Sequence record: LR756511.1
DNA: 64,000 bases
Strand: one strand, 5' to 3'
A program made the translations under genes and the position numbers. Below the pieces are notes generated by a model. That model had not been told where the DNA came from. It was given only the letters and a program-made list of their open reading frames with translations, and ran no database searches. This document shows, in pieces, positions 1 through 64,000 of the stretch (positions within the stretch are counted from its first letter, which is position 1; each line of letters starts with the position of its first letter).

Positions 1-40
1 ATTTTGCCATCAGAGCGGCGGCTATAAAGCGGTGGTAATT

Positions 41-247
41 TCATATCTGATAACTCCATTCTTGTTCAGCGGCCATTTCGAACACCTTTTCTCCATATTT
101 CTCGTAAGCTATGGAGTGCTTTGCGCAAAATCGACAAGCGTTATAACGCTGGATAACTCCCGTAGGCTTTCCTAAGAAATTGTCACGCACGCGAAACCAG
201 CAGTCATATAACTCGTCAAAGTCCAAAAAGCATATCTCACACTTCAT
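41..247 (-). CDS. hypothetical protein
   Basis: 68 aa ORF, coupled to upstream ORF on the dominant strand. Confidence 0.5.
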   Translation of the reverse strand: MKCEICFLDFDELYDCWFRVRDNFLGKPTGVIQRYNACRFCAKHSIAYEKYGEKVFEMAAEQEWSYQI

Positions 248-446
248 TTAGGACTTCCTCTCGCATTTCGTACAGCTCATCCTCACAGCGGATTCTGTTT
301 AGCCTATTACAGACCCTTTGAACCTTGGCCGAATCTCTAGAGATTACATTATCTCGATAGAGATTCGGCCAAGACTCTATGTAATCCACCAACGGATACC
401 ATTGTCCGCGAGCGGATCGCCACCATAGCTTATACAACTTTATCAT
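237..446 (-). CDS. hypothetical protein
   Basis: 69 aa ORF overlapping the PARP stop (ATGA-type coupling). Confidence 0.5.
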   Translation of the reverse strand: MIKLYKLWWRSARGQWYPLVDYIESWPNLYRDNVISRDSAKVQRVCNRLNRIRCEDELYEMREEVLNEV

Positions 447-2032
447 GTGTCAAATTCGCAAAGGTAGCGAAGCTGATTTTGCCTACCATCGTAAATAATC
501 CATTCATTATTCACGACGCCAGATCGTCCAGCCTTACCGAACACGCAATGGTGTCCCTTTGGAGGCGAAGCATAACCGCCAGAAGAAGGAGCTACATAAG
601 GGCTTCCAAGGACCACATCGCAAGCAAACATGAAGGCGGCACGACCACGCACGTTGCCATCACCAGACGACCAATAAGAGCCGCGAAGTGACGTATAACC
701 AGCAGATTTCCGCCAATCGTCAGCGAAGTAGCAGCCTGGACCGAACATCGCACCAGTAATTACAACGCCGACTAGTTGCTTGGGTAGTCGCAAACCTTCT
801 CTTAAAATACCACGGACATTAACAGAACGGGTGCCGTGGAATAGGAGAGCGGTATTTGTGCTGTGATAACGCTTTAAGAGAGTGTTGTCATCCAAGTCAT
901 TTCTTTCTGTCGGCTGGTAGGGCGGTCGTTCCGTAATGCGGGGCTTCTCATCAATAATACCGCCCTGAGTCTTTTCAACCTTTTCCTGATCGCCGTTACG
1001 GGCAACCTTCCACATATTCTTGATCTTCATGTTGCCAACGCCCGCATGACGATTGGCACTGGCCTTCGGCCACCAATTATAGAGGAATTTTCCAAGAGCC
1101 GTGCTAGGATCAATCCATTCCATCTTAAGTGGCATTCCATCAAACGGATCGCTTGCATCTGTATCCGAATCCGTCGTAACATATAGAGCAGATTCGAATG
1201 CGTCAAGGTCCGCAAGCCAAGCGAGAATGTTATCCTTATTTAAAAGCCAATCCTTCGGCGGGCAATGTAGAGCCTTCTTTTTGGGAATGCGGCTATACAT
1301 GACGCGAGTAAGCTGATTAAGCTCATTGTCAGCAACTTGATCGTCAACATTATCGCCAACCTTAATGAGCCGCTTCTGCGCTTCCACAAGAATATCGCGG
1401 GCTTCATTAATTGACTTTTGAGTTGGAAGGCAAGCGTCGGCCATTGACCCGCGAGTATAAGAAACCGTAGCCACGTTTAAATCTTTCATTAAACGCAGCG
1501 TATTGGTGTCAATGGTAATGGAAGGCTTTTTAGCGCCATTGCCATTCATGACTGCTGGCTTTGCCGTAGTCTTTGCGCCTTCGTTAAGCTTAATCGTCTT
1601 CGCGTCAGGAAGACCCGTTGAGCGAGTTGCCATAGGACGCACTAAATAGCAGTCCTTATTTGGCTTGGCTTGAAGCGTGCGAATGCCCGCTACAGTCGTC
1701 CATTGCCCACGCTTATCATTCTTTTCGTGAAGTTGCTTGGCGAATTCATACTGAGCATCGGATTCGCTGCTGCATTCAACAAATTGGAATTGAGGTGAAG
1801 AGGCACCTGTGCGACCCCACTCAAAATAAGCATACCACTTCTTAGTCTTGCGGTTTTGGACTACCGCACCGTGATAATACTTGTTACTATCCTTGCCTGA
1901 CTGATCGAAGCAGCCAAGGTCGGCAATCTTACAGTTTTCGAATTGACCATCTTCTGTTGCTGGCGGTCCAAAACACTGAAAATCTTCGGGAGTAGAACTG
2001 CCAGGAAAAGTGCTTTTGTCAAGTTTAGCCAT
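443..2032 (-). CDS. poly(ADP-ribose) polymerase-like protein (WGR + helical regulatory + ART catalytic domains)
   Basis: WGR motif (YFEWGRTG), helical region, catalytic LLFHGT / MFGPGCYFA / NEWIIYD with an intact H-Y-E triad. Confidence 0.9.
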   Translation of the reverse strand: MAKLDKSTFPGSSTPEDFQCFGPPATEDGQFENCKIADLGCFDQSGKDSNKYYHGAVVQNRKTKKWYAYFEWGRTGASSPQFQFVECSSESDAQYEFAKQLHEKNDKRGQWTTVAGIRTLQAKPNKDCYLVRPMATRSTGLPDAKTIKLNEGAKTTAKPAVMNGNGAKKPSITIDTNTLRLMKDLNVATVSYTRGSMADACLPTQKSINEARDILVEAQKRLIKVGDNVDDQVADNELNQLTRVMYSRIPKKKALHCPPKDWLLNKDNILAWLADLDAFESALYVTTDSDTDASDPFDGMPLKMEWIDPSTALGKFLYNWWPKASANRHAGVGNMKIKNMWKVARNGDQEKVEKTQGGIIDEKPRITERPPYQPTERNDLDDNTLLKRYHSTNTALLFHGTRSVNVRGILREGLRLPKQLVGVVITGAMFGPGCYFADDWRKSAGYTSLRGSYWSSGDGNVRGRAAFMFACDVVLGSPYVAPSSGGYASPPKGHHCVFGKAGRSGVVNNEWIIYDGRQNQLRYLCEFDT

Positions 2033-2091
2033 GTTTGTTTCCGTTTCTAAAGTGTTAGTGTTGTTACTGGTTTAATCGAGAAATTCCAGAA

Positions 2092-3660
2092 CTAAGTTAA
2101 ACTAATTCTGGAATTTTGACCGTGGGTTAAGATGTTAGTTACCTTGTCTTTGTTAATGTGCTGGAACAAAGCTTTATATGTGTCTAAAATCCTTTGCCAG
2201 CAGATAGACGAAATCATGATTCCATCTTGATCTACAAAACAAATGTTATCCTTATTATCCAAGCCGCCCGCCTGAAAAGGCGTCATTCTATGTCCCACCT
2301 TATCCCGCACTTCAAGAAACATTTGTCTGCCAGCATTCTTTGCTTGCCAATAGATTGCGTCGATGAAGAACCGAATGAAATATCTGGCCCGCCCATAATC
2401 TCCCATTGGAGTCATTAGCTGATACATCTCCGTCATGAATGGAGAATTGCGGTTGTTAACAGGACTAGAATACTGATATTGTTCTAGTTCATACACAAAA
2501 GGTCTGTAGCTGCCAACCATTTCCATCAGGTTAGGCACACCCAGCGTTAGGAAGTCAATAATTTTCGGCTTCACATAACGCGAAAGACAATCAAGTAGAA
2601 TCGCTAGGGTGTTAGCAGCCGCGATATTGAACTCTTCTGGCGTTAAGTCTTTGGCGTCGTCAGACCGATAAGCACGCCAGCGTGATTCCATGCCGCGACG
2701 ATTAGCAGCAAGCAAGCTGGTGATGACGAAAACCAGTCCAATATTACGCTTGTCTTGTAGGTCCGCTTCCTCATAGACCTTTTCGCCATTGCTGACTTTC
2801 TCTTCAATATCGCTCATGTAGCGATAGACTTTCCGAAAGTCTTCCATTCCTACCTTTGGTCCAGCAAGCAAGTCTTGTAATTCTGGACGGGTAAAGGATG
2901 CATAAAAATCCAAAACCGTTTGACTGCTCTGCGTCTCCCGTTTGGCGAGTAGATTCACCATGAACAGGGATTTAGTGTCTGTAGTTACATCGGCGGCTGG
3001 TGCGATAGGAAGCATTTTGATAATATCAAGACACTTCTTAGAGATTGGGCCAGTAAAATCGAGGCTAACAATGTCGAAAACATCCTTCATTTTTGGAAGG
3101 ATGTTTTCTAATCGTCCGAGCTTGGGGATAATACCGTAGCGATACGCATTATCGTGAAATTCGCGCTTCGCATCCTCATCGCCGCCTTCTACGCCAACGA
3201 TATTGCACGCCTTAAAGCCTAGATCAAGGTAGATCGGAACTTCCAGGCACTTTTTACCAGGAAGACACAACACCTTCATTCGTTGTCGCTCAGAAGGCGT
3301 AGTGTGCTTTGCGACAAACTCTTTCCACTTCTCGCGCCAAAGCTGCTTAGTGGCATTGTCGTAATTAGCGTGACAACCATATGCCTCATTCGCATCCTCA
3401 TCGTCGTCAACGCATTCTAGAACATCCTCAATATCGACTACTTCATCATCTGCTTCTACCTCAATTACAACTGGTTCATCAACTTTCTTGTCGCCCCAAA
3501 TTTTAGTCCAGGCTGTAATCGCGGAAATGGTGGCTAGACTAACCCCGTATTGAGCGGCACACTCGCGGCGACGGGCACGCTTTTCCTCTTCATCGTGCGA
3601 TTCGGCAACATAAGCGCGAATGAATTGCTTGTCGGCATCGCTAAGCTTTGTTTCGACCAT
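2092..3660 (-). CDS. N-terminal HTH plus putative SAM-dependent methyltransferase-fold protein
   Basis: HTH-like RRECAAQYGVSLATIS; Rossmann-like KVLCLPG...IVGVEG...FDIVSLDFTG. Confidence 0.5.
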   Translation of the reverse strand: MVETKLSDADKQFIRAYVAESHDEEEKRARRRECAAQYGVSLATISAITAWTKIWGDKKVDEPVVIEVEADDEVVDIEDVLECVDDDEDANEAYGCHANYDNATKQLWREKWKEFVAKHTTPSERQRMKVLCLPGKKCLEVPIYLDLGFKACNIVGVEGGDEDAKREFHDNAYRYGIIPKLGRLENILPKMKDVFDIVSLDFTGPISKKCLDIIKMLPIAPAADVTTDTKSLFMVNLLAKRETQSSQTVLDFYASFTRPELQDLLAGPKVGMEDFRKVYRYMSDIEEKVSNGEKVYEEADLQDKRNIGLVFVITSLLAANRRGMESRWRAYRSDDAKDLTPEEFNIAAANTLAILLDCLSRYVKPKIIDFLTLGVPNLMEMVGSYRPFVYELEQYQYSSPVNNRNSPFMTEMYQLMTPMGDYGRARYFIRFFIDAIYWQAKNAGRQMFLEVRDKVGHRMTPFQAGGLDNKDNICFVDQDGIMISSICWQRILDTYKALFQHINKDKVTNILTHGQNSRISLT

Positions 3661-3699
3661 GACTCAAGGAACCCCGTTGTCAACGATATGCACAAAGCT

Positions 3700-3727
3700 A
3701 TCTTACTACGAATCCCGCCAAAGTAAA
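3700..3727 (-). promoter_or_regulatory. phage early-type promoter TTTACT-N12-GTAG-TAAGAT
   Basis: one of five copies of TT(G/T)AC(A/T)-N12-G(T/A)AG-TAnnnT, all in intergenic gaps upstream of minus-strand units. Confidence 0.6.
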
Positions 3728-3732
3728 ATGAC

Positions 3733-4491
3733 TTACCACAAGACCCGTTCAAATGTCCAGTATTTCGGGAGAAACTGCGGCTTCATGGTTTCAAGGAAAT
3801 GGCATCTCCAAATTTGGACAAACTCATTGATGTCCTCCAGTTTGTCCAAAACAATTTTGCCGTGATGAACGTAATCGCCAAAGTTATACGGGTCTACCTT
3901 AGACAAATTTTCTAAATCTTCAACCGTCCACTTACGATGAAGATGGTCTTCCACTATCTTAGAAAGGGCTTCAAAACGGTAAGGCGGCAATTTATCTTTT
4001 GCGGAAAGAAGAGTGGAAGCTGCACCCTTTACAGTCCCTAGCATTTTATCAAACTTAAACCCAGCACCGCTCAAGGGAGCGTTATACTTATCAGCAAATT
4101 TCTTCTTTAACTCTACCGCATGATCTTCATAAGTTCTATGACATGGAATGCACAGAGGCATTACATCATAGCTGCGATGTTCTTTAAATTGAATTGGAAA
4201 GAATCTTCGGTAGCAATAAGGAACAATATGATGACGGTTTAAATCCTCTTCACCGCCGCAGACAACACAGCGGTTTTCCATGATTTGAAGGAAATAAGGG
4301 TCATCAAGATGCCCTACGCCTTTCGGAATAAAAGTTAGCTGAACCGTGAGCGGCGATTCAGCTAACTTTACCCCTAAATTCTTCTTAAGATACCAGTTAG
4401 CCTTCTTGCGACAGCAACGAAACATCAATTGCCCGTCAGGGCTTAGTATTTCACAATTTTCGTATTGAGGACTCTTGAGTGCAAAGTTCAT
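3733..4491 (-). CDS. HNH-like protein homologous to the C-terminal domain of eukaryotic EXD2
   Basis: NCEILSPDGQLMFRCCRKKANWY...ENRCVVCG...RHHIVPYCYRRFFP..KEHRSYDVMPLCIPCH...YVHHG...WRCHFLETMKPQFLP follows the EXD2 C-terminus throughout. Confidence 0.8.
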   Translation of the reverse strand: MNFALKSPQYENCEILSPDGQLMFRCCRKKANWYLKKNLGVKLAESPLTVQLTFIPKGVGHLDDPYFLQIMENRCVVCGGEEDLNRHHIVPYCYRRFFPIQFKEHRSYDVMPLCIPCHRTYEDHAVELKKKFADKYNAPLSGAGFKFDKMLGTVKGAASTLLSAKDKLPPYRFEALSKIVEDHLHRKWTVEDLENLSKVDPYNFGDYVHHGKIVLDKLEDINEFVQIWRCHFLETMKPQFLPKYWTFERVLW

Positions 4492-5336
4492 CTAAACCAC
4501 CACGTACTTTCATTTTCTCCATTCCGCGTATCTTTAACTGGCGGATTCTTTCCTTAGTTACGCGGAACTTACGCCCAATTTCATCTAATGTGAGCGGCGA
4601 ATTACCATCCAGGCCAAAGTAATACTTAATGATTTCCCGCTCTCGATAATCAACACGTTTAAGCCGTTCGTGAACGAAAACGGATTGATCGTGTGTCGCC
4701 ATATCCTCACCATTCACGGCAGTCAAAGCTTCCAATCCATGCTCAAACTGCTCTGGTTCGAAATTAGTTATCATCGGGAACTTACGTTCTGCCGCAAGTC
4801 CTTTGCGGATATGATCTTTAATCACATACCACGGCTTGCGTTAATCCAGTATAACCGTCTGCAAGAGATAATTCTAAAGATGTATATTTCATCTTTTTGG
4901 CAATGGTCATAACTGCGCGACCATTTGCGCAAGCAATGATATTCTTAATTTCCCCCATTAACTTATAGTGTTTGGCCAAATCTTTAATGGCTTTTTCAAT
5001 GGTCGAATCCTTAAACGTTGGAGAGGTTTTCTCAGCCAAAGTTTTGAACTTATATTTTACGAAATTATACTTGCGAAGTAAATGCTGTTCTTGGGTTTTA
5101 TTGAGTAGCGGTTGTTCGTACATGAATTTAAATTCTGGTGGCGCTGACTTTCGATCACGGTCAGTCTTAGCCTTTAATTCTAAATACTTTTCATAACCTG
5201 GAAGTTGATCCAGGTTTTTCATTATCTCCCGTTCCTTGCTTCTATCATCAAAATCATCCAACAACCACAGTTTTCTAAACTGCATTGTTTCCAGCTTTTC
5301 CTGCCAAGACATTAGTTTAAGTCTAGAATCGTTCAT
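4451..5336 (-). pseudogene. sigma-70 family RNA polymerase sigma factor, split/frameshifted (regions 1.2-2.2 in 4818..5336; regions 2.4-4 in 4451..4825)
   Basis: upstream part ends GYTGLTQAV; the other frame continues WYVIKDHIRKG and carries a classic region 4 HTH (REREIIKYYFGLDG..LTLDEIGRKFRVTKERIRQL); region 2.3 is missing. Confidence 0.75.
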
Positions 5337-5356
5337 GTGATTTCCTGATTTAGACG

Positions 5357-5384
5357 AAAAAAGCCAGAACAATCTGGCTTTTTT
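5357..5384. terminator. intrinsic terminator (bidirectional type)
   Basis: aaaaaagccaga-acaa-tctggctttttt. Confidence 0.75.
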
Positions 5385-5404
5385 CATTCCCTGGAAAGGA
5401 AATG

Positions 5405-5587
5405 TTAGTAATGCACGGGCACGGACTTAATAGCACAGATAACTTCTTCGTCTGTTACTTCGTCCTGAACGCCGACAAAGCTCGTATCCTTACGATTCAT
5501 AAGGATAGCTTTGCCCTTCTCCGCGTTCCCCTTGAGCGCGACCAACAAATTGCCACGCTCCTCATCATTCAGTGGTCGGAACTCCAT
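5405..5587 (-). CDS. hypothetical protein
   Basis: ORF starting MEFRP with GGAG upstream. Confidence 0.5.
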   Translation of the reverse strand: MEFRPLNDEERGNLLVALKGNAEKGKAILMNRKDTSFVGVQDEVTDEEVICAIKSVPVHY

Positions 5588-5948
5588 CGGAAACTCCTTT
5601 CGTCCAAATCGAACCACAATCAGGCAAGTTCTTAGTCGCACGACAAAACAAATATGCGTGCGCCAGAACTAACGGTTGAGCCAATAATATAAGTTCACGC
5701 CTATACAAACTGACTCCAACTCCCTCAAACTTGTCTATGATTCTAAACCCACTACGCTTTATATTCCACAATTCCCCTTCGATGATAGTCCCGTTAGGCT
5801 CTTTTACCATCGCAGGAAAGTTGCCGCAACCATAAAGACGGAAAAGAGGATGGGTTTTGGCTTTGCTTACAAAAAATCCGTGGTCTACCAGGAGATTGTT
5901 GTTACAAAAGCCAGATTTCAGACTTCCATAGACAAAGAGGAAATCCAT
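5565..5948 (-). CDS. gamma-glutamylcyclotransferase (GGCT/AIG2-like)
   Basis: LFVYGSLKSG...N motif, IEGELW, DKFEG. Confidence 0.85.
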   Translation of the reverse strand: MDFLFVYGSLKSGFCNNNLLVDHGFFVSKAKTHPLFRLYGCGNFPAMVKEPNGTIIEGELWNIKRSGFRIIDKFEGVGVSLYRRELILLAQPLVLAHAYLFCRATKNLPDCGSIWTKGVSDGVPTTE

Positions 5949-5977
5949 AACTCACTATACTCGAAATTTTCATTGTG

Positions 5978-6679
5978 TCAAATTGATTTCTCGAAATCAA
6001 CATGGGCCAATTCTGCCAAACACGTAAATTCAGTTTTCTTGCGAGTGCGAAACTCTTCAAGTTCCTTAGTCCAATTCTGGTGCCAATGACCGAAAAACCA
6101 CTTTTTCGGTTGGTGATACGTGTACAACCAATCTAACTGTCTCTCCGTTAGATTTTCAGTTGTCTTATCCCCAAACATATTGGGCTTAAAGAATTCATGA
6201 ATTACAGAAGCAGGACAAGTATGCGTAACAACAAAATCAGGCTTTACTTCTTGATAATATTGGTTAGCCCGCCCAAATTGTTCTCTAGTAAGTTCTTCAT
6301 CCTTCCACCAAGATACCATAGGCGTGCGAAAATGCTTGTCGATGCTCCATGCCCCACGCACATAGAAGATCGGTCCAAAACCAGGGACTTCCCAAACGCC
6401 GTAGTCTTTAAGGAAATGCTTGCTTAAAAGGCAGAACCAATAGCCTCGCATTTCACATTTTTCACATTTCTTGCCCTTACAAGCTGTGCATTCAATGGGC
6501 GTATAATTATCATGATTGCCGCCAATACACTTGTGATGCTCAGGATCAAGACGATCTAAGTAATTATAATTGAATCCAACATCGCCTACACAAAGCGAAT
6601 ATTCCGCTCCTTCGGCAAGCTCGACGTATTGCTTGAACTTACCGTGAACATCACCAATAATTCGAAACAAAGGCTTCAT
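5978..6679 (-). CDS. calcineurin-like metallophosphoesterase
   Basis: GDVHG, GDVG, GNHD, THTCP, FGHWH motifs. Confidence 0.85.
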   Translation of the reverse strand: MKPLFRIIGDVHGKFKQYVELAEGAEYSLCVGDVGFNYNYLDRLDPEHHKCIGGNHDNYTPIECTACKGKKCEKCEMRGYWFCLLSKHFLKDYGVWEVPGFGPIFYVRGAWSIDKHFRTPMVSWWKDEELTREQFGRANQYYQEVKPDFVVTHTCPASVIHEFFKPNMFGDKTTENLTERQLDWLYTYHQPKKWFFGHWHQNWTKELEEFRTRKKTEFTCLAELAHVDFEKSI

Positions 6680-6699
6680 TTCTGCTCCTATATACCAAC

Positions 6700-7161
6700 A
6701 TGAAGACTTTCAATCAGTGGCTTGAATCCGTGGAATCCGTTTCAAACCTTACCCGTGAACTTGTTAAGAACCCTCTTGACCAACATCTTAGGATGGTCAC
6801 AGCAGACGCTCTTGAAGAAAGTGGCGAACACACTGCTAGCTTCCTTCGAATTAATGATCCAATCTACAACGTTCAATATTTTGAAACTTTCGTTAGGGCT
6901 GGCGCCATTCTACCTCAAGATAGGCGGGGCAATCCTACTGTTATAAACGAGATATTCACTTGGGACAATTTAATGAAATTTCTACGCAAGCATGGTCTTG
7001 TACAAATGCACGCCGATGAAGACGGTGCATGGACCCGTCAAGACAGACAATATATAAACGGTCACAGAAATCATAGGCTTGTAATTACGTTAGGGAATGG
7101 TCGCCCACTCCCTAACGTAATTCGCAACATCATTAATCAAATCCTTACGCTGCCTCGCTAG
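6700..7161 (+). CDS. putative head-packaged protein with TIGR02996-like domain
   Basis: [10 protein letters not shown]-terminus; [19 protein letters not shown] resembles TIGR02996; TATATA box 5 nt before ATG. Confidence 0.6.
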
Positions 7162-8458
7162 CTTCCACAGCCACCAACGGCTTCTCGCCACGCACAACTG
7201 CTTCATCGACAATGTAAGTCTGCCCATTGCCGTTGGTAAGGTTGAATTGGATTTCAAGCATCATTTCTTCAACCACGCTACGAAGGGCACGCGCACCCGT
7301 ATCAGACTTCAAGGCGCGCTTAGCAATTTCGCGGATCGCACCTTCTGAGAACTCAAGGTTGGCATTGTTATAACGGAAGAGTTTGCGATACTGCTTGAGT
7401 AACGCATTCTGAGGCTCCGTCAGAACCTTAACCAACGACTCTTCATTCAATTCTTGAAGCGCCGTAAGCACAGGAACACGACCCACGAATTCGGGAATCA
7501 TACCGAAATGGATAAGGTCATCCGTCGTTGTTTGAGCGAGCAGCCAATCACACTGTTTCTTCTTATCGGTGTCACACTCATCAATCGTTGCGCCGAAACC
7601 AATACTTCGCTTGCCAACTCGCTTAGCAATAATGTCATCAAGACCAACGAATGCGCCACCAACGATAAAGAGGATGTTAGTGGTGTCAATCTGGATATAT
7701 TGCTGTTCGGGATGCTTACGGCCACCATGCGGAGGAACATTGGCTAGCGTTCCTTCAAGCATCTTGAGCAATGCCTGCTGAACGCCTTCGCCTGAAACGT
7801 CACGGGTAATAGAAACATTCTGGCTCTTCTTGCCGATCTTGTCGATTTCATCAATATAAATGATGCCGCACTGTGCCCGTTCCAAATCAAAATCCGCAGC
7901 ACGAATTAATCGCAAAAGCAAGTTCTCAACGTCTTCACCGACATATCCAGCTTCGGTCAAAGTAGTAGCATCACCAATCGCAAAAGGAACATCAAGAATC
8001 TTGGCTAGCGTTTGGCACAGCAATGTCTTTCCAGAGCCAGTTGGTCCAAGGAGAAGGACGTTTGCCTTGTCGATAACAACGTTTTCAAGTTCGTCGCCAG
8101 AACCAGCAACGGCACGACGCACACGGTCTTCATCCACTAAACGCTTATAATGGTTGCTGACAGCCACAGAAAGCACTTTTTTGGCACGATCCTGACCAAT
8201 CACATACTTGTTTAACTGCTCGACAATTTCCTTCGGTGTCGGGATTCGCTTAGGGACATGTACAGAAGGGTTTTGCTTCAAGACTCGTTCGCAATCCTTA
8301 AGACATGATGGGCAAACGTATACTGGAGATTCCTGTGCGGCTCGATTCGGGTTGTTTGTGCTACCTGGACCCTCTACAAGCTGCTTTACCTCAGCTTCTG
8401 CCTTGCCACAGAAATCACAAAATAATGGTGGACGATCTTTGGAACGCTTACGGCTCAT
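7145..8458 (-). CDS. clpX: ATP-dependent Clp protease ATP-binding subunit ClpX
   Basis: C4 zinc-binding domain, [33 protein letters not shown] loop; AAGGAG RBS before MSRKRSK. Confidence 0.97.
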
Positions 8459-8525
8459 AAAATTTCTCCTTTGGCAATTGTCGATGTTGACGCACACTCC
8501 CACTTTACTCGGAAATCCCGCAATG

Positions 8526-9338
8526 TCAAATGGTTACGTCCTCTGCTTTCTTTAAAATTGCCAGGGACTCATCCAGATTAAGCTGCTGCCGAACCTCTGA
8601 ATCCGTAGCTTCAAGTGCGAGAACAAGTTGTGGCACAGTCGCATTACCTAACTCTGGTTTATTTAGGACTAAAGCAACAGTATTTCTTATCTTGAGCAAA
8701 ACAGAAACGGTCTTTGCGTTGTCTAGCTCCATGCTAGCGGCAAGAATCATGAAGGACAAAACAACCGCCGCCGCGTAAGCCCCAAAAAGTAAGGCTAAAG
8801 CAACCGCCAGCACTCCCACAATTTGACCAATCCTAACCGACCACCAAGTTGCGTCCTCATAATCAATAATTGAGGCAAGAGATGCCCTAAGAATACGTCC
8901 CCCATCCATAGGTAACAATGGCAGTAAATTAAAGGTAAATATAATCAAATTAACAACTGCGAACAAACCAAAGACGAAAAGCATCCCTGGAAGGTCGAAT
9001 ATCAAGAATATAAGGCAAAATGGCATAAACAATGCAAATAAAGCAAAACTCACCACAGGCCCAGCCGCTCCTACACAAATCTCTTCTTTAGGATTACAGC
9101 GAATAGTCATATTGGCTATACCGCCCATAAAGTAAATTGTTACATCATATACTGCCCAGCCGAAATATTGAGCCATACAAACATGACCATATTCATGTAA
9201 GACGACAAAGAAATAGCCTAATGCGGAAAAGCAAAATCCGATAGGCCCAGCCGCTAAAAAGGCTAATCCCAACATAAGGAAGGCAGAGAAGTTTATATAA
9301 AGCGGCACATTGAAAAAAGTTCCAATTTTGAAATTCAT
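8526..9338 (-). CDS. site-2 protease (peptidase M50, SpoIVFB-like)
   Basis: [23 protein letters not shown], multiple TM segments. Confidence 0.9.
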
Positions 9339-9362
9339 ATTACACCTTACTAATATAAGTTC

Positions 9363-9950
9363 ATGAGATTAGACCACATTGCTTATCGAGTAGCAGATCG
9401 CAAAAAAACGGCCCAATTCTTCATAGAGGCTCTAGGATACCATATTCAGCAGGAATTTACCATAGATTTTGACGACGGAACAAAAGCACAATGTATTGCT
9501 TTGGAACCGCCTGAGAAAGTCAAAGGGCAGACATTTTGGACTGCAAAACAAATTGAAACTCCCGTTTATTATGTATCCGAAGGCGGAATACCTGTAATTG
9601 GCGACACATATGTAGATTACCACTTAGCTCCTGAAATATTCGTAAGTGATGGTCCTTCTGGCAGTATTGTAGGCGATTGGGTTGCTGCACGTAATGGTAT
9701 CGGCGGCATTCATCATATGGCATATCAAGTGGAAAGTGTTGCTAAGACAATGGAAGAATGGAAAGCGAAAGGATATGCAGAGTTTAGCACAGACGAACCG
9801 ATTAAATGTCCTGGTCTTACTCAGGTTTTTACAAAGCCATCTGCTTTGACAGGTGTTATATATGAGTTTATTGAACGTGGAGAACATGGTTTTTGCGCAG
9901 AGAATGTGAAAAATTTAATGCTGGCTACAGCAGAAAATAATAAGGTGTAA
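9363..9950 (+). CDS. VOC (glyoxalase/dioxygenase) family protein
   Basis: LDHIAYRV, GGIHHMAYQV, terminal YEFIER. Confidence 0.8.
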   Translation: MRLDHIAYRVADRKKTAQFFIEALGYHIQQEFTIDFDDGTKAQCIALEPPEKVKGQTFWTAKQIETPVYYVSEGGIPVIGDTYVDYHLAPEIFVSDGPSGSIVGDWVAARNGIGGIHHMAYQVESVAKTMEEWKAKGYAEFSTDEPIKCPGLTQVFTKPSALTGVIYEFIERGEHGFCAENVKNLMLATAENNKV

Positions 9951-9952
9951 AT

Positions 9953-10459
9953 ATGAAACAAGTTAATTTTCCTGACGAATTAGAAAGCCCAAATGATAAA
10001 TTCTTTACCCATGCGGTTGTGGATTGGTTCCTACAAAACGCTGGCAACAAATCAGAATTTGATTGGACTGAATTAACCTTAGGCGCAACTGCAAAAGAGA
10101 AGTGTGAGGCTTTAAACAATAAGTTTATAGAAATCACAAATCTAGTCACTTCCAAAGGTGGCAAAGGCTTTTTCTGGATTATTGTTCATCCACGTATGTT
10201 TGATTTTCTTTCCAATTGGTCTACCAAATTAGTATCACCAATGATCGACCAATTCCCATTAGGATTCGATAACATTATCTTTATGGGCATTTTGGACAAG
10301 CGTTGGAGAATTTATACTGATAATCTTCTCGATCCTAATAATATGCTAATGGGAGCGGGATTCTCTAAGAAACACAACAACTATTACTGTAATATTAAAG
10401 CTAACAATTTTTACAATCCTAATGCAAAAATTGAATCACTTGATGCGCAAGCTACTTAA
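9953..10459 (+). CDS. truncated T4 gp23-like major capsid protein paralog (C-terminal/A-domain fragment)
   Basis: EFDW...EKCEAL...NLV...GKG.FWIIVHP...FMGILDKRWRIYTD parallels gp23 FDF...EKFKGL...GKGNIILCS...FAGVLQGKYRVYID. Confidence 0.55.
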   Translation: MKQVNFPDELESPNDKFFTHAVVDWFLQNAGNKSEFDWTELTLGATAKEKCEALNNKFIEITNLVTSKGGKGFFWIIVHPRMFDFLSNWSTKLVSPMIDQFPLGFDNIIFMGILDKRWRIYTDNLLDPNNMLMGAGFSKKHNNYYCNIKANNFYNPNAKIESLDAQAT

Positions 10460-10466
10460 CTCCAAT

Positions 10467-10501
10467 AAAAAAACGGCGGGTTTGTGGCCCGCCGTTTTTT
10501 T
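10467..10501. terminator. bidirectional intrinsic terminator between convergent genes
   Basis: A7-cggcggg-tttgtgg-cccgccg-T7. Confidence 0.85.
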
Positions 10502-10513
10502 ATGTACTTTTCG

Positions 10514-10903
10514 TTACTTCATCTGATACTGCGCAGGACGAGCGTTCTTGAGCCGCTTGATATCGGACTCATGGTAGATCGCCTGCTGAACCATGCTGCT
10601 GAAGTTATTCCCACGGCTAAGGGTCTTATAACCGTTGGCAAGAACCTGTTCCGCGATTTCCTTAATTGTCATCGGATTGCTATTGGCCGCAAGAATATCA
10701 CGGACGAAAGCCTTGAGGGACTTCTTTGGTTGTTCCGTCTGTTCCTCTTCCATTTGCTTATCTGTGCCAAGAAGAATCTCTAGACGGGCGCCGATGGAAT
10801 CCAGTCTTCCCTTGACTTCCTTGAATTCCTTTTGCAAGCTTTCAACCTCTTGCTGCTTGGCGGCAACAAGATTCGTTAGTTCCGAGAAACTAGGAGTGGA
10901 CAT
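10514..10903 (-). CDS. coiled-coil plus winged-helix DNA-binding protein
   Basis: N-terminal heptads, C-terminal SLKAFVRDIL..PMTIKEIAEQV wHTH. Confidence 0.65.
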   Translation of the reverse strand: MSTPSFSELTNLVAAKQQEVESLQKEFKEVKGRLDSIGARLEILLGTDKQMEEEQTEQPKKSLKAFVRDILAANSNPMTIKEIAEQVLANGYKTLSRGNNFSSMVQQAIYHESDIKRLKNARPAQYQMK

Positions 10904-10931
10904 GATAACCTCTTTCTGGTTTGGGTTAAAA

Positions 10932-10961
10932 TAAAAGCCCCACAACGTTGTGGGGCTTTTA
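10932..10961. terminator. perfect 30-bp palindrome, probable terminator
   Basis: taaaagccccacaac|gttgtggggctttta between the two wHTH genes. Confidence 0.7.
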
Positions 10962-10973
10962 CCAGTGGACTAT

Positions 10974-11405
10974 TTACGCTGCGGTTGTCTTGAGCGAGTA
11001 CTTCTTGTTCTCGCGGTCGTGATTCAACACGTCCTCTTGCTTGAGGGCATTGACAGCCTGGGAAACCACCGCCGACAGGCTCTTAGCGCCAGAATGATAT
11101 TCCTTGCGCTTAATCATACCGTCAACTTCGTGAACGATCTGCTTCACTTCCAAGCCTTCAGGGTGCTTGGCAAGGATGCTCTGAACAACGGACTTCAGAG
11201 ACGGGAAGTTCTGCTCCCCGTCACCCTTCTTACGACCAGCGCGCTTCTTCGGCGCGGTCTTTTTCTCCGTCGATTCGGGAACGGCGACAGGCGCGACAGT
11301 CGGGGCAACGCCAAACCCGAATTCCTTAGCAAGTTCGGCACGAACGCTATCCAACTCCTGCGACAGCTTATCGAACTTCTCAACCAGCGCAACGCGATTA
11401 CTCAT
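10974..11405 (-). CDS. coiled-coil, basic linker, winged-helix DNA-binding protein (similar architecture to neighbour)
   Basis: N-terminal coiled coil, KKRAGRKK linker, SLKSVVQSIL..GLEVKQIV wHTH; GGAG RBS. Confidence 0.65.
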   Translation of the reverse strand: MSNRVALVEKFDKLSQELDSVRAELAKEFGFGVAPTVAPVAVPESTEKKTAPKKRAGRKKGDGEQNFPSLKSVVQSILAKHPEGLEVKQIVHEVDGMIKRKEYHSGAKSLSAVVSQAVNALKQEDVLNHDRENKKYSLKTTAA

Positions 11406-11502
11406 CTTAACTCTCCACAAGACCCTGAGTGTTTTGAATTTATGGCGACTCATAACGCGGGTCATTCGTTAGTGTCGAGCGGCCATTCATGACTACATAC
11501 TT

Positions 11503-11530
11503 AATTTACTTCACGTTCTTAGTTTGTAAA
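11503..11530 (-). promoter_or_regulatory. phage early-type promoter TTTACA-N12-GAAG-TAAATT
   Basis: copy of the recurrent motif. Confidence 0.55.
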
Positions 11531-11614
11531 GTGGAAAGCTAAGAATTTCTTAGAATTTCCGCAACCTTACTCCACTAAAGGCATTACGGCAACACATATA
11601 TGAAAGGAGTGCCT

Positions 11615-11797
11615 ATGTTAGTGCTGAGTCGCAAGAAAGACGAAACCATCCTCATCAAGCAGCCAGGACAGAAACCCATCAAGATTACCGTCGTTAGAAT
11701 AGACAATAAGAATAAGGTCCGACTTGGCATCGAAGCCGATAAGGATGTCTCAGTCTTAAGGTCTGAACTTGAAGTAGTGAACGGACGTTTATCTTAG
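11615..11797 (+). CDS. csrA: carbon storage regulator CsrA family RNA-binding protein
   Basis: MLVLSRKKDETILI...KVRLGIEADKDVSVLRSEL; AAAGGAG RBS. Confidence 0.85.
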   Translation: MLVLSRKKDETILIKQPGQKPIKITVVRIDNKNKVRLGIEADKDVSVLRSELEVVNGRLS

Positions 11798-12769
11798 AAG
11801 GTCGCTAATTGAGCCACCTTCATCATGAATGCGGCGAATAGCCTTGGCGAATAGTTTTGTACAAGACAAAACCTTGATCTTTTTGCTATGGTCATAATGC
11901 AGACAACGAACCTTATCAATGGTGTCTGTCACCACGATATTGTTTATTTTGGCTAAATTAGAACCAACATCGCCCACGAAAAGACCGTGCGTAGCACATG
12001 CACCCCAAAAATTTCCGCCAAATTTTTCCACGGTTTCAGCCGCCTTAGCCAGCGTGGAACCACTGGAAATCATGTCATCAACAGCAATGATGATCTTTCC
12101 CTCAATGTTGTCGCTGATCGTATTGCCGTGAACCTCGCTTCCTTCCCGAATCTTATCCATGTGAACGAGTGGAATCTTCTTAGCTAGCTTTGCTGCCAAG
12201 GACTTACGGAAACGGTCGGCGCGCCCAGCCCCACCACTATCAGGTGCAAGTACGGCTATTTCCTCTTGCTGATTTCGTAAACATATGGCCACTTCATCTA
12301 CGATTAGGTTCTTAGCTTCTAGATGGTCTGTAGGGATTCTAATGGAATTCTGGAAAACGGCAAGGCTATGCACATCCATGCTGAGAACACGATCCGCCCC
12401 TGCTGCTTCCAGCATCATCGCCACATACTTCGTGGTGATAGAAGCTCGGCTTTCCGTCTTTCTATCTTGTCTTTGATAGCCGAAGTAGGGAATTACTGCC
12501 GTCACTCGTTCCGCAGACGCATCTTTTAACGAACCGATAAAATAGAGAAGCTTGATAAACTTGTCATTCACGCTCTCATGTTCATCCGTATAGAGAGACT
12601 GAATCACGTAGACATCACAGCCACGAACGTTTTCATCCGCCCGAACGTACGGCTCGCGGTCAGGAAAATACTTCTCAACGTGCCTGTTCAAATTTATATC
12701 TAAGCTCTCAGCCACACTCTCAGCAAATTTATGCGTCCCGTTCAGGCCGAATATTCTTAGACTTTTCAT
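11789..12769 (-). CDS. prs: ribose-phosphate pyrophosphokinase
   Basis: FPDREPYV, VIPYFGYQRQDRK, DVHS, APDSGG, VDDMISSGSTL. Confidence 0.95.
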   Translation of the reverse strand: MKSLRIFGLNGTHKFAESVAESLDINLNRHVEKYFPDREPYVRADENVRGCDVYVIQSLYTDEHESVNDKFIKLLYFIGSLKDASAERVTAVIPYFGYQRQDRKTESRASITTKYVAMMLEAAGADRVLSMDVHSLAVFQNSIRIPTDHLEAKNLIVDEVAICLRNQQEEIAVLAPDSGGAGRADRFRKSLAAKLAKKIPLVHMDKIREGSEVHGNTISDNIEGKIIIAVDDMISSGSTLAKAAETVEKFGGNFWGACATHGLFVGDVGSNLAKINNIVVTDTIDKVRCLHYDHSKKIKVLSCTKLFAKAIRRIHDEGGSISDLLR

Positions 12770-12917
12770 TCTTATTCTCCCATTGCTTAAATGACCATTC
12801 CCCCCAAATTGCTCCAATCTCATCCACGACTGGAATGTTAGCCAAAAGCATGAGCAATCCAAATGGGGTACACAACATTATAACAAAGAACGGAATTGAC
12901 AGTATCTTTCCTAACAT
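12729..12917 (-). CDS. small membrane protein
   Basis: hydrophobic 62 aa ORF overlapping the folD stop. Confidence 0.4.
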   Translation of the reverse strand: MLGKILSIPFFVIMLCTPFGLLMLLANIPVVDEIGAIWGEWSFKQWENKNEKSKNIRPERDA

Positions 12918-13750
12918 TGTAACCTCGCTGCTTCAACAGTATTATACATAAGCATACTTACGGTAACTGGACCTACGCCACCAGGAACAGGCGTAATATA
13001 CTTAACCTTTTCCTTAACAAACGGATGCACGTCACCTACAATCTTTCCTTCTACATCATTAATTCCAACATCAATAATAACATGCTGTTCTGTTGTCATA
13101 TCAGCCGTAAGGAAATTAGGAATACCTACTGCAACTACAATTATGTCAGAATGTAGACACAATTCTTTTAATTGGGCCGCTGGTGTCTGATCGTGGCAGA
13201 CAGTAACCGTAGAATTAGCATATTCCGCATCGTCTTGAATTAACATAGACGATAAAGGCTTGCCTACAATGATACTTCTGTTGATTACAACGACATGCTT
13301 TCCAGGCAATGTAGTTACGTATTTAATCAGCCTGCGAACAGCATGAGGTGTGGGTGGCAGGAATCTTGCGCGATTTTGTACTAATAGACCAACATTTACT
13401 GGATTCAGCACATCCACATCTTTCAGTGGGTCTATTAGATCAAAGATGAGAGTGGCGTTATAATCTTTTGGCAGGGGTAACTGAACTAGTATTCCATTAC
13501 ACTCTTTAAGCTGATTCAGTTGACATATCGTGTCTACAGTTTCCGCTTCGGAGCGGGGACGGTGTAAGACAGATTTGATGCCCAATTCCTCGCATAACTT
13601 TTGCTTGTTTCTAACATACACTTCGCTTCGTGGATCATTGCCTACCAGTAACACGTCTAGTCGTGGGTCACACTTGATTTCCGAAAGCTTTTTCGCAATT
13701 TCATAATTTGACGCACAAGCAATAATCTTACCACTAATTATTTCCGCCAT
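12911..13750 (-). CDS. folD: bifunctional methylenetetrahydrofolate dehydrogenase/cyclohydrolase
   Basis: YVRNKQK, GILVQLPLP, KDVD, PPTPHAV, RSIIVGKP, DVGIN, TPVPGGVGP. Confidence 0.95.
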   Translation of the reverse strand: MAEIISGKIIACASNYEIAKKLSEIKCDPRLDVLLVGNDPRSEVYVRNKQKLCEELGIKSVLHRPRSEAETVDTICQLNQLKECNGILVQLPLPKDYNATLIFDLIDPLKDVDVLNPVNVGLLVQNRARFLPPTPHAVRRLIKYVTTLPGKHVVVINRSIIVGKPLSSMLIQDDAEYANSTVTVCHDQTPAAQLKELCLHSDIIVVAVGIPNFLTADMTTEQHVIIDVGINDVEGKIVGDVHPFVKEKVKYITPVPGGVGPVTVSMLMYNTVEAARLQC

Positions 13751-14235
13751 TAATCCTCCCACGCCACATGGCTAATTTCATCGAATCCTTCTTCCAACGT
13801 GGGTTCAGCATACACTTTATCATGTGCTTTTGCAACATTCGCCCAATATTCGTAGGTGTGCCCACGATTGTCACTATTGTAACGTCGCATAGCATGAGTT
13901 CCTGGTGTATCCTTATGGAAAACAACCGCCTTGCATGGTACGTCAAAACTTTTGGCGAGAGCGATCCATCGCTGTCGGCCTTTGGCACTTACATTAAGGC
14001 CACGATCTACTAATACGGTTCGCCCCATACAAAGACCTAGACTTACAATACTGTTTTCCAAAGACTTATACAGTATTTTCAATTTCTCGTCGTAGAGCGT
14101 GTAAAGGTCAGCATGTAATAAATTGACGATTGCATCATCGTTCATTATTAATGCGCCAGATTTAGCCGCTTTGCGGCAGTAGGTTGATTTGCCACTGGCA
14201 ATCATACCAACAAGAACATGAATTTCAGGTTTCAT
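13750..14235 (-). CDS. AAA_33 / polynucleotide-kinase-like P-loop kinase
   Basis: LVGMIASGKST, NDD, VLVD..N....R. Confidence 0.8.
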   Translation of the reverse strand: MKPEIHVLVGMIASGKSTYCRKAAKSGALIMNDDAIVNLLHADLYTLYDEKLKILYKSLENSIVSLGLCMGRTVLVDRGLNVSAKGRQRWIALAKSFDVPCKAVVFHKDTPGTHAMRRYNSDNRGHTYEYWANVAKAHDKVYAEPTLEEGFDEISHVAWED

Positions 14236-14266
14236 GTTGGCATTGTAATTACATTGGAAATAAAAA

Positions 14267-14551
14267 TCAATCTATTCCCAGGTCTTTTAGTGCCTTTTGG
14301 AATTCTTCGACACTGTAACAACTGTCATTGATGAACGAATATACCAAGATGGCTTCATGTTCCGCCAATTTAGTATCGGAAATCAATTGGTCGATCCCAT
14401 GATATCTGTTCTTTTTTACAAGCCAAGATGCGGACATGAGTTTATTAAATGTGCTGCTCTCGAAAACTCGATGGCAATGAAGGCAACTGGCCAATCCGTT
14501 GAATAAAGTTTCAGGAATTTCAGTGCCACAGTGAGGACAAACTAAAATCAT
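14267..14551 (-). CDS. zinc-ribbon hypothetical protein
   Basis: CPHC...CLHC. Confidence 0.55.
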   Translation of the reverse strand: MILVCPHCGTEIPETLFNGLASCLHCHRVFESSTFNKLMSASWLVKKNRYHGIDQLISDTKLAEHEAILVYSFINDSCYSVEEFQKALKDLGID

Positions 14552-14569
14552 ATAATTAGAATATACTCC

Positions 14570-15013
14570 TTATTCGTATTTAAGGTCAGTTATAGCAAGG
14601 TCGGCATCATGCTTGTAAGCAATGCCAGCAATCGGTCTTGCGGTCTTAATTACCGTCTCTGCTTGCAAATGAGTTAATCCTAAAGCTCGCAAGATCGCAT
14701 ATGCAGTAGATGGCCCACGATTAACGCCAGCCGCACAATGAGCATATACCTTGTTGGTAGGCTGCATTAATCCAGCAAGTGCAAATTCAATTGATTTCTT
14801 AAACCACGATGTAGGCTTTGGTTGACCGTCATCGTTTACCCCATTAAACAAGTAAGTGATTTGTGGATAGTTCTTTAATAATGGGGCGTCATCGAATTCC
14901 GCCCTACAGTCGATAATATGTGTAACGCCAGCATCAATTAACTTCTTAACATCCGCGTCTGTGAATATTCCAGCACCAGTTGCAACCCTATTGGTTACGA
15001 AATTGAAATCCAT
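14570..15013 (-). CDS. dual-specificity protein phosphatase
   Basis: HCAAGVNRGPS CX5R loop; start MDFNFV lies downstream of a terminator and a TACATA box. Confidence 0.9.
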   Translation of the reverse strand: MDFNFVTNRVATGAGIFTDADVKKLIDAGVTHIIDCRAEFDDAPLLKNYPQITYLFNGVNDDGQPKPTSWFKKSIEFALAGLMQPTNKVYAHCAAGVNRGPSTAYAILRALGLTHLQAETVIKTARPIAGIAYKHDADLAITDLKYE

Positions 15014-15036
15014 GCAATATGTATGCATATCAAAAC

Positions 15037-15066
15037 AAAAAGACGCGCCGTTAAGCGCGTCTTTTT
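15037..15066 (-). terminator. intrinsic terminator after the ParB-like gene
   Basis: aaaaagacgcgc-cgttaa-gcgcgtcttttt. Confidence 0.8.
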
Positions 15067-15093
15067 GCCACATCAACTTTAACCCACCAAGGG

Positions 15094-16350
15094 TTACTTC
15101 AACTTCGCTAGCACTTCCTCAATGTCATCGACGCCATCCAGAATGCACTGGTAGGCAACCTTGAGGGTCGTCAGGACTATAATCTCGGCCTTGCTGGTGT
15201 CGTTCTTCTCAATCATGTCCTGAACAGCTTCCAGCTTCTTCTTAATCTTCGGCGCTCTCAAGGCGTTGCTAAGGGCACCTCCAGACGCACGCCGCAGACC
15301 CTTACCCTTAACCATCGGTTTCGCGGAAGCCGCCTTCGTTTCCTTCCGCCTCTTCGTCTTTTCACTAGCGTCTACAGCGGCTTTTTCAAGTTCAGCGATA
15401 GTTTCAGGGGATGCCCCATTCAGGCGTGCCTCTTCGACTTCCGCTTCCGCCAACTCTTCATCGGCAACTGCCCGATCAAGAGCCTTTTCCGTCTTAGCCT
15501 GGAGCCGTTCGTGCTGTTCAACAGCATCTTTCCAGGCATCCTTAAGCCAGCGCTGACGAGTCTTTTCGTCTTTAATCTTGACCAAATCAAGAGCAACCTT
15601 GCGATTGATCTTGCCCTGGAGCAAGAAACTAAAGCAGAATTCGTCCAACTCATTCAGGCTATAAGTCTCGGCAAGCCACTGCTTGCTCTTATTTAAGAGC
15701 TTGCAGATTTCGTCATCCTTCTTGCCGTTATCATAGAGAACCTTAACGAGTCTTGCTTGCGCTCCGTCGCCCCACTTGACGGCGGTTTCACTGACGGCGC
15801 AAGCCCGTTGAAACGCTTCCTCTTCCGTCATCGGAGTGACGCGGCAAAGAACCCTTGCATAAACTTCGCGGGCGGGCATGAAGGCATTATCTTTTGCGCT
15901 CCATACCTTTTCGTTCTTCTCGATCAGACGATTGATACAGCGCCAACGACGTTCGCCGTCATTAACGCGGACCTTAATCTTATTCTCGGTACCTTCAACT
16001 GTCTTGCCGTCTTTATCTTTATCGGCGGCAATAACCCAATATCCCAGGAGCGGATACTGCTGACCGTGCTTGGCGATGTCAGTCAGCAATTCATTCATGC
16101 TTTCTTTGTCAAATCCTTGACCGAGAAAGCGTTCGATCTTATTGTCGTCACGCTCGACTTCGAAATTCCCCAAGTGGCGGGGGTTAAAGAATTGAAAACC
16201 CTCGCTGACCTTTACGTTAATGTCGTCAGCGACTTGAGTAAGGTTCCAATCGACCGCATACAAACCATCATCACCAAGCGGCTCGATACCATCGGGAAGG
16301 TCATACTCCTTATCCCCAATGATAGCCTTCTTTTTACTTTGTTCGTCCAT
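15094..16350 (-). CDS. ParB/Srx-domain protein with HTH and coiled coil
   Basis: LLTDIAKHGQQYPL, NDGERRWRC, HTH DDEICKLLNKSKQWL. Confidence 0.75.
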   Translation of the reverse strand: MDEQSKKKAIIGDKEYDLPDGIEPLGDDGLYAVDWNLTQVADDINVKVSEGFQFFNPRHLGNFEVERDDNKIERFLGQGFDKESMNELLTDIAKHGQQYPLLGYWVIAADKDKDGKTVEGTENKIKVRVNDGERRWRCINRLIEKNEKVWSAKDNAFMPAREVYARVLCRVTPMTEEEAFQRACAVSETAVKWGDGAQARLVKVLYDNGKKDDEICKLLNKSKQWLAETYSLNELDEFCFSFLLQGKINRKVALDLVKIKDEKTRQRWLKDAWKDAVEQHERLQAKTEKALDRAVADEELAEAEVEEARLNGASPETIAELEKAAVDASEKTKRRKETKAASAKPMVKGKGLRRASGGALSNALRAPKIKKKLEAVQDMIEKNDTSKAEIIVLTTLKVAYQCILDGVDDIEEVLAKLK

Positions 16351-16370
16351 TGAAACTTTCTCCTTTTGAA

Positions 16371-17006
16371 CTAGAAGTGATAATTATTGTGAGGACGGCG
16401 ACAACGAATGAGCCAAGAAACTTCATATTCCTTTTGGCCAAAGTTGTCAATCACAGAATTTTTCTTCCTTAAAACTAAGCCTTCTACTTCGTCACCATAG
16501 TCTTTAACAAACTCGTCCTTGAAATTTGTATAAAAGGTTGGAGCCATTAAAAGATTGTCAGAGATTTGATAACCCATCCCACGCCAAGGATCAAGCTTCG
16601 TTGGTCGCCCACAAATATCCTCTAGTATCTTAAGACGTTCAACTTGGTTATACTTTAGGAACAGGTATTCCTTATAATGGAGAACGTCGAAAAGCACAAT
16701 TTTGCCTTTCGTGTCTTCCGCCGTCGTCTTCATCAGGAGTTCACCATCTAACCAAATTTCCACCCCTTGTGGCAAGCCTGGAAGTGCCAGAATTTCATTT
16801 TGGATCGCAAGTGGCATTGAATAATTGAGATGCGCTCTACCGTGACGGCTGAAAATTTCAACCCGCCTTTCAGGAGAGACGTGGATCACACTACGGGAGC
16901 CATTGTATTTTGGCTGAGCGCAAAACACCCCAAGCGAATCGTAGTGTTCAAGATCATTTGGCGGCACAGCGCCCTTCGGACGTGGTGGATAGATAGGAGT
17001 AGTCAT
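16371..17006 (-). CDS. ATP-dependent ligase adenylation domain only (RNA/DNA ligase or capping-type nucleotidyltransferase)
   Basis: motif I QPKYNG, III WLDGEL, IIIa VLFDVL, IV EGLVLR; no OB domain. Confidence 0.75.
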   Translation of the reverse strand: MTTPIYPPRPKGAVPPNDLEHYDSLGVFCAQPKYNGSRSVIHVSPERRVEIFSRHGRAHLNYSMPLAIQNEILALPGLPQGVEIWLDGELLMKTTAEDTKGKIVLFDVLHYKEYLFLKYNQVERLKILEDICGRPTKLDPWRGMGYQISDNLLMAPTFYTNFKDEFVKDYGDEVEGLVLRKKNSVIDNFGQKEYEVSWLIRCRRPHNNYHF

Positions 17007-17095
17007 TTTAGGCTAAACTGAACGATTGTTGATGTTGGTTGCCTTCATCAACATACCACGAAAACGACCAATGGTAAAAACTTTGTACAGCTTAC

Positions 17096-17323
17096 CTAGT
17101 TTACCTTCACTCCATCTTGAATTTCAATTTGCGCGGTCCCTCGCGTCTTGACCGCTATATTAATGATTTGCTGCTTCTGAAAATAGCTTTTTGCGATGCC
17201 CAGCACTTTAATAATCCCGTTCGTACACTCCACTTTAACCCTTAGTCCTCTCGTATGACTGTTCTCTCTAATCTTCTGCTCTAAATCCTCTGCGAGCTTA
17301 GAAAACAACTTTGTTTTCTTCAT
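17096..17323 (-). CDS. BON-domain-like small protein
   Basis: LRVKVECTNGIIKVLGIAKSYFQKQQ. Confidence 0.55.
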   Translation of the reverse strand: MKKTKLFSKLAEDLEQKIRENSHTRGLRVKVECTNGIIKVLGIAKSYFQKQQIINIAVKTRGTAQIEIQDGVKVN

Positions 17324-17598
17324 TAGTGGCTTCCTGTGTCCCTGGAGTGAACTTCATGGTAAAGGGCGTTTTCTAGCTTTTTGATTTTTGCATACTGTTC
17401 TTTTAAAACCTCAAGCCCGATTTCACTTTTTGCTAAACGAGCAAGTAAACGAGCATAGGAGTTCATAACCACATGACTTTTTCTATATAAGTGCGGACTA
17501 TGAGATGTAAGCTCGCTGAGAAACTCGCCATGTTCGTCGTATTTGGAGCTAATCTCATCATATATCTTGCTAAACAATTCTTCAAATTCTTTCTTCAT
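17323..17598 (-). CDS. hypothetical protein
   Basis: coupled helical ORF. Confidence 0.5.
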   Translation of the reverse strand: MKKEFEELFSKIYDEISSKYDEHGEFLSELTSHSPHLYRKSHVVMNSYARLLARLAKSEIGLEVLKEQYAKIKKLENALYHEVHSRDTGSH

Positions 17599-18409
17599 GC
17601 TTCCTTTGCCTTTTACTTCTATGAAATAACCTAAGCGGATTGTCGAAACTCTTAATCGGATGCATTATAGAGGCATGTAGGAAATAATCTTCGCTTAGGG
17701 TCAATTCAGGACGAAACCGAATTGGATACCTAGTATGATTCCCAGCCCAAATGCATAATTCTTTGTTATAAACGGCAAACTGATGGATGCCGCCGCCGAA
17801 GTGCTTTACCATAGTGGGCAAAGCATGTTCTGTCAAGTCCCAAGCCTCAAAATATGGAAAAAAACCTTGCTGAAATCCATTAGTGTAATAAAGAAACCTT
17901 TCGAGAATTTCGTTTTCCAAAAGAACCTTGATAAAATCACGATGATAAAACAAACAGGCGCCAAGCATATAGACTTTTTCCCCGAACTTCTCCTTCGCTA
18001 TGGTTTCAAGATACCGCAAATTCACATTTTGATTTGTGCGATAGTCATTTCCAGCGAGCCAAACCCCATTCTTTTCTAGTTCCTTAAGATCACTTTTATA
18101 AGCTGAAGATGTGACCAGGACATCATACTCCAGATAGCAAAACCAATCGGTATCCGCGATCCATTTCTGCCCCGCTGTTAAAAGGCCAAGCACTATATTT
18201 CTGTAAGGTGAACGGTGCCAATTGTGATTAAACCCTTTCAGTTTATAAGCTGGAATGGCTAACTCTTCGTATTGATTCCATGCTACACCGTCTACTACTA
18301 CCATAATTCTGTCGGTCATATAATGACGAATGGAATCAATTGTGTCTAATGTCTCATTCGGCACGCCATGTGTATTCAAAATTGCTGTAATTTTCATCTT
18401 ATCACTCAT
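17582..18409 (-). CDS. glycosyltransferase-like protein (GT-A fold candidate)
   Basis: TAILNTH...IMVVVDG...YLEYDVL. Confidence 0.5.
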   Translation of the reverse strand: MSDKMKITAILNTHGVPNETLDTIDSIRHYMTDRIMVVVDGVAWNQYEELAIPAYKLKGFNHNWHRSPYRNIVLGLLTAGQKWIADTDWFCYLEYDVLVTSSAYKSDLKELEKNGVWLAGNDYRTNQNVNLRYLETIAKEKFGEKVYMLGACLFYHRDFIKVLLENEILERFLYYTNGFQQGFFPYFEAWDLTEHALPTMVKHFGGGIHQFAVYNKELCIWAGNHTRYPIRFRPELTLSEDYFLHASIMHPIKSFDNPLRLFHRSKRQRKHEERI

Positions 18410-18416
18410 ATAAATA
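18409..18416 (+). promoter_or_regulatory. T4-type late promoter TATAAATA
   Basis: exact T4 late -10 consensus 16 nt upstream of the plus-strand operon starting at 18433. Confidence 0.55.
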
Positions 18417-18432
18417 AGTAAAAGGGGATAAA

Positions 18433-19347
18433 ATGACAGTCGATGAAAGATTAGATGCGCTTGAACGTACAATTGAGCAACAGCAGAAAGAAATTCAAGA
18501 AATTAGGTCAAGTTTAGCTCTAAAAATAGCTCCTTCCATACCTCCGCAAGAATTGGTCGATTTGTTAAATTCAAATGACTGGCCTACAGCAGTTGATCCG
18601 TCTCTTATATGTGACGCTAATTCGGACCAGGACAAGGAAGATCGAGCAGAAGGTATTTTGGACTTAATCATTGACGTTCATTTAGAAAATCTCAAGTTCC
18701 TAGATTTTGGTTGCGGCGAAGGTCATGTGGTCAATAGATCGAGAACGCAAAAGCCGAAAATATCGGTTGGCTATGACGTGCAAGAGTTCGATAAATGGAA
18801 ATCATGGGAGAAAGATGATGCAGCAATTTATACAACCAATTGGGATGAAGTAAAAACACTAGCTCCATATAATGTGGTCTTAGTTTACGATGTGATAGAT
18901 CACATGACATGCTCCTATGAAAAGCTTGTCGAACGGCTTAAGACAATAAAAGAAATGCTTGCTACAAACGGGAAAGTCTTCGTGCGCTGTCATCCGTGGT
19001 GTTCAAGGCATGGCACACACTTGTATCAAAAGTTGAACAAGGCATATGTGCATATGGTATTTTCGGACCACGAACTAGAGAAACTAGGTTACATCCAAGA
19101 AAAAACTCGTAAGGTCATTCATCCTCTTCATGAGTATGGCCAGTTATTCGCGGCGGCAGGATTGAAGATTGTAAGTGGGCCATTTCAGGTAATAGAAAAA
19201 CCTGAACCTTTCTTCTCCAACAATCCGTTAATTGCTGCAAGAATCAAAGCTAAGTACAATAATTCGCATTGGGAAACCTTAAAAAGCGGTAAGGAATTTC
19301 CAGTCTTTCCTATGGAAAATCAATTTGTCGATTATGTATTAATGTAA
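18433..19347 (+). CDS. class I SAM-dependent methyltransferase with N-terminal coiled coil
   Basis: FLDFGCGEG, VGYDV, YDVIDH. Confidence 0.8.
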   Translation: MTVDERLDALERTIEQQQKEIQEIRSSLALKIAPSIPPQELVDLLNSNDWPTAVDPSLICDANSDQDKEDRAEGILDLIIDVHLENLKFLDFGCGEGHVVNRSRTQKPKISVGYDVQEFDKWKSWEKDDAAIYTTNWDEVKTLAPYNVVLVYDVIDHMTCSYEKLVERLKTIKEMLATNGKVFVRCHPWCSRHGTHLYQKLNKAYVHMVFSDHELEKLGYIQEKTRKVIHPLHEYGQLFAAAGLKIVSGPFQVIEKPEPFFSNNPLIAARIKAKYNNSHWETLKSGKEFPVFPMENQFVDYVLM

Positions 19348-19348
19348 T

Positions 19349-19981
19349 ATGTTAAAGGTTGGATGGAAATATTTTTGGGTGATTGGCTCACCACGTTCAG
19401 GCACCACTTTCCTGACAGACTTCATAGGCCAATACACAGATTGTATGTTTAATGAACCGTGGCAAAGCTATCCACTTGAAGAATTTAATAATTGGCACTT
19501 TCCTGATGCTTGCAAATCACTAGTCTTTAAGTATGGCTGCAATTGGAAACGAGGAAACGAAATCCTGCTTCGTTTCCCTCAATCATGTTTCATTCATATT
19601 CTACGAAATCCAGATGATACAATTTATTCGTGGATGCGACCCAAAGAAGATTCTTACCCACCAAGACCATTTGAGGATTATGGTGAACCAGAAACAAAGC
19701 TAAGATTTAAAAACATCGCAGAACAATGGATGGTACAAGTTAAAGGTTGTCTTGAATTTGAAAGACGACATCCAAGAAAGACTATAACCATAAAGTATGA
19801 GCGACTTAAAACAGACATTGATCGCTTAAGACATTTCACGAAACTTCCGTTAGGAAATATTCAATTTCATAACCGAAATCTTTCATCCCAAGAATTAAAG
19901 AATTTGAACGAGTTTTGGGCAGATTTACCAGAAATTCAGGCTTATAAGAAAAAAATTCTCCGTGACTATTATAGTGCATGA
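19349..19981 (+). CDS. sulfotransferase family protein
   Basis: PAPS loop GSPRSGTTFL, NEP, HILRNPDD..S. Confidence 0.8.
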   Translation: MLKVGWKYFWVIGSPRSGTTFLTDFIGQYTDCMFNEPWQSYPLEEFNNWHFPDACKSLVFKYGCNWKRGNEILLRFPQSCFIHILRNPDDTIYSWMRPKEDSYPPRPFEDYGEPETKLRFKNIAEQWMVQVKGCLEFERRHPRKTITIKYERLKTDIDRLRHFTKLPLGNIQFHNRNLSSQELKNLNEFWADLPEIQAYKKKILRDYYSA

Positions 19982-20913
19982 ACACATTAGTCGTTCCTAC
20001 GATCCGAGAACCCAACATTCTAGAATTCTTATTTGAGTGGTCTGATAAGGGCTTCGACAAGATTATCGTTGTTGAGGACAATCCTGAAAGAACATTCAAA
20101 ATACCAGATGATAAGGTTGACCATTATTCGTGGAAAGAGATTGAAAAGGAGTGGGGCGACGACGCCTGGATATTCTCAAGACGAGATAGTGCCATTCGTT
20201 GTTTTGGCTTTTGGAAAGCGTGGACGTTGGATTCCAAAATTATTTTCAGTTTAGATGACGATTGCTACCCGCTTCCTGGCGAGGATTTCCTCCAAGGCCA
20301 TCTTAATAATTTATGTCTCATGCCACAATGGACGGAATCTATTCCAGGCTTGAGAACCCGTGGCTTACCATACTTCAATAAAGGAGAAATAGAAACAGTC
20401 GTTAATATGGGTCTATGGACAAATGTTGCTGACCTCGATGCAATTCAACAGTTGGCAAATCCAATTCCAGACTTCTATCCTATGGTTGAAAATAGAATTA
20501 TCCCACGATATCAATACTTCCCATTCTGCGGAATGAATTTCGCCTTCCGCCGCCGAGTAACCTCCTTAACATACTTCCCGCTTATGGGCGAGGGTAGCCC
20601 TTACCGCCGCTTTGATGATATTTGGTTTGGCATTATCCTTAAAAAAATATGCGATCATCTTGATTGGAATGTTTCAGTCGGGCATCCATTTATAGAGCAT
20701 AAAAAGGCAAGTGATCCAATGGTTAATCTGGTCAAGGAAGCCCCTGGAATTAAGAGGAATGAAACGTTTTGGGAGGTTGTCAATAATATTAGATTAACTC
20801 AAACACATCCAACGGAATGTATGTTTGAAGTTTCAGAGGCATTTAAGGCTGAGGACGACGATTATATTAAGAAACTTGGCAAAGCAATTGAAGTTTGGGC
20901 AAGACGCTTCTAA
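19978..20913 (+). CDS. reversibly glycosylated polypeptide / UDP-arabinopyranose mutase family (GT75)
   Basis: VVPTIR, RRDSAIRCFGF, LDDDCYP, RGLPY, NMGLW..VADLDA, PFCGMNFAF, RFDDIWFG..LKKICDHL, KASDPMVNLVKE. Confidence 0.9.
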   Translation: MNTLVVPTIREPNILEFLFEWSDKGFDKIIVVEDNPERTFKIPDDKVDHYSWKEIEKEWGDDAWIFSRRDSAIRCFGFWKAWTLDSKIIFSLDDDCYPLPGEDFLQGHLNNLCLMPQWTESIPGLRTRGLPYFNKGEIETVVNMGLWTNVADLDAIQQLANPIPDFYPMVENRIIPRYQYFPFCGMNFAFRRRVTSLTYFPLMGEGSPYRRFDDIWFGIILKKICDHLDWNVSVGHPFIEHKKASDPMVNLVKEAPGIKRNETFWEVVNNIRLTQTHPTECMFEVSEAFKAEDDDYIKKLGKAIEVWARRF

Positions 20914-20920
20914 ATAGTGT

Positions 20921-22291
20921 ATGCCTGTACAAAAGACAAATACTGTCCTATCCAATAATATCACGCTAACTGCTGGTGGTGGCAATACAACATCATCGGT
21001 AGCTACTACAACGGTTGGCTGGCACAAAATGGTCCATTTAAAGTTCACAAATGGAGCAACGCCGCCAGCTACAGTTGCATCAGCTATCATTGAAGGAAGT
21101 CCAGATAATTCTAACTGGTACACTTATCAAAGCGGCTTTAATGGATCAACACTGGCCAATGGAGTTAGTTCGTATTCCGTTCTAGTATTTTCCGCAATTC
21201 AATATGTTCGCGTTACATGGACGGCAGGCGATACACAAAACGTTACAGCTAGAGCAGAAGTGTCTGAAGCATTAGAGATAGGTCTTGCCGAATTGGTGTC
21301 TATCTCTAATAGTTCCACCACTCCATTAGGCAGCAATGCGGTCTTTACTGGCACCAACGAGGATATAAGTCTATACAATGCTATAGAAGTTTATGCTTAT
21401 TCTGACAAGGCCAGCGCAACTAATGGATTACAATTAGAATACTCATCTGACGGGGCAAATTGGGACATCATTGACAGTTTCTCCGTGTCAGCATCCACGC
21501 CATTCTATATTCAAACAATTGTTAAAGGACAATATTTCCGTGTGATTTACACGAATGGCGCGATTGCACAAACGGTATTTAGATTACAGATTAAATATAA
21601 ATCTGCTCCTGGCCTTCCTGTGATTCCTGTCGGTACTTCAGATACAACTGCCGTGACCGTTCAAGGACATAGTAGTGGTGTACCAGTCCCTATAAGCGGC
21701 AGTGTTACGGCTAGTGGAACAGTAACCGCCAATGCTGGCACAGGCACTTTTACTGTTGCTCAAACTAATCTTGCAACAGCAGATTATGACACTGGTGCTG
21801 GAACACAAACAGAATCTATGATTGGCATAGCTTTACCAGCAAGCGGAGGCGCTGTTGCTGGTGGTACATCATCAAACCCAATTAGAATTGATCCAACTGG
21901 CACAACAACACAACCTGTTAGTGGAACAGTGACTGCACAGCAGTCAACAGCAACAAACTTAAAAGGAACAATTCAGCTATTGCCATCGACTCAATTAACA
22001 AGTGCATCTGTTAGTTTCTCGGCTAGTGGTGACAACACAATTGTAAGTGCAGTTGCGGCGCAGGTGATTAAAGTGTATCGCATAATGTTTACTGTAACTG
22101 GTGCTGTAAATATTACATTTAAAAATGGTTCAACCGCCCTTTCAGGAGCAATGCCTTTCGCTGCAAATGGTGGTATTGTTTTAGACTTTTCAGGCGAGCC
22201 GTGGTGGACGTGTTCTACCAATACAGCGTTTATAATTAACCTATCTACAGGAACTCAAGTATCAGGTCAAATTTGGTATATCCAGGCATAG
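20921..22291 (+). CDS. Thr/Ser/Gly-rich multi-domain putative virion protein
   Basis: beta-rich low-charge composition; TAAATA box 4 nt before ATG. Confidence 0.6.
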   Translation: MPVQKTNTVLSNNITLTAGGGNTTSSVATTTVGWHKMVHLKFTNGATPPATVASAIIEGSPDNSNWYTYQSGFNGSTLANGVSSYSVLVFSAIQYVRVTWTAGDTQNVTARAEVSEALEIGLAELVSISNSSTTPLGSNAVFTGTNEDISLYNAIEVYAYSDKASATNGLQLEYSSDGANWDIIDSFSVSASTPFYIQTIVKGQYFRVIYTNGAIAQTVFRLQIKYKSAPGLPVIPVGTSDTTAVTVQGHSSGVPVPISGSVTASGTVTANAGTGTFTVAQTNLATADYDTGAGTQTESMIGIALPASGGAVAGGTSSNPIRIDPTGTTTQPVSGTVTAQQSTATNLKGTIQLLPSTQLTSASVSFSASGDNTIVSAVAAQVIKVYRIMFTVTGAVNITFKNGSTALSGAMPFAANGGIVLDFSGEPWWTCSTNTAFIINLSTGTQVSGQIWYIQA

Positions 22292-22312
22292 ATACCATTA
22301 TCAAGGAGGATA

Positions 22313-23116
22313 ATGGCGCCAAGAAGGGTGTTTATATTTGGTTGTCACCGCTCTGGAACAACCATGATGAGACTAATCCTAAACTCGCACAAATCAATTC
22401 ATTGTTTTGATGAGTGGAAAAGCTATACTTGCGTTCAAGAGGACAAATACGAAAACGAAAAAAATGCTCCCGTTGTCGGCCTGAAAATGCCGAACTGGAC
22501 AGAATACATTGTCGAATCTGAACGCCATTCCAAGCATTATCGCGGCGACCCAATCATTTTCATGTTCCGTGATGTAAGAGCCTGCATCGCCTCTATGTTA
22601 ACCTTAGCGACTGGCAATGGTTGCTTTTTCAATGGCGTTCAAGAAGCAATTGATATTAAATGGAAAGACGACCCATACAGAAAGTTCTGGCCAGCACATG
22701 AGGTTGAACTTAACAAGATTGAACAGATGAGTGAACCAAAACATCGCAAAGCGGCTTTATACTGGCGTTATAAGACTAGCAGATATTTAGAAATGGTTCG
22801 CAAGGGGTATTGCGTATTTCCTATTCATTATGATCTATTTGTTCTAAATCCTAAGTCTCATTTAACCTTACTTATGGATTTCTTGGGACTGGAATGGGAC
22901 GATCACTTATTACAGCATCACTTGCGAGAGCATGATGAGGTTTATAATGGATTGGCGGTTGGCAATACGCTTGTTAATCGCTCAATTGATGCCAATTCGG
23001 TCGATAAGTGGAAAGAGGTTCTTACGTCTGAGCAAGAGAATGCTATCTTGGAGACGGCGAGAGTTTGGAATAATTATGCGTCGATTCATGGATTAGAAGC
23101 CCATATGTCAATTTGA
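22313..23116 (+). CDS. sulfotransferase family protein
   Basis: GCHRSGTTMMRLILNSH, FRDVR..IAS, LMDFLGLEW, SVDKWK. Confidence 0.85.
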   Translation: MAPRRVFIFGCHRSGTTMMRLILNSHKSIHCFDEWKSYTCVQEDKYENEKNAPVVGLKMPNWTEYIVESERHSKHYRGDPIIFMFRDVRACIASMLTLATGNGCFFNGVQEAIDIKWKDDPYRKFWPAHEVELNKIEQMSEPKHRKAALYWRYKTSRYLEMVRKGYCVFPIHYDLFVLNPKSHLTLLMDFLGLEWDDHLLQHHLREHDEVYNGLAVGNTLVNRSIDANSVDKWKEVLTSEQENAILETARVWNNYASIHGLEAHMSI

Positions 23117-23325
23117 CGCTGTGCCTCCGCTTCAGAGTTGTAATATCCTGTGTATTCGCCCGTTTGTGGGTTCCAAGCAGAGATTCGCCAGCAACCATCG
23201 TTATGTAAGTAACGAAAGGTATCTGACGAATCTCCCTTGATTACGTAAAACTTCCCAAAATGTTCCACATATGGGTTGCTTTGACAATATATTTTCGGCC
23301 TTCTATCAAGCCAATAATTCCTCAT
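23086..23325 (-). CDS. hypothetical protein
   Basis: 79 aa coupled ORF. Confidence 0.5.
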   Translation of the reverse strand: MRNYWLDRRPKIYCQSNPYVEHFGKFYVIKGDSSDTFRYLHNDGCWRISAWNPQTGEYTGYYNSEAEAQRQIDIWASNP

Positions 23326-24263
23326 ACGCCTGCTTTATTAATAAGGGTTCTTACCTCTTGTAAGACTTCCTTATATTTATCTGGCAGGACCACACAATTT
23401 TCCATTGAGGAATAATGACATTCCATACATTCGGTTAAAATCTTCTTGATTTTAGCCTTCTGCGGCTTTTCTGGCAAGTCGCTCTTAACACGCATAGCTT
23501 CCAATTGTCTCTCTTTGTCTGACACCCATGCTTTAACTTCCTGTTCTTTCATGTCGCCACGACGAATTGCCTTCAGTTGCTCATTATTCTTCCTTAAATC
23601 GAGCGTTCCAGTCGTTAGAATTTGTTCACATTCATTAAGAAGGCGAACTAAATTATAACCGAACTTAACATCGAAGCCAAATTCGTCACGAAGTTTCTTA
23701 CGCTTACTTCCTTCTGCTGGATTTTTCGTGTCCATTTTGTGAACTTGGCTGTAGGCGTAGTTCTTGAACGTGTCAAAGCAACCCTTGTGAAGAAAAACCT
23801 CCCTGTTGCTTCGAACAATATTTGCAACCTGTGTTGCGTGCAAGACGCATTCTTGCGAAGTAAACAGGCTGTCAATAAAGTTTGGGTTGTTCGTATACAA
23901 CAAATGAAAGAACTTGATGATATTAAAGACAGAGAAATCATATTCTCTACCTTTTCCCTTTAACGCACTTGCATCAACGATTCCATGCTGAATCCATTGT
24001 GCAAATGGATGAAAAGTATCATCAAATGCAAACGATGCTGCCGTCTGATCCTTATTTGGGGGAATAGTGTATAATCCCTGCAAATGAGGAAAAGCGCGTT
24101 CCTTTGGCGGGATAGCGAAGCCGTAGATGTCCATGTCGCTAGAATCGCTACTGACACCATAAGAGAAACTGCCCATGATCGTAAGATAATGGGTGTTCGT
24201 GAGGAGCCATTCTTCCTCCTCAATCCTAATCAGCTTTTTTTCATATAGTTCTTGGAGAATCAT
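23322..24263 (-). CDS. DNA polymerase beta-superfamily nucleotidyltransferase (YcgL/Nuc-transf type)
   Basis: GSFSYGVSSDSSDMDIYG, KFFHLLYTNNPNFIDSL, KFGYNLVRLL. Confidence 0.85.
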   Translation of the reverse strand: MILQELYEKKLIRIEEEEWLLTNTHYLTIMGSFSYGVSSDSSDMDIYGFAIPPKERAFPHLQGLYTIPPNKDQTAASFAFDDTFHPFAQWIQHGIVDASALKGKGREYDFSVFNIIKFFHLLYTNNPNFIDSLFTSQECVLHATQVANIVRSNREVFLHKGCFDTFKNYAYSQVHKMDTKNPAEGSKRKKLRDEFGFDVKFGYNLVRLLNECEQILTTGTLDLRKNNEQLKAIRRGDMKEQEVKAWVSDKERQLEAMRVKSDLPEKPQKAKIKKILTECMECHYSSMENCVVLPDKYKEVLQEVRTLINKAGV

Positions 24264-24265
24264 AC

Positions 24266-24832
24266 TCACTCCCACTTATGGTAATTGGTGTAATACGCAT
24301 ACCCACCATGAAGTCTGTTGTTAGTCAAAAATACTTCCAGCGACGGATACCGTTCTTTCATTATCTGTGGCGTTAAATCTGGTTGTAGATGAATTTCACT
24401 TTCTACAGTCCATTTCTTACCTTGCCATTCAAACGATGCTCCCTGCGGATGTAAGTATGGTACAGCTGCAAGACACTTGATCTTCTTTGAGCTTATATCA
24501 GAAATCAAGCTCACAGCGTCCGCAACTGCCAAATGTTCTAGGACATCGCCAAGGATGATGTAGTCGTATTGATTGTAGTTAAACTTCAATATATCGCAAC
24601 AGTGAACTTTCTTATAGACTTCATGAAGTTTGTATTCGTCAATGTAAGGCTGATGGATTTCTAAGCCTTCAACGTTTAAATCTTTTAAGGCTCTGCCATA
24701 GCCGCCGTCGCCAGCACCAACATCCAAGATGAAACAATCGGCTCTCGCAAATGGAAGGCTGCACATCTTCGAAACTATAAATCTAATGTGTTCGTAAATC
24801 GCGTCTTTAAACATTGGTGTGCTTGTTGGCAT
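24266..24832 (-). CDS. class I SAM-dependent methyltransferase
   Basis: ILDVGAGDG, GDVLEHL. Confidence 0.75.
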   Translation of the reverse strand: MPTSTPMFKDAIYEHIRFIVSKMCSLPFARADCFILDVGAGDGGYGRALKDLNVEGLEIHQPYIDEYKLHEVYKKVHCCDILKFNYNQYDYIILGDVLEHLAVADAVSLISDISSKKIKCLAAVPYLHPQGASFEWQGKKWTVESEIHLQPDLTPQIMKERYPSLEVFLTNNRLHGGYAYYTNYHKWE

Positions 24833-24834
24833 TT

Positions 24835-25614
24835 CTATCTCCCTAATATTTGATTTGCTACTTTCATTATCAATGATTCATTGTCTTTGTAATTTGGACA
24901 ATGACAATCTATAAACCCATCTAGGTTAATCTTACCCCGAAGATTAAGAGAAAATATAGCACTGTTTGAAAAGTCAGTTTTTTCTATCCTGTCTTTAAGA
25001 TGGAAATTGGACGAATAGCCTCTTTTTAACTTGTGAACTTTAACACCATGATTAAAGCTATCTACTTGTTGAGAAAAATAAAGCTCGTCAGCAATGGTAC
25101 ATTGGTCAAAAAACCTGCAAAAATTTTTTATATAGTCAACAAACGAACAATCTGTGCCCAAAACTTTCCTGAATGTAATTCCTTTGCCTGCTACATAACA
25201 AATGGGGTATCTTCCTGAAGCAAACTCTCCGACACACTCAGGTCTTGAACTATCATAAGCATCACTGGAATAAATCACAAAATCATCATCAGGAATATGC
25301 CTCACTGTTTTATGAACATAATTTCTGTCGAATAAAAACATATCAATATCAGACATAAGGCACACGTCAGTCAGGAAATATCGCGTGGCATACATCCTAA
25401 TAATTTGTGCCTGAAAACACGTAGGATAACCAGGAACACTCTTGACCTTCTTTATGATGCCAAACTTATCTGTGTGAAAATCAGATTCTTCATCTGTTAT
25501 ATGAAACAGAAATGGCTCAAGGCCCAATCGCTTGACACAAATTTCAGAGTTGATTTTCCAAAAATCAAGATAGCCACTATCATCGGAAGCAAATATGATG
25601 TTTTTTATTTGCAT
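24835..25614 (-). CDS. glycosyltransferase-like protein
   Basis: DxD motif CLMSDIDM; YPICY; DE motif. Confidence 0.5.
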   Translation of the reverse strand: MQIKNIIFASDDSGYLDFWKINSEICVKRLGLEPFLFHITDEESDFHTDKFGIIKKVKSVPGYPTCFQAQIIRMYATRYFLTDVCLMSDIDMFLFDRNYVHKTVRHIPDDDFVIYSSDAYDSSRPECVGEFASGRYPICYVAGKGITFRKVLGTDCSFVDYIKNFCRFFDQCTIADELYFSQQVDSFNHGVKVHKLKRGYSSNFHLKDRIEKTDFSNSAIFSLNLRGKINLDGFIDCHCPNYKDNESLIMKVANQILGR

Positions 25615-25780
25615 GACTTAACCGCAACGGCCACTGTATAACCACAAAGAAATGCGAAATTCACAATTAGATTTCTTTGGCTTAACTGAAACAGATCATC
25701 AAAGTGACAAAACAAATCAATAGCGGCATTCTCGTCTGTTTGGCGAAGGTGTGCCACCAATTCCGCAGCCCGCTCTATAG

Positions 25781-25984
25781 TCATACGAGTTCTAGATTAT
25801 CTTTTTCGACAGTAAATTCTCGACACTGAACGATTTTATAGGCGATTATCTCAAATTCAACATCAACCCAAGTGCCTTGAATGCTTTTTATCTTGCCTAC
25901 TTTGCCATCTAACTGCTTATCTGGACCTATATAACGAACTCTTTTTCCTGGTCTGAATGCTCTGATGAGCCAGAAGTTTCTCAT
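25781..25984 (-). CDS. small SH3/KOW-like hypothetical protein
   Basis: GKRVRY..GKVGKIKSIQG..VDVEF. Confidence 0.5.
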   Translation of the reverse strand: MRNFWLIRAFRPGKRVRYIGPDKQLDGKVGKIKSIQGTWVDVEFEIIAYKIVQCREFTVEKDNLELV

Positions 25985-26520
25985 ACTATAATATCAGTAA
26001 TATTTAATACAGACTTGAAAGGAATTCCTTTTTCCTTGAACAGCATGTGTGCGCCCTGGTTTCTGTCAAGAACCGAAATAACTTGGACAACTTCTGCCGC
26101 TTTCTGAACTTCTTCTATTGCTCGCAAAAGTGAACCGCCTGTCGTTGTCACATCTTCTACTAAAACAACTTTATCTTTTTCTTGCAAGTGACCTTCGACT
26201 AATTCCTGCTTTCCGTAACCTTTTATTTCCTTGCGAACAAAAAAGCCTTTCATAGACCAGCCAGAATCGTGCATCAAGGTAAGAACACCAGAAATAATAG
26301 GGATTGCACCATATGCAGGGCCACCAACCGCATTAATTTCTCTCCACGAATCAACTTCCTCAATAACTGCGGATGCGATCAAGGAAAGACCAACCGAATC
26401 CAATACAACTTTACTTAAATCAATATAATAATCACTCGTTTGACCGCTTGCTAGCGTGAACTTCCCCTTGGTTAACGCCTTTTGACGGATTAGTTGAATC
26501 AGTTCGTCCCTCATGTTCAC
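25981..26520 (-). CDS. pyrE: orotate phosphoribosyltransferase
   Basis: FTLASGQTSDYYID, RKEIKGYG, LVEDVTTTGGSL. Confidence 0.95.
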   Translation of the reverse strand: MNMRDELIQLIRQKALTKGKFTLASGQTSDYYIDLSKVVLDSVGLSLIASAVIEEVDSWREINAVGGPAYGAIPIISGVLTLMHDSGWSMKGFFVRKEIKGYGKQELVEGHLQEKDKVVLVEDVTTTGGSLLRAIEEVQKAAEVVQVISVLDRNQGAHMLFKEKGIPFKSVLNITDIIV

Positions 26521-26582
26521 TTTCCAATTTGGCTAATTTAAAATCTATTTTAACCAATTTGCCATAGATTTCAACCAATTTA

Positions 26583-27110
26583 TTAATAATCCCTTCCATT
26601 ATCCTCCTTGATGCCACCTGGAAGTCCCATAAATCCTACTCCGAACATACTAGCAAAATCTGTTGTCCAGAAAGTGCCTGATGCTCCAAATCCCACATCC
26701 CTGAAACTTGGATTCTCGATATTAGCTCTATGTCCTGGCGAATTTAACCATAATTGGAACACGCCTTGTGGCGTTTGTGATCCCATAGCAATATTTTCGC
26801 CATAAGCTCGCCATATGTAACCTTCTGCCGAAATTCTATCCCCTGGACCTTTACCGTTCTCGAAATGATTCATTGTATTGTTTTCATGCATCCAGTTGCT
26901 ATGCTTTTGTGCCGCTGTATTTAACAAGGGATTTAAATTAAGCATACTAAGCCCCAAACCTTGCCTGTGTTGATTGTGTAATTGCAATAATACGGACGTA
27001 AAATTGCTAGGTGGAGGTGAAGGAGGGGTTGGAGTAGGTTGCGGAGTTGGTTTTACAATAATGCTAATTATAGAATTCAATATTTGCGAAATGAAATTGC
27101 TAAAACTCAT
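26583..27110 (-). CDS. CAP (SCP/allergen V5) domain protein
   Basis: HNQHR..GL, AAQKHS, GENIA, WLNSPGHRANI. Confidence 0.9.
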   Translation of the reverse strand: MSFSNFISQILNSIISIIVKPTPQPTPTPPSPPPSNFTSVLLQLHNQHRQGLGLSMLNLNPLLNTAAQKHSNWMHENNTMNHFENGKGPGDRISAEGYIWRAYGENIAMGSQTPQGVFQLWLNSPGHRANIENPSFRDVGFGASGTFWTTDFASMFGVGFMGLPGGIKEDNGRDY

Positions 27111-27135
27111 ACCCTATGTAGGATGGGTACATAAA

Positions 27136-27168
27136 AAACCCGCAGGAGTTTTAGGCTCCTGCGGGTTT
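27136..27168. terminator. intrinsic terminator
   Basis: aaacccgcaggag-ttttagg-ctcctgcgggttt with flanking A-run. Confidence 0.8.
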
Positions 27169-27181
27169 AAATTTACATTAT

Positions 27182-27841
27182 CTAGGCATCGTCGCCCATA
27201 TCGTGAATTAGCTCCGTCTCCCAATATGCAACTCCGAGAATTGCTTCCCAAGACTTGCATCGGTAATCGCCCTTATAGAAGGTGAAGTGTGGCTTCTTTG
27301 GCTTCTTTAAGAGCTTCATACCGCATTCCTCTGGAGTACGGTCTGCCTTCTTCTTGTTGCAACGAGTGCAAGCAAGAACGCAATTTTCCCAAGTGGTCTT
27401 TCCACCACGGGAACGCGGCAGAATATGGTCAATACTTAGCTCGTCCGTCCCTGGCTTGCATCTGCAATATTGACAAGTATTTGCGTCACGACGGTAAATC
27501 GTCCTACGGCTGAAATGCACCCTTTGCTGAGGTAACTTATCATAACTGCTCAACAGAATGATTTCAGGAATACGGAAGCTTTGATGAGCGCTATGAATCA
27601 CAGGCTCACCATCCCGTAGGATTAAGTGCGACCATGATTCATCTGGCTTATCAGGATTGTTCCACTCAAAGAGCTTGAAATCCTGAGTAGGATCAAGAAT
27701 CCTTGCCTTTGCTGGACTACGCTTTACGCCTACCGTATCATCCGTCCAAACCATCGCCATCGCGTCTCTAAGCGTAACAATTGCAATCGGATTCCAACCC
27801 CTATTTAACACCAGCACCTTACGTTGCGTCAGCAAACTCAT
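27182..27841 (-). CDS. HNH endonuclease
   Basis: VLVLNRGW, RRTIYRRD..CQYC, SIDHILPRSRGG..WENCVLAC..CN..K. Confidence 0.9.
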   Translation of the reverse strand: MSLLTQRKVLVLNRGWNPIAIVTLRDAMAMVWTDDTVGVKRSPAKARILDPTQDFKLFEWNNPDKPDESWSHLILRDGEPVIHSAHQSFRIPEIILLSSYDKLPQQRVHFSRRTIYRRDANTCQYCRCKPGTDELSIDHILPRSRGGKTTWENCVLACTRCNKKKADRTPEECGMKLLKKPKKPHFTFYKGDYRCKSWEAILGVAYWETELIHDMGDDA

Positions 27842-27866
27842 AAAATCCTCCCTTCCTTTATCTATG

Positions 27867-28319
27867 TCATGTTGCCCCCCTTTTTTCAATACCTTCGGGG
27901 GTAGTGACCCATTCTTGATTTAGCATCGTAGCCAAATCCCAAAGCATTCCAGTTATTTCGCTTTCTTCAAGCTCATAATCCTCCGCTTCGCTTTTAGACG
28001 TCCTATTTTCAACGAGCAAATTCATAAGCGTCAATGAAATAGGAATACGATGTCCCTGGAGACAGTTCTGCCCGCCGCGAACCTCCTGATCCGACATTAT
28101 ATGTTTTGTATTGATTTTAAGCAAACAAAGTTCATTCACTAAATCTATCCACGCCGCCTTAATATTATCATAGTTAATATCGAAATCTTCTGAAATTTCG
28201 CGCAAGGTTCGCCCATCCGCAAGCTCTCCAAGCAATTGCGCAATAGTAAACCTATGTCCACGAATGCACGGTTTTCCACCGAGCCTTCCTGCTTCAGTCC
28301 AAATTCCTATTGTGTTCAT
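27867..28319 (-). CDS. tandem DUF433 domain protein (VapB45-like antitoxin fold)
   Basis: GGKPCIRGHRFTI..LL and second copy GGQNCLQGHRIPI. Confidence 0.8.
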   Translation of the reverse strand: MNTIGIWTEAGRLGGKPCIRGHRFTIAQLLGELADGRTLREISEDFDINYDNIKAAWIDLVNELCLLKINTKHIMSDQEVRGGQNCLQGHRIPISLTLMNLLVENRTSKSEAEDYELEESEITGMLWDLATMLNQEWVTTPEGIEKRGAT

Positions 28320-28556
28320 GACACACCCTTCTTTGAAAGGTTCAGCCCGCAATCTTTGCAGTATTTTTCAGGCGGTGTCTCTCTGAAACCGTCTGTATGA
28401 TCTACGTTGACATGCGGACATAATTTACGCAAAGCCGCAATTTGTTCGACCACGATATTTCGCTGGCCGCCAACTTGTCTTTTAAAAAACACAATTCGAC
28501 TTTTACGGATTCAGGAGTCATAACGCCTCCATTGTACAGCTGCAAGTCCCACCAAC

Positions 28557-28584
28557 AACTTACTACAAATAGTCAGAAAGTAAA
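28557..28584 (-). promoter_or_regulatory. phage early-type promoter TTTACT-N12-GTAG-TAAGTT
   Basis: copy of the recurrent motif. Confidence 0.6.
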
Positions 28585-28648
28585 GAAAAATTAAGTTGCG
28601 GGGCATAACTAATGGTGAAAATTCTTTTCTAATGCAAAGGGTGCAAAT

Positions 28649-29056
28649 ATGGCTAATGCTCTTTACACAAAAGGCAGGCAGGCTTTCCTAGATGGAGGTG
28701 TTTCCTGGTCCTCTGATACGATCAAGGTATCGCTAGTTAGCTCTGGTTATACTCCTAATCTTTCGACACACCAATATGTGTCTGATGTTACAGGTGCGGG
28801 TGGCACACTGGTTGCTACTCAGACCCTTGGTTCAAAAACATCAACTGGCGGTACAGCAAATGCTGCCAATGTTACATTTCCATCGGTAACTGGTGCTGTA
28901 TGTAATTATTTATTACTTTACAAGGACACAGGCAGTCCAAGCACAAGTCCGTTGATCGCTTTAATTGATTCGGCTGTTAATTTGCCTGTCACACCTGTTG
29001 GCTCCAACATTAATATTTCGTGGGATACTGGTACTTATAAAATCTTTGAACTATAA
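28649..29056 (+). CDS. putative virion (tail-associated) protein
   Basis: MANALY.KG...SDTIKVSLV..YTPNL..H..VSD pattern typical of phage minor tail proteins. Confidence 0.65.
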   Translation: MANALYTKGRQAFLDGGVSWSSDTIKVSLVSSGYTPNLSTHQYVSDVTGAGGTLVATQTLGSKTSTGGTANAANVTFPSVTGAVCNYLLLYKDTGSPSTSPLIALIDSAVNLPVTPVGSNINISWDTGTYKIFEL

Positions 29057-29065
29057 GGAAATAAT

Positions 29066-31531
29066 ATGGCAGCTACTGTCTACACAATTACAGGCTCAGG
29101 CACATCGTCTAACCAAACTCGTCTTTACACCCTTAATACTACCAATGGGCAAACAACCCTTATTGGAGATACAGGAAAACCTGGAGCGGTAGCACTAGCA
29201 ATCCATCCAGTTACAGGCGTGTTGTACATGTATGTTAGCGCCAACAATAATTCTACTGATGCTGGGCTATACAGCCTCAACAAAAGTAATGCCACTCCCA
29301 CTTTAATTGGTAGTTCTGGCACTGGTAAAAGCTATGCCGATATGAGCTTTAATCTTGCTGATAATACATTATATGCGATTGACTCAACTAGCGGAAATCT
29401 CGATACCATTAACATCTCAACAGGTGCCACCGCAACCTTTCATGCAAGTGCTGGTTCTGGTTTTGTATTTGGTTTGGCTTTCGACCGAAACAATACATTG
29501 TGGTTCAAAGATGGCAACATTGCCCTGTATAACATCGTCCTTAGTCCATATGCAAAGAATTTCGTCGTAAATATTTCGAATCCATTCAACGGCAATACGA
29601 TGAACAACTGTTTAGCGTTTGATGAAAACAATATCATGTACAGTCTCAATCGCTTTAGTTCTTCACGAACGGACTTCTACACTATAAATGCTTCGACAGG
29701 TGTTGCAACATTACTTGGTGAAAATACAACAAGCGGTCACTTTTCCGCAATTGCAGTAGACTACCAAAGCGGAGTTGCTAGCGGTGACATTACATTCGCT
29801 GGTATCCATAGCTTAGAAAATTGGGGCACCCCAAGCATGTCAACAACAGGTGCTACACCAACGGTCAACAGCTTCAACTTATACACCGCTAATCTTGATA
29901 ACTATAAGATTAAATGGATGAGCATTGATAGCACTTATGTATATGTATTGCCACAGGACTATTATGCCACTCACACAACCACACAAAGAGCAAGTGTTAT
30001 TTATAGACACTTACAGAGTGATTTGTCACTATATGACACAACAACATATAACGTAGCTACAGATTACACGCCAGTAGATTCGATTGACTATAATGCTACC
30101 GATACACATGCTTATTCTCACGTAACTTCTTATGGTAATACTTCACACACTGGCGCAGCCACATTCCAAGTAGTCAAATGGGACACAAGCACGACTCCAA
30201 TGACTTTGTTAAGCACTGGAGGCTTCCCTGTTGATTTAAGTTCTACAATCAACACGGCAATGCCAAACAGTCCAGCGTCATCGGTAGTCACGCAACATTG
30301 CACCTACCTTGATAAAACCAACGGATACCTTTACATTGGTTACTATTACAGCGGTAGCGCTACTAGCAATACCGCTATAGTAGTACAGGTCAATCTAAGC
30401 ACTGGCGCCATTGGCACAATGACCGTTCCTAACACTACGAACGTGGTGCCGCAAATAAGGTCTATCACATGCGATGAAACTAATAATATAGTTTACTTTA
30501 TTGACGCTGGTAATTACTTTGTGTTTAAGTTTAACGGATCAACCTTAGCACAAATTGGCTCTAAGTTGGATTTGTCTACGCTTATCACACAAGGCGTGAT
30601 GACTGTAATTTATTCCAGTAACTTCAACACTTTATATGTCATAGACTACGGAACATACCACCTTATAGATGCGGGAACACCAACTGGCTCCATGACATAT
30701 GGCAGTCACCATACGCCTACAGTGCCCGTTGGCATTCCAAGACAAGATAATTTCTTGGCTTACCAAGTGCCATTCGGCGGTTATTACTTCTATTATAATC
30801 TTTCTGATGATAATTCGTTTGATTACATTCAGAAGGTAGATACCGTAGGACCATCATTCGTCGGACAGATGCAACTAGTTACAAATCCTTCGTATGCGTC
30901 CTCGCAACCACCATCAAGCGGTCTATATCGCTCTAACTCAATAGTAATAAATCCGACCACATACATCGGCTACACAACCATTTGGACCAGTAGCACAAGC
31001 GTTCAGGGTAGTTTGGTATCGTTCAACCTAAACGAGCCAGCAGGCGGCGGTGGAGGTGGCGATCCACACTTCGTAGGATTCGATGGAAAGGAATTCGACT
31101 ATCACGGCGAATCAGGCAAGAAATATTTACTCTATAAAGACGATGAAACAACCATTACAGCTTTATTTGAAGAAACAAAAGACCCTGATCTAGCTGGTAT
31201 GACTTTCATGAAGGAAATCACTATAAATCGTGACACTTACACACCAGATACCATTTGTCCTATGGATGACAGGGAGATTCAGGCTCAAACAGGTTTGGAC
31301 CGTGGCCTTCCATCTGTAATTGGCAATAAAATCGGCGGCTATGTTCTTGGACTAGAAAAGATTAAGTTCCCGAAGGGAACTCTCTTTCTAACAGCAATGG
31401 ATTCGACCACAGACCTTCACCTAAATCTCTCAATTCAAATGAATAGCAGAGACACCAAGGCCACAGGTATATTGGGACAGACATTGTTGCCAGTGGATGA
31501 ACGGGTTGCAAATGACACGTTCTCGTTATAA
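29066..31531 (+). CDS. putative receptor-binding/adhesin protein: beta-propellers plus C-terminal VWD-like domain
   Basis: repeated LY.LN..TG..TLIG blades; Gly linker followed by GDPHFVGFDG. Confidence 0.65.
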   Translation: MAATVYTITGSGTSSNQTRLYTLNTTNGQTTLIGDTGKPGAVALAIHPVTGVLYMYVSANNNSTDAGLYSLNKSNATPTLIGSSGTGKSYADMSFNLADNTLYAIDSTSGNLDTINISTGATATFHASAGSGFVFGLAFDRNNTLWFKDGNIALYNIVLSPYAKNFVVNISNPFNGNTMNNCLAFDENNIMYSLNRFSSSRTDFYTINASTGVATLLGENTTSGHFSAIAVDYQSGVASGDITFAGIHSLENWGTPSMSTTGATPTVNSFNLYTANLDNYKIKWMSIDSTYVYVLPQDYYATHTTTQRASVIYRHLQSDLSLYDTTTYNVATDYTPVDSIDYNATDTHAYSHVTSYGNTSHTGAATFQVVKWDTSTTPMTLLSTGGFPVDLSSTINTAMPNSPASSVVTQHCTYLDKTNGYLYIGYYYSGSATSNTAIVVQVNLSTGAIGTMTVPNTTNVVPQIRSITCDETNNIVYFIDAGNYFVFKFNGSTLAQIGSKLDLSTLITQGVMTVIYSSNFNTLYVIDYGTYHLIDAGTPTGSMTYGSHHTPTVPVGIPRQDNFLAYQVPFGGYYFYYNLSDDNSFDYIQKVDTVGPSFVGQMQLVTNPSYASSQPPSSGLYRSNSIVINPTTYIGYTTIWTSSTSVQGSLVSFNLNEPAGGGGGGDPHFVGFDGKEFDYHGESGKKYLLYKDDETTITALFEETKDPDLAGMTFMKEITINRDTYTPDTICPMDDREIQAQTGLDRGLPSVIGNKIGGYVLGLEKIKFPKGTLFLTAMDSTTDLHLNLSIQMNSRDTKATGILGQTLLPVDERVANDTFSL

Positions 31532-31533
31532 TT

Positions 31534-31570
31534 AAATAACAAAGGGGAGTTTAACTCCCCTTTGTTATTT
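31534..31570. terminator. bidirectional terminator (18-bp arms)
   Basis: aaataacaaaggggagtt-t-aactcccctttgttattt between convergent units. Confidence 0.85.
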
Positions 31571-31752
31571 CCCAGCACTAATGGCTATATGACCGTTCAA
31601 GCCACCCTTAACCCTTTTGAGGCTACGCTTTCACAGCTTTCACCGCATTTACGGGTCCAGTCGTCCCAACCGCTTCCGCGTCGGCAAACGGCACCATACC
31701 ATCCGAATAACGGTTAGTGCCGAGAAGGAATTCTGTAACCATATTCGGTTGA

Positions 31753-31923
31753 TTACAGAAAACTCAAAACTGCCAATAGAAGTGCCCCATAAACCAAAGC
31801 ACTAAGCCCAAGCACACAGCCGAATCCGTCCACCAAATCTCCAAGCCATATTCCCAAGAATAACACTAGAAACATACCTGGAAATAAGAATATAATTCCT
31901 AACGTGCGTAATAACTTACCCAT
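31753..31923 (-). CDS. small two-helix membrane protein (56 aa, not in the ORF track)
   Basis: MGKLLRTLGIIFLFPG...; ATGA overlap with the upstream stop. Confidence 0.5.
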   Translation of the reverse strand: MGKLLRTLGIIFLFPGMFLVLFLGIWLGDLVDGFGCVLGLSALVYGALLLAVLSFL

Positions 31924-32501
31924 CAAGGCTTACCTTTTGCCACTAATGTAAAATTAAACTTATATTTGTTGACTTTGACCATCTTGACTTCATGCTCATT
32001 GACGTTATTCATTATTCCATCTATCTTGTACTCACCAACAGCGCGCTTTAACGTTGGATTAAAGCGATGAATAACCTGTTCGATTAGTTGGTTCATATCT
32101 TCTCGATATAAAGCATTAACAGTCATGCAATAACTAATGTGTATCTTATTATCAAATACGCCTAACCCGTCATTATAAATATTGACAAGCGGTAAATGAA
32201 TTTTATCTTTTACAAAGTCGCTAACCATTGCAATAAGTGAAGTTCGTCGTTCCATTGCGGTATTGGCAAGCTCGTCATTCCCCCAAACTACAGGAACGGT
32301 CCAATCATCTCCTTCCTCATCTATAAGCACCAAGTTGCGGAACTCGTTCATTGTTGCTTCATCGCACTTCTTAATGAATTTGGAATACTTATACTTTTCA
32401 TCCTGTTCATTAGCCAAAGGCAATTCTTCTGGCTTCTTGGCACCCATGCCCAAAAATGCCATCATGCTTCCCAGCACGCTCATAAATGTCCGTCGATTCA
32501 T
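31923..32501 (-). CDS. twin-arginine leader plus compact T4 gp15-like (tail completion) domain
   Basis: MNRRTFM leader after GGAGG; VPVVWG, IHLPLVNI, YCMTVNALYREDMNQLIEQVIHRFNP parallel gp15. Confidence 0.7.
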   Translation of the reverse strand: MNRRTFMSVLGSMMAFLGMGAKKPEELPLANEQDEKYKYSKFIKKCDEATMNEFRNLVLIDEEGDDWTVPVVWGNDELANTAMERRTSLIAMVSDFVKDKIHLPLVNIYNDGLGVFDNKIHISYCMTVNALYREDMNQLIEQVIHRFNPTLKRAVGEYKIDGIMNNVNEHEVKMVKVNKYKFNFTLVAKGKP

Positions 32502-32502
32502 T

Positions 32503-32757
32503 TCAAACCTCCCAAGGGTAATCTTTCCCATAGAAACTATCGAAGTCATCGTCATCGTCACATATATTAAGATAGTCAGCGAAATGCAAACCGTGATTAA
32601 TTCTCGGTTCCCATTCCCTAGCCTTCTTAATACACATCAAATAGAACTTATGCAAATAGGCAGGCCACGATTTATTATCATAGCCCATATGTTTACACCA
32701 TTCGTCAAATATCTCTTTATCCGTCTTGCGTTTCTTCTTCCGTTGGCTCATCTTCAA
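32503..32757 (-). CDS. hypothetical protein
   Basis: ORF in a coupled array. Confidence 0.5.
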   Translation of the reverse strand: MKMSQRKKKRKTDKEIFDEWCKHMGYDNKSWPAYLHKFYLMCIKKAREWEPRINHGLHFADYLNICDDDDDFDSFYGKDYPWEV

Positions 32758-32986
32758 AGTCTTTCTTTATTGATGAAACCTCAAAGTCCATTGCTTCTCT
32801 AACATAGATTTTTTTCCCTCTGTATTCGACCATTGATTCTGCATATATATCCGTGAAGTCCACAAGAGAGGGCGGCTCAGGGAATAATACCACTTCTTGT
32901 AATTCTCCGTCAACCTCAACAGCTATTCCATAGTCGCAGCCAAGCAAAAATTCCTTTACTTCGGGCGTCATAATGAGTCCTTTCAC
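32717..32986 (-). CDS. hypothetical protein
   Basis: ORF in a coupled array. Confidence 0.5.
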   Translation of the reverse strand: MKGLIMTPEVKEFLLGCDYGIAVEVDGELQEVVLFPEPPSLVDFTDIYAESMVEYRGKKIYVREAMDFEVSSIKKDFEDEPTEEETQDG

Positions 32987-33207
32987 TCAGGCGGAACCTC
33001 ATAGGCAATTATTGGCGGGGGCGGCACCCATCCACTTAAATACCAGCCAATAATATTCCCTTCGTCTCCGAAAACAGTAAGGGGAGTGACCAACACTCCC
33101 CTCTTCTGACATTCTTCAACGTTTTCAACTACAACCTTCCAATTCTCTTCCATGTTGAATCTGCCATCAAATCGAAGAGAAATTTTAGGCACAATATCCA
33201 TACGCAT
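32983..33207 (-). CDS. hypothetical protein
   Basis: ORF in a coupled array. Confidence 0.45.
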   Translation of the reverse strand: MRMDIVPKISLRFDGRFNMEENWKVVVENVEECQKRGVLVTPLTVFGDEGNIIGWYLSGWVPPPPIIAYEVPPE

Positions 33208-33208
33208 T

Positions 33209-33586
33209 TTAGTAAAGCTTCAACTCTTTTGTGATCTTATCAATGTGTTCCGCATCATGTGGGCCAATAGCAAGACACGTTTTTGTGGGAACCCCATTAA
33301 ATTCTGTCTTACCACTATCCACAACCATATGAACCGTTAAACCCGCATCCCTGGCACGTTTGTAGACATCTACTAATGCCTCTTCACTGTCAACCTGTAA
33401 TGTGACTTTCGTGAAAGTCCCATGAATCCATTCCCGTTCTTCTGGACTAAGGAAAACAGTCCCATTGAAGAACTTCTGCACACGCTCCGATAGCCACATC
33501 ATCGAAGCATGACTACCCTGTGCTATCTCTTTACCCCTCCGCATCTTCAGGTCACGGCGTATCACTATCACTTGCTTTACGCTCAT
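33209..33586 (-). CDS. pth2: peptidyl-tRNA hydrolase type 2 (PTH2)
   Basis: KQVIVIRRDLKM..GK..AQ.SHA, KVTL, DSGKTEF.G.PT.TCLAIGP. Confidence 0.95.
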   Translation of the reverse strand: MSVKQVIVIRRDLKMRRGKEIAQGSHASMMWLSERVQKFFNGTVFLSPEEREWIHGTFTKVTLQVDSEEALVDVYKRARDAGLTVHMVVDSGKTEFNGVPTKTCLAIGPHDAEHIDKITKELKLY

Positions 33587-33887
33587 ATCTCATATCTGGA
33601 TAATCCAGATAATTTCCTTTCTCTGTCTCGTAAAATTGCCCATCCATTAACTTAATTCTCAAGTCATGGTGGCGAACATCATAGTCTTTATAGATACCTC
33701 GTCCCTTTTCATCAATCTTTACCGTTCCGTCTTCATTTCGCTCATAAATACGGAACACAATCTTCGTTTTGCTACATTCCACGATCTTTTGGCCGAAGCG
33801 ATTAACTCGGCCTGTATCAACGGCAGTATCGGGGTCAGGATAGATCAAAAGACAACCTTCGGTTCCTGCTGCTGGTTCACTTATCAT
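33552..33887 (-). CDS. hypothetical protein
   Basis: coupled ORF. Confidence 0.5.
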   Translation of the reverse strand: MISEPAAGTEGCLLIYPDPDTAVDTGRVNRFGQKIVECSKTKIVFRIYERNEDGTVKIDEKGRGIYKDYDVRHHDLRIKLMDGQFYETEKGNYLDYPDMRYERKASDSDTP

Positions 33888-34188
33888 AAATTCCTAGCAC
33901 CTGTTTAGCTGAATGTAATTGTCGAGCTTCGGTAAGACGCATCTGACACGCTTCACAATCAGGACAAAAGCAAGAGTGAGGACATTTCTTATCAGGCGGG
34001 GGAGCTAGTTTAGCCCATTCTTTCAAGTGATCCAACGTCTGTTCAGGATGCTCGTAAGAATAGCCTTGAAAGCCTTTCTTGCTGTGGTCAACAGGATTGA
34101 TTAAGCAATTATGCAAAAACTTAACAGTGTATTGAGCCTGCCGTAAAGCTGACTCTAACAGCACGACTTTAGCTTCATCGCTTGTCAT
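33877..34188 (-). CDS. hypothetical protein
   Basis: start MTSDEAK with GGAG RBS; the track extension across the tRNA is rejected. Confidence 0.5.
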   Translation of the reverse strand: MTSDEAKVVLLESALRQAQYTVKFLHNCLINPVDHSKKGFQGYSYEHPEQTLDHLKEWAKLAPPPDKKCPHSCFCPDCEACQMRLTEARQLHSAKQVLGIYDK

Positions 34189-34337
34189 TTTTTTGCAATC
34201 TCCACATTCCAATGACTTTTTCCATTCAAGCCGATCCATTTGTCGCTCCATTTCTTCTTCGGTTATTTGACCGTCTGTGCAGAGCGTAACATAATGGTCT
34301 AGAAGATTTCCTTTTGCGTATTCGTATTCTGTTTTAG

Positions 34338-34430
34338 TGGGCCGTGAGGGTTTCGAACCCCCGACTAAGGGATTATGAATCGCGGGTTGATAAACCCGTG
34401 TCCCCTGCTCTACCACTGAGCTAACGGCCC
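34338..34430 (-). tRNA. tRNA-Ile2 (CAU) with a 21-nt insertion in the anticodon loop
   Basis: GGGCCGT/ACGGCCC acceptor, GCTC/GAGC D stem, GGGGA/TCCCT anticodon stem, TTCGAAA T loop; removing 34379..34399 restores the loop CTCATAA. Confidence 0.85.
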
Positions 34431-34447
34431 TGTTCGTACATCTTGAT

Positions 34448-34690
34448 CTAGAGTTGCTTATAGACCCATTCGCCAGCTTTGCCCCAAATTGGACTATCCA
34501 ACTCGTCATTGGATGTGTGCAACTGAGGATAAATACGGCGACAGAGCAGTAGTTGGATTCTCTTCTCAGGGGATATTGGCTCTGTCCACTTCGGAACAGA
34601 TGTTGCTGCCTTTGCCTTCTTGGGAAGAAGGAAAGGAATAACAAGCACTCCAATAATTCTCTTAAGCCAACCGCGTCTTGTAAACATCAT
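34448..34690 (-). CDS. twin-arginine leader micro-protein with a capsid-like RRIYPQL motif
   Basis: TRRGWLK + hydrophobic stretch + AKA; KRIQLLLCRRIYPQL. Confidence 0.55.
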   Translation of the reverse strand: MMFTRRGWLKRIIGVLVIPFLLPKKAKAATSVPKWTEPISPEKRIQLLLCRRIYPQLHTSNDELDSPIWGKAGEWVYKQL

Positions 34691-35463
34691 GCGGCCCTCT
34701 TGAGTTCCTTAAAGATTTCCACCAGCGACCGTTGATCGGATTGCGCCGCTATAATTGGCTTAGTAACACTGTGCGTAATTGCGTATTTCCTGAATTGCTG
34801 TTCATTATTCAGGATCATCAAATAACGCATAATCAAACTATCTGTTGGCGGGAAGTCGCCTTGTAATACTACACACAATCTTTCAGTCATCCTGCCACGA
34901 TCATAGACTTTAGTTATACCGTGACCTGGGAATATTTGGTAAACTAAACCAGTCTTCCCTCTCACTGTCACATGACCGCGACGAATGAAATCCTTGAACT
35001 TATCATCGCCCAAAACCCTTCGTAACGTTTCTCTTGCTCGCATTTCCCGTGGGTCAGTCGTAAAGCCCAGCGGATTACATGACGAAAGAACGTTGGGCGC
35101 AACACGTTTGTCCAAAATCTCGCGGAGTTTTTCGGCAGCGGTTTTGGGCACTGAAACATCATAACCGCCAGTGGTTGTGATGTAATTAACCGCAGCATAA
35201 CCGTCGTAGACTCTAACCTGGACTGGTCCTTGAATATAATTGGTGTACGTATCTGAACAACTTGTTGCGGCAATTAAATTAACTCTATATTCGACATTTC
35301 TAAGTGTGGTTACATTATCGTTATATTGAATCCACGACGTATCAACCGCATTATTATATGTGACGGCAGACGTGGTGCCAGTAGTAAGCCACGTAAAATT
35401 ATTCGTGGCATACGTTCCTGCCGTCATTGTGCCAGTATTGCCGTAAAATGTTGCTAGCGCCAT
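34687..35463 (-). CDS. hypothetical protein; Thr/Tyr-rich N-terminus, C-terminal Cys-containing domain (possible E2-like)
   Basis: RLCVVLQGDFPPTDSLIMRYLMIL; coupled to a GG-ending protein. Confidence 0.55.
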   Translation of the reverse strand: MALATFYGNTGTMTAGTYATNNFTWLTTGTTSAVTYNNAVDTSWIQYNDNVTTLRNVEYRVNLIAATSCSDTYTNYIQGPVQVRVYDGYAAVNYITTTGGYDVSVPKTAAEKLREILDKRVAPNVLSSCNPLGFTTDPREMRARETLRRVLGDDKFKDFIRRGHVTVRGKTGLVYQIFPGHGITKVYDRGRMTERLCVVLQGDFPPTDSLIMRYLMILNNEQQFRKYAITHSVTKPIIAAQSDQRSLVEIFKELKRAA

Positions 35464-35750
35464 TTGTTTCTTACCTCATCAGCCATGACTTCCAGACCAT
35501 CCCAAGCATTTCCGTCACTAACGCGGGTCCAACCACAACCGCCGCCAAAAATCACATCGCTTATAGCGTCCGCAAACCCAACAAAGCGTCCGTACCAGTT
35601 GCATCTAGACTCAAATGCTGCCGCGACTTCCTCGTATGTTGTCATACTTGGAGTAGGAACCGTCCAATTGACTACTTCGCGGCCCAACTTAATTAACTGT
35701 TCGTCCGTAAGCGGACATTCATTGTTCATCTTACTTAAATCGTTATTCAC
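35454..35750 (-). CDS. hypothetical protein
   Basis: overlaps both neighbours. Confidence 0.5.
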   Translation of the reverse strand: MNNDLSKMNNECPLTDEQLIKLGREVVNWTVPTPSMTTYEEVAAAFESRCNWYGRFVGFADAISDVIFGGGCGWTRVSDGNAWDGLEVMADEVRNKWR

Positions 35751-36112
35751 TAACCACCTGCAACTTGTCCAATAGGTAAAAAGATAACTTCTTCGGCGTC
35801 TGGATCGAATTCATCCATGACTTCTGCCGTCGCCTTGCCGTCTGTGCCAACAAGATAGGGCACTAAGCCTTTGGCGATGCATTCATCGAACATAGCCTTT
35901 GCTTCGTCAATCTGGTCCATATCACGGCTATCCCAAACGATACGCTTATCGCCATCCTTGGGAGTAAGGAAACGGAAGGTCCGTTCCCACTTGTTTGCCG
36001 TCTCTTTATCCTTGAGAATCTTTAATTTCTCAGGAACAGCAATGCCAGCTTTAAGCGAGCTATTTTTGAGAACAGGAACTTCGATAAACCGTTCTTCGGC
36101 GGTAGCGTTCAT
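35750..36112 (-). CDS. C-terminal diglycine protein, probable beta-grasp (ubiquitin/ThiS/MoaD-like)
   Basis: beta-beta-alpha-beta-beta-beta pattern ending EVIFLPIGQVAGG-stop. Confidence 0.6.
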   Translation of the reverse strand: MNATAEERFIEVPVLKNSSLKAGIAVPEKLKILKDKETANKWERTFRFLTPKDGDKRIVWDSRDMDQIDEAKAMFDECIAKGLVPYLVGTDGKATAEVMDEFDPDAEEVIFLPIGQVAGG

Positions 36113-36121
36113 GGCTTCTCC

Positions 36122-36487
36122 TTATTGTTCGTCGCTGTTACGTCCAGCAATCTCGATCCATCGTTCACGGAAGTAATTGTCACGAATTAAGTCTTTATCA
36201 GACTTAATTATAACACCATCTCTGGTGCCATACTTGGATTTTTCTAGTTGTTTTGTAATTGGTTCTTTACTGCACGCAGATTTGGGGGGACAAACATCTT
36301 CGACAGGATCGCCGTGATTATATCGTCCATCATCTTGAATACGACCGTCCTTGATATATCTTTGGTGTCTATGTTTGCACATAGGACACTCAACCCATAC
36401 AACGCGGTTGTAATCCATCCTTAAACGAAAACGAATATAGGTGTGGCAATTGCCACAATACCATTCTTGGAAAACCTTGTCGTCCAT
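36122..36487 (-). CDS. zinc-ribbon hypothetical protein
   Basis: CGNC...CPMC.H.H. Confidence 0.55.
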   Translation of the reverse strand: MDDKVFQEWYCGNCHTYIRFRLRMDYNRVVWVECPMCKHRHQRYIKDGRIQDDGRYNHGDPVEDVCPPKSACSKEPITKQLEKSKYGTRDGVIIKSDKDLIRDNYFRERWIEIAGRNSDEQ

Positions 36488-36498
36488 TATAAGTCCCT

Positions 36499-36536
36499 TA
36501 AAAATAAATCCGTCCCCATTGCTAGGGACGGATTTA
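36499..36536 (-). terminator. intrinsic terminator downstream of the HNH gene
   Basis: 12-bp stem taaatccgtccc/gggacggattta followed by a T-run on the minus strand. Confidence 0.75.
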
Positions 36537-36543
36537 CCCTTCC

Positions 36544-37212
36544 CTAGCGTCCACGTTCGTTTTCACATTCTGAATCTAAATGGGGGCAAACCCCATTGTT
36601 AAAGTATCTCCCGCAATTGCAGTTCCAGCATAGCACCCGAAAACCATCTGGAAAATTGTTTTTAATCAGATAATTGCATATAGTTCCGTACTTTTTCTTG
36701 TAGTGTTTCCGATGTTCCGCACCATTTCCATCCTTGTGATCTATGGTCAGAAATCGAATATCGGACTCTTTACACCCTGAACATGCACAACATGGATTTA
36801 TTCCTCCATAATGAACAAGGACCGCTATTTTCTTTTTTAAATTATACGCTTTATGTCTTTCGCTTTCCAGTTTTCTACAATCGTTACAAAGTGTAGTAAC
36901 TGCATCATTTATAGCACACTTACTACACTTTCCTTCTTCCTTTAATCTTTGGCGGCGATTTTTACACAAGCTCCTTAAATTTAAAAGACACTTTTCACAA
37001 TATCTTTGCCCACTTTTAGGCTTTTCCCCGCAATTTGGGCATAAGCCTCCTTTGATGCGCTTATTTCTAGTTGTTTTATAAGGTATTGTTACTTCATTTG
37101 GACGACTGCACTGACGGCATTTAGGCCGATATTTATTTGTATCTTTGCGATAATCACAATAGCGTATTTTACATTTTTGGCATAATGGTTTATCTGCCTC
37201 TCCTGTTTGCAC
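36544..37212 (-). CDS. free-standing HNH-type (homing) endonuclease with Cys-rich N-terminus
   Basis: CACSGC..DIRFLTIDH..GNG...FRVLCWNCN. Confidence 0.75.
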   Translation of the reverse strand: MQTGEADKPLCQKCKIRYCDYRKDTNKYRPKCRQCSRPNEVTIPYKTTRNKRIKGGLCPNCGEKPKSGQRYCEKCLLNLRSLCKNRRQRLKEEGKCSKCAINDAVTTLCNDCRKLESERHKAYNLKKKIAVLVHYGGINPCCACSGCKESDIRFLTIDHKDGNGAEHRKHYKKKYGTICNYLIKNNFPDGFRVLCWNCNCGRYFNNGVCPHLDSECENERGR

Positions 37213-37411
37213 GCTCTGCCCTCCTTAAATCTTCCTCGCGCTCCTGGTCAACGACGACTAATTCAGGAGCGGTCTTATGACTATAAGAGTTAAAGCCAAC
37301 ATATTTTTTCTCTCTGGAACAACCAACACACGTCGTTGTATCTGGAAGAACTTCCAGACGCTCCGCAGGAATCGGATTCCCGCATTCTTCGCATAATTTT
37401 TCTTCGCTCAT
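37190..37411 (-). CDS. TraR/DksA C4-type zinc finger protein
   Basis: CEECGNPIPAERLEVLPDTTTCVGC. Confidence 0.85.
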   Translation of the reverse strand: MSEEKLCEECGNPIPAERLEVLPDTTTCVGCSREKKYVGFNSYSHKTAPELVVVDQEREEDLRRAERANRRGR

Positions 37412-38028
37412 TTTCGTTTAGTAAAGTTGTTGATCTTGTCCCAATCAGCATTAATGGTGATTGGCGCAAGAGATACCTTAACACCCAAAACATCTTGGTC
37501 AAGTGCAGTTTCTACGGTAAGTCTTGTTTTGTTGGACGGATCAAGCCACGTCCAAGTTCCAGGTTCGTTGCGAAGTCGGTCCCACATCTTCCACCACGCC
37601 AACACAGGCACCGCAGCCTTCAATTTTGCAGTATCGTCATGGATATGGACTTCCGTATCTTTTTGATGAATACGGAAATTGCCGAAATCAGCTTTTCCGC
37701 CTTTTGCCTTCGGTTCCTTTTTCTCGACTGTTGTTTCGCGTTCGCCGCCCATGATCTTTCTCCTCAGTTTGTTCAGAGTTTCAACATGATCTCTGTCCGC
37801 TATTTCTTCAAGTTCCTCATAAGCGAAATCCAAAAATTGAATTGCGCTATAGACGTTGTGGTTAAGATCATCAAAATCAGGGTCTTTGCTGCAATCGTAA
37901 TAACGGTTAATACACCTTAAACGATTAGCAGCTTTATTTAACAGAAAGATTGCTTCACGAATCTCCGTTGACCGTGCATGAATTGCAAAGTTTCTGGCAT
38001 CAATCTTTCTCTGTTTATTGCTTATCAT
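37408..38028 (-). CDS. hypothetical protein (possibly two fused ORFs)
   Basis: 206 aa coupled ORF. Confidence 0.5.
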   Translation of the reverse strand: MISNKQRKIDARNFAIHARSTEIREAIFLLNKAANRLRCINRYYDCSKDPDFDDLNHNVYSAIQFLDFAYEELEEIADRDHVETLNKLRRKIMGGERETTVEKKEPKAKGGKADFGNFRIHQKDTEVHIHDDTAKLKAAVPVLAWWKMWDRLRNEPGTWTWLDPSNKTRLTVETALDQDVLGVKVSLAPITINADWDKINNFTKRK

Positions 38029-38230
38029 AAGAACTTAAAGTCTTCTTGATTTCTTCGAAAGCGGTATCAGGACGATTCTTTAATAGCCATCGCATATTAA
38101 AGATATCATTCCCCATTCGTTTTAGCATTTTCAACCATTCGGCCAATTGGCGATGTTCCTGTCTACACTTTTCAACATTGCAAGTTGAAGCAACATCATT
38201 ACAATGTTGAATCGCTTCGTTAAGGTCCAT
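38015..38230 (-). CDS. hypothetical protein
   Basis: EAIQHC...C..EH.QLAEWL pattern common in phage small proteins. Confidence 0.55.
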   Translation of the reverse strand: MDLNEAIQHCNDVASTCNVEKCRQEHRQLAEWLKMLKRMGNDIFNMRWLLKNRPDTAFEEIKKTLSSYDKQ

Positions 38231-38452
38231 GTTGTCACTCCGTAGCCGACGTTCTGTTTTATGCTATCATTTCTCTAGTGGCCCCTACCATGCCTTCAAT
38301 CGCGTTGCTCACCCGCTAGGCAAATTTGGGTTAGACGCATTGTGGTTCAAACGATACTCGCTTTCGCTTTCTCTTCCACAAGGAGCAAATGTCCGTCGAA
38401 CTTCCTCACATCCTTAAAGGGTAGTGCGATAGCTCAAGTGACTACATCAACC

Positions 38453-39184
38453 TTAAATGATTAGATTATGCCAGTAAATGATCTTGTTCTGCCCTTCCTC
38501 GATTAAATCCTTACCATCCACCACCGCCAAGACCGCTTCCGTTGATGTCTTCCACTTATTGCGAACATGACCCAGCATAATCATTGCTTTAGCAAGCATT
38601 ATATCCTTAAATGCCTCGTCTATTGCGCCATTGATACTTCCTAGTTTCTTGGCGGTTGCATAACTTTCAAATTGTATCTTAGTGGATTCATACGCCGCGT
38701 CAAGCTGTTGCACATCTAACTCAATCTTGACAACAGGTGCGCCAAGCATTAACAGCACATAATCCTTAGCCTTATCTTTATCAGGAGCCTTAAATTCGAC
38801 TTCCACTTCTGGAATTTCTAATTCTGGTTCGGGCATCATAGTATCGCCCATACAACCATGCTCAAAATCAAAGATCGTAATGGCACCAGACATCGAGCAA
38901 CCAGGACGAACAGGAATTACAACAATATCGTAGTCTTTAAGGTACTCAAGTTTCCGCCATGCGTCTTTCATACGTTCGCAGAACGCTTCGGCCTTATAAG
39001 GCGGAAGTTGTCCTACATCAAGACGGTGGCATAAAAATCCACGCTTCTTGGGGGCAGTATCCACAGCCGCACTTCCAGCATGACCGCCGTAACTCTCTTC
39101 TTGTACAGCTGTAGCTTTACTTACAGCGGTGAGTCCTAAAAAACTGCAAATGCCAGCAATCCATCCTCTACGAGTTTCCATCAT
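38453..39184 (-). CDS. twin-arginine leader + portal(gp20)-like motif + compact neck(gp13)-like domain chimera
   Basis: TRRGWI leader; LDVGQLPPYKAEAFCERMK; KDYVLLMLGAPVVKIELD and DGKDLIEEG. Confidence 0.7.
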   Translation of the reverse strand: MMETRRGWIAGICSFLGLTAVSKATAVQEESYGGHAGSAAVDTAPKKRGFLCHRLDVGQLPPYKAEAFCERMKDAWRKLEYLKDYDIVVIPVRPGCSMSGAITIFDFEHGCMGDTMMPEPELEIPEVEVEFKAPDKDKAKDYVLLMLGAPVVKIELDVQQLDAAYESTKIQFESYATAKKLGSINGAIDEAFKDIMLAKAMIMLGHVRNKWKTSTEAVLAVVDGKDLIEEGQNKIIYWHNLII

Positions 39185-39494
39185 TTTCTCCTTCAAGCAA
39201 AATCAACTCAAACCGAGTGTTACCTTCTGCCGTTATATACGGATCAGCAACAACGTGAAAAGTAAATTCTTTTCTACACGCTAAGACTGACTTGGTAAAA
39301 TCTAAAGGATCGGCAATTTTCTTAGGCTTTGCAAATTCAAAACCTCCCCATACTGCCGCTTCGTTATATTTCTCTTGACTGGTAAACAGCGGCAAAAGGA
39401 ACTTGTCACCAACTTTGAGAAAGACGGGTCTATTCGTGAATTGGTTGAAGGGTAAGAGTAACCCAACTAAATCAATTTTTCCAGTGTTATTCAT
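39168..39494 (-). CDS. hypothetical protein (SseB N-terminal-like)
   Basis: PVFL.....LPLFTSQEK. Confidence 0.45.
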   Translation of the reverse strand: MNNTGKIDLVGLLLPFNQFTNRPVFLKVGDKFLLPLFTSQEKYNEAAVWGGFEFAKPKKIADPLDFTKSVLACRKEFTFHVVADPYITAEGNTRFELILLEGENDGNS

Positions 39495-39852
39495 TCGGCT
39501 GTGCCCACACTTCAGGATTTGCGCGTCTTGCTACCCGCAGAGCAACAAGCTGTTGGAGACGATGAATCCCTTCTTGAAATTCTCGGATATCGTCTCCACT
39601 CTTCTTATCTAAATTACAAAAAAATGCCCAAGCGTGTCCCAAATAGCCTAAGAGCAACGTTTCGTTTTCCGTAAGTCTAGCGTTGTCTTTCGCTTTGGTA
39701 AAAAACTCTGGCATTTTCTCCCCGTATAACTGCCATGTATTAGGCAGACTATTCAGGAAGTTTGGGTTGAGGCAGCAGCCCATGCAAGTAGGCGTCTCTG
39801 TCATATTACTACAACTTTCTCGATTGTAAAGCAAAAACCGCTCAAGAGACAA
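39487..39852 (-). CDS. hypothetical protein
   Basis: coupled ORF; true start probably internal. Confidence 0.45.
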   Translation of the reverse strand: MSLERFLLYNRESCSNMTETPTCMGCCLNPNFLNSLPNTWQLYGEKMPEFFTKAKDNARLTENETLLLGYLGHAWAFFCNLDKKSGDDIREFQEGIHRLQQLVALRVARRANPEVWAQPNE

Positions 39853-40078
39853 GCGTTACTCTGTTCTCTACTCCACAGCGGGCACACTCTATTGTGAACT
39901 CCCGTTTTGAACTAGCATTCTTATAGGCGAAGTCAGTCTTCCCATCACATAACCAGCAGTGAAAATATAGATTAGTATATCCAGCTAGCTGCTTTGGCTC
40001 AATTGGCGGATCAACCTTCTTAACTCCAAAAAGAAGACTGGCTATTACGTCAGAAACCGCCATAAATAGTGATCGCAT
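39842..40078 (-). CDS. zinc-ribbon hypothetical protein
   Basis: CWLC...CARC. Confidence 0.5.
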   Translation of the reverse strand: MRSLFMAVSDVIASLLFGVKKVDPPIEPKQLAGYTNLYFHCWLCDGKTDFAYKNASSKREFTIECARCGVENRVTLVS

Positions 40079-40083
40079 TGAAC

Positions 40084-40335
40084 CTATTTACGTTTATTAA
40101 AGCTCCTTCTTTTCTTGAAATGGAATTTCTTTCTAGGTTTTTGACCTGGAAATTTGAAATTTCCTCCACAAAGATCGCAACCGAAGGCTAGTTCAACTTC
40201 GTTTTGCCAACTTTCCTTTACAAATTGCGCATGGATAAAACCACCACAAGCGCATTTAGCTGGGTAGCCTTTGTAGCATTCTACACAGCGATGATCGCCC
40301 GCTGTATGTTCAGTTTTGTTTAGTAAAAAAGCCAT
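40084..40335 (-). CDS. zinc-binding hypothetical protein
   Basis: CVEC, CACGG.IH, CDLC. Confidence 0.55.
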   Translation of the reverse strand: MAFLLNKTEHTAGDHRCVECYKGYPAKCACGGFIHAQFVKESWQNEVELAFGCDLCGGNFKFPGQKPRKKFHFKKRRSFNKRK

Positions 40336-40409
40336 AACATCTCACTTCATTATCGAAACGAGAAACATAACAACTACGGTAATCGTTCCCATTGCAACCG
40401 CAAAAATAA

Positions 40410-40673
40410 TCATACTTTATAGTAGTACTTAGGGGTTATAACGTCTTGGTCGGCTACGGTTTCCCAGCCTGTCAAACCTTTAATTATAACGCCCAATGTT
40501 GGATGAATTCCTCGATACCACCGACGTACTCGCTTAAATGAGCCTTTTTGAAAAATTACTTTTTCGTCCAAAAGCTCTAGTTCGGTATTGCCCGCCACAA
40601 TCCGCCTTGTAAATAAAAGTAAGTCACTTATATCTACAACGGCACGCTCAGGATTTTCTTGAAGTAACATCAT
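40410..40673 (-). CDS. hypothetical protein
   Basis: coupled ORF. Confidence 0.5.
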   Translation of the reverse strand: MMLLQENPERAVVDISDLLLFTRRIVAGNTELELLDEKVIFQKGSFKRVRRWYRGIHPTLGVIIKGLTGWETVADQDVITPKYYYKV

Positions 40674-40676
40674 AAA

Positions 40677-41405
40677 TCACGGAGTTTTAAATATTTCCTT
40701 CACTGTTACACACGTTTCCAGATAAGTGTCTATGCTTTCACCAGCATCACCCCAATATCCATCAAGCTTGTGCGCCTTTAAATTTCCAGCTTTTAAGTAA
40801 ATATTATTTAAGTCCGTAACCTCTAACTCATTCCTTCTCGATGGCTTTAAATCCTTCAACTTCTTCCAAACTTCCTTATCATACATGTACAACCCTATTG
40901 CAATCCAATTAGATTTAGGATTCTTTGGTTTTTCTATGATTTCCGTTACTTTATCACCATCCATATTCACAACGCCATACCATTCTGGTCGTTGGTTCTG
41001 AGTCACAAATATTCTAGCCCCTTCTGGATTATTGTTAAAATCCTCTACTACTTCATGAAAGGGTTTCTGTAGAATGTTATCGCCCAACATTACACAAATA
41101 TTATCTCCATCCGTCCAATCTTCCGCAAGAGCTAAAGCATGAGCAATTCCGCCCGCCTCTTTTTGATAAGTGTAAGCTATATGCTTTAACCCAAACTCCT
41201 CTCCATTTCCTAATATTCTTAAGAAATCACCAACATTTTGACCACCACAAACTATAAGAATATCTGTAATGCCACTATTAACCATACTTTGAATTGGATA
41301 ATAGATCATCGGCTTATTATATACGGGAAGCAAGTGCTTGTTAACCACATTGGTCAAAGGTCTGAGCCTTGTTCCCATTCCACCAGCTAAAATTACCCCT
41401 CGCAA
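40677..41405 (-). CDS. sugar-1-phosphate nucleotidylyltransferase (RmlA/RfbA-like)
   Basis: GVILAGGMGTRLRPLT..NKHLLPVY.KPMIYYP, LGDN, EKP, RNELEVTD. Confidence 0.92.
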   Translation of the reverse strand: MRGVILAGGMGTRLRPLTNVVNKHLLPVYNKPMIYYPIQSMVNSGITDILIVCGGQNVGDFLRILGNGEEFGLKHIAYTYQKEAGGIAHALALAEDWTDGDNICVMLGDNILQKPFHEVVEDFNNNPEGARIFVTQNQRPEWYGVVNMDGDKVTEIIEKPKNPKSNWIAIGLYMYDKEVWKKLKDLKPSRRNELEVTDLNNIYLKAGNLKAHKLDGYWGDAGESIDTYLETCVTVKEIFKTP

Positions 41406-41415
41406 AGTTCCTCCA

Positions 41416-41613
41416 TTAAATCATATAATCCCAACACCCACAACAATAACATTCTATGTCATCTGCTTCGCCTTCTCCCTGACAAATAAAGCAGTCTGGA
41501 TCGTATAACCGTCCGCAGGTAAAACAAACCCAGCCGCCCATTTCAACATCCCATATTCTCATTTTACGTTTATAACTAACTTGTAAGTCTTGTCGCTCGA
41601 TTTGCGGTCCCAT
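41416..41613 (-). CDS. Cys-rich hypothetical protein
   Basis: small coupled ORF. Confidence 0.45.
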   Translation of the reverse strand: MGPQIERQDLQVSYKRKMRIWDVEMGGWVCFTCGRLYDPDCFICQGEGEADDIECYCCGCWDYMI

Positions 41614-41930
41614 ATTCGTGTATAATATAGTGTTAATGTATGTTTCCCTTGCTTTAAAGCTTTAAATTGCATAACCTGCGTCACGGGCGCACCAATTCTC
41701 ATCGGGCTTCTAGGAACATCCTCATATTGTGACTGACCTATGTGAGTAAAGTCCGTGCCACCATCAAATAACCACTGATAACCCGTACTAGGATTAGAAG
41801 TGAGCCTCACAGTAAACGTATCGCCTACCGAATGTTCAATCTCAATACCATTATCGGTATCTTTGTATGTCGGTTGTGCCATAGTTAAAGCCATAAGTAA
41901 AACTAATTGCATTTCACACCAAGGCTGCAT
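41559..41930 (-). CDS. protease inhibitor I42 (chagasin family), secreted
   Basis: signal peptide; LTSNPSTGYQW, GAP, FKA...G, YTRIWD. Confidence 0.85.
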   Translation of the reverse strand: MQPWCEMQLVLLMALTMAQPTYKDTDNGIEIEHSVGDTFTVRLTSNPSTGYQWLFDGGTDFTHIGQSQYEDVPRSPMRIGAPVTQVMQFKALKQGKHTLTLYYTRIWDRKSSDKTYKLVINVK

Positions 41931-42139
41931 TCTGGACAGACTGGATGTTCTATTACTATTTGTGGACCAACGCCACCTGGATCATCCGCCCACTCCAGCT
42001 TTTTCTTACCATTCTTGTCCAACGTCCAACGCTTTTGAACCTTCGCCCTGAATGGGTGATGGTGCATTCTTGTTACCACCATTTTTTTGCAAGGTGTCTT
42101 TGGTGGCACAGACTTTCTGCATAAACTGCATCTAAACAT
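41903..42139 (-). CDS. hypothetical protein
   Basis: CSLC...CPEC. Confidence 0.5.
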   Translation of the reverse strand: MFRCSLCRKSVPPKTPCKKMVVTRMHHHPFRAKVQKRWTLDKNGKKKLEWADDPGGVGPQIVIEHPVCPECSLGVKCN

Positions 42140-42149
42140 GAGTTAATCC

Positions 42150-43064
42150 TTAAGATAAAAGAGTGTTTCGCAAGCTATTTCTTGCCCACTTTTCCCCTGT
42201 GAGCCTTTCATATGCTTCAACATACTTGTTCCGAGTTTTTTCAATGATATCAGGCGGCAAAGGAGGAGGGGAACTCTCTTTGTCCCAACCGCTATTTTCA
42301 GCCCAATCCCGAATAAACTGCTTGTCAAAAGAAGGAATTGACGCATCCAACTTATAAGCATCTAAAGGCCAAAACCGCGAGCTATCAGGCGTAATAACCT
42401 CATCAATCAAAACAACAGTATTGTTCAAATAAGGCAAAATGCCCCATTCAAACTTAGTATCCGCAATAATAATGCCATTAGCCCAAGCAACCTGAGCCGC
42501 TTCTGTATATAATTCAACACTTAAAGCTTCAATTTCAGCAGCTAATTCAACACCAATTTCTTTTGCCATAACATCAAAGGACACGTTTTCGTCATGTCCC
42601 GTTGCCGCTTTTATGGCTGGTGTAAATATAGGTTTTGGAAATTGTTGATTTTGCCTTAAATTTGGTGGCAAAGGAATACCGCAAACACTACCTGTTTTCT
42701 GATATTCCTTCCACGCGGACCCAGCCAAATAACCTCGCACCACACATTCAAACGGAATCACTTCGGCTCGCTCTACCAACATCGTTCTGCTACGAAACTC
42801 TGGCTCCCTAAAGTCTTCGGGCATCTGATTTAGGTCCGTAGCGATCAAATGATACGGCATTTCCAGCTTTTTTGCCCAAAAACACGAAATTGCCTGAAGG
42901 ATTTTTCCTTTATCTTGAATGGTGTTGGGGAAAACATGATCGAACGCACTAACCCGATCCGTTGTAACAATTATTAACATTGTCTCGCCAAGCTCGTAAA
43001 CATCCCGAACCTTCCCGCGACGACAAACGTAATTATCAACTTTTGTTTCTCGTAAACCTTCCAT
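42150..43064 (-). CDS. purC: phosphoribosylaminoimidazole-succinocarboxamide (SAICAR) synthase
   Basis: GKVRDVY, TDRVSAFD, ECVVRGYLAGSAW, ADTKFEWG, DEVITPDSSRFW, FDKQFIRDW. Confidence 0.97.
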   Translation of the reverse strand: MEGLRETKVDNYVCRRGKVRDVYELGETMLIIVTTDRVSAFDHVFPNTIQDKGKILQAISCFWAKKLEMPYHLIATDLNQMPEDFREPEFRSRTMLVERAEVIPFECVVRGYLAGSAWKEYQKTGSVCGIPLPPNLRQNQQFPKPIFTPAIKAATGHDENVSFDVMAKEIGVELAAEIEALSVELYTEAAQVAWANGIIIADTKFEWGILPYLNNTVVLIDEVITPDSSRFWPLDAYKLDASIPSFDKQFIRDWAENSGWDKESSPPPLPPDIIEKTRNKYVEAYERLTGEKWARNSLRNTLLS

Positions 43065-43112
43065 GCGGCTATCTTAACAAAAAAAATGGGGACAGTCAAT
43101 GTATATAAATTG

Positions 43113-43535
43113 ATGGAAACATTCGTAGATTTCATTGAAAACAAAGAAGACTTGCCTTCTGAAGCAAAAGAAGCAATGAGAGAAATTCAAATCGTCATGA
43201 CCGAAACACTTGGCTGTACCAAAAAGACCAATGGCTTCGGTATTAATGACATCAAATTTGAATTGATAAATCAGCAGAAAAGTAGCAAAGGTCTACAACT
43301 AAACTTAGAGGCACGCGGTTCAGCTATTGTAAAAGGCAAAGAGCATTTGAGTCGCCTGCTACAAAGACTTGTAAGCGACTCTAGAGAAGACTTGTGGAAA
43401 AAGAACATCTTTTTCGAGATGATGTATCACAAGGTTGATATGTCAGAAAATAAACTGGAGATGGACGAGACGCCATTAGGATTAAAAAACACCGTTCATT
43501 TCAGTGTTATTTGTGCGGCACTCATATTCACTTAG
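43113..43535 (+). CDS. putative head-packaged protein (METFVDFIE N-terminus)
   Basis: TATATA box 5 nt before this internal ATG; CTS-like start. Confidence 0.5.
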   Translation: METFVDFIENKEDLPSEAKEAMREIQIVMTETLGCTKKTNGFGINDIKFELINQQKSSKGLQLNLEARGSAIVKGKEHLSRLLQRLVSDSREDLWKKNIFFEMMYHKVDMSENKLEMDETPLGLKNTVHFSVICAALIFT

Positions 43536-43538
43536 AGT

Positions 43539-44336
43539 ATGAAAGCAATTCTACTAACAGGCAGTATCGGAGACGTAATTGCCGTAGAGTCCCTCATGAC
43601 AGAAGAGGAACGCAAAAACATTCATTCTATCTTCTATGCAAGCAGGGTCGCACAACCATGCATGGAATTATTTCGAAGGATCAAAACCTTCCCTAACTTA
43701 AAAACACAAACCTGTCTCTGGCATGATTTCAGCCGAATATTTGGCTTTAGTAGCAAAGAACACTTTTTAGATATATTATGCGCGTACCAACCTGAACCCT
43801 TACAATCAGCGGTTAGGGAATTAATGGGACTAGTCGAAGATTATTCTATAGCCACTATATTCCATCAAACTACGCGAAAATATAAATTCTCCAGCTTTAT
43901 AGATGCTACACTTACAAATATTACAAAATTCAAATTACCAAATGATTACTTTGTCATATGCCCTTATAGCAGTAATGACAAAAGAGACATAAGAAGAGAT
44001 TATAATGACGATGATTGGGATAATACCATAGATATTTTAACCAAATTAGGAGTTCCAGGTGTAGTTATCAATCGTGGGGAGGACAAAGTGCCTGCACATT
44101 CATCCTTGATGAACTTGAGCAATCAGACGGCAATTTGGGAAGCAATAGAAATTGTTAAAAACGCAAAAGGATATATTGGAATTGATACTGGCTTTTCAGT
44201 CGTTTCAGCTAAATGCCACGCTTCTAAGAATATTATAATTAAGTCACATAACGATCATTGCTATCGCTGGGCGCACTGTTATTTTGCTCCAAAACAATCA
44301 TTCGAATTTCTAAAATGTCAAATAACTAGGGATTAG
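43539..44336 (+). CDS. glycosyltransferase family 9-like
   Basis: GSIGDVIA, YFVICPYSS, AKGYIGIDTG. Confidence 0.7.
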   Translation: MKAILLTGSIGDVIAVESLMTEEERKNIHSIFYASRVAQPCMELFRRIKTFPNLKTQTCLWHDFSRIFGFSSKEHFLDILCAYQPEPLQSAVRELMGLVEDYSIATIFHQTTRKYKFSSFIDATLTNITKFKLPNDYFVICPYSSNDKRDIRRDYNDDDWDNTIDILTKLGVPGVVINRGEDKVPAHSSLMNLSNQTAIWEAIEIVKNAKGYIGIDTGFSVVSAKCHASKNIIIKSHNDHCYRWAHCYFAPKQSFEFLKCQITRD

Positions 44337-44480
44337 CTTTCCTCTTTTTATAAATCTTTTGTACATATTGCCATAGAGTCTTCGGTGGTGGACTATATTT
44401 CTTTGGTTGACCTTCTCGGTTTTTCTTTCGATCTAGCCAAAAATTCTTCACGAAATTATCTAGGCTTAATATATAATTTC

Positions 44481-44693
44481 ATGAAATTTAATGAATGGTT
44501 AACACAGAATAATAAAGATTTTGACGAGCTATCGCCTGACATTGGCATGGAAACCATTGAAGATGTTGACTTAATTGAAAGCCAAGTCGAACAATGGATA
44601 ACCAAACTTGTTGGTCTACTTGACAATGCTAGCGAAGAAACTCGCCAAAGACTCGTAGGCAAAATAGTTAGCGAGATTCAGAAGCGGATTTAA
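44481..44693 (+). CDS. putative head-packaged small acidic protein (MKFNEWL N-terminus)
   Basis: TATATA box 5 nt before ATG; CTS-like start. Confidence 0.55.
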   Translation: MKFNEWLTQNNKDFDELSPDIGMETIEDVDLIESQVEQWITKLVGLLDNASEETRQRLVGKIVSEIQKRI

Positions 44694-45105
44694 GCTCGGC
44701 TCTGATCTTCATTAGTATTTTCCCAAGATGATTCTCGCCTTTGCCTTTACAAATTCCCCAAAAGCAATCGCCCCAGGAGTTCGTTTCCTCAATGTATGCA
44801 TCTCCCGTTGCCAAAAGCTTCTCTTTTAACTCTCGGTGTTTGGTAAACTTCTGACGTACTAAGTCTTCCATAACCCCAATTTTGATCTGCTCCCAATCAG
44901 GGCGTAGCGTAACACTCTTGCCAAGCTTCTTCGCATCCCCAGGTTTAGACGATTCCCTAATCCTTCGGCGTTCCGCAGGAACCGTCGTCTTCGCAGCCTG
45001 ATAAGCATGTTCCGTCGAGCTATATTCCAGACCATCGTATTCAACGACCGCTGGATAAAAGTTCGACAAAAACCGATACGTCTTATTGAATCCTAAAATG
45101 TCCAT
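44668..45105 (-). CDS. NADAR (YbiA/DUF1768) family ADP-ribosyl hydrolase
   Basis: FLSNFY, STEHAYQAAK, KFTKH..L..KLLATG, DCFWG, GENHLGKILM. Confidence 0.92.
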   Translation of the reverse strand: MDILGFNKTYRFLSNFYPAVVEYDGLEYSSTEHAYQAAKTTVPAERRRIRESSKPGDAKKLGKSVTLRPDWEQIKIGVMEDLVRQKFTKHRELKEKLLATGDAYIEETNSWGDCFWGICKGKGENHLGKILMKIRAELKSASESR

Positions 45106-45113
45106 AACCCCTC

Positions 45114-45401
45114 CTAGTCATCATAATAATCGCGGCTTAGTCGCGCGATTAATTTGTTCTTCTGCTCGGCATCCTTCACCATTTCCGTGAGTTTCTTTCT
45201 CTGCGACTGAATCTTCTCTTCCTTCTCTTTTATCAATTCTTGATAATTAAAGCTATCATAAACCTGACGGAATCCACAAAAAGAAATCAAAAGAAACGCC
45301 ATCGCAACAGCAAAACTATTGCTGTTTGCCATATAAATCCCATAAAATAATGGCACCCACCCCGTAGTAATAAAATACAGGGTGAGAAGAAAGCGTTGCA
45401 T
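45114..45401 (-). CDS. membrane protein with coiled-coil tail
   Basis: two TM segments then heptads. Confidence 0.5.
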   Translation of the reverse strand: MQRFLLTLYFITTGWVPLFYGIYMANSNSFAVAMAFLLISFCGFRQVYDSFNYQELIKEKEEKIQSQRKKLTEMVKDAEQKNKLIARLSRDYYDD

Positions 45402-46174
45402 TATAATGTCAATATCTCACAGCCAGAACCAGTAACCAAAATCGTATGCTCAAATTGAGCCGATAGTTTACCATCCGTAGTTCTTACTGTCCATTGATCG
45501 TTCTCGTCTACCAATACATCCGCCCCGCCCAAACAAATCATAGGTTCAATAGTGAACGTCATTCCAGCAAACATTCGAACGCCATCTGTCTTCTGAGCTA
45601 CGTGACAAATCTGCGGCGGTTCATGAAATTCAATACCAACGCCATGCCCACAGAACTGCTCCACCACCGTACAGCCCTGTAGTATAGCATACGAGTAGAT
45701 ACTATGTCCAATTTCCCCCGTTAAAGCTCCAGGCTTAACTTGCTTTATGCCTAAGTCTAAACACTTCTTTGTAACTTCTAGAAGATGCTCTGCATCTTTT
45801 GAAATTTGCCCAACAGGAAACGTGGAAGCAGTATCCCCATAATACCCGTCGAGAATCGTCGTCACATCTATTCCTACGATGTCGCCTTCTTTTAATTCAG
45901 TGTCATCGGGAATACCGTGGCAGACTACCTCGTTGAGAGAGATGCAACTGCTTTTTGGATATGGTGGCTGTTTTGGACACGCTCCTTTATAGCCTAATGT
46001 TGCGGCGTGCGCACCATGATCCCGAATGAAGTCAGCCATCAATTTATCAAGTTCCGATGTTTTCTTCCCTGGCACCACATACGGTTCGATAAATTTCAAA
46101 GTTGCAGCAGCGAGTTTGCAACTCTTACGGATGCCTTCAATTTGTCGATTACTTTTTATAAGGATATGCTTCAT
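45401..46174 (-). CDS. map: methionine aminopeptidase type I
   Basis: SLNEVVCHGIP, DVTT..DGYYGDT, FCGHGVG..FHE.P, EPM, SAQFEHT. Confidence 0.97.
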   Translation of the reverse strand: MKHILIKSNRQIEGIRKSCKLAAATLKFIEPYVVPGKKTSELDKLMADFIRDHGAHAATLGYKGACPKQPPYPKSSCISLNEVVCHGIPDDTELKEGDIVGIDVTTILDGYYGDTASTFPVGQISKDAEHLLEVTKKCLDLGIKQVKPGALTGEIGHSIYSYAILQGCTVVEQFCGHGVGIEFHEPPQICHVAQKTDGVRMFAGMTFTIEPMICLGGADVLVDENDQWTVRTTDGKLSAQFEHTILVTGSGCEILTL

Positions 46175-46290
46175 TGTGGCTATTCTGCCGTGAAGCCAGA
46201 AATTTCGCAATGGATTTTTGTCGTGAAATTTCCATTTGCAAAACAATTTCGTCCGATTACTATATATCGTGAAAGGAGGCATTCGACCAT

Positions 46291-46764
46291 ATGCCAGCCA
46301 TCCACGATGAAGCAAATCAAGTTGTCACCGTCATTCAGGACTACATTCACAAGGAAAAATTGACAGAATTGCTTATTAGGCTAGATGAAGATATAGGAAA
46401 GAAAAGCGAAAATGAAATTACTAAAGCCTTCCTGTCTCATCTAAGAAAAGTGGTTGATAAACCACTTCCGCCCCCGCCCATGTGGTTATGGATTTCATTT
46501 TACAGTCTTGTGGTGTTTCACATTCTCCTTGTCATCGCTGTTATTTTCTCGTTCTTTGTATTGCCGTTCCTTGCGCCGTGGTATGTTGCGGTGCCATGTA
46601 TGACCTTTATTTGGTTTTTCTCCACAACAAGGGTCGATTGTCAGCTAACGAATCTCGAAAACTACATACGCAGACAACTAGGCTTAAAACGAATTGGCGG
46701 ATTTGTTGGGCATTATTTCCTCAAACCTGCTAGATTAGTTTTAAGGAGATATGGATTACGATGA
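46291..46764 (+). CDS. DUF2784-like membrane protein
   Basis: VFHILL...CQLTNLENYIRR..G...GFVGHY; AAAGGAGG RBS. Confidence 0.7.
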   Translation: MPAIHDEANQVVTVIQDYIHKEKLTELLIRLDEDIGKKSENEITKAFLSHLRKVVDKPLPPPPMWLWISFYSLVVFHILLVIAVIFSFFVLPFLAPWYVAVPCMTFIWFFSTTRVDCQLTNLENYIRRQLGLKRIGGFVGHYFLKPARLVLRRYGLR

Positions 46765-47066
46765 GCTATGCAGACAAAAAATTCAAATTTGTAGATAATC
46801 ATAAATACAAATTTAAAGTTGGTGACAGATTACGATTAATCCAAGACTATCAAGTTGGTTTGGACGTGACGCCAATTGGATCGGCTGGAATTGTTACAGC
46901 TTTCCACGAATGGGAACTAAATCTGAACGACTTCAAAGAAATGCTACTGGCCGAAATTGGTGAGGAAGGCATCAAAGACGCTTTAGCCACATTCAAGGCA
47001 AAGCGTGAAGAACGGTTTGCGGCGGGTGATAAACGAACTCTTTATGATGTGCTAAAGAGCGTCTAG
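46761..47066 (+). CDS. hypothetical protein
   Basis: coupled ORF, KFKVGDRLR SH3-like start. Confidence 0.5.
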   Translation: MSYADKKFKFVDNHKYKFKVGDRLRLIQDYQVGLDVTPIGSAGIVTAFHEWELNLNDFKEMLLAEIGEEGIKDALATFKAKREERFAAGDKRTLYDVLKSV

Positions 47067-47128
47067 AGGGAGTCGAACCCTCGTCATCAGATTGGAAATC
47101 TGAGGTAATGCCGTTATACGATAGACGC
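47058..47128 (-). tRNA. tRNA-Gly (UCC)
   Basis: GCGTCTA/TAGACGC, TCAGA-TTTCCAA-TCTGA, GAGGG-TTCGACT-CCCTC. Confidence 0.92.
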
Positions 47129-47137
47129 TACGAAATC

Positions 47138-47482
47138 TCAAAAATACTGATCGTTGTCGTATGATGCAACCTTCTCACGTACGGTTCTTTTCTTGCCATT
47201 GCAATCGCTTGGAATGGCCATCTTGCCGCCCGTAAGACGGAGATAGAAGTCGGCGGCTTCTTCGGGTGTTTCGAAGTATTCCACCAATTCCTCTTCATCT
47301 ATAATGGTCTTCTTCTCTCGATCCGTGAGAGTAAGAAAGTCAACCGTCTCGCTAGAATAGATGTAATCTACACAGTAGAATCCATCACTTGCATAGCATG
47401 ACAGGTCGCCACCCATGCCAATCTGCTGACGCTCACTCAGAAGTGTGATTATAGCGGAGCGAAGGGTTTCGGTCGGAGACAT
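47138..47482 (-). CDS. hypothetical protein
   Basis: AAGGAG RBS, 114 aa. Confidence 0.55.
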   Translation of the reverse strand: MSPTETLRSAIITLLSERQQIGMGGDLSCYASDGFYCVDYIYSSETVDFLTLTDREKKTIIDEEELVEYFETPEEAADFYLRLTGGKMAIPSDCNGKKRTVREKVASYDNDQYF

Positions 47483-47521
47483 CTTTGGCTCTCCTTAGCA
47501 GGTGAGGGACGGGACGAACAG

Positions 47522-47592
47522 AGCCGCCACCGAGAATCGAACTTGGGTCTGTACTTTACCAAAGTACCGTTCTACCATTGAACTATGGCGGC
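47522..47592 (-). tRNA. tRNA-Thr (GGU)
   Basis: GCCGCCA/TGGCGGC, GTACT-TTGGTAA-AGTAC. Confidence 0.93.
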
Positions 47593-47740
47593 TTTCACGT
47601 ATCTATTCCCTTAGATACTAAAATTTTTATCCTGTGTAAAGGTCAGTTGTTTTGTTTTCCTCGCAGTCGGTCCCAAATAATTAAAAGCAGGGCCATTCCA
47701 AAGATTCCGTAAACAATAAATCCACCACCAGTCATTTCAG

Positions 47741-47811
47741 AGCCTCCACCAAGAATCGAACTTGAGTCTACACATTACGAGTGTGTCGTCCTACCACTGA
47801 ACGATAGAGGC
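47741..47811 (-). tRNA. tRNA-Thr (CGU)
   Basis: GCCTCTA/TGGAGGC, ACACA-CTCGTAA-TGTGT. Confidence 0.93.
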
Positions 47812-48285
47812 TTACAAATCCTTCCTCATCTCGATTGAATGTCTTTTATACGAGCATTTTTCGTAAAAATTCACATTTTCTTCGCTGCAATTCAAAATAA
47901 TTTTATAACAGTTTTGAGCCTTGGCTTCGATTTCCAAGAACGTCATCAACTTCTTGCCAATGCCATTTCCCTGATAATCCTTGTGTACGGCAACATCTTC
48001 TACATGCATAACGGTGGCGCCGTTGTGCAAGAATTTCTTCTCAATAAAATACGATGCTGTGCCAACAATAAAATTGTCGGCAACGCACACAATCGTCTCA
48101 ATGTTGTTTCGCAGTCGATCTCGCATGATCTCGCCAAACTGCCGTTGGCTTAGTGAGACAGGGGATAATGCTGCGATGGTTTCAACAAATCCTTCGTTGA
48201 AATCAGACGCCAAGAGATGTCTAATTTCCAGACTGGCAAGCGACTTTAACGGCTTTTTTGGGAAAAGCCAGCAGAGTATACCCAT
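47812..48285 (-). CDS. GNAT acetyltransferase, glucosamine-6-phosphate N-acetyltransferase (GNA1)-like
   Basis: EKKFLH....HVEDVAVH..YQGNGIGKKL, CYKIILNCSE.NV.FYEKC. Confidence 0.85.
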   Translation of the reverse strand: MGILCWLFPKKPLKSLASLEIRHLLASDFNEGFVETIAALSPVSLSQRQFGEIMRDRLRNNIETIVCVADNFIVGTASYFIEKKFLHNGATVMHVEDVAVHKDYQGNGIGKKLMTFLEIEAKAQNCYKIILNCSEENVNFYEKCSYKRHSIEMRKDL

Positions 48286-48289
48286 ATCT

Positions 48290-48317
48290 ACCTTACTACA
48301 ACCTCAGCCGTTGTCAA
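48290..48317 (-). promoter_or_regulatory. phage early-type promoter TTGACA-N12-GTAG-TAAGGT
   Basis: copy of the recurrent motif, 4 nt from the GNAT ATG (likely leaderless). Confidence 0.6.
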
Positions 48318-48343
48318 ATGTTTGCACAATTTTTATGAAAAAT

Positions 48344-48700
48344 TTACAGTAGTAGCTGTGGGTAAATCCTGTTGATCTTAGGAATAGTAATCTTGTCAAA
48401 TACTGGTGGCGGTAGCTTCCTTCGACGCTCAAGTTCAGCCTCTAGAAGCGGTTGCAGCCTATTGTAAAGGTCATATAGCTGTTCACTTGAAAAACTAAAA
48501 AAGTCTTCTGATGTGACCCTTAGATAATGATGGGCGTCCTGTAGCCAAATCACTTTTTCAGTTTGCTTGAACCTTACGACCTTCCAAGGGATATGCCCCT
48601 CTTCATTATGATCCTCTAGGACTATTTCATTATCGGGGATATGCTCTTGCATACCCCAACCCTGCATAAATCCGTGAATCGTATGCCATTCGTATTGCAT
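48344..48700 (-). CDS. hypothetical protein
   Basis: start trimmed to lie downstream of tRNA-Thr(UGU). Confidence 0.5.
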   Translation of the reverse strand: MQYEWHTIHGFMQGWGMQEHIPDNEIVLEDHNEEGHIPWKVVRFKQTEKVIWLQDAHHYLRVTSEDFFSFSSEQLYDLYNRLQPLLEAELERRRKLPPPVFDKITIPKINRIYPQLLL

Positions 48701-48720
48701 TTTATTGAATTTTGAGAAAG

Positions 48721-48802
48721 AGCCGCAGGAGGGAATCGAACCCACAATGTCTTTCGACGCAGGTTTACAAAACCTGTCCCTTACCATTCGGGGCACTGCG
48801 GC
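48721..48802 (-). tRNA. tRNA-Thr (UGU) with a long (class II-like) variable arm
   Basis: GCCGCAG/CTGCGGC, CAGGT-TTTGTAA-ACCTG, variable region CGTC-GAAA-GACATT, GTGGG-TTCGATT-CCCTC. Confidence 0.85.
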
Positions 48803-48820
48803 GCGGACTAACTTATATAG

Positions 48821-49180
48821 TTACTCTATAACAAAACCGCCTTCGCTTGTAAAGCTAATTTTGTCATTTAATTCGACTCCTTCCTTCAAGGAATCAATGT
48901 CTAACGGTTCACCGACCGTTGGCGGGGCAATTTTAAATGCGGGTCTTTCAAATGGTATGCCGCCTTCCGCTATTATCCGAAGACGTTCATATTCTCTATA
49001 GCGATCATTGCCCCTCGTACGCGCCTCTTGCGCATTGATAAACTCCGAAACTTGATTTTCAATATTCATGATGAGTCTTGCGGCGGATTGTTCATCCCGT
49101 CTCATGTAGGTGTTTAATCCATCAATAAGAATGGAATCCCACCGCAAACTCAAAATAAGTTTACATATCAACTCAATCAT
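48821..49180 (-). CDS. hypothetical protein
   Basis: coupled ORF. Confidence 0.5.
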   Translation of the reverse strand: MIELICKLILSLRWDSILIDGLNTYMRRDEQSAARLIMNIENQVSEFINAQEARTRGNDRYREYERLRIIAEGGIPFERPAFKIAPPTVGEPLDIDSLKEGVELNDKISFTSEGGFVIE

Positions 49181-49385
49181 ACATCTTCTCGTAATACGCT
49201 TCCTGCGATATCTCTTCCACTATGTCAACATGGGGAAGAGACACATCAAGCAAATCACCATCTTCTACGGCATGGCGCAGCACATTGATTTTGAGTATCT
49301 TAATCGGCGTTTTGTAGTAGACATCATACTCGCAACCTTTGTGCGGTGCCACCCGTAGATACCAATATTGCATTAAACCGTCCAC
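49173..49385 (-). CDS. hypothetical protein
   Basis: coupled ORF. Confidence 0.45.
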   Translation of the reverse strand: MDGLMQYWYLRVAPHKGCEYDVYYKTPIKILKINVLRHAVEDGDLLDVSLPHVDIVEEISQEAYYEKMYD

Positions 49386-49792
49386 CTTTCGTAGCGAAGG
49401 ATTTTAATTGGCTCGCCAGTCTGACCAGCCAAAGCCTTAATCAAGTCGCCAATCGTGCGAGAAGAATCACGCACCCATTCCTGTTCCTCAAGTGGCCCAG
49501 GCAATCCAGCTACTAACTGAAAGGATATTTCCTTACACAATGCCTGAAAGCCTTCCGTCTTTGCAACAAAGTCTGTGCCGCAACCCACTTCAAACATCAC
49601 TCCAATGCGACCTGAATGCACATGAGCGTAAATGTATTTAAAGTTAACGTCCTTATCAGGCGGAACCCAACTACTCTTAATAAAGGTTTCCGCCGCCTCT
49701 ACATTGTCATCATATGCAGCCAATGCGCTCTTAATCAAACTCACAGGAGCATTAGTCCTGCTTCTTAACTCCTTAACCTTATTCATATCCAT
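49373..49792 (-). CDS. tsf: minimal translation elongation factor Ts
   Basis: VKELRSRT.A.....K.AL, YAHVHSGRIGV..EV.C.TDFVAKTE.F, LEEQ.WVRD...TIGDL....GEPIKILRYER. Confidence 0.85.
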   Translation of the reverse strand: MDMNKVKELRSRTNAPVSLIKSALAAYDDNVEAAETFIKSSWVPPDKDVNFKYIYAHVHSGRIGVMFEVGCGTDFVAKTEGFQALCKEISFQLVAGLPGPLEEQEWVRDSSRTIGDLIKALAGQTGEPIKILRYERWTV

Positions 49793-49803
49793 TGTTCACC
49801 TCA

Positions 49804-50106
49804 TTAAAAGAAATCATCATTAGAAACTTTCCTGCCCTCTTCCTTTTTCTGCTTTTTCGTTTTACGGAAAGTCTTCGCTGGTTTAGATGGCTGCGCAGCT
49901 TTAGCCTCTTCCTGAACAACTTTCCTATAAATTATATCATGCATTTTTCGATCATAAACTATCGTATTTCGCTTTTGTCGTTCTGCCGCCGAATCCGCTT
50001 CAGCTTGGACTTCTGCTAGCTTATCGCCTTCAAAGAAGTCTTTATAGCAAGTAGGGTCATTTGGATCACGTAATCCAGCCACATAACGGGGACCATCATG
50101 CTCCAT
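49804..50106 (-). CDS. hypothetical protein
   Basis: GGAG RBS, basic C-terminus. Confidence 0.5.
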   Translation of the reverse strand: MEHDGPRYVAGLRDPNDPTCYKDFFEGDKLAEVQAEADSAAERQKRNTIVYDRKMHDIIYRKVVQEEAKAAQPSKPAKTFRKTKKQKKEEGRKVSNDDFF

Positions 50107-50134
50107 TTTTAGCTCCCTTTACCCTAAATAGGGT

Positions 50135-50476
50135 ATGATAACTCGTTTGTTTAATTATTGCAAATCGCTTTTTCAGCATCCTGCAAATATGGTTGGGCAT
50201 CCTCGCTCGACCCAATGGCCTAAAGTCCGTGATGAACACTTAAAATTAGAGCCAACTTGTCAAGCGTGTGGAACTAAAAATAATTTGGCCGTACATCATA
50301 TAGTTCCTTACCATATAGACGGAAGTAAGGAACTAGACCATAAAAACCTTATAACATTATGTGAGGAACATCACTGTCATTTAGTCTTTGGACATTATGC
50401 CTCTTGGTATTCCTATAATCCACAGGTTCGTGAAGACGTGGCTAAATGGCTTGAAAGAGTGAAGAATCGCCCTTAA
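50135..50476 (+). CDS. HNH endonuclease
   Basis: CQACG....AVHHIVP........KNLITLCE; TAAATA box 4 nt before ATG. Confidence 0.8.
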   Translation: MITRLFNYCKSLFQHPANMVGHPRSTQWPKVRDEHLKLEPTCQACGTKNNLAVHHIVPYHIDGSKELDHKNLITLCEEHHCHLVFGHYASWYSYNPQVREDVAKWLERVKNRP

Positions 50477-50925
50477 AGAAAATTCTTATTGTCCCATTGA
50501 TTGTCCTCTTCACCCAGCCACGATTCGTTCGTGCGATGCTTACCAAGGCCAAGTGCGTCAAACTCGTCATGTTCGCCACGCACCACTACGCCTAGTTCCT
50601 TTAAAGCTTTGTTTATATTACCGCCATATTTATCACGGAAACGCTGTCTGGTGCCAGCCTTCCAAAGAATCGCACTTTGCTCACCAGCCCCTCCAAAATA
50701 ATCGGTTTCAACCCACGCAATAGGCGTGTGTCTGGACCTTAACTTGCCAGCAATATGCATCATAGGACGAGTGCTAACCCGTCTTACTTCCTCATATAAC
50801 TTATTACCCAGCGGCAAAAAAGCAAAACCCTGAGCTAATGGGATTATCTTCGCTGTTTTGAAAACTTTCGTTTTTTCTTTAAGATGTTCAGTCCTACAGA
50901 TAAAACCTGAGATAACGTGTGTCAT
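50473..50925 (-). CDS. hypothetical protein
   Basis: 150 aa; VETDYFGG.GEQ.A motif. Confidence 0.6.
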   Translation of the reverse strand: MTHVISGFICRTEHLKEKTKVFKTAKIIPLAQGFAFLPLGNKLYEEVRRVSTRPMMHIAGKLRSRHTPIAWVETDYFGGAGEQSAILWKAGTRQRFRDKYGGNINKALKELGVVVRGEHDEFDALGLGKHRTNESWLGEEDNQWDNKNFL

Positions 50926-51154
50926 GATTTCTCCAACTTCTCCTTAATTCGTTTGATTAGTTCATCATCTTCTAAGTAAAACGGGTCGCGCCCCGTAATG
51001 TTCCAAAGAATCTGGCCTAGTCGTTGATCGGGACACTTCTGCCAGTAAGCCCTAAGAGCATCTAGCACTTCTTCAACTCTTTTTGGGTCGCGCATGATTT
51101 TCCTCTTGCATTTCTGAAAAAACCGCTATACCATGTCCTCAAAGGAGGTGTCAA

Positions 51155-51337
51155 ATGGAATTGCAGAACATCCTCATTCAGTTGCGTTCTAAGTTGGAAA
51201 ACGATTACAGGTTCCGTCATTCGGAACTTGTAGGCCAGCAACACATTTCTCAAAGCACCGCGCCAATTCAACAATTCTTAGCTTGGCTTGAAAGCACACC
51301 TGAAGTAAAGGAAATCCTTCAAGAGATAAGTGCGTGA
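51155..51337 (+). CDS. small hypothetical protein
   Basis: GGAGG RBS and TTGCAT-N17-TACCAT sigma70-like promoter upstream. Confidence 0.5.
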   Translation: MELQNILIQLRSKLENDYRFRHSELVGQQHISQSTAPIQQFLAWLESTPEVKEILQEISA

Positions 51338-51422
51338 CTTCTCTTGTTGCATATAATCTATCGCTGCCGCTATGCAGCAAGCGGCAGAAGCTCCGTATTC
51401 GCCTTGATCGTAGTGGGGAACC

Positions 51423-51749
51423 TTACTGGTATCCAACACTACTCTTGTCGGCAAGTTCCTTGCCTTCTTCATCTACTGCACTCCAAAAATCCCAAGGCAA
51501 ACTTCCGTCTACGTCTTCAGGTCCGTAGACCCAATCCATGTCATTGTAATAATTCACTTCCAGACCCCACAAGCATACGAAAGGCTCATAGTCGTCACGC
51601 CAGGGTCTAGGATAACGACCGAATACATATCGGTATCCGTCTAAACGGCCATCATATTTAACATGACGTTGACGTGGCCGATACCGAACACCATCAATTA
51701 TAACTTCGCCGTTCCTAATAGTTCTAATAGCGAAACGTCTGTATTTCAT
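51423..51749 (-). CDS. hypothetical protein
   Basis: coupled ORF. Confidence 0.5.
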   Translation of the reverse strand: MKYRRFAIRTIRNGEVIIDGVRYRPRQRHVKYDGRLDGYRYVFGRYPRPWRDDYEPFVCLWGLEVNYYNDMDWVYGPEDVDGSLPWDFWSAVDEEGKELADKSSVGYQ

Positions 51750-51973
51750 GTTACCTTCATTTTACCACAGTCTCGACATTTCCAATAGTCACTAGCAAAG
51801 CTAGGACCGCCATATCCGCCACCATCATTCCATTCACTCACATTTTTATGTGGGCAGGCATGTTGCAAAGCTAAAAGCTCGCCCTCAATTATCTTTCGTT
51901 TTGCATCATGATCTTTTAGCTTCTTTTCCAGCTTCTCTCGTTTAGCAACAATTCGTTCTACTTCTCTAGCCAT
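51746..51973 (-). CDS. coiled-coil plus zinc-ribbon hypothetical protein
   Basis: CPHK...CRDCG. Confidence 0.55.
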   Translation of the reverse strand: MAREVERIVAKREKLEKKLKDHDAKRKIIEGELLALQHACPHKNVSEWNDGGGYGGPSFASDYWKCRDCGKMKVT

Positions 51974-52139
51974 GATAAATCACACCCCGATACACTCAGT
52001 ACAAATATCCAGAAAATAATCGAAATAATGGAGAGAAAATACTTGCATATTTCTATTGCAAACATTTTCCACCCATTTTCATGTCCGCACATGCATCCAT
52101 AAAAGATTAACTTTTCCAAAGGGCAAGTGCATTTTTCCA

Positions 52140-52472
52140 TCATTCTACCCAATAAGCACGAATGAAACCAATGACTTCTGGTGAACCTGATTTATGCACG
52201 TAGAAACCCCAAAAGGAAAAAGAATACCTTGCCTTGAAAGTATATTTTTCTTCTGGTTTCAATTCGACTACGAAGACAGTGCTTTCACCGTATCCATTAT
52301 TATATATCGCCCGTACTCTTACGGGAAAATCGTTCGTATTTTTGATGGTGCCGTCACCCCCATCCAGGCCACGGGCAGCAAAAGTGACACCAGCCGCTTC
52401 ACCTTCATAATTCCTTGGTCCATTGCAGCCAACAAGCAACACAAGAATCAATAATAGCTTTTTCATTCGCAA
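52140..52472 (-). CDS. putative lipoprotein
   Basis: MKKLLLILVLLVGC lipobox-like leader. Confidence 0.6.
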   Translation of the reverse strand: MRMKKLLLILVLLVGCNGPRNYEGEAAGVTFAARGLDGGDGTIKNTNDFPVRVRAIYNNGYGESTVFVVELKPEEKYTFKARYSFSFWGFYVHKSGSPEVIGFIRAYWVE

Positions 52473-52729
52473 CTTCCTCTTACTGCCTCGCCCCTGAAAG
52501 TATATCGGTGTTCATGGCCAATCATCGAACCATAGTGTTCATAACTAACAAACACAACACGCACCGAACAGCGAGAACGATCCCACCCTTTAACTTTATC
52601 AGCATGGCCACAATCATCAATTCCAAGCATCATAACTGTGCGATTATAAGCTTCATCACAGGCACGATCAAAGTTGGATTCGTTTCGATCAATGACGATT
52701 TTTTCACTCTTAAGGATTTTCTCTGGCAT
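52463..52729 (-). CDS. hypothetical protein
   Basis: coupled ORF. Confidence 0.5.
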   Translation of the reverse strand: MPEKILKSEKIVIDRNESNFDRACDEAYNRTVMMLGIDDCGHADKVKGWDRSRCSVRVVFVSYEHYGSMIGHEHRYTFRGEAVRGSCE

Positions 52730-52983
52730 TACAGCCGTCCTTCCTTTTTCAAGATTTCTTCAACCTTTTCAAAAATCGCATTATAATCCAACCACGTTTC
52801 TTTTCTATTCGGGTCTTTCTTAATCTTTGGAGCTTCCATTACGTAATAAGCTTTCTTGTCGCTGTAAGGAATGGACGCTGATCCATCACTATGTAACTTC
52901 AGTTTATAGCTTCCATTAACAACTTCATTCCCATCAACCAACAGAAGATTTCTAAAATCATTTTCAACTGCGAATATTTTCAT
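52729..52983 (-). CDS. hypothetical protein
   Basis: coupled ORF. Confidence 0.5.
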   Translation of the reverse strand: MKIFAVENDFRNLLLVDGNEVVNGSYKLKLHSDGSASIPYSDKKAYYVMEAPKIKKDPNRKETWLDYNAIFEKVEEILKKEGRL

Positions 52984-53371
52984 TTAGTTTTTCCATCACT
53001 CTTTGAGCAAAATAAAGAAACCTTAAATTAGTCAATTCCCCTTTACGACGAACTTTCCTGCCTTTTTTGAACGGCGTATATCCATCGCCTCCAAACTGAC
53101 AGGATGTTAAGTCTATCTCTTTGCCGTCAGGCAGTCTATTCCAGTAATGGGGAACTCCCTTTACTCGCCCTGTTACGATGTCCCCTCCTAGTACAGCTTG
53201 AACTACGGTTGCGGCGGCTCCACAATGGAGATAAAGGGGGGATCGTTTTCCTCGTTTTCGGTATCGGTCGGGCCAGCAGGCGGTTTCTGCACAGGCGGCT
53301 CTGAGCATTGCCCGTCGAAGGGCCAAAACATTTTCTTCCACTCCCAATTCATCATCCATTCCCAAGCCCAC
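52964..53371 (-). CDS. YunG-like protein
   Basis: HCGAAATVVQ..LGG.I.....GVPHYWNRLPDG.EIDLT..QF. Confidence 0.65.
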   Translation of the reverse strand: MGLGMDDELGVEENVLALRRAMLRAACAETACWPDRYRKRGKRSPLYLHCGAAATVVQAVLGGDIVTGRVKGVPHYWNRLPDGKEIDLTSCQFGGDGYTPFKKGRKVRRKGELTNLRFLYFAQRVMEKLNENIRS

Positions 53372-53568
53372 CCTTGAGTATAAGAAAAGCCTTCCTTTTC
53401 ACACTCTGGACAATACCAACCGTTATTTCTAGCAACTAAGGTGTGACTCTTTCGACCACAAGTAAACGGGTGCCCATAGCCATGCTGTTGATACTCATTC
53501 AGGCTTTTTACTTCGTCGTTTGTCCAAGAAGGTATCTGATTTGCCATTTTTCTTCCTGTATTTAACAC
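53203..53568 (-). CDS. hypothetical protein
   Basis: W...EV.SLNEYQ..G..HPFTC...GWYCP.C pattern. Confidence 0.5.
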   Translation of the reverse strand: MLNTGRKMANQIPSWTNDEVKSLNEYQQHGYGHPFTCGRKSHTLVARNNGWYCPECEKEGFSYTQGWAWEWMMNWEWKKMFWPFDGQCSEPPVQKPPAGPTDTENEENDPPFISIVEPPQP

Positions 53569-53776
53569 AGTCTTGTGCTAGCTTCCGCATTCCAGGCGAA
53601 CAATTGGGGGTCTTTCCCGCCGCCATATTCGCCAAAAGCTTATCTAAGCTCTTGACCGCTTCTCGCATAGCGTGTTCGCATTCATGTTCCTTGCATAAAG
53701 GCACATTAATACCATTGATCTTCACCGATAAAACTGTCTGTTCCCCACAGACTTTGCATTCCATTGGATAAGCCAT
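53495..53776 (-). CDS. hypothetical protein
   Basis: CKVCG, CKEHEC. Confidence 0.5.
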   Translation of the reverse strand: MAYPMECKVCGEQTVLSVKINGINVPLCKEHECEHAMREAVKSLDKLLANMAAGKTPNCSPGMRKLAQDCVKYRKKNGKSDTFLDKRRSKKPE

Positions 53777-53887
53777 CTTTCACCTCATACGCAGGCATAT
53801 AAAATATTCCGCAATCTGGACAGTAATAGGTTACAGGATTAGTGTCGCCATAATAATATCCATTCGGATGCGTGCATTGTTCATTAT

Positions 53888-54313
53888 TCATACTAAATTT
53901 CCTGATTCCTCGCCAACCTTCAAATATAACCAATTCTGAATAAGCCATACCCCAATATATGACAGCTTACCGTAAGCAATAAATCTACCAGGGGCGGCTC
54001 TATCATAGGCGTCCCACCAAGCCTTGTGTTCGCCATCTTCATAGACGTATTTGCCACCATATTCTTCGACAACTTCCTTGAATCTGGCAATTTTTGCTTC
54101 TTCAGTTTTTGGAACAGGAGTTAACCTGTCCTTCATCACCTGACACTTCTTGCAGGCAGGAGGGTTCACGATATCTGGCATGTTTCCACAAATAAGACGA
54201 AACGCTTTTTTAGGAATCTTCTTCCCGCAAAGCGTTGTTTTTTTATCTGTTGTGTAGTGCTTGTCAGAATGTTTACAATTTTCACGCATCTGCCAAGACC
54301 TAAGAAGAAACAT
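53888..54313 (-). CDS. hypothetical protein
   Basis: H......TLCG...C.KC. Confidence 0.5.
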   Translation of the reverse strand: MFLLRSWQMRENCKHSDKHYTTDKKTTLCGKKIPKKAFRLICGNMPDIVNPPACKKCQVMKDRLTPVPKTEEAKIARFKEVVEEYGGKYVYEDGEHKAWWDAYDRAAPGRFIAYGKLSYIGVWLIQNWLYLKVGEESGNLV

Positions 54314-54518
54314 ACTTTTTCCATTTCGTGTTAGGTGTTACCATACCCCAATAACGACCTTCTATCAATCTCGCGTTTCCCGTATGGTCACTAACTTCTT
54401 TGACTTCATATTGAAGAACTTCGCCCCAAACAAGAAAGAATTCACCCGTATCCGTGGTTGAAACGCGAGCTTGTTTCTCTTCGACATTGCACAAATAAGC
54501 CCGTTCGAAATCATTCAA
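54300..54518 (-). CDS. hypothetical protein
   Basis: coupled ORF. Confidence 0.45.
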   Translation of the reverse strand: MNDFERAYLCNVEEKQARVSTTDTGEFFLVWGEVLQYEVKEVSDHTGNARLIEGRYWGMVTPNTKWKKYVSS

Positions 54519-54993
54519 TTCCCTCTTCTATCAGGTCTTCGCGTAATCCCGTTAATACTTCACCAAGCCAATTCGTGCCCTTCCAGTTATTTCGATCCTC
54601 GATCCCTGGCTCACCTTCACGCATTCCAATGCCCCAAATGCAATCATAAGGACTTGCTTCAACCAGCGTTCTTCCTTTGGTTGCCAGCAACTTTTCTAAT
54701 AGATCAGAATTTTGCGTGAACTTAGCATAATTGCCTTCATAGACAACCTCTCTGGCAATTGCATTCCAGCGGTCAGCGTTAAAGCCTTTGACCTGTCGGC
54801 CTAGCTTCTTTTGGTCCCTTGGATGCTCAGCCGCCATGATTTGAGCCAGCGTGTCTTCGTCGCCAAACAGTTTGGCTTTGCTTGCCATCATATACTGTTC
54901 AGCACAGTTATACTTGATTCCATCGACTTCAAACTCAGATTCCTCCCATTGAGACAGGAACCCATGCCAGAAGAACAAAAATTGTTCACTCAT
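54511..54993 (-). CDS. NADAR (YbiA/DUF1768) family ADP-ribosyl hydrolase
   Basis: LSQW..S.F, CAEQYMMASKA.LFGD, KKLGRQV..F, KFTQN..L...LLAT, EASPYDCIWGIG, GTNWLGEVL. Confidence 0.95.
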   Translation of the reverse strand: MSEQFLFFWHGFLSQWEESEFEVDGIKYNCAEQYMMASKAKLFGDEDTLAQIMAAEHPRDQKKLGRQVKGFNADRWNAIAREVVYEGNYAKFTQNSDLLEKLLATKGRTLVEASPYDCIWGIGMREGEPGIEDRNNWKGTNWLGEVLTGLREDLIEEGIE

Positions 54994-55174
54994 CTTGTGT
55001 CCTCAAGAATTCCCTTGCTGCTTCCAAAGCCGCTTCATTATGAGCTTTACAGATAGCTCTGTTCTTTTCGTTTTGTTCCTTGTCGTTTGTCACATAGAAA
55101 TACATTAACTCAACGGGACACGTTTGCACCTTAACATTCCCTACAAATATCTCTCGTAAAGTTCCTTCTTCCAT
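54986..55174 (-). CDS. hypothetical protein
   Basis: coupled ORF. Confidence 0.45.
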   Translation of the reverse strand: MEEGTLREIFVGNVKVQTCPVELMYFYVTNDKEQNEKNRAICKAHNEAALEAAREFLRTQDE

Positions 55175-55599
55175 TGCTGATAGACTTCCTTAACCTTTGG
55201 ATTACCGAGAACCTTTGTGCCAATTTCGACAACTAAAGGATTTGGCTGATGCCAAGACATATCAAGCATCTTAATCGCTTTTTCTGGCCCTACTTTGCTA
55301 GCCGCGATTAAATACGCCATTGCGGAGCTTCGGGATATTCCCGCTCGACACGCAACAATAAGCTCGTCCTTATCCTTAGCCCATTCAATAACTTGTTTGA
55401 TTTGATCTTCAGTTGCAATTTCATAGCCAGGACGTGCCATCTCAACATCGTCAAACTTAACGCAAATACAATCCTTTGCGATAGAGGTTATAAGATGTTC
55501 TACTTCGTGTCCAAAAGTCTCACCGATTGCAACTATTGGAATATTTGGATTGTAGATAAGCGTCGAATGTGCTTCTCTACGGGACATAATTCTAATCAT
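55141..55599 (-). CDS. protein-tyrosine phosphatase-like (CX5R) protein
   Basis: VACRAGISRSSA, F.D, PNPLVV. Confidence 0.85.
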   Translation of the reverse strand: MIRIMSRREAHSTLIYNPNIPIVAIGETFGHEVEHLITSIAKDCICVKFDDVEMARPGYEIATEDQIKQVIEWAKDKDELIVACRAGISRSSAMAYLIAASKVGPEKAIKMLDMSWHQPNPLVVEIGTKVLGNPKVKEVYQQWKKELYERYL

Positions 55600-55600
55600 A

Positions 55601-55804
55601 CTACCTTCTATAATAATCTATAACATAATCAGCCATATCATCGACTGACAACAAGCAATCTTCGATATCTTCGCCTAAGCGATACAAATATTCGTCTATT
55701 ACTAAACGTTCCTTTTCCTTCTCCGTGAAAAAGGCGATCACATCAGCGTCATAACCAATATAGGTTAAAGCTCGATCTATTTTAGATAACCAAAAATTCC
55801 TCAT
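55601..55804 (-). CDS. hypothetical protein
   Basis: start MRNFW just downstream of tRNA-Ile(UAU). Confidence 0.45.
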   Translation of the reverse strand: MRNFWLSKIDRALTYIGYDADVIAFFTEKEKERLVIDEYLYRLGEDIEDCLLSVDDMADYVIDYYRR

Positions 55805-55807
55805 TAA

Positions 55808-55880
55808 TAGGCGGTTAGGGAATCGAACCCCATTATTGCTGGCATATAAGACCAGTCCCGCGCCATGCGAGTCACCGCCC
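55808..55880 (-). tRNA. tRNA-Ile (UAU)
   Basis: GGGCGGT/ACCGCCT, CTCG/CGGG D stem, CTGGT-CTTATAT-GCCAG, TGGGG-TTCGATT-CCCTA. Confidence 0.8.
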
Positions 55881-56078
55881 AACTAACTGCTTACACCTTT
55901 CACACAATTCCATCTCTTTCCAACGCACATCGACTGCTCTACCATATTTAGCAGCTTCATTTACGAAATCACATGCCCGTTTCTTGGCTTCCTCTTCCGT
56001 CAAATTCTCGTCAGCCATCTTCCAAGAATTATCAACGCTGAAGCAGACGCTATATTCCCAATACCATTTCATCTTCAA
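55872..56078 (-). CDS. hypothetical protein
   Basis: 68 aa ORF. Confidence 0.45.
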   Translation of the reverse strand: MKMKWYWEYSVCFSVDNSWKMADENLTEEEAKKRACDFVNEAAKYGRAVDVRWKEMELCERCKQLVGR

Positions 56079-56081
56079 CCC

Positions 56082-56243
56082 TTAATTTAATTGCACGGAA
56101 TTATAACCACATCTCTTGCATGGCTCTCCAGTCGCGGTCGTCCTATTATTCCACTGATGACCTAGCCACTGACACAAGAGCTTGTGTTTTAGCCACTGAA
56201 ACCAAGTTGGACGTGGCTCATAGAATTCTTGCCATCCATTCAT
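56082..56243 (-). CDS. small Cys/His protein (53 aa, DUF1660-like; not in the ORF track)
   Basis: KLLCQWLGHQW...CKRCG; ATGA overlap with the upstream stop. Confidence 0.5.
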   Translation of the reverse strand: MNGWQEFYEPRPTWFQWLKHKLLCQWLGHQWNNRTTATGEPCKRCGYNSVQLN

Positions 56244-57133
56244 TTCTCGCTCCAACACTTTGCTAATTTATAACCGCGTGTGGAAGCATTTTCTTTGAAT
56301 GCCTTATCAAATGCTTCTTTGTATTCCTGCGACGATCCAAAACAAGGCCAAGACCAGCTTTTGCCGTGAATCTCATCTTTTACCTTGCAAGGAACGTACT
56401 TCATTACATCTTCTACAATACAATCTGCAAGAACGTCCCGACCGCATGTGTCTAGGCCACCATAAACTAATTCGCCAGCAAGCCTTTTGTTGTCCTGAAT
56501 TAAATTCCTTGCCTTTTCATCGTCAACAATTACACCAAAGTAGTCACTGGCAATTCTTTTGACTTCCTTGATGTCTTTTAATTCAACTTCCAGTTTCATA
56601 GCTTTGCAGCCCCCCTCTGGTGGAACAGCATCAATAGCAACCAATTTGTAAGTATCTTTGTCTACAACGAAAACACCATCTTCTCGGACTCTACCTTGGC
56701 CTAATCCACGCGATCTAAAAACCACTTCATTTTTGTCTAATAGAAACTGGAGGATTTTACCTTTTGGCGTATCTAATACTTCAATTTCAGCCTTTAAATA
56801 ATCATTTTCAATCTTAAGGTCTTTGACGACATGACTTACAGAATCAAAATGAATCAATAATTCCTTGGGCATTCCCAACTCGCCCATCATGGTTCTACTC
56901 TGCACAAGTTCCCTATGATCTTGAACAATCTTCTCTAATACGTCTCTAGTATAGATTCTGTTATTGCCGTTGGGAACATCAGCGCGTAATATGTCGAATG
57001 TAAGGTCTTTTCTTTCTGCCGCCGCGTTAGAAGCGGTAATAGAACCTTGGCCAACCTCCCATTCTGATTGTCCAGCGACAAGTGCTGTTAGGCCATAGGC
57101 GCACTCAGCAATAAAACAACGCCGATTAATCAT
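56240..57133 (-). CDS. twin-arginine leader + inactive T4 gp21-like prohead protease + C-terminal extension
   Basis: NRRCFI leader; N.N.RIY, GELGMP, VSH, LDTPKG, FRSRGLG, AIDAV. Confidence 0.75.
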   Translation of the reverse strand: MINRRCFIAECAYGLTALVAGQSEWEVGQGSITASNAAAERKDLTFDILRADVPNGNNRIYTRDVLEKIVQDHRELVQSRTMMGELGMPKELLIHFDSVSHVVKDLKIENDYLKAEIEVLDTPKGKILQFLLDKNEVVFRSRGLGQGRVREDGVFVVDKDTYKLVAIDAVPPEGGCKAMKLEVELKDIKEVKRIASDYFGVIVDDEKARNLIQDNKRLAGELVYGGLDTCGRDVLADCIVEDVMKYVPCKVKDEIHGKSWSWPCFGSSQEYKEAFDKAFKENASTRGYKLAKCWSEK

Positions 57134-57561
57134 TTCTTCCTCTCCACCATAGCCTTAACAAAAATCTCAGCCATTCGCCAGCCCGAATCAGTTGGCTCAA
57201 AGCGGGCAATTGGCGACCTGAACTTTGGATGATCTGAAAAATGAGGGTCGATTAACTTCTGTTTTTTAAGGGACTCCCAATCGGTCCCCTTATAAACCAT
57301 AATCTTTCTACCTTCATAGTTCTTGCAGTCAGGATACCGAATCTCGACAATTAAATAATCGCCAATCCCTAAAGTGTCAATTACTTCGAACTTTGCTGGG
57401 TCTGGATTACCAGATGGAACAGGCGGCGCAGTAGATGGAACAGCATCACAACTAGCCCTACAATATCGCGCATCAGAACTACTTCCGAAAAGTTTAATGC
57501 CCATTATTCCATCCAGTGTTTGCCACGGAACAAGAACACGATCCAGTCCAAAGCAACGCAC
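57130..57561 (-). CDS. conserved phage hypothetical protein
   Basis: NPDP..F...YPDCKNYEGRKI...DPHF...PIARFEPT..GW. Confidence 0.6.
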   Translation of the reverse strand: MRCFGLDRVLVPWQTLDGIMGIKLFGSSSDARYCRASCDAVPSTAPPVPSGNPDPAKFEVIDTLGIGDYLIVEIRYPDCKNYEGRKIMVYKGTDWESLKKQKLIDPHFSDHPKFRSPIARFEPTDSGWRMAEIFVKAMVERKK

Positions 57562-57665
57562 AAAGCCATGAATGCCAAAATAAGCACTTCAGGAGCAATC
57601 ATAGCTATTACAAATAATACTAAAAGCGTCCACCCTATTGTTACCATTTATATATTCCTAAAAAG

Positions 57666-57738
57666 CGTCCCTGGAGGGATTCGAACCCCCGACCGAAAGA
57701 TTAGAAGTCTTTTGCTCTATCCACTGAGCTACAGGGAC
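57666..57738 (-). tRNA. tRNA-Arg (UCU)
   Basis: GTCCCTG/CAGGGAC, AAAGA-CTTCTAA-TCTTT. Confidence 0.93.
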
Positions 57739-58220
57739 TTATTCCAAGTTTTGTTAGCCTTGGCGACCAAATCTTCTGGCGATGTAAACTGAATAACTTC
57801 CTGCACTCGATTTCCTTGAAGCCAAAAACGTTCGAACGACGACATTTTTCCATCTTCAAATAAAACCACAACAAGCCATGCTGGTTTACCGTTATATAAA
57901 GCCGACAACTCATATCCGACCACAACGCCAGCGGCACCATCTGCAAACTTAGTTCCAATTGGATATTCTTTCCGCATGTCTTCAGGGACATTAACACCGA
58001 CAGCTTCCCATGTGTCAAAAGTTGGCATTAACTTCACTGGTTCTTCTGGCTTCTTGCCCGCCTGAAAGAATTCCGCAATAATACCTATTACTAAAAAAAC
58101 CACAAAAATGAATAAAATAATAAGGAAAAAAGAACCGCAACCATCTGTCATGCCTAAAAACGTATGCGTAATTTCAAATTGACCAATCATAACATAAATC
58201 CCCAAGGCACACTCATACAA
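57729..58220 (-). CDS. membrane-anchored hypothetical protein
   Basis: one long TM helix; true start probably internal. Confidence 0.5.
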   Translation of the reverse strand: MYECALGIYVMIGQFEITHTFLGMTDGCGSFFLIILFIFVVFLVIGIIAEFFQAGKKPEEPVKLMPTFDTWEAVGVNVPEDMRKEYPIGTKFADGAAGVVVGYELSALYNGKPAWLVVVLFEDGKMSSFERFWLQGNRVQEVIQFTSPEDLVAKANKTWNKSL

Positions 58221-58356
58221 CCATATAAATCTTCGTAGAAATCATGACCTTCGAAGCCACAATCAGGACAGTAATACTCGACAGAGTAATTTTCTGGATT
58301 GTCCTTTATTTCAAAACGCTTTCCACAGCACTCAGGACATTCCGTTTTTTCTTCGC

Positions 58357-58602
58357 TCATTCTAGTGACTCCAAAGCTTTTGTTAATTTTTCCCTGATTT
58401 TATCGTGAAGTTCTTCGGCGTAGAAGTCCCGACTACCAGTGCTGACATATGCTCTGTTTTGTGCGCCCATTGCCAAAAGAAGATACTTTATTTCGGCGTG
58501 ATCGACTTCGACAAATGCTGCTAGTTTCTTAGGTTTTTGTTTCATAATAAGATTATCAGGTGGCCCATAGGTCCAAATTTTAAATAGATTATACCAACTC
58601 AT
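58357..58602 (-). CDS. hypothetical protein
   Basis: 81 aa ORF. Confidence 0.45.
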   Translation of the reverse strand: MSWYNLFKIWTYGPPDNLIMKQKPKKLAAFVEVDHAEIKYLLLAMGAQNRAYVSTGSRDFYAEELHDKIREKLTKALESLE

Positions 58603-58789
58603 GCGTAATCACACGGTTGAACACAACAAAATGTTCCTGCTGGAACGCCTTGAGGCATTTTCTTCTTGCATCGCGCACAGCGATATCGCTTTTGCCGTTC
58701 GGCAGTGCGCGGCTTCTTTGCTTCACGTTTTTGTGATTTGGATTTCATGTTTTCACGAATTATCGCTGATTACTCAGTCTTTGTCAATA

Positions 58790-59569
58790 TTAATCGTAGA
58801 CGCTAGACCCGCCTCCTGTATTGCCGCCTCTACGCGGTCCAGTCCAGTGAGTGTAGATGTCTCTTGCTTCTGGATCGACACAATGCCTGTAATCCGATGG
58901 AATGTCCGACTTATGCGTAGTATTCATCGCATCTATAATTGCCCTTAACCCTTTGTTGGTAATTCCAGGCAATTTTTCCATCATGCTGCCGCCTGTATGA
59001 TGCACGGCATTGTTTAACCTGTCGATCAGAAAGCCTATATGTTTACCATAATGTATTAGACCTTGTTCGCCAATGCCCTTGCTTGCCCCAATAGCGTTTT
59101 CTATTGTTTGTGCAAGCTGCATATAAAATTCCGATGCATCATTCCATAAGTCATTACGACGCTTCATATCTGAACGATATGTCGTCGTCATAGCTCTAGC
59201 AATCAATTTAGGCTTTTCGTGCGGGGTTGCCTTCTTAATTACTTCGATAGGAATTTCAGGCTTTCCACCTACTAAATCTACTCTCGGAACGCCGCCCTGT
59301 TTAGCATATCTGCCAACATAAGCTCCTGTTCCATAGTATTTCTCTAATTGCTCGATGAAAACCTGTGTGAAAACAGTAACATATAGTTCGCCTATTTCCT
59401 GAATAATAAATACCGCTTTTTGCAGATTCTCTTCAGGAATTTGATCGTTCTGTAACCCTGTATTAATGTAATAGAAGCTACAGATAATATCAGGTGTTAT
59501 TTCTCTAAACCTCTGCCCGCCCCACTCATTAAACAACTGTTGTCCGATAAATGCTTCGAAACTTTTCAT
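58790..59569 (-). CDS. putative head-packaged protein (MKSFEAFI N-terminus)
   Basis: CTS-like start; TAGATA box 4 nt before ATG. Confidence 0.55.
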   Translation of the reverse strand: MKSFEAFIGQQLFNEWGGQRFREITPDIICSFYYINTGLQNDQIPEENLQKAVFIIQEIGELYVTVFTQVFIEQLEKYYGTGAYVGRYAKQGGVPRVDLVGGKPEIPIEVIKKATPHEKPKLIARAMTTTYRSDMKRRNDLWNDASEFYMQLAQTIENAIGASKGIGEQGLIHYGKHIGFLIDRLNNAVHHTGGSMMEKLPGITNKGLRAIIDAMNTTHKSDIPSDYRHCVDPEARDIYTHWTGPRRGGNTGGGSSVYD

Positions 59570-60054
59570 GCATTATCTAAGCATTTATCGGACAACTCTT
59601 TGATACAATTTTTCAGAATTACGGCCAAAGCTTCATCCCCATCCTGCGTATAACCTAATAGCAGCTTTGACTCTTCGATATAATCTTGCGTATACTCAAA
59701 AAAGCCGTTTATTGGTCGATCTAGTCGCTTTCGAATATTGTCAATTCGATCAGCCATCTTGATCTTCTTAGCTTCCTTGGAGGCGTGAATATAGTGAGAA
59801 AAGTCCCTGACACTATTGTTATAAATATCTGGAGGGTTTGTAAGCTCTTTTACGATATCTGTAACCTTATCGCCTATAAATGTCCTTAACACTTCTTCCC
59901 GCAGGCGAGTGTCTTCTAGAATATCGTGAAGGTAGGCAGCGGCTAATTCTTCATCGGTAGGATTATTTAGAAGTTTTGCAACTCGCTCGGCGTGGTCGGC
60001 GCGTGAATTAACTAACAAGGTTCTGGCAATAGACTTAGCTCTTTCAACTAACAT
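59566..60054 (-). CDS. HD-domain hydrolase, MESH1/small alarmone hydrolase-like
   Basis: AAAYLHDILEDT, V.ELT, IKMADRIDNIR. Confidence 0.85.
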   Translation of the reverse strand: MLVERAKSIARTLLVNSRADHAERVAKLLNNPTDEELAAAYLHDILEDTRLREEVLRTFIGDKVTDIVKELTNPPDIYNNSVRDFSHYIHASKEAKKIKMADRIDNIRKRLDRPINGFFEYTQDYIEESKLLLGYTQDGDEALAVILKNCIKELSDKCLDNA

Positions 60055-60398
60055 TAGTTTAAGTCCTGTGGACGGGGTTTCGGGTCAAAAGGTGTCTTTA
60101 ACTTGTACTGGCTCATCAAGTACCCCATGTTGTAAACCGTTGCAAGTAAAGTTTTTAAGTTAGAAACGTCAAAGAAATCAAGTTTTCTTAATGTCGTCAA
60201 ATTGAAAGCAATGCATAGTCCTGTCAGCGGAAGATTTATAATATCATCAGGAACCTTATACCATTTAGCAATTAAGTCCGTTGCCCACATTGCTAAATCG
60301 CTATCGGTTGGCGGATTTTTCGGATCAAAACCATACTCGATATACGCCTTCTCAATAACTTTCATCAACTCGGCAGGAATCTGAGGCATCTGTTCCAT
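60054..60398 (-). CDS. hypothetical protein
   Basis: coupled ORF. Confidence 0.5.
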   Translation of the reverse strand: MEQMPQIPAELMKVIEKAYIEYGFDPKNPPTDSDLAMWATDLIAKWYKVPDDIINLPLTGLCIAFNLTTLRKLDFFDVSNLKTLLATVYNMGYLMSQYKLKTPFDPKPRPQDLN

Positions 60399-60434
60399 TG
60401 TTATGTCCTAAAAGGAACCAAATAATTTTAACAG

Positions 60435-60505
60435 TAGTCCGTATAGGAATCGAACCTATTCTTCAAGCTTAGAAGGCAAACGTGCTTCCATCACACCCAC
60501 GGACC
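60435..60505 (-). tRNA. atypical/degenerate tRNA-Arg (UCU), two mismatches in the anticodon stem
   Basis: GGTCCGT/ACGGACT, GTGT/GCAC, TTTGC-CTTCTAA-GCTTG, ATAGG-TTCGATT-CCTAT. Confidence 0.65.
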
Positions 60506-60603
60506 AACGGCGGGTTTTTTAAAGATGCTTTGCCCGCAGAGCATCAATCCCCTGTCAGCCTGGGTAGGCCATGATTCTACAAGTAGATAGTAGTCCCACT
60601 TAC

Positions 60604-60631
60604 ACTATACTACAAAATTTGCGTTTGTAAA
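60604..60631 (-). promoter_or_regulatory. phage early-type promoter TTTACA-N12-GTAG-TATAGT
   Basis: copy of the recurrent motif, upstream of the atypical tRNA-Arg. Confidence 0.6.
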
Positions 60632-60657
60632 GCGAATTTCTACCGCATACCTATACT

Positions 60658-61449
60658 GTGATTACAATAAAGGACTTCAACCACGGCAGAATAGGAACCC
60701 AGCTATTCAAACTAGCCTTTCTTATAGGAGTTGCAACTAAGAATAACTTAGAATTAGTACTCCCTGAAGATCGTTCATTATTTACTAATTACTTCGTGAA
60801 TAGGTTTCCCTACAAAGAACACGCCTACTCATATTTCTTTAATGAACACGACATTTGCCGATATCACTTTGAAGCATTCCATGCTCCTGACGACACTCTA
60901 TTCCTTGGAAACTACCAAAGCGAATTCTATTTTTCACACTGCAAGGAAGCGGTGCAACACATGATTCAGTTTAAACCAGACATCATGCAAGAAACCAAAC
61001 CTATCATAGACAAACTGAGGAACGACTTTGGCAAACCCCTGGTTGCTGTCCATGTCCGTCGTAGAGACTATCTTTCTGACCCGCGACGGAATCTACAACT
61101 AACAGAAAAACAATATTATCGCAAGGCCATGCGACTATTCCCCGACGCCGCTTTTGTTATTTTCTCAGATGATATGCCTTGGTGTGTTGACTATTTCCAC
61201 AAAAAGTTCCCAAAGGAAATAACCATCTTCTTTAATAAGCGAAATACGGTATCACTTTGCGCAATGTCGCTTTGCGATCATCATATAATCGCTAATAGTG
61301 CATTTAGTTGGTGGGGATCATGGTTATGCAACAATCCATCAAAGAAGATTGTTGCACCTGACCAATGGTATGCAGATTGTGAAGATGCGCCGCAGATGTG
61401 CGAGGAATGGATTAAAATACCATTATCATCGACCGTCACAATGATGTAG
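60658..61449 (+). CDS. alpha-1,2-fucosyltransferase family (GT11)
   Basis: GRIGTQLF, GNYQSE.YF, VHVRRRDY, IFSDD..WC, IIANSAFSWWG. Confidence 0.9.
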   Translation: MITIKDFNHGRIGTQLFKLAFLIGVATKNNLELVLPEDRSLFTNYFVNRFPYKEHAYSYFFNEHDICRYHFEAFHAPDDTLFLGNYQSEFYFSHCKEAVQHMIQFKPDIMQETKPIIDKLRNDFGKPLVAVHVRRRDYLSDPRRNLQLTEKQYYRKAMRLFPDAAFVIFSDDMPWCVDYFHKKFPKEITIFFNKRNTVSLCAMSLCDHHIIANSAFSWWGSWLCNNPSKKIVAPDQWYADCEDAPQMCEEWIKIPLSSTVTMM

Positions 61450-61524
61450 TGGAGCCAGAGGGAATCGAACCCTCCAGTCTACTCTTCCTTTTCGGCTTTA
61501 GAGTAAACTTCTCCGTGTGGCCCC
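61450..61524 (-). ncRNA. tRNA-Ala-identity RNA resembling the tRNA-like domain of tmRNA (no anticodon arm)
   Basis: GGGGCCA/TGGCTCC with G3.U70 and A73, unpaired GG-containing D region, helix TTTACTCT/AGAGTAGA, GAGGG-TTCGATT-CCCTC. Confidence 0.65.
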
Positions 61525-61688
61525 TTCTCAATTAAAGGTTCACGACGTTTGTTAGCATGAAGTCTTCCTTGTTCACAATAAGGACAACTTCCGTGCGGGC
61601 GGCATGTCCTATCGACCTTCTTGCTGGTTTTGCCCATATAAGGCTTTCGCCAGTCTTTTCTGTTCGGATAGTGCTTGTCAAATGCCAT
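61479..61688 (-). CDS. small basic conserved phage protein
   Basis: SKKVDRTCRPHGSCPYC..GRLH; the 3' end runs into the tRNA-like RNA. Confidence 0.55.
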   Translation of the reverse strand: MAFDKHYPNRKDWRKPYMGKTSKKVDRTCRPHGSCPYCEQGRLHANKRREPLIEKGPHGEVYSKAEKEE

Positions 61689-61699
61689 AAATCCTCCAG

Positions 61700-61771
61700 T
61701 ACCCCTACCAGGAATCGAACCTGGACCTTCAATTTAGGAAACTGACGCGATATCCATTTCACCATAGGGGC
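61700..61771 (-). tRNA. tRNA-Arg (CCU)
   Basis: GCCCCTA/TAGGGGT, TCAGT-TTCCTAA-ATTGA. Confidence 0.92.
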
Positions 61772-61772
61772 A

Positions 61773-62072
61773 TTAAATCAAATGCCGAATAACATACTCC
61801 CGCACTTCATCAACGAACTTATCAGACGCATCCCTATATGCACCGTACAGCTCGTCAATTTGGCTTTCTTCCATTCCTTGCCAAAATTCAGGGCAATCCT
61901 CAAAGACGCCCTTCCCAACTCCACCTAATAGATAGTCCAGCAATACACGTTTTTGATTTTTGGTTAACTGAACTTCCATCCTCACCTTCGGAGGGGAGGA
62001 CACAGGAGGACGTGGTTTGGTTCGCTCGTTTTTCCACTCTTCCAAAGCCTTTTGGAAATCTTCATCTGGCAT
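61773..62072 (-). CDS. hypothetical protein
   Basis: start MPDEDF. Confidence 0.45.
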   Translation of the reverse strand: MPDEDFQKALEEWKNERTKPRPPVSSPPKVRMEVQLTKNQKRVLLDYLLGGVGKGVFEDCPEFWQGMEESQIDELYGAYRDASDKFVDEVREYVIRHLI

Positions 62073-62219
62073 AACGTTACTTCCCCACAATAAAATCAGG
62101 TTGAACGTCTTCCAAAATCTCTTTTGCGTCCTGATTCCTTGCATTAAGCAACCAAATAAAGTCTTCCAATGCTTCAAAACTTCTTCGCAATTCGTCTTCC
62201 AAATCGTCTGCCATAACGG

Positions 62220-62951
62220 TCACGACTTATCCTCCAAATAATCCCTAAACTTCTTCAACTTTCTCCAATTCAAAGGATTAAAAAGCATTGAGGCTACAGC
62301 CACATAATCAGCCCCAGCACTCATGTAATCCTTCACATCATTTAATTCTGTAATGCCCCCGCCACCAATTATCTTTACTTCCTTGTATGCCTTCCTTACA
62401 TCCTCTACTGCCCAAAGAGAATATTGTTTCAATACTTTACCGCTTATGCCACCACCAGGAGTAGCTATTGTATTACAAAGATGAAAATGATTAATGCCCA
62501 CATTTTTTAAAGGACGAACAAATTCCATCCAGCGAATCGGGGCTAATTTAGCTATCACATTTTGACCAAAACGCCTACGGGCAATAACAGCCGCTTGTAC
62601 AGCTTCATCAATTATGACCTTGCTCACATTTGGACAAGATAAATTCAATTCTAACGCTAATGGTCTTAACTTGGCGGCTAGTTCTACTAATTGCAACCAC
62701 TCTTGTTTATTAAATCCATGTATGCTTAAAAGCTTATCTGTACTAGTTTTAACTGATTTAATACCAGGATCAGGCAGACCTAATTGGTTTGTCCAAGATT
62801 GAAGACGACGAGAATATCTAACCGTCTTTACAATACGCCAAAATCGCTGTATAAATCCAGTCGGATGTAATGTATAGGTTCCAATTGTTGATGTTACGCC
62901 ACGACAACTAAAATAATTACCGAATGGCGCACTAATAATGATACGGTTCAC
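62220..62951 (-). CDS. pyrD: dihydroorotate dehydrogenase-like (compact class 1)
   Basis: ELNLSCPN, AKLAP, NTI, GGISG, IIGGGGI...D..DY..AGAD. Confidence 0.8.
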   Translation of the reverse strand: MNRIIISAPFGNYFSCRGVTSTIGTYTLHPTGFIQRFWRIVKTVRYSRRLQSWTNQLGLPDPGIKSVKTSTDKLLSIHGFNKQEWLQLVELAAKLRPLALELNLSCPNVSKVIIDEAVQAAVIARRRFGQNVIAKLAPIRWMEFVRPLKNVGINHFHLCNTIATPGGGISGKVLKQYSLWAVEDVRKAYKEVKIIGGGGITELNDVKDYMSAGADYVAVASMLFNPLNWRKLKKFRDYLEDKS

Positions 62952-63119
62952 TCTGAATCAGTAAACAAATTCGCAAGAATTTGGTCAATAATAAACGTGT
63001 CTGTGATGATGTAGGCAAGCCCAGCTATCACCGCTACTTCAAATCCAAAGAAATACTTAATTCCCAAAAGAATAAGTATGTTAAAAAGCAGAATACAAAA
63101 TCTTGCTAAAAGCATTGTT

Positions 63120-63536
63120 TTATCCTAATAACCATTGCACGCCGACTATCTTCTCAAGAAATACCTGACAACTCAAGATCAAAGTGCAAGCGTGAACCAA
63201 TTGATCGAACCCCAATGTCACGAAGAACAAATACAATAACTGCCTTTTGTAAAAAAAGGAAGTGATCTTACTGGTAATTGCATCCGTTATTATGTGCGCA
63301 ACAATATTGAACGCCACAAACATCACAAATATCGAAAGTGGCACGGATTCTGGCATTACTACATACATGCCAGTCGTAAACACTGTGGCGTAAGCTAATC
63401 CGTGGGCAAGAAGTGCTAGTTGATTATGGCTTTTGTTGTTCGCCATCCAGCGGATTTGGCACACGAAATCTGCTATAAAATGAAGCACTAGCAAGTAATA
63501 TATCATGGTTGCCACATAATCGTAATCTGATCGCAA
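63120..63536 (-). CDS. DUF3307 family membrane protein
   Basis: HFIADFVCQ..WMA..K, HG..Y, H.ITD, GFDQLVH. Confidence 0.85.
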   Translation of the reverse strand: MRSDYDYVATMIYYLLVLHFIADFVCQIRWMANNKSHNQLALLAHGLAYATVFTTGMYVVMPESVPLSIFVMFVAFNIVAHIITDAITSKITSFFYKRQLLYLFFVTLGFDQLVHACTLILSCQVFLEKIVGVQWLLG

Positions 63537-63669
63537 GCTTCATCGAAGGTAAGCGGTTTATCGAAATCTTTCTTGATAAAGTTTTTACCTTCTGGCGGCT
63601 CTCTGCTGAATATCCATGCATCACCGTCTTGCCAGTAATAAACACTTGTAATTAACTCTTCATCCATAG

Positions 63670-63742
63670 TGGGCGCTAAGGGATTCGAACCCCTGACTTC
63701 TTGCGTGTAAGGCAAGCACTCTAGCCGCTGAGTTAAGCGCCC
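63670..63742 (-). tRNA. tRNA-Val (UAC)
   Basis: GGGCGCT/AGCGCCC, CTTGC-CTTACAC-GCAAG. Confidence 0.95.
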
Positions 63743-63954
63743 TATAAACTTTCCAACAAATGTCTCGGTGTTAAAGCCTTTGTGTCATATACGAATTTTC
63801 CATCCACTTCTTTCAAATGCCGTTTAGCGTGGCAATTAAAACAAACTATTTCTAAGTTATCCCAACTATTATTGTGTGGGTTTCCATCCTTGTGATGGAT
63901 CGTCAATAAAAATTCTAAATTATTTTCACATCCGACACAAATCTTTTTACTCAC
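63742..63954 (-). CDS. small HNH endonuclease
   Basis: CVGC...LTIHHKDGNPHNN.WDNLEIVCFNCH. Confidence 0.8.
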   Translation of the reverse strand: MSKKICVGCENNLEFLLTIHHKDGNPHNNSWDNLEIVCFNCHAKRHLKEVDGKFVYDTKALTPRHLLESL

Positions 63955-64000
63955 ATCCCAAAAGCGAGTGCAATCTGCATTTCTATAAGTTCCAGTGCCA

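What the first reader, a model, noticed from the sequence alone, without database searches (positions are those of the whole stretch)
56240..57133. Catalytically dead prohead protease (gp21/S77) paralog
Seen: GELGMP and VVFRSRGLG. In T4 gp21 the catalytic His85 lies in GELNHP and Ser140 is the first Ser of GVSSRG, so His is replaced by Met and Ser by Arg while the surrounding fold motifs are kept. The protein also has a Tat-like leader and an unrelated C-terminal part from MKLEVELKD (possibly a fused downstream gene). Inference: a non-catalytic scaffold-binding competitor or decoy.
Basis: partly seen in the sequence, partly recalled or inferred. Interest (0 to 1): 0.72.

Follow-up and report, generated by a model that had tools for sequence, protein, structure and literature searches.

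The report
Dead capsid-protease relative with export-like leader
A huge bacteriophage carries, far from its working capsid-maturation protease, a second copy-like gene that has lost the catalytic residues, belongs to a large unnamed phage-only family, often carries an export-type leader, and is joined here to an unrelated small gene at a run of six G's.

Summary
Window 56240-57133(-) encodes 297 aa. Residues ~44-173 are homologous to T4 gp21 (Pfam S77 above cut-off, PHROG 6e-27, PDB 5jbl). Met88 sits at the catalytic His and Arg140 at the catalytic Ser.

It is not a decayed copy of this phage's own protease. An intact enzyme (GELDHP, GMSSRGVG) lies in the head module of the same 595-kb genome (LR756511.1), outside the window.

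The window gene belongs to an old, apparently single-origin clade. It holds at least 100 clusters at 50% identity, known only from metagenomic phage DNA and unnamed. The proteins are short (median 159 aa), with His lost, Arg at the nucleophile position, and the third triad Asp mostly Asn. They lack both end segments of real proteases. They lie among replication and nucleotide-metabolism genes, never in head modules.

About half carry an M-[DN]-R-R-x-F-L-x-E leader plus ~13 uncharged residues. This looks like a Tat signal but scores below curated thresholds.

Residues 179-297 are a separate orphan helical protein family. The join is a G6 run; the neighbouring frame gives the family-typical end AAKL and a TGA overlapping the next ATG.

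Function is unknown; an exported or membrane-targeted binding pseudo-enzyme is my best guess.

The parts
56240..57133 (-). Annotated 297-aa ORF: an S77-like pseudo-protease read through into an orphan 119-aa protein.
   Evidence: Identical to LR756511.1 242243-243133.
57068..57133 (-). N-terminal leader, residues 1-22 (MINRRCFIAECAYGLTALVAGQ). It has twin Arg at residues 4-5 and then F-I-A-E. A 13-residue uncharged stretch follows. It is preceded by the Shine-Dalgarno-like GGAGAGG. Its ATG overlaps the TGA of the upstream gene.
   Evidence: AF2 predicts a helix at residues 4-20. It is the only ORF in the 595-kb genome with this leader.
56615..57004 (-). S77 (T4 gp21-type) protease-fold domain, residues ~44-173.
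   Evidence: Pfam S77 covers 49-171, PHROG 207 covers 48-173, 5jbl covers 48-173. hhalign against canonical proteases gives E=1e-40. Foldseek top hit is 5jbl.
56870..56872 (-). Met88 codon, at the position of the catalytic His (T4 His85), within GELGMP (56867-56884).
   Evidence: Canonical proteins have His in 103/103; variants have Met in 57/102.
56714..56716 (-). Arg140 codon, at the position of the nucleophile Ser (T4 Ser140), within VVFRSRGLG (56699-56725).
   Evidence: Canonical proteins have Ser in 103/103. Among non-canonical relatives, about 100 of 120 have Arg.
56630..56632 (-). Asp168 codon, at the position of the third triad residue. It is retained here but relaxed across the clade (Asn 45, Asp 27, His 13).
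   Evidence: The triad is His/Ser/Asp per PMC5694885.
56610..56615 (-). G6 homopolymer (cccccc on the + strand) at the junction of the two protein families. In the neighbouring frame right after it the sequence reads ...GAAKL-stop.
   Evidence: AAKL is the commonest C-terminal tail of the family.
56596..56599 (-). ATGA: the ATG of Met179 (start of the orphan protein) overlaps a TGA stop in the neighbouring frame. The same coupling is seen at the ORF's own start (57130-57133).
56243..56599 (-). Orphan helical protein, residues 179-297. Elsewhere it is a stand-alone 107-131-aa family with conserved LDTxGR and WxWP motifs.
   Evidence: 17 stand-alone representatives start at this Met. AF2 pLDDT is 91. 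No Pfam family. No PDB fold match. Two unnamed viral proteins share the fold.
57130..57561 (-). Upstream 143-aa ORF of unknown function, translationally coupled (ATGA) to the target.
   Evidence: No Pfam hit.

Best explanation
Two genes are read as one.

Gene 1 (residues 1 to ~178, or ~182 in the neighbouring frame) belongs to an old, phage-only clade derived from the T4 gp21/S77 capsid-maturation protease. The clade keeps the fold. It has replaced the catalytic His (Met here) and Ser (Arg, nearly invariant) and relaxed the triad Asp. It has shed the N-terminal autoinhibitory segment and the C-terminal tail of the real enzyme. It is therefore a pseudo-protease, not a broken copy of the phage's own protease, which is intact in the head module about 283 kb away.

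Inferred: the gene is expressed with early or accessory genes. Its N-terminal twin-arginine-type leader sends the folded domain to the cell membrane or periplasm by the host Tat route. There it acts as a binding protein through the remodelled cleft, where Arg replaces the nucleophile of an enzyme that cleaves after Glu. The target is unknown.

Gene 2 (residues 179-297) is an unrelated orphan helical protein. It is joined to gene 1 by a one-base length difference in a G6 run, which may be a real mutation or an assembly error. It probably also has its own start (Shine-Dalgarno-like GAGGGGGG, then ATG).

Shown: homology, residue replacements, the intact paralogue, clade size and single split, missing termini, gene contexts, leader conservation, two-family composition, and the frame structure at the junction.
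Inferred: export, binding role, timing of expression.
For: - Homology and residue mapping.
- Intact protease next to scaffold and major capsid protein: L010 26953-27621 with GELDHP and GMSSRGVG.
- Clade: among 224 S77-domain proteins, 103 are canonical (H, S, R142 and D168 all 103/103). About 100 have Arg at the nucleophile position, a median length of 159 aa, and a C-tail of 8 aa against 40 aa.
- The canonical/variant split needs one change on the tree.
- Contexts:
  - RNR-large, RNR-small, [gene], CTP synthase.
  - DNA pol A, DnaB, Ogg, [gene], dCMP deaminase, gp32, RecA.
  - helicase ... [gene] ... RNR-large.
  - a ClpX-like ATPase overlapping the gene.
- Absent from 185,579 bacterial and archaeal species genomes except three weak hits. 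In the cultured-phage collection no close relative came up; the only other variant I identified there is in another uncultured huge phage.
- Leader, across 48 representatives:
  - RR 48/48, F 44/48, L 38/48.
  - median uncharged stretch 13 residues, mean Kyte-Doolittle hydropathy (KD) 1.5.
  - followed by K or R in 28/48.
  - Tat HMMs hit relatives just under threshold: P0002 PF10518 19.7 bits against 22.7, P0095 TIGR01409 14.7 against 16.7.
- Fusion: stand-alone homologues start at Met179.
Against: - No Tat model hits the window protein itself. Its leader has Cys and Ile where the consensus has x and L, and an acidic residue right after the motif.
- About half of the clade has no leader at all, so the core function cannot depend on export.
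- The AF2 model is poor (pLDDT below 50) for residues 138-186, which include Arg140, so the local geometry is not modelled.
- No activity, localisation or expression data exist.
- The host, and whether it has a Tat system, is unknown.
- Illumina-based curated assemblies rarely miscount a G6 run, so the fusion may be real.
Confidence: 0.6

Rival explanations
1. Cytoplasmic dominant-negative or decoy. The dead protease enters the scaffolding core, or mixes into pentamers with the real protease, and tunes or competes with head maturation.
For: The fold and many surface motifs are shared with canonical enzymes: PNxNxRIY, SH, TPxG, GxG. T4 gp21 works as a pentamer in the core (PMC9958956), so mixed oligomers are conceivable. 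phiKZ-like giant phages also keep short diverged protease paralogues (PMC5694885).
Against: It lacks the N-terminal and C-terminal segments of canonical proteases. The C-terminal region is inferred to target the enzyme into the prohead (PMC5694885). The gene is never in a head module in the ten variant loci examined. It has an export-type leader. It belongs to an old clade independent of the resident protease.
Confidence: 0.1
2. The leader is a capsid-targeting propeptide rather than an export signal. Like the T4 internal-protein CTS (MKTYQEFIAE), MINRRCFIAE would be recognised in the prohead and cut after Glu10 by the real protease. The dead protease would then be a packaged, perhaps injected, internal protein.
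For: F7-I8-A9-E10 is identical in position to the T4 CTS. gp21-type enzymes cut after L/I-x-E. Glu is at +5 or +6 after RR in 34 of 48 leaders. Canonical relatives carry an N-terminal FLLFE-type segment.
Against: The motif is followed by a ~13-residue uncharged stretch absent from the T4 CTS. RR is invariant, which a CTS does not need. No other ORF in the 595-kb genome carries the leader. Genes lie outside structural modules. Half of the clade has no leader.
Confidence: 0.1
3. Anti-defence decoy or sponge. The pseudo-active site binds host immune sensors that are triggered by prohead-protease cleavage (CBASS CD-NTase activation loops), or binds a small immune signal, shielding the phage.
For: Prohead proteases activate CBASS by cutting CD-NTase loops (PMC12991175). 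The gene sits among likely counter-defence and accessory genes: NADAR, HD, PARP-like, phosphatase. The 735-kb phage's copy also lies next to a NADAR-like gene. A conserved Arg, Asn and His cluster could bind an acidic peptide or a phosphate.
Against: Purely circumstantial. The export-type leader on this copy would remove it from cytoplasmic sensors. No hit in any library searched other than S77/PHROG 207; PADLOC was not searched.
Confidence: 0.1
4. Still an enzyme. Catalysis has moved to other residues, for example the invariant Ser100-His101 with Asp168.
For: Ser100 and His101 are invariant in 102/102 variants, and Asp168 is retained here.
Against: Ser100 and His101 are equally conserved (101/103) in canonical enzymes that use the classical His and Ser. 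T4 gp21 lacks them. Adjacent residues on a strand rarely form a dyad. Asp168 is Asn or His in most variants.
Confidence: 0.05

Closest known systems
T4 gp21 prohead core protease (MEROPS/Pfam S77; PDB 5jbl)
   Same: Same fold and clear sequence homology. Shared motifs are PNxNxRIY, GxLxxP, TPxG and xxGxG. An authentic member is encoded in the same genome.
   Different: The catalytic His is Met and the Ser is Arg. There is no N-terminal autoinhibitory segment and no ~40-aa C-terminal tail. The gene is outside the head module and has an added N-terminal RR leader.
SPN3US gp117, 201phi2-1 gp206 and PhiPA3 gp143: short diverged paralogues of the S80 prohead protease in phiKZ-like giant phages (PMC5694885)
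   Same: A second, short (136-145 aa), highly diverged protease homologue that lacks the C-terminal part. It is encoded away from the real protease in giant phages and its function is unknown.
   Different: Those derive from the S80 (phiKZ gp175) lineage and keep Ser and Asp, losing only the aligned His. No leader is reported. A direct sequence relationship to this clade was not tested.
Twin-arginine (Tat) signal peptides (PF10518 / TIGR01409)
   Same: An N-terminal RR-x-F-[LI] motif and a short, mildly hydrophobic h-region. Relatives often have a basic residue after it and small residues at possible cleavage sites.
   Different: The n-region is very short (M-x-x-RR) and there is a conserved acidic residue 2-3 positions after F-L. 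Scores are below curated cut-offs in relatives, and there is no hit for this protein.
T4 capsid-targeting sequence of internal proteins IPII/IPIII (MKTYQEFIAE)
   Same: A ten-residue N-terminus ending F-I-A-E, matching the L/I-x-E cleavage rule.
   Different: It is followed by a hydrophobic stretch, has an invariant RR, and is not shared with other proteins of this genome.

Membership tests
Peptidase_S77 (T4 gp21-type prohead protease) | Sequence match to the family model above the curated threshold | tested here: met
   PF03420 scores 33.8 bits against a cut-off of 27, E=3e-8. PHROG 207 gives 6e-27. hhalign against canonical proteases gives E=1e-40.
Peptidase_S77 (T4 gp21-type prohead protease) | Catalytic His (T4 His85, GELxHP) | tested here: not met
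   Met88 is at that column. Canonical proteins have His in 103/103.
Peptidase_S77 (T4 gp21-type prohead protease) | Nucleophile Ser (T4 Ser140, GxSSRG) | tested here: not met
   Arg140 is at that column. Canonical proteins have Ser in 103/103.
Peptidase_S77 (T4 gp21-type prohead protease) | Third triad residue Asp | tested here: met
   Asp168 aligns with the invariant Asp of canonical enzymes. It is not conserved in the variant clade (Asn 45, Asp 27, His 13).
Peptidase_S77 (T4 gp21-type prohead protease) | Protease fold (herpesvirus-protease-like) | tested here: met
   Foldseek top hits are 5jbl chains A to C (E=2e-4, probability 1.0), then herpesvirus proteases. The model is confident for residues 44-137 only.
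Peptidase_S77 (T4 gp21-type prohead protease) | Encoded in the head module (portal, protease, scaffold, major capsid protein) and carrying N- and C-terminal processing or targeting segments | tested here: not met
   The neighbours are tRNAs, NADAR, a phosphatase and an HD protein. The C-tail of the clade is 8 aa against 40 aa. The genome's true protease occupies the head module.
Tat (twin-arginine) signal peptide | Consensus S/T-R-R-x-F-L-K near the N-terminus | tested here: inconclusive
   The window has N-R-R-C-F-I-A. Across the family RR is 48/48, F 44/48 and L 38/48.
Tat (twin-arginine) signal peptide | Uncharged, mildly hydrophobic h-region of about 12-20 residues, with the c-region often basic | tested here: met
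   The window has 13 residues at Kyte-Doolittle hydropathy (KD) 0.97. The family median is 13 residues, mean KD 1.5, with K or R next in 28/48.
Tat (twin-arginine) signal peptide | Score above the curated cut-off of PF10518 or TIGR01409 | tested here: not met
   No hit for the window protein. Relatives score 19.7 against 22.7 and 14.7-15.9 against 16.7 bits.
Tat (twin-arginine) signal peptide | Export depends on the host TatABC system | not testable with these tools
T4-type capsid-targeting sequence | A ~10-residue N-terminal peptide ending in L/I-x-E | tested here: met
   MINRRCFIAE compared with MKTYQEFIAE.
T4-type capsid-targeting sequence | Cleaved by the prohead protease and directs packaging into the head | not testable with these tools
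   There are no proteomic data. The leader is unique in the genome.
Giant-phage diverged protease paralogues (SPN3US gp117 type) | A short second protease homologue, lacking the C-terminal region, encoded apart from the functional protease | tested here: met
   The description of the type is in PMC5694885.
Giant-phage diverged protease paralogues (SPN3US gp117 type) | Sequence membership in the gp117 family (S80 lineage) | not tested
   gp117 and its relatives were not retrieved. No phiKZ-like paralogue appeared among the listed (top-ranked) tblastn hits.

The most novel reading that the evidence does not exclude
A capsid-maturation protease fold was recruited, after losing catalysis, as a Tat-exported (periplasmic or membrane) phage effector made early in infection. 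It might act in superinfection exclusion or in binding a host envelope protein. Leaderless cytoplasmic versions in other large phages would share the same ligand-binding cleft. This would define a new, widespread family of phage pseudo-enzymes.
Probability: 0.35. Interest if true: 0.75.

Novelty: new variant of a known kind. Interest (0 to 1): 0.58.

Why it matters
Non-catalytic relatives of enzymes are often regulators or binders, and phage examples have repeatedly turned out to be host-takeover or counter-defence factors.

This one is not a one-off. It belongs to a family of at least 100 clusters at 50% identity, in large and huge phages, with no name in any source. At the nucleophile position it has a conserved replacement residue (Arg) rather than random decay.

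If the leader is a true Tat signal, this would be, as far as my literature searches showed, an unreported case of a capsid-protease fold sent outside the cytoplasm by a phage.

The work also corrects the gene model. The 297-aa 'fusion' is two genes joined at a homopolymer, which matters for anyone annotating or expressing it.

Tried and rejected
- A second copy inside the window: none found.
- C-terminal part as a TIR or NADase relative: E is about 1 against 7xoz and 7crb. It is rejected because Pfam, PDB Foldseek and the confident AF2 model give no support.
- Conserved two-gene module (S77-like plus orphan): the apparent 80%-coverage hit in Salicola phage SCTP-2 was a canonical protease plus the start of a scaffold protein. 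The orphan gene is not next to S77-like genes in the other loci.
- Leader as a genome-wide targeting tag: no other ORF in the 595-kb genome has it.
- Large context harvests from IMG/VR and JGI metagenomes: dominated by canonical proteases. Only 1 of 80 and 2 of 80 loci were variants.
- Bacterial genomes: no relatives with the single protein, and 3 weak hits with a small alignment.
- Two alignments were too diverse for pattern search.
- Literature searches for His85/Ser140 and for 'prohead protease' plus 'twin-arginine' gave nothing relevant. The accession LR756511 is not mentioned in the held library.
- The full-length AF2 model is poor around residues 138-186, so no statement is made on side-chain geometry.

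Full report
**Where the window comes from.** The window is identical to positions 186,001-250,000 of LR756511.1, an unannotated 595,163-bp 'uncultured phage' genome. It has no N stretches. The region around the finding is a minus-strand run of small ORFs and tRNAs (ten tRNAs in the window). Accessory genes nearby include NADAR, a dual-specificity-type phosphatase and an HD-domain protein. Further away are a PARP-like/WGR protein, a ClpX-like ATPase, PRPP synthetase, SAICAR synthetase and a methionine aminopeptidase. It is not a structural module.

**The observation.** ORF 56240-57133(-) is open for 297 codons.
- Its ATG overlaps the TGA of the upstream 143-aa ORF (ATGA at 57130-57133) and follows a GGAGAGG Shine-Dalgarno-like site.
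- Residues ~48-173 match Pfam Peptidase_S77 above the gathering score (33.8 against 27 bits, E=3e-8).
- They also match PHROG 207 'head maturation protease' (6e-27) and the crystal chain of T4 gp21, 5jbl (6e-5).
- In the 5jbl alignment GELGMP faces GELNAP and VFRSRGLG faces GVASRGLG. The two Ala of 5jbl are the mutated His85 and Ser140, so Met88 and Arg140 occupy the catalytic positions.
- H85A/S140A is the catalytically dead gp21 used experimentally (PMC12991175).
- A profile-profile comparison of the variant family with canonical proteases gives probability 100%, E=1e-40 and the same column mapping.
- An AF2 model is confident for residues 44-137 but poor for 138-186. Foldseek still ranks 5jbl first, followed by herpesvirus proteases.

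**An intact protease exists in the same genome.** I fetched the rest of LR756511.1, outside the window, and searched it.
- There is one further S77 match: a 222-aa ORF at L010 26953-27621(-), record position about 525,953-526,621.
- It has GELDHP and GMSSRGVG.
- It is followed by a 310-aa coiled-coil scaffold-like ORF and a 491-aa capsid-like ORF, and preceded by a 616-aa ORF and an 857-aa portal-like ORF.
- The phage therefore has a normal maturation protease in a normal head module.

**It is a member of a large, old clade, not a recent decay product.** An exhaustive HMMER search of 1.84 billion representatives gave 3,456 proteins at E<=0.001. I combined the best 150 of these with the word-indexed search. 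Of 224 proteins with the S77 domain:
- 103 are canonical. They have His, Ser140, Arg142 and Asp168 in 103/103 each, a median length of 201 aa, about 38 aa before the core and about 40 aa after it.
- About 100 have Arg at the nucleophile position and no His. That position is Met in 57.
- In these variants the Asp168 column is Asn 45, Asp 27, His 13. The median length is 159 aa and only about 8 aa follow the core.
- Motifs away from the triad stay conserved in both groups: PNxNxRIY, Ser100-His101, TPxG, G143.
- On a FastTree of the core, canonical versus Arg-variants needs a single change. With 129 columns this says one origin is not contradicted, not that it is proven.
- The window protein nests among the variants (best identity 52%). 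The genome's real protease nests among canonical ones (72% to P0191).
- No member carries a name beyond 'hypothetical protein'.
- Apart from three weak hits, the family is absent from one-per-species bacterial and archaeal genomes.
- In the cultured-phage collection no close relative came up. The only other variant I identified there is in the 735-kb uncultured phage LR756501: GELGYP / FVFRPRAAG, no leader, also next to a NADAR-like gene.

**Context of relatives.** Wherever enough DNA was available, the variant gene lies in replication or nucleotide-metabolism regions of large phages:

| Locus | Neighbourhood |
|---|---|
| L014, L102 | RNR-large, RNR-small, [gene], CTP synthase |
| L098, L191 | DNA pol A, NUDIX, DnaB, Ogg, [gene], dCMP deaminase, gp32, RecA |
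| L025 | helicase, [gene], homing endonucleases, RNR-large |
| L100 | ClpX-like ATPase overlapping the gene |
| L112 | M23-like (by eye, not searched) and metallophosphatase-like neighbours |

None is in a head module. In T4 the N-terminal segment blocks the active site and is self-cleaved, and gp21 acts as a pentamer in the core (PMC9958956). In SPN3US the C-terminal region is inferred to target the enzyme into the prohead (PMC5694885).

**The leader.** 47 of 101 Arg-variants, including this one, begin M-[DN]-R-R-x-F-L-x-E.
- RR is present in 48/48, F in 44/48 and L in 38/48.
- Glu is at +5 or +6 in 34/48.
- An uncharged stretch follows, median 13 residues, mean Kyte-Doolittle hydropathy (KD) 1.5.
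- That stretch is followed by Lys or Arg in 28/48.
- This is too short for a membrane span and has the make-up of a Tat signal.
- Tat HMMs hit relatives just under their cut-offs (P0002 19.7 against 22.7 bits, P0003 17.2, P0095 14.7 against 16.7). They do not hit the window protein.
- The other half of the clade starts about 8 residues before the core, as a mature exported domain would.

A second reading cannot be dismissed. MINRRCFIAE has F-I-A-E at the same positions as the T4 capsid-targeting sequence MKTYQEFIAE, which gp21 cuts after Glu. Against it are the hydrophobic stretch, the invariant RR, the non-structural context, and the fact that no other ORF in the 595-kb genome carries the leader.

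**The C-terminal part and the junction.** Residues 179-297 match 17 stand-alone proteins of 107-131 aa that all start at the Met of MKLEVELKD (57% identity to P0093).
- The family has no Pfam model, no relative in cultured phages and no PDB fold match.
- Its AF2 model is confident and helical (pLDDT 91). It resembles only two unnamed viral proteins.
- The family is not next to S77-like genes elsewhere.
- The junction lies at a G6 run (56610-56615).
- In the assembled frame the text reads ...AVPPEGGCKA-MKLEVE.
- In the neighbouring frame just after the run it reads ...GAAKL-stop, with the TGA overlapping the ATG of Met179.
- AAKL is the commonest C-terminus of the variant family.
- ATGA coupling is also how the ORF is joined to its upstream neighbour.

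The 297-aa ORF is therefore two genes joined by a one-base length difference in a homopolymer. Without reads I cannot say whether that is a real mutation or an assembly error. The protein's cluster has a single member from a single contig.

**How it most likely works.**
- Shown: it is a pseudo-protease of the S77 lineage. It has a conserved Arg in place of the nucleophile, is stripped of the prohead-related termini, and is encoded with early or accessory genes.
- Inferred: the leader directs Tat-type export or membrane targeting of the folded domain. The remodelled cleft, derived from an enzyme that recognises Glu at P1, now binds rather than cuts. The target is unknown.
- Because half the family is leaderless, the core activity (binding) must also work in the cytoplasm.
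- Rivals are a decoy in head assembly, a packaged internal protein with a capsid-targeting propeptide, an anti-defence decoy or sponge prompted by the finding that prohead proteases trigger CBASS (PMC12991175), and relocated catalysis. Each keeps roughly 5-10%.

**Comparison with what is known.** The nearest precedent is the short diverged paralogue of the S80 prohead protease in phiKZ-like giant phages: SPN3US gp117, 201phi2-1 gp206 and PhiPA3 gp143. It was called unprecedented in 2017 and is still without a function (PMC5694885). The present clade differs in four ways. It derives from the S77 lineage, loses both His and Ser, fixes Arg at the nucleophile position, and often carries an RR leader. 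My literature searches found no description of it. I rate it a new variant of a known kind, of moderate-to-good interest. The gene-model correction is ordinary.

Noticed in passing
window 443-2032(-), 7145-8503(-), 11789-12862(-), 42150-43064(-), 45401-46315(-): Accessory genes typical of huge phages. In coordinate order they are a PARP-catalytic plus WGR protein, a ClpX-like AAA+ ATPase with zinc finger, PRPP synthetase, SAICAR synthetase and an M24 methionine aminopeptidase.
   Followed up: no
window 54511-54993(-), 55141-55599(-), 59566-60054(-): A NADAR domain protein (E=7.5e-53), a small phosphatase with a CRAGISRS motif (DSPc, below cut-off) and an HD_4 domain protein flank the finding. 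The S77 variant of the 735-kb phage LR756501 also lies about 800 bp from a NADAR-like gene (L103 6245-6724).
   Followed up: partly
window 34337-63742: Ten tRNA genes, all on the minus strand, interleaved with small ORFs. They include three tRNA-Thr and three tRNA-Arg.
   Followed up: no
L010 32014-34587(-) (LR756511.1, outside the window): The 857-aa portal-like ORF of the head module seems to contain an intein-like insert. It begins CVAGDTLIS and ends VMHNC.
   Followed up: no
L100 1001-2769: In one metagenomic contig a ClpX/ClpB-like AAA+ ATPase gene overlaps the start of a leader-bearing S77 variant. This window's genome also encodes a ClpX-like protein. An unfoldase paired with a dead protease fold is a single observation only.
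   Followed up: no
L106 2249-3334: A phage-like contig carrying the orphan C-domain gene also encodes a protein with N_methyl plus SBP_bac_10 (DUF1559) domains. From my own knowledge that combination is typical of Planctomycetes, which hints at the host range of that phage group.
   Followed up: no
window 57130-57561(-): The upstream 143-aa ORF is translationally coupled (ATGA) to the target and has no Pfam match. With the orphan gene it would make a three-gene coupled string.
   Followed up: partly

What the first reader, a model, noticed from the sequence alone, without database searches (positions are those of the whole stretch)
61450..61524. 75-nt RNA that looks like only the tRNA-like domain of tmRNA
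Seen: an Ala acceptor stem with G3.U70 and A73, a stemless GG-containing D region (CACGGAGAAG), an 8-10 bp helix (61500..61507 with 61478..61485) capped by a 14-nt loop, a 3-nt linker and a perfect T arm. There is no anticodon arm. This is the tmRNA TLD layout without pseudoknots or a tag ORF; mRNA-less tmRNAs are known from some protist mitochondria. The upstream ORF reads into it and stops at a TAG within the helix. Inference: an alanylatable SmpB-binding RNA that releases stalled ribosomes without tagging, or titrates SmpB to block trans-translation.
Basis: partly seen in the sequence, partly recalled or inferred. Interest (0 to 1): 0.75.

Follow-up and report, generated by a model that had tools for sequence, protein, structure and literature searches.

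The report
Tag-less mini-tmRNA in a huge phage
A 75-base RNA gene in a 595-kb phage has only the alanine-accepting, tRNA-like end of the ribosome-rescue RNA tmRNA; it belongs to a widespread, largely unannotated phage family with one published member, which probably interferes with or shortcuts the host's rescue-and-tagging system.

Summary
On the minus strand at 61450-61524 there is a 7-bp acceptor stem with G3.U70 and A73, a stemless GG-containing D region, an 8-10 bp helix with a 14-nt loop, and a perfect T arm. There is no anticodon arm and no reading frame.

ARAGORN and Rfam do not call it. It is nevertheless not an oddity. About 90 distinct 75-86-nt RNAs with the same layout occur in viral contigs, and 82 cultured Streptomyces phage records carry an unannotated copy. 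The one published 'TLD-only' phage tmRNA, from mycobacteriophage DS6A, belongs to the same family.

The family's helices covary strongly, and G1-C72, G2-C71, G3.U70 and A73 never change. A covariance model trained without this element or its closest subgroup scores it 51.8 bits, against 40 or less for tRNA-Ala controls.

The same phage also encodes a normal tRNA-Ala and a full-length tmRNA, so the element is not a decayed copy of either.

The most likely function is inferred, not shown. The RNA is charged with alanine and competes with tmRNA for host SmpB and stalled ribosomes, which blocks or bypasses degradation tagging.

It is a new, divergent variant of a known but barely described kind.

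The parts
61450..61524 (-). The whole 75-nt TLD-only mini-tmRNA gene. CCA is not encoded; the bases after A73 are CUA.
   Evidence: Sequence; fold; R1 47.9, R2 56.5 and R3 51.8 bits
61518..61524 (-). Acceptor stem, 5' strand GGGGCCA (nt 1-7)
   Evidence: Pairs 7/7 with 61451-61457. G3.U70 is the alanine identity pair and is invariant in 74/74 homologs.
61508..61517 (-). Stemless D-region analogue CACGGAGAAG (nt 8-17) containing GG
   Evidence: Unpaired in the minimum-energy fold except its last two bases. The GG aligns with the family's conserved GG.
61500..61507 (-). Long helix (tmRNA H2a analogue), 5' strand UUUACUCU (nt 18-25)
   Evidence: Pairs with 61478-61485. The equivalent helix covaries at all 8 pairs in the family.
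61486..61499 (-). 14-nt loop AAAGCCGAAAAGGA with the family motif AAAGCC-N-GGA, including a small CC/GG hairpin
   Evidence: The motif is already the consensus of models built without this element (R1 consensus uAaaaCCGcauGcgGaag; R2 consensus aAAAgCCGcaaguGGAa).
61478..61485 (-). Long helix, 3' strand AGAGUAGA (nt 40-47). It contains the TAG stop of the overlapping ORF.
61475..61477 (-). Linker CUG (nt 48-50). It occupies the place of the canonical GGAC.
   Evidence: Only 23/74 family members have GGAC here.
61458..61474 (-). T arm GAGGG UUCGAUU CCCUC (nt 51-67)
   Evidence: 5/5 pairs with a canonical T loop. The same GAGGG/CCCUC stem occurs in most of the closest subgroup, although the search pattern did not select for it.
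61450..61457 (-). Acceptor stem, 3' strand UGGCUCC (nt 68-74), plus discriminator A73 at 61450
   Evidence: A73 is present in 77/77 family sequences.
61479..61688 (-). 69-aa ORF for a small Cys-rich protein, with a GGAGGA Shine-Dalgarno 3 nt before its ATG. Its last 15 codons and its stop lie inside the RNA gene.
   Evidence: A relative in L120 matches only residues 22-50 and ends soon after, without any RNA overlap. No Pfam or PHROG family.
61699..61771 (-). tRNA-Arg(CCU) just upstream on the same strand. It is probably part of the same transcript, so the element would be released by tRNA-processing enzymes.
   Evidence: No promoter or terminator lies between the two genes.
60658..61449 (+). 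Convergent glycosyltransferase family 11 gene. Its TAG stop ends one base before the 3' end of the RNA.
   Evidence: Pfam PF01531 1.5e-20; phrog_2644

Best explanation
The element is a phage-encoded, tag-less mini-tmRNA. It keeps only the tRNA-like domain (TLD) of tmRNA: the acceptor stem, the T arm, a stemless D loop and the first helix, closed by a short conserved loop. It is a divergent member of the family that includes the 'TLD only' tmRNA of mycobacteriophage DS6A.

Proposed working, with each step marked as shown or inferred:
1. It is transcribed with the neighbouring tRNA genes and cut out by RNase P and 3' processing, and CCA is added afterwards. This is inferred from its position, its strand and the lack of an encoded CCA, features it shares with this phage's own tRNA-Ala and tmRNA.
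2. Host AlaRS charges it with alanine. This is inferred from established knowledge that G3.U70 plus A73 are sufficient identity elements, and from their invariance in every homolog.
3. Together with host SmpB and EF-Tu it competes with full-length tmRNA for stalled ribosomes. The nascent chain then receives one alanine instead of a degradation tag, and SmpB is drawn away from tmRNA. This is inferred. It is supported by the report that a similar TLD molecule strongly inhibits tmRNA in E. coli.
4. It has no reading frame and no stop codon, so final release must depend on other factors: drop-off followed by peptidyl-tRNA hydrolase, ArfA/ArfB, or a second round with full tmRNA. This is inferred.

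My confidence by step:
- Identity as a TLD-only tmRNA family member: about 0.9.
- Alanylation: about 0.8.
- Action through SmpB and stalled ribosomes: about 0.5.
For: **Anatomy.** The layout was read directly and is the predicted fold.

**Not a tRNA.** ARAGORN and the Rfam tRNA model find nothing.

**A real family.**
- About 90 distinct 75-86-nt viral sequences share the layout (scripts 23, 37, 41, 42).
- In 74 aligned members, 97.4% of cells are paired, against 64% after shuffling and about 50% after sliding the partners. All 8 long-helix pairs, 4 acceptor pairs and 3 T-stem pairs show compensatory changes. G1-C72, G2-C71 and G3.U70 are invariant. A73 is invariant in 77/77.

**Link to tmRNA.**
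- Rfam RF00023 accepts ten members at 47.5-67 bits.
- The DS6A TLD-only tmRNA (JN698994 28478-28557) scores 62.6 bits on the family model.

**Membership of this element.**
- R2, built without it, gives 56.5 bits. That is the best hit in 941 kb; tRNA-Ala controls with the same T arm and acceptor reach at most 42.3.
- R3 was built only from canonical members plus DS6A, leaving out this element and its whole subgroup. It gives 51.8 bits, against 53-73 for the held-out subgroup and 40 or less for tRNA-Ala.

**Independent homolog.** An untargeted blastn led to an unannotated RNA between tRNA-Val and tRNA-Leu in Streptomyces phage Jay2Jay. It has the same D-region and loop motifs and a compensated acceptor stem and helix. 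That RNA is conserved in 82 phage records.

**Not decay of another gene.** The same phage has a normal tRNA-Ala(UGC) 2.8 kb away and a 353-nt tmRNA with tag ANPEFAMAA. That tmRNA's acceptor stem and T arm differ from the mini's.

**Functional precedent.** PMC4131195 and PMC11915505 cite Mao et al. 2009.
Against: - No experiment or transcript data is available for this phage.
- Rfam's tmRNA model gives only 13.8 bits.
- The element lacks the canonical UCGAC in the D region and GGAC before the T stem. These form the tandem G.A pairs beside helix 2a, near where SmpB binds. Only 38/74 and 23/74 family members carry them, so they are not family-defining, but SmpB binding of this variant is unproven.
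- Its inner hairpin is one base shorter than in relatives (2 bp instead of 3).
- No close relative of this particular phage was found, so selection on this exact copy cannot be measured.
- The phage carries its own full tmRNA, as do the Streptomyces phages. That sits awkwardly with a pure 'inhibit trans-translation' role.
- The reported inhibition in E. coli did not need alanylation (PMC4131195), whereas the family conserves the alanine identity set strictly. The real mechanism may therefore differ from simple titration.
- Part of the family was collected with sequence patterns taken from this element (ascertainment bias). R1 could not separate it from tRNA-Ala: 47.9 against 45 bits.
Confidence: 0.5

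Rival explanations
1. A pure SmpB sponge. The RNA binds host SmpB (charged or not) and never needs to enter the ribosome. Its only effect is to lower trans-translation by host tmRNA.
For: [quoted passage not shown] 2009; repeated in PMC11915505). No SmpB gene was found in the phage (tblastn E >= 3.8), so host SmpB would be the target.
Against: G3.U70, A73 and the first two acceptor pairs are invariant in all 74-77 homologs. A sponge that need not be charged would not require this. The phage, and the Streptomyces phages, also encode a full tmRNA that needs the same SmpB. This variant lacks the canonical UCGAC/GGAC motifs.
Confidence: 0.2
2. An alanine-accepting tRNA-like RNA that works outside trans-translation. 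It could be an Ala donor for a tRNA-dependent transferase, or a decoy or protective substrate for tRNA-directed host nucleases or tRNA-processing enzymes within the phage's tRNA module.
For: It lies in a tRNA-rich stretch on the same strand as 10 tRNA genes. Of 74 homologs, 26 are within 1 kb of tRNA genes, always on the same strand. The closest subgroup lacks canonical tmRNA D-region motifs and falls below Rfam's tmRNA threshold. The Streptomyces phages that carry it also carry Ro, RNA ligase and polynucleotide kinase genes.
Against: The family runs continuously into members that Rfam accepts as tmRNA, and into DS6A. No protein gene is a conserved neighbour; the commonest flanking family occurs in 7 of 76 loci. 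Forty-seven of 74 homologs have no tRNA gene in the fetched locus.
Confidence: 0.15
3. A non-functional relic: a decaying copy of a mini-tmRNA or of tRNA-Ala, kept by chance, or a leftover of an integration site in an ssrA or tRNA gene.
For: It is a singleton with no close relative. The inner hairpin is shortened and the D region is atypical. A protein ORF has extended into it. No standard tool calls it.
Against: All 22 pairs of the three helices are intact (7/7, 10/10, 5/5), and the T loop, the GG, G3.U70 and A73 are all preserved. A relic would have accumulated mismatches. Both halves of the acceptor stem are present, so it is not a 3' att fragment. The comparable atypical variant is conserved in 82 Streptomyces phage records, with compensatory changes in the helix. 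Intact tRNA-Ala and tmRNA genes elsewhere have different sequences.
Confidence: 0.1

Closest known systems
'TLD only' tmRNA of mycobacteriophage DS6A (tmRNA Website id 11587; Mao et al. 2009, as cited in PMC4131195 and PMC11915505)
   Same: - It is phage-encoded and 80 nt long.
- It has a GGGGCCG acceptor stem with G3.U70 and A73, a stemless D loop with GG, one helix, the loop GAAAACCGCACGCGG, and a T arm with UUCGAUU.
- It has no pseudoknots and no tag ORF.
- I located it at JN698994 28478-28557, where it is unannotated. It scores 62.6 bits on the same family model that scores our element 56.5.
   Different: - DS6A keeps the canonical GGUCGAC in the D region and a 3-bp inner hairpin. Ours has CACGGAGAAG, a CUG linker and a 2-bp inner hairpin.
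- DS6A is a 60-kb temperate phage with no tRNA array and, as annotated, no full-length tmRNA.
- Ours sits among tRNA genes in a 595-kb phage that also has a full tmRNA.
Standard one-piece tmRNA (Rfam RF00023), including the full-length tmRNAs of this phage and of Streptomyces BE phages
   Same: - The acceptor stem carries the alanine identity set.
- The T arm is present and the D loop is reduced and stemless.
- A helix leaves the TLD where a long variable arm would be (PMC3968760).
- Several members of the mini family reach RF00023's gathering score.
   Different: About 280-300 nt are missing: the pseudoknots, the mRNA-like domain, the resume codon and the stop codons. Our element scores 13.8 bits against a threshold of 47. 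It cannot add a tag or terminate on its own template.
CDS-less organellar tmRNAs: mitochondrial mt-tmRNA of jakobids and oomycetes (RF02544) and the ~65-bp plastid forms (PMC11915505, PMC3590771)
   Same: They are reduced to the tRNA-like domain and have no tag reading frame. They are presumed still to act with SmpB.
   Different: They arose by organelle reduction of the resident ssrA gene, are usually circularly permuted, and are the only tmRNA in their compartment. Ours is an extra, non-permuted viral gene beside a full tmRNA. This is convergent reduction, not the same lineage.
tRNA-Ala
   Same: It shares the acceptor stem identity (G3.U70, A73), the T arm and almost the same length (75 nt). 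The gene sits in a tRNA array, and CCA is not encoded.
   Different: Ours has no D stem, no anticodon arm and no anticodon. Neither ARAGORN nor the Rfam tRNA model calls it. The phage's real tRNA-Ala(UGC) is a separate gene.

Membership tests
Phage TLD-only (CDS-less) mini-tmRNA, DS6A type | A 75-86-nt RNA with this layout: 7-bp acceptor stem, unpaired GG-containing D region, a single 7-10 bp helix, a short closing loop, a short linker, and a 5-bp T arm abutting the acceptor 3' strand | tested here: met
   Direct reading and minimum-energy fold. The same layout appears in 74 aligned homologs and in DS6A.
Phage TLD-only (CDS-less) mini-tmRNA, DS6A type | Scores on a family covariance model above tRNA-Ala genes that share its T arm and acceptor sequence | tested here: met
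   R2: 56.5 against at most 42.3 bits. R3, with the element's whole subgroup held out: 51.8 against at most 40.5 bits. R1, the first and narrowest model, did not discriminate: 47.9 against 45.0.
Phage TLD-only (CDS-less) mini-tmRNA, DS6A type | Invariant alanine identity set: G1-C72, G2-C71, G3.U70, A73 | tested here: met
   Present in the element. Invariant in 74/74 and 77/77 homologs.
Phage TLD-only (CDS-less) mini-tmRNA, DS6A type | Conserved loop motif A-rich + GCC - short hairpin - GGA | tested here: met
   The loop is AAAGCCGAAAAGGA. The motif was already the consensus of R1, which was built from sequences not selected on the loop. Its hairpin is 1 nt shorter than in the closest subgroup.
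Phage TLD-only (CDS-less) mini-tmRNA, DS6A type | Encoded by viruses, not by cellular chromosomes | tested here: met
   The window is the 595-kb phage LR756511.1. The subgroup pattern finds 24 viral loci. It gives 20 pattern hits in 185,579 bacterial and archaeal species genomes, none of which matches the model.
Phage TLD-only (CDS-less) mini-tmRNA, DS6A type | Binds SmpB and inhibits or replaces tmRNA function | not testable with these tools
   Only literature on a similar molecule is available (PMC4131195, PMC11915505). The canonical UCGAC/GGAC motifs are absent here.
Standard tmRNA (Rfam RF00023) | tRNA-like domain with an alanine acceptor stem, a T arm and a stemless D loop | tested here: met
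   Features as described in PMC3968760.
Standard tmRNA (Rfam RF00023) | mRNA-like domain with resume codon, tag ORF and stop codons, plus pseudoknots | tested here: not met
   Only 14 nt lie between the two strands of the helix. ARAGORN's tmRNA mode finds nothing.
Standard tmRNA (Rfam RF00023) | Reaches the curated gathering score of 47 bits | tested here: not met
   13.8 bits, as a truncated match.
Standard tmRNA (Rfam RF00023) | Conserved UUCGAC in the D loop and GGAC before the T stem (tandem G.A next to helix 2a) | tested here: not met
   The element has CACGGAGAAG and CUG. Many family members also lack these motifs.
tRNA-Ala (Rfam RF00005) | Cloverleaf with a D stem, an anticodon arm and an alanine anticodon | tested here: not met
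   No call by ARAGORN in standard, low-threshold, intron or mitochondrial modes, nor by Rfam. nt 27-43 cannot form an anticodon stem.
Mitochondrial mt-tmRNA (Rfam RF02544) | Organellar, usually circularly permuted ssrA reduced to the TLD | tested here: not met
   The gene is viral and not permuted. No RF02544 match was reported. Lower-scoring matches from the same clan were hidden, so the score itself is unknown.

The most novel reading that the evidence does not exclude
Tag-less mini-tmRNAs may be a widespread, phage-specific class of translation-control RNA with its own conserved loop module. Charged with alanine, they would divert stalled ribosomes from the host's tag-and-destroy pathway into tag-free rescue, adding one Ala. 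This would protect phage proteins when host nucleases or defence toxins truncate mRNAs. In large phages they would work alongside a phage-encoded full-length tmRNA, in a division of labour that is not yet understood. A stop triplet straddles the helix end and the loop in 46 of 72 members. This could mean that some members even present a stop codon as their only 'message'.
Probability: 0.25. Interest if true: 0.75.

Novelty: new variant of a known kind. Interest (0 to 1): 0.6.

Why it matters
Trans-translation by tmRNA and SmpB is the main ribosome-rescue and quality-control system of bacteria. How phages handle it is poorly known.

A tmRNA reduced to its tRNA-like end has been reported for a single phage, DS6A. 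The latest tmRNA database lists only 9 'standard, no CDS' sequences among 97,179 (PMC11915505).

This finding led to about 90 distinct viral members. It also showed an unannotated copy in 82 records of cultured Streptomyces phages that grow on laboratory strains. The family's strictly conserved alanine identity suggests the RNA must be charged. The mini coexists with a full-length phage tmRNA in at least two unrelated phage lineages.

Three consequences follow:
- The function of tag-less tmRNAs becomes testable in a tractable system. The same open question applies to jakobid and oomycete mitochondria.
- Standard annotation tools (ARAGORN, tRNAscan-type tools, Rfam thresholds) systematically miss these genes.
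- The element is one more piece of the translation take-over kit of huge phages.

Tried and rejected
- **Standard RNA finders.** ARAGORN was run in tRNA, tmRNA, intron, low-threshold and mitochondrial modes, and Rfam at gathering score. None calls the element.
- **First family model, R1.** It scored the element 47.9 bits, but ordinary tRNA-Ala with the same T arm scored up to 45. I rejected it as a discriminating test and replaced it with R2 and R3.
- **Close relatives of this phage.** I searched with the 69-aa protein and the glycosyltransferase in viral contigs, blastn of the 1.2-kb region against phages, and two metagenome scans with element-specific patterns. No relative with the element turned up.
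- **Bacterial genomes.** Scanning with the subgroup pattern gave 20 hits, none matching the family model.
- **MAFFT alignment of 68 members (A2).** It staggered the 5' ends and was discarded for pair counting. Model-based alignments were used instead.
- **'The loop carries a stop codon that serves as resume codon.'** Enriched (46/72) but not universal, and the U is base-paired. Not adopted.
- **'The mini is a recent internal deletion of the phage's own tmRNA.'** Rejected: the acceptor stem and T arm differ.
- **'It is the phage's only tRNA-Ala, gone odd.'** Rejected: a normal tRNA-Ala(UGC) lies 2.8 kb away.
- **'TAG is recoded, so the overlapping ORF reads on.'** Rejected: treating TAG as sense lengthens ORFs no more than doing the same for TGA or TAA.
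- **Phage-encoded SmpB.** Not found by tblastn with E. coli SmpB. This is a weak negative.
- **A conserved protein neighbour that could be a partner.** None found.
- **Promoter and terminator scan.** Nothing above the shuffled expectation.
- **Homology of the loop to a defined tmRNA region.** Rfam treats the loop as an insertion. The GAAAGC that follows helix 2a in the Jay2Jay full tmRNA is only suggestive.
Full report
**1. What is there**

The window is part of LR756511.1, an unannotated 595,163-bp 'uncultured phage' genome. Window position 1 is record position 186,001.

- a 7/7 acceptor stem with G3.U70 and A73;
- an unpaired 10-nt D region containing GG;
- an 8-bp helix (61500-61507 with 61478-61485), extendable to 10 bp;
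- a 14-nt loop and a 3-nt linker;
- a perfect T arm with a canonical UUCGAUU loop.

This is the predicted minimum-energy fold: -31.6 kcal/mol, z = -3.2, and none of 200 shuffles folds as well.

The 69-aa ORF at 61479-61688 (-) runs into the element and stops at a TAG inside the 3' strand of the helix.

No anticodon arm can be drawn. ARAGORN in every mode, and Rfam at gathering score, call neither a tRNA nor a tmRNA here. The only sub-threshold match is a truncated tmRNA alignment of 13.8 bits against a threshold of 47.

**2. It has many relatives**

A scan of viral contigs for the element's T arm plus acceptor 3' strand returned tRNA-Ala genes and true tmRNAs. It also returned a set of 77-86-nt RNAs with a different layout:
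- an acceptor stem such as GGGGCCG;
- a D loop such as GAAUGGUUUCGAC;
- one 5-9 bp helix;
- a loop such as UAAGACCGCAUGCGGAG;
- GGAC, a T arm and the acceptor 3' strand.

Rfam's tmRNA model accepts six of these at 48-67 bits, treating the roughly 300 missing nucleotides as a deletion.

Further pattern scans brought the collection to about 90 distinct sequences (scripts 23, 37, 41, 42). Four more of them reach the Rfam tmRNA threshold.

An untargeted blastn of the element against GenBank phages hit an unannotated gap between tRNA-Val and tRNA-Leu in Streptomyces phage Jay2Jay. That sequence is GGGUUUG ACGGGUGUAAG GUUACUG AAAGCCGACAAUGGAC CGGUAAC UGUA GAGGG UUCGAUU CCCUC CAAAUCC A. Its layout is the same. 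Its D-region motif (ACGG.G.AAG) and loop motif (AAAGCCGA..GGA) match ours. G3.U70 and A73 are kept, and the acceptor stem and long helix are fully compensated.

This RNA is conserved at 84-100% identity in 82 Streptomyces phage records. None of the 40 records listed has an annotation under the match.

**3. The family is a real structured RNA**

I aligned 74 members, one per locus and excluding ours, to a covariance model. The pair counts are as follows:
- 97.4% of cells are standard pairs, against 64% when partners are shuffled and 43-52% when partners are slid by 1-3 columns.
- All 8 long-helix pairs, 4 of 7 acceptor pairs and 3 of 5 T-stem pairs show changes on both sides.
- G1-C72, G2-C71 and G3.U70 never vary.

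A73 is present in 77/77 sequences.

Two caveats apply. The alignment is fitted to the structure, and full acceptor pairing was a collection criterion. T-stem pairing, long-helix pairing, U70 and A73 were not selected for.

Within the closely related Streptomyces phages alone, the helix changes by double substitutions: GUUACUG/CGGUAAC, GUCAGUG/CGCUGAC, GUUACGG/CCGUAGC.

**4. Does this element belong?**

It scored ours 47.9 bits, but ordinary tRNA-Ala genes with the same T arm scored up to 45. It is not a valid discriminator.

| Model | Training set | This element | Comparison scores |
|---|---|---|---|
| R2 | 74 members with diverse acceptor stems, ours excluded | 56.5 bits (E 7e-11), top hit of 941 kb | tRNA-Ala controls at most 42.3 |
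| R3 | 60 canonical members plus DS6A; ours and its whole divergent subgroup held out | 51.8 bits | held-out subgroup 53-73; tRNA-Ala at most 40 |

The loop motif was already the consensus of R1, whose members were not chosen on their loops. The GAGGG/CCCUC T stem that ours shares with its subgroup was not part of any search pattern.

I conclude that the element is a divergent member of this family (confidence about 0.9).

**5. Relation to what is known**

The literature held here names one such phage RNA. [quoted passage not shown] 2009; repeated in PMC11915505).

I located the DS6A RNA at JN698994 28478-28557, in an unannotated gap. It scores 62.6 bits on R2 and has the family layout and loop. 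The known DS6A RNA and our element therefore belong to one family.

The current tmRNA database lists only 9 'standard, no CDS' sequences out of 97,179. My full-text searches found no description of a broad phage family.

They arose by organelle reduction and are usually permuted. They are not the same lineage.

**6. Context in this phage**

ARAGORN on the whole record finds the following:
- 62 tRNA genes, nearly all on the minus strand;
- a normal tRNA-Ala(UGC) at 250311-250384, 2.8 kb from the element;
- an amber-suppressor-like tRNA(CUA);
- a 353-nt full-length tmRNA at 341280-341632 with tag ANPEFAMAA.

The full tmRNA has a different acceptor stem (GGGGGCG) and T arm (UUGGG UUCAAUU CCCAA). 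The mini is therefore not a recent deletion derivative of it.

Neither the tRNA-Ala, the tmRNA nor the mini encodes CCA; each has C after A73.

No SmpB homolog was detected with E. coli SmpB as query. This is a weak negative.

Jay2Jay likewise has an annotated 283-nt tmRNA and three tRNA-Ala genes besides its mini. A mini and a full tmRNA thus coexist in two unrelated phage lineages.

Across the family:
- 26 of 74 minis lie within 1 kb of tRNA genes, always on the same strand. The rest stand alone, as in DS6A.
- No protein gene is a conserved neighbour.
- The subgroup pattern occurs in 24 viral loci. Its 20 hits in 185,579 bacterial and archaeal genomes are not family members.

**7. How it most likely works**

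Shown:
- the structure;
- family membership;
- the invariant alanine identity set;
- the absence of any template.

Established knowledge:
- G3.U70 with A73 suffices for AlaRS.
- The TLD is the part of tmRNA that is processed by RNase P, charged, bound by EF-Tu and bound at its elbow by SmpB.
- Helix 2 projects like a long variable arm (PMC3968760).

Inference: the RNA is processed out of the tRNA transcript, receives CCA and is alanylated. With host SmpB and EF-Tu it competes with tmRNA at stalled ribosomes.

A sponge would not need to be charged, yet the identity set is invariant. I therefore favour actual entry into the ribosome and transfer of the nascent chain to Ala-mini. The product would carry one Ala instead of a degradation tag.

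Release would then need other factors: drop-off with Pth, ArfA/ArfB, or a second round with full tmRNA.

A pure SmpB sponge is the main rival. A role outside trans-translation and a non-functional relic are less likely. The relic reading fits poorly with 22 of 22 intact helix pairs.

The main weakness is that ours and the BE1-type Streptomyces copies lack the canonical UCGAC...GGAC, the tandem G.A pairs next to helix 2a. BE2-type copies keep GUGAC...GGAU. Only 38/74 and 23/74 family members have the canonical forms. The motifs are therefore not family-defining, but SmpB binding must be tested.

**8. The overlapping ORF**

The 69-aa ORF has a strong Shine-Dalgarno (GGAGGA, 3 nt, ATG) directly after tRNA-Arg(CCU). 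It has a relative in a viral contig that matches only residues 22-50 and ends about 15 residues later, with no RNA downstream.

The last 15 codons and the stop codon of our ORF lie inside the RNA gene. If RNase P cuts at G1, the ORF's mRNA loses its stop codon and becomes a non-stop message. A similar arrangement was noted for smpB-ssrA in Carsonella (PMC4131195). This is an inference worth one mapping experiment.

TAG is not recoded in this phage.

**9. Verdict**

The interpretation of identity is supported. The function is plausible but untested.

The element is a new, divergent variant of a known but almost undescribed kind. The wider result is a large, phage-specific, mostly unannotated family that is testable in cultured Streptomyces phages. 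That is what gives the finding its interest, which I score at 0.6.

Noticed in passing
L346 41381-41733 (LR756511.1 341280-341632, minus strand): The same phage encodes a full-length 353-nt tmRNA with tag ANPEFAMAA and two stop codons. Its acceptor stem and T arm differ from those of the mini.
   Followed up: partly
L344 29588-29661 (LR756511.1 179588-179661, minus strand): A tRNA with anticodon CUA (amber-suppressor type; ARAGORN labels it Pyl). ORF statistics give no sign that TAG is recoded genome-wide, so its role is open.
   Followed up: partly
L345 40715-40790 (LR756511.1 290614-290689, minus strand): ARAGORN reports a tRNA with a four-base anticodon (gaaa). It could be a frameshift-type or aberrant tRNA.
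   Followed up: no
window 34337-34430 and 48720-48802 (minus strand): tRNA-Pro(CGG) is 94 nt and tRNA-Thr(UGU) is 83 nt, longer than normal for these types. They may carry insertions or introns.
   Followed up: no
window 61498-61500 (minus strand) and alignment A5: A UAA/UAG/UGA triplet straddles the end of the long helix and the A-run of the loop in 46 of 72 family members, ours included (UAA). About 31% would be expected by chance. It is not universal and is unexplained.
   Followed up: partly
L206 1486-1562 = NC_029098.1 87504-87580; also 82 Streptomyces phage records: Cluster BE Streptomyces phages carry an unannotated mini-tmRNA in their tRNA array. This is in addition to the one tmRNA their genome announcements report.
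   Followed up: yes
L353 28478-28557 (JN698994, between gp33 and gp34): The published DS6A TLD-only tmRNA is not annotated in the GenBank record.
   Followed up: yes
L326 498-626 (Streptomyces phage Mildred21 98558-98686): A 129-nt feature annotated 'tRNA-OTHER' has a tRNA-like acceptor stem (GGCCCCA/UGGGGUC, without G3.U70), a T arm GAGGG UUCGAAU CCCUC and a long internal insertion. Its nature is unknown.
   Followed up: no
L352 5083-6732, 23905-25005, 25552-26451 (Jay2Jay): The tRNA region of the Streptomyces phages also encodes a Ro-like RNA-binding protein, a T4-like RNA ligase and a polynucleotide kinase. Together these look like an RNA repair and quality-control module around the tRNA, tmRNA and mini-tmRNA genes.
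   Followed up: no
L073 558-630; L055 174-243: Two further viral RNAs have an alanine acceptor stem and a T arm but a different middle part, with no AAAGCC loop. They score 46-48 and 40-42 bits on the family models and may be other reduced TLD variants.
   Followed up: no
L026, L039, L052, L057, L059, L062, L076, L083, L119 (3' ends listed): A recurrent viral sequence ...UUGGUAUUGUUGAUAUUGGAUAGAAAUGCGAACAGCACAGGGGUUCGAUUCCCCUCGGCUCCAUU looks like a tmRNA 3' end, but ARAGORN did not call it in the extracted stretch.
   Followed up: no
window 58790-63954: Genes near the element: an HD-domain protein (59566-60054), a glycosyltransferase family 11 gene (60658-61449), a dihydroorotate-dehydrogenase-like protein (62220-62951), a DUF3307 membrane protein (63120-63536) and a small HNH endonuclease (63742-63954).
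   Followed up: partly
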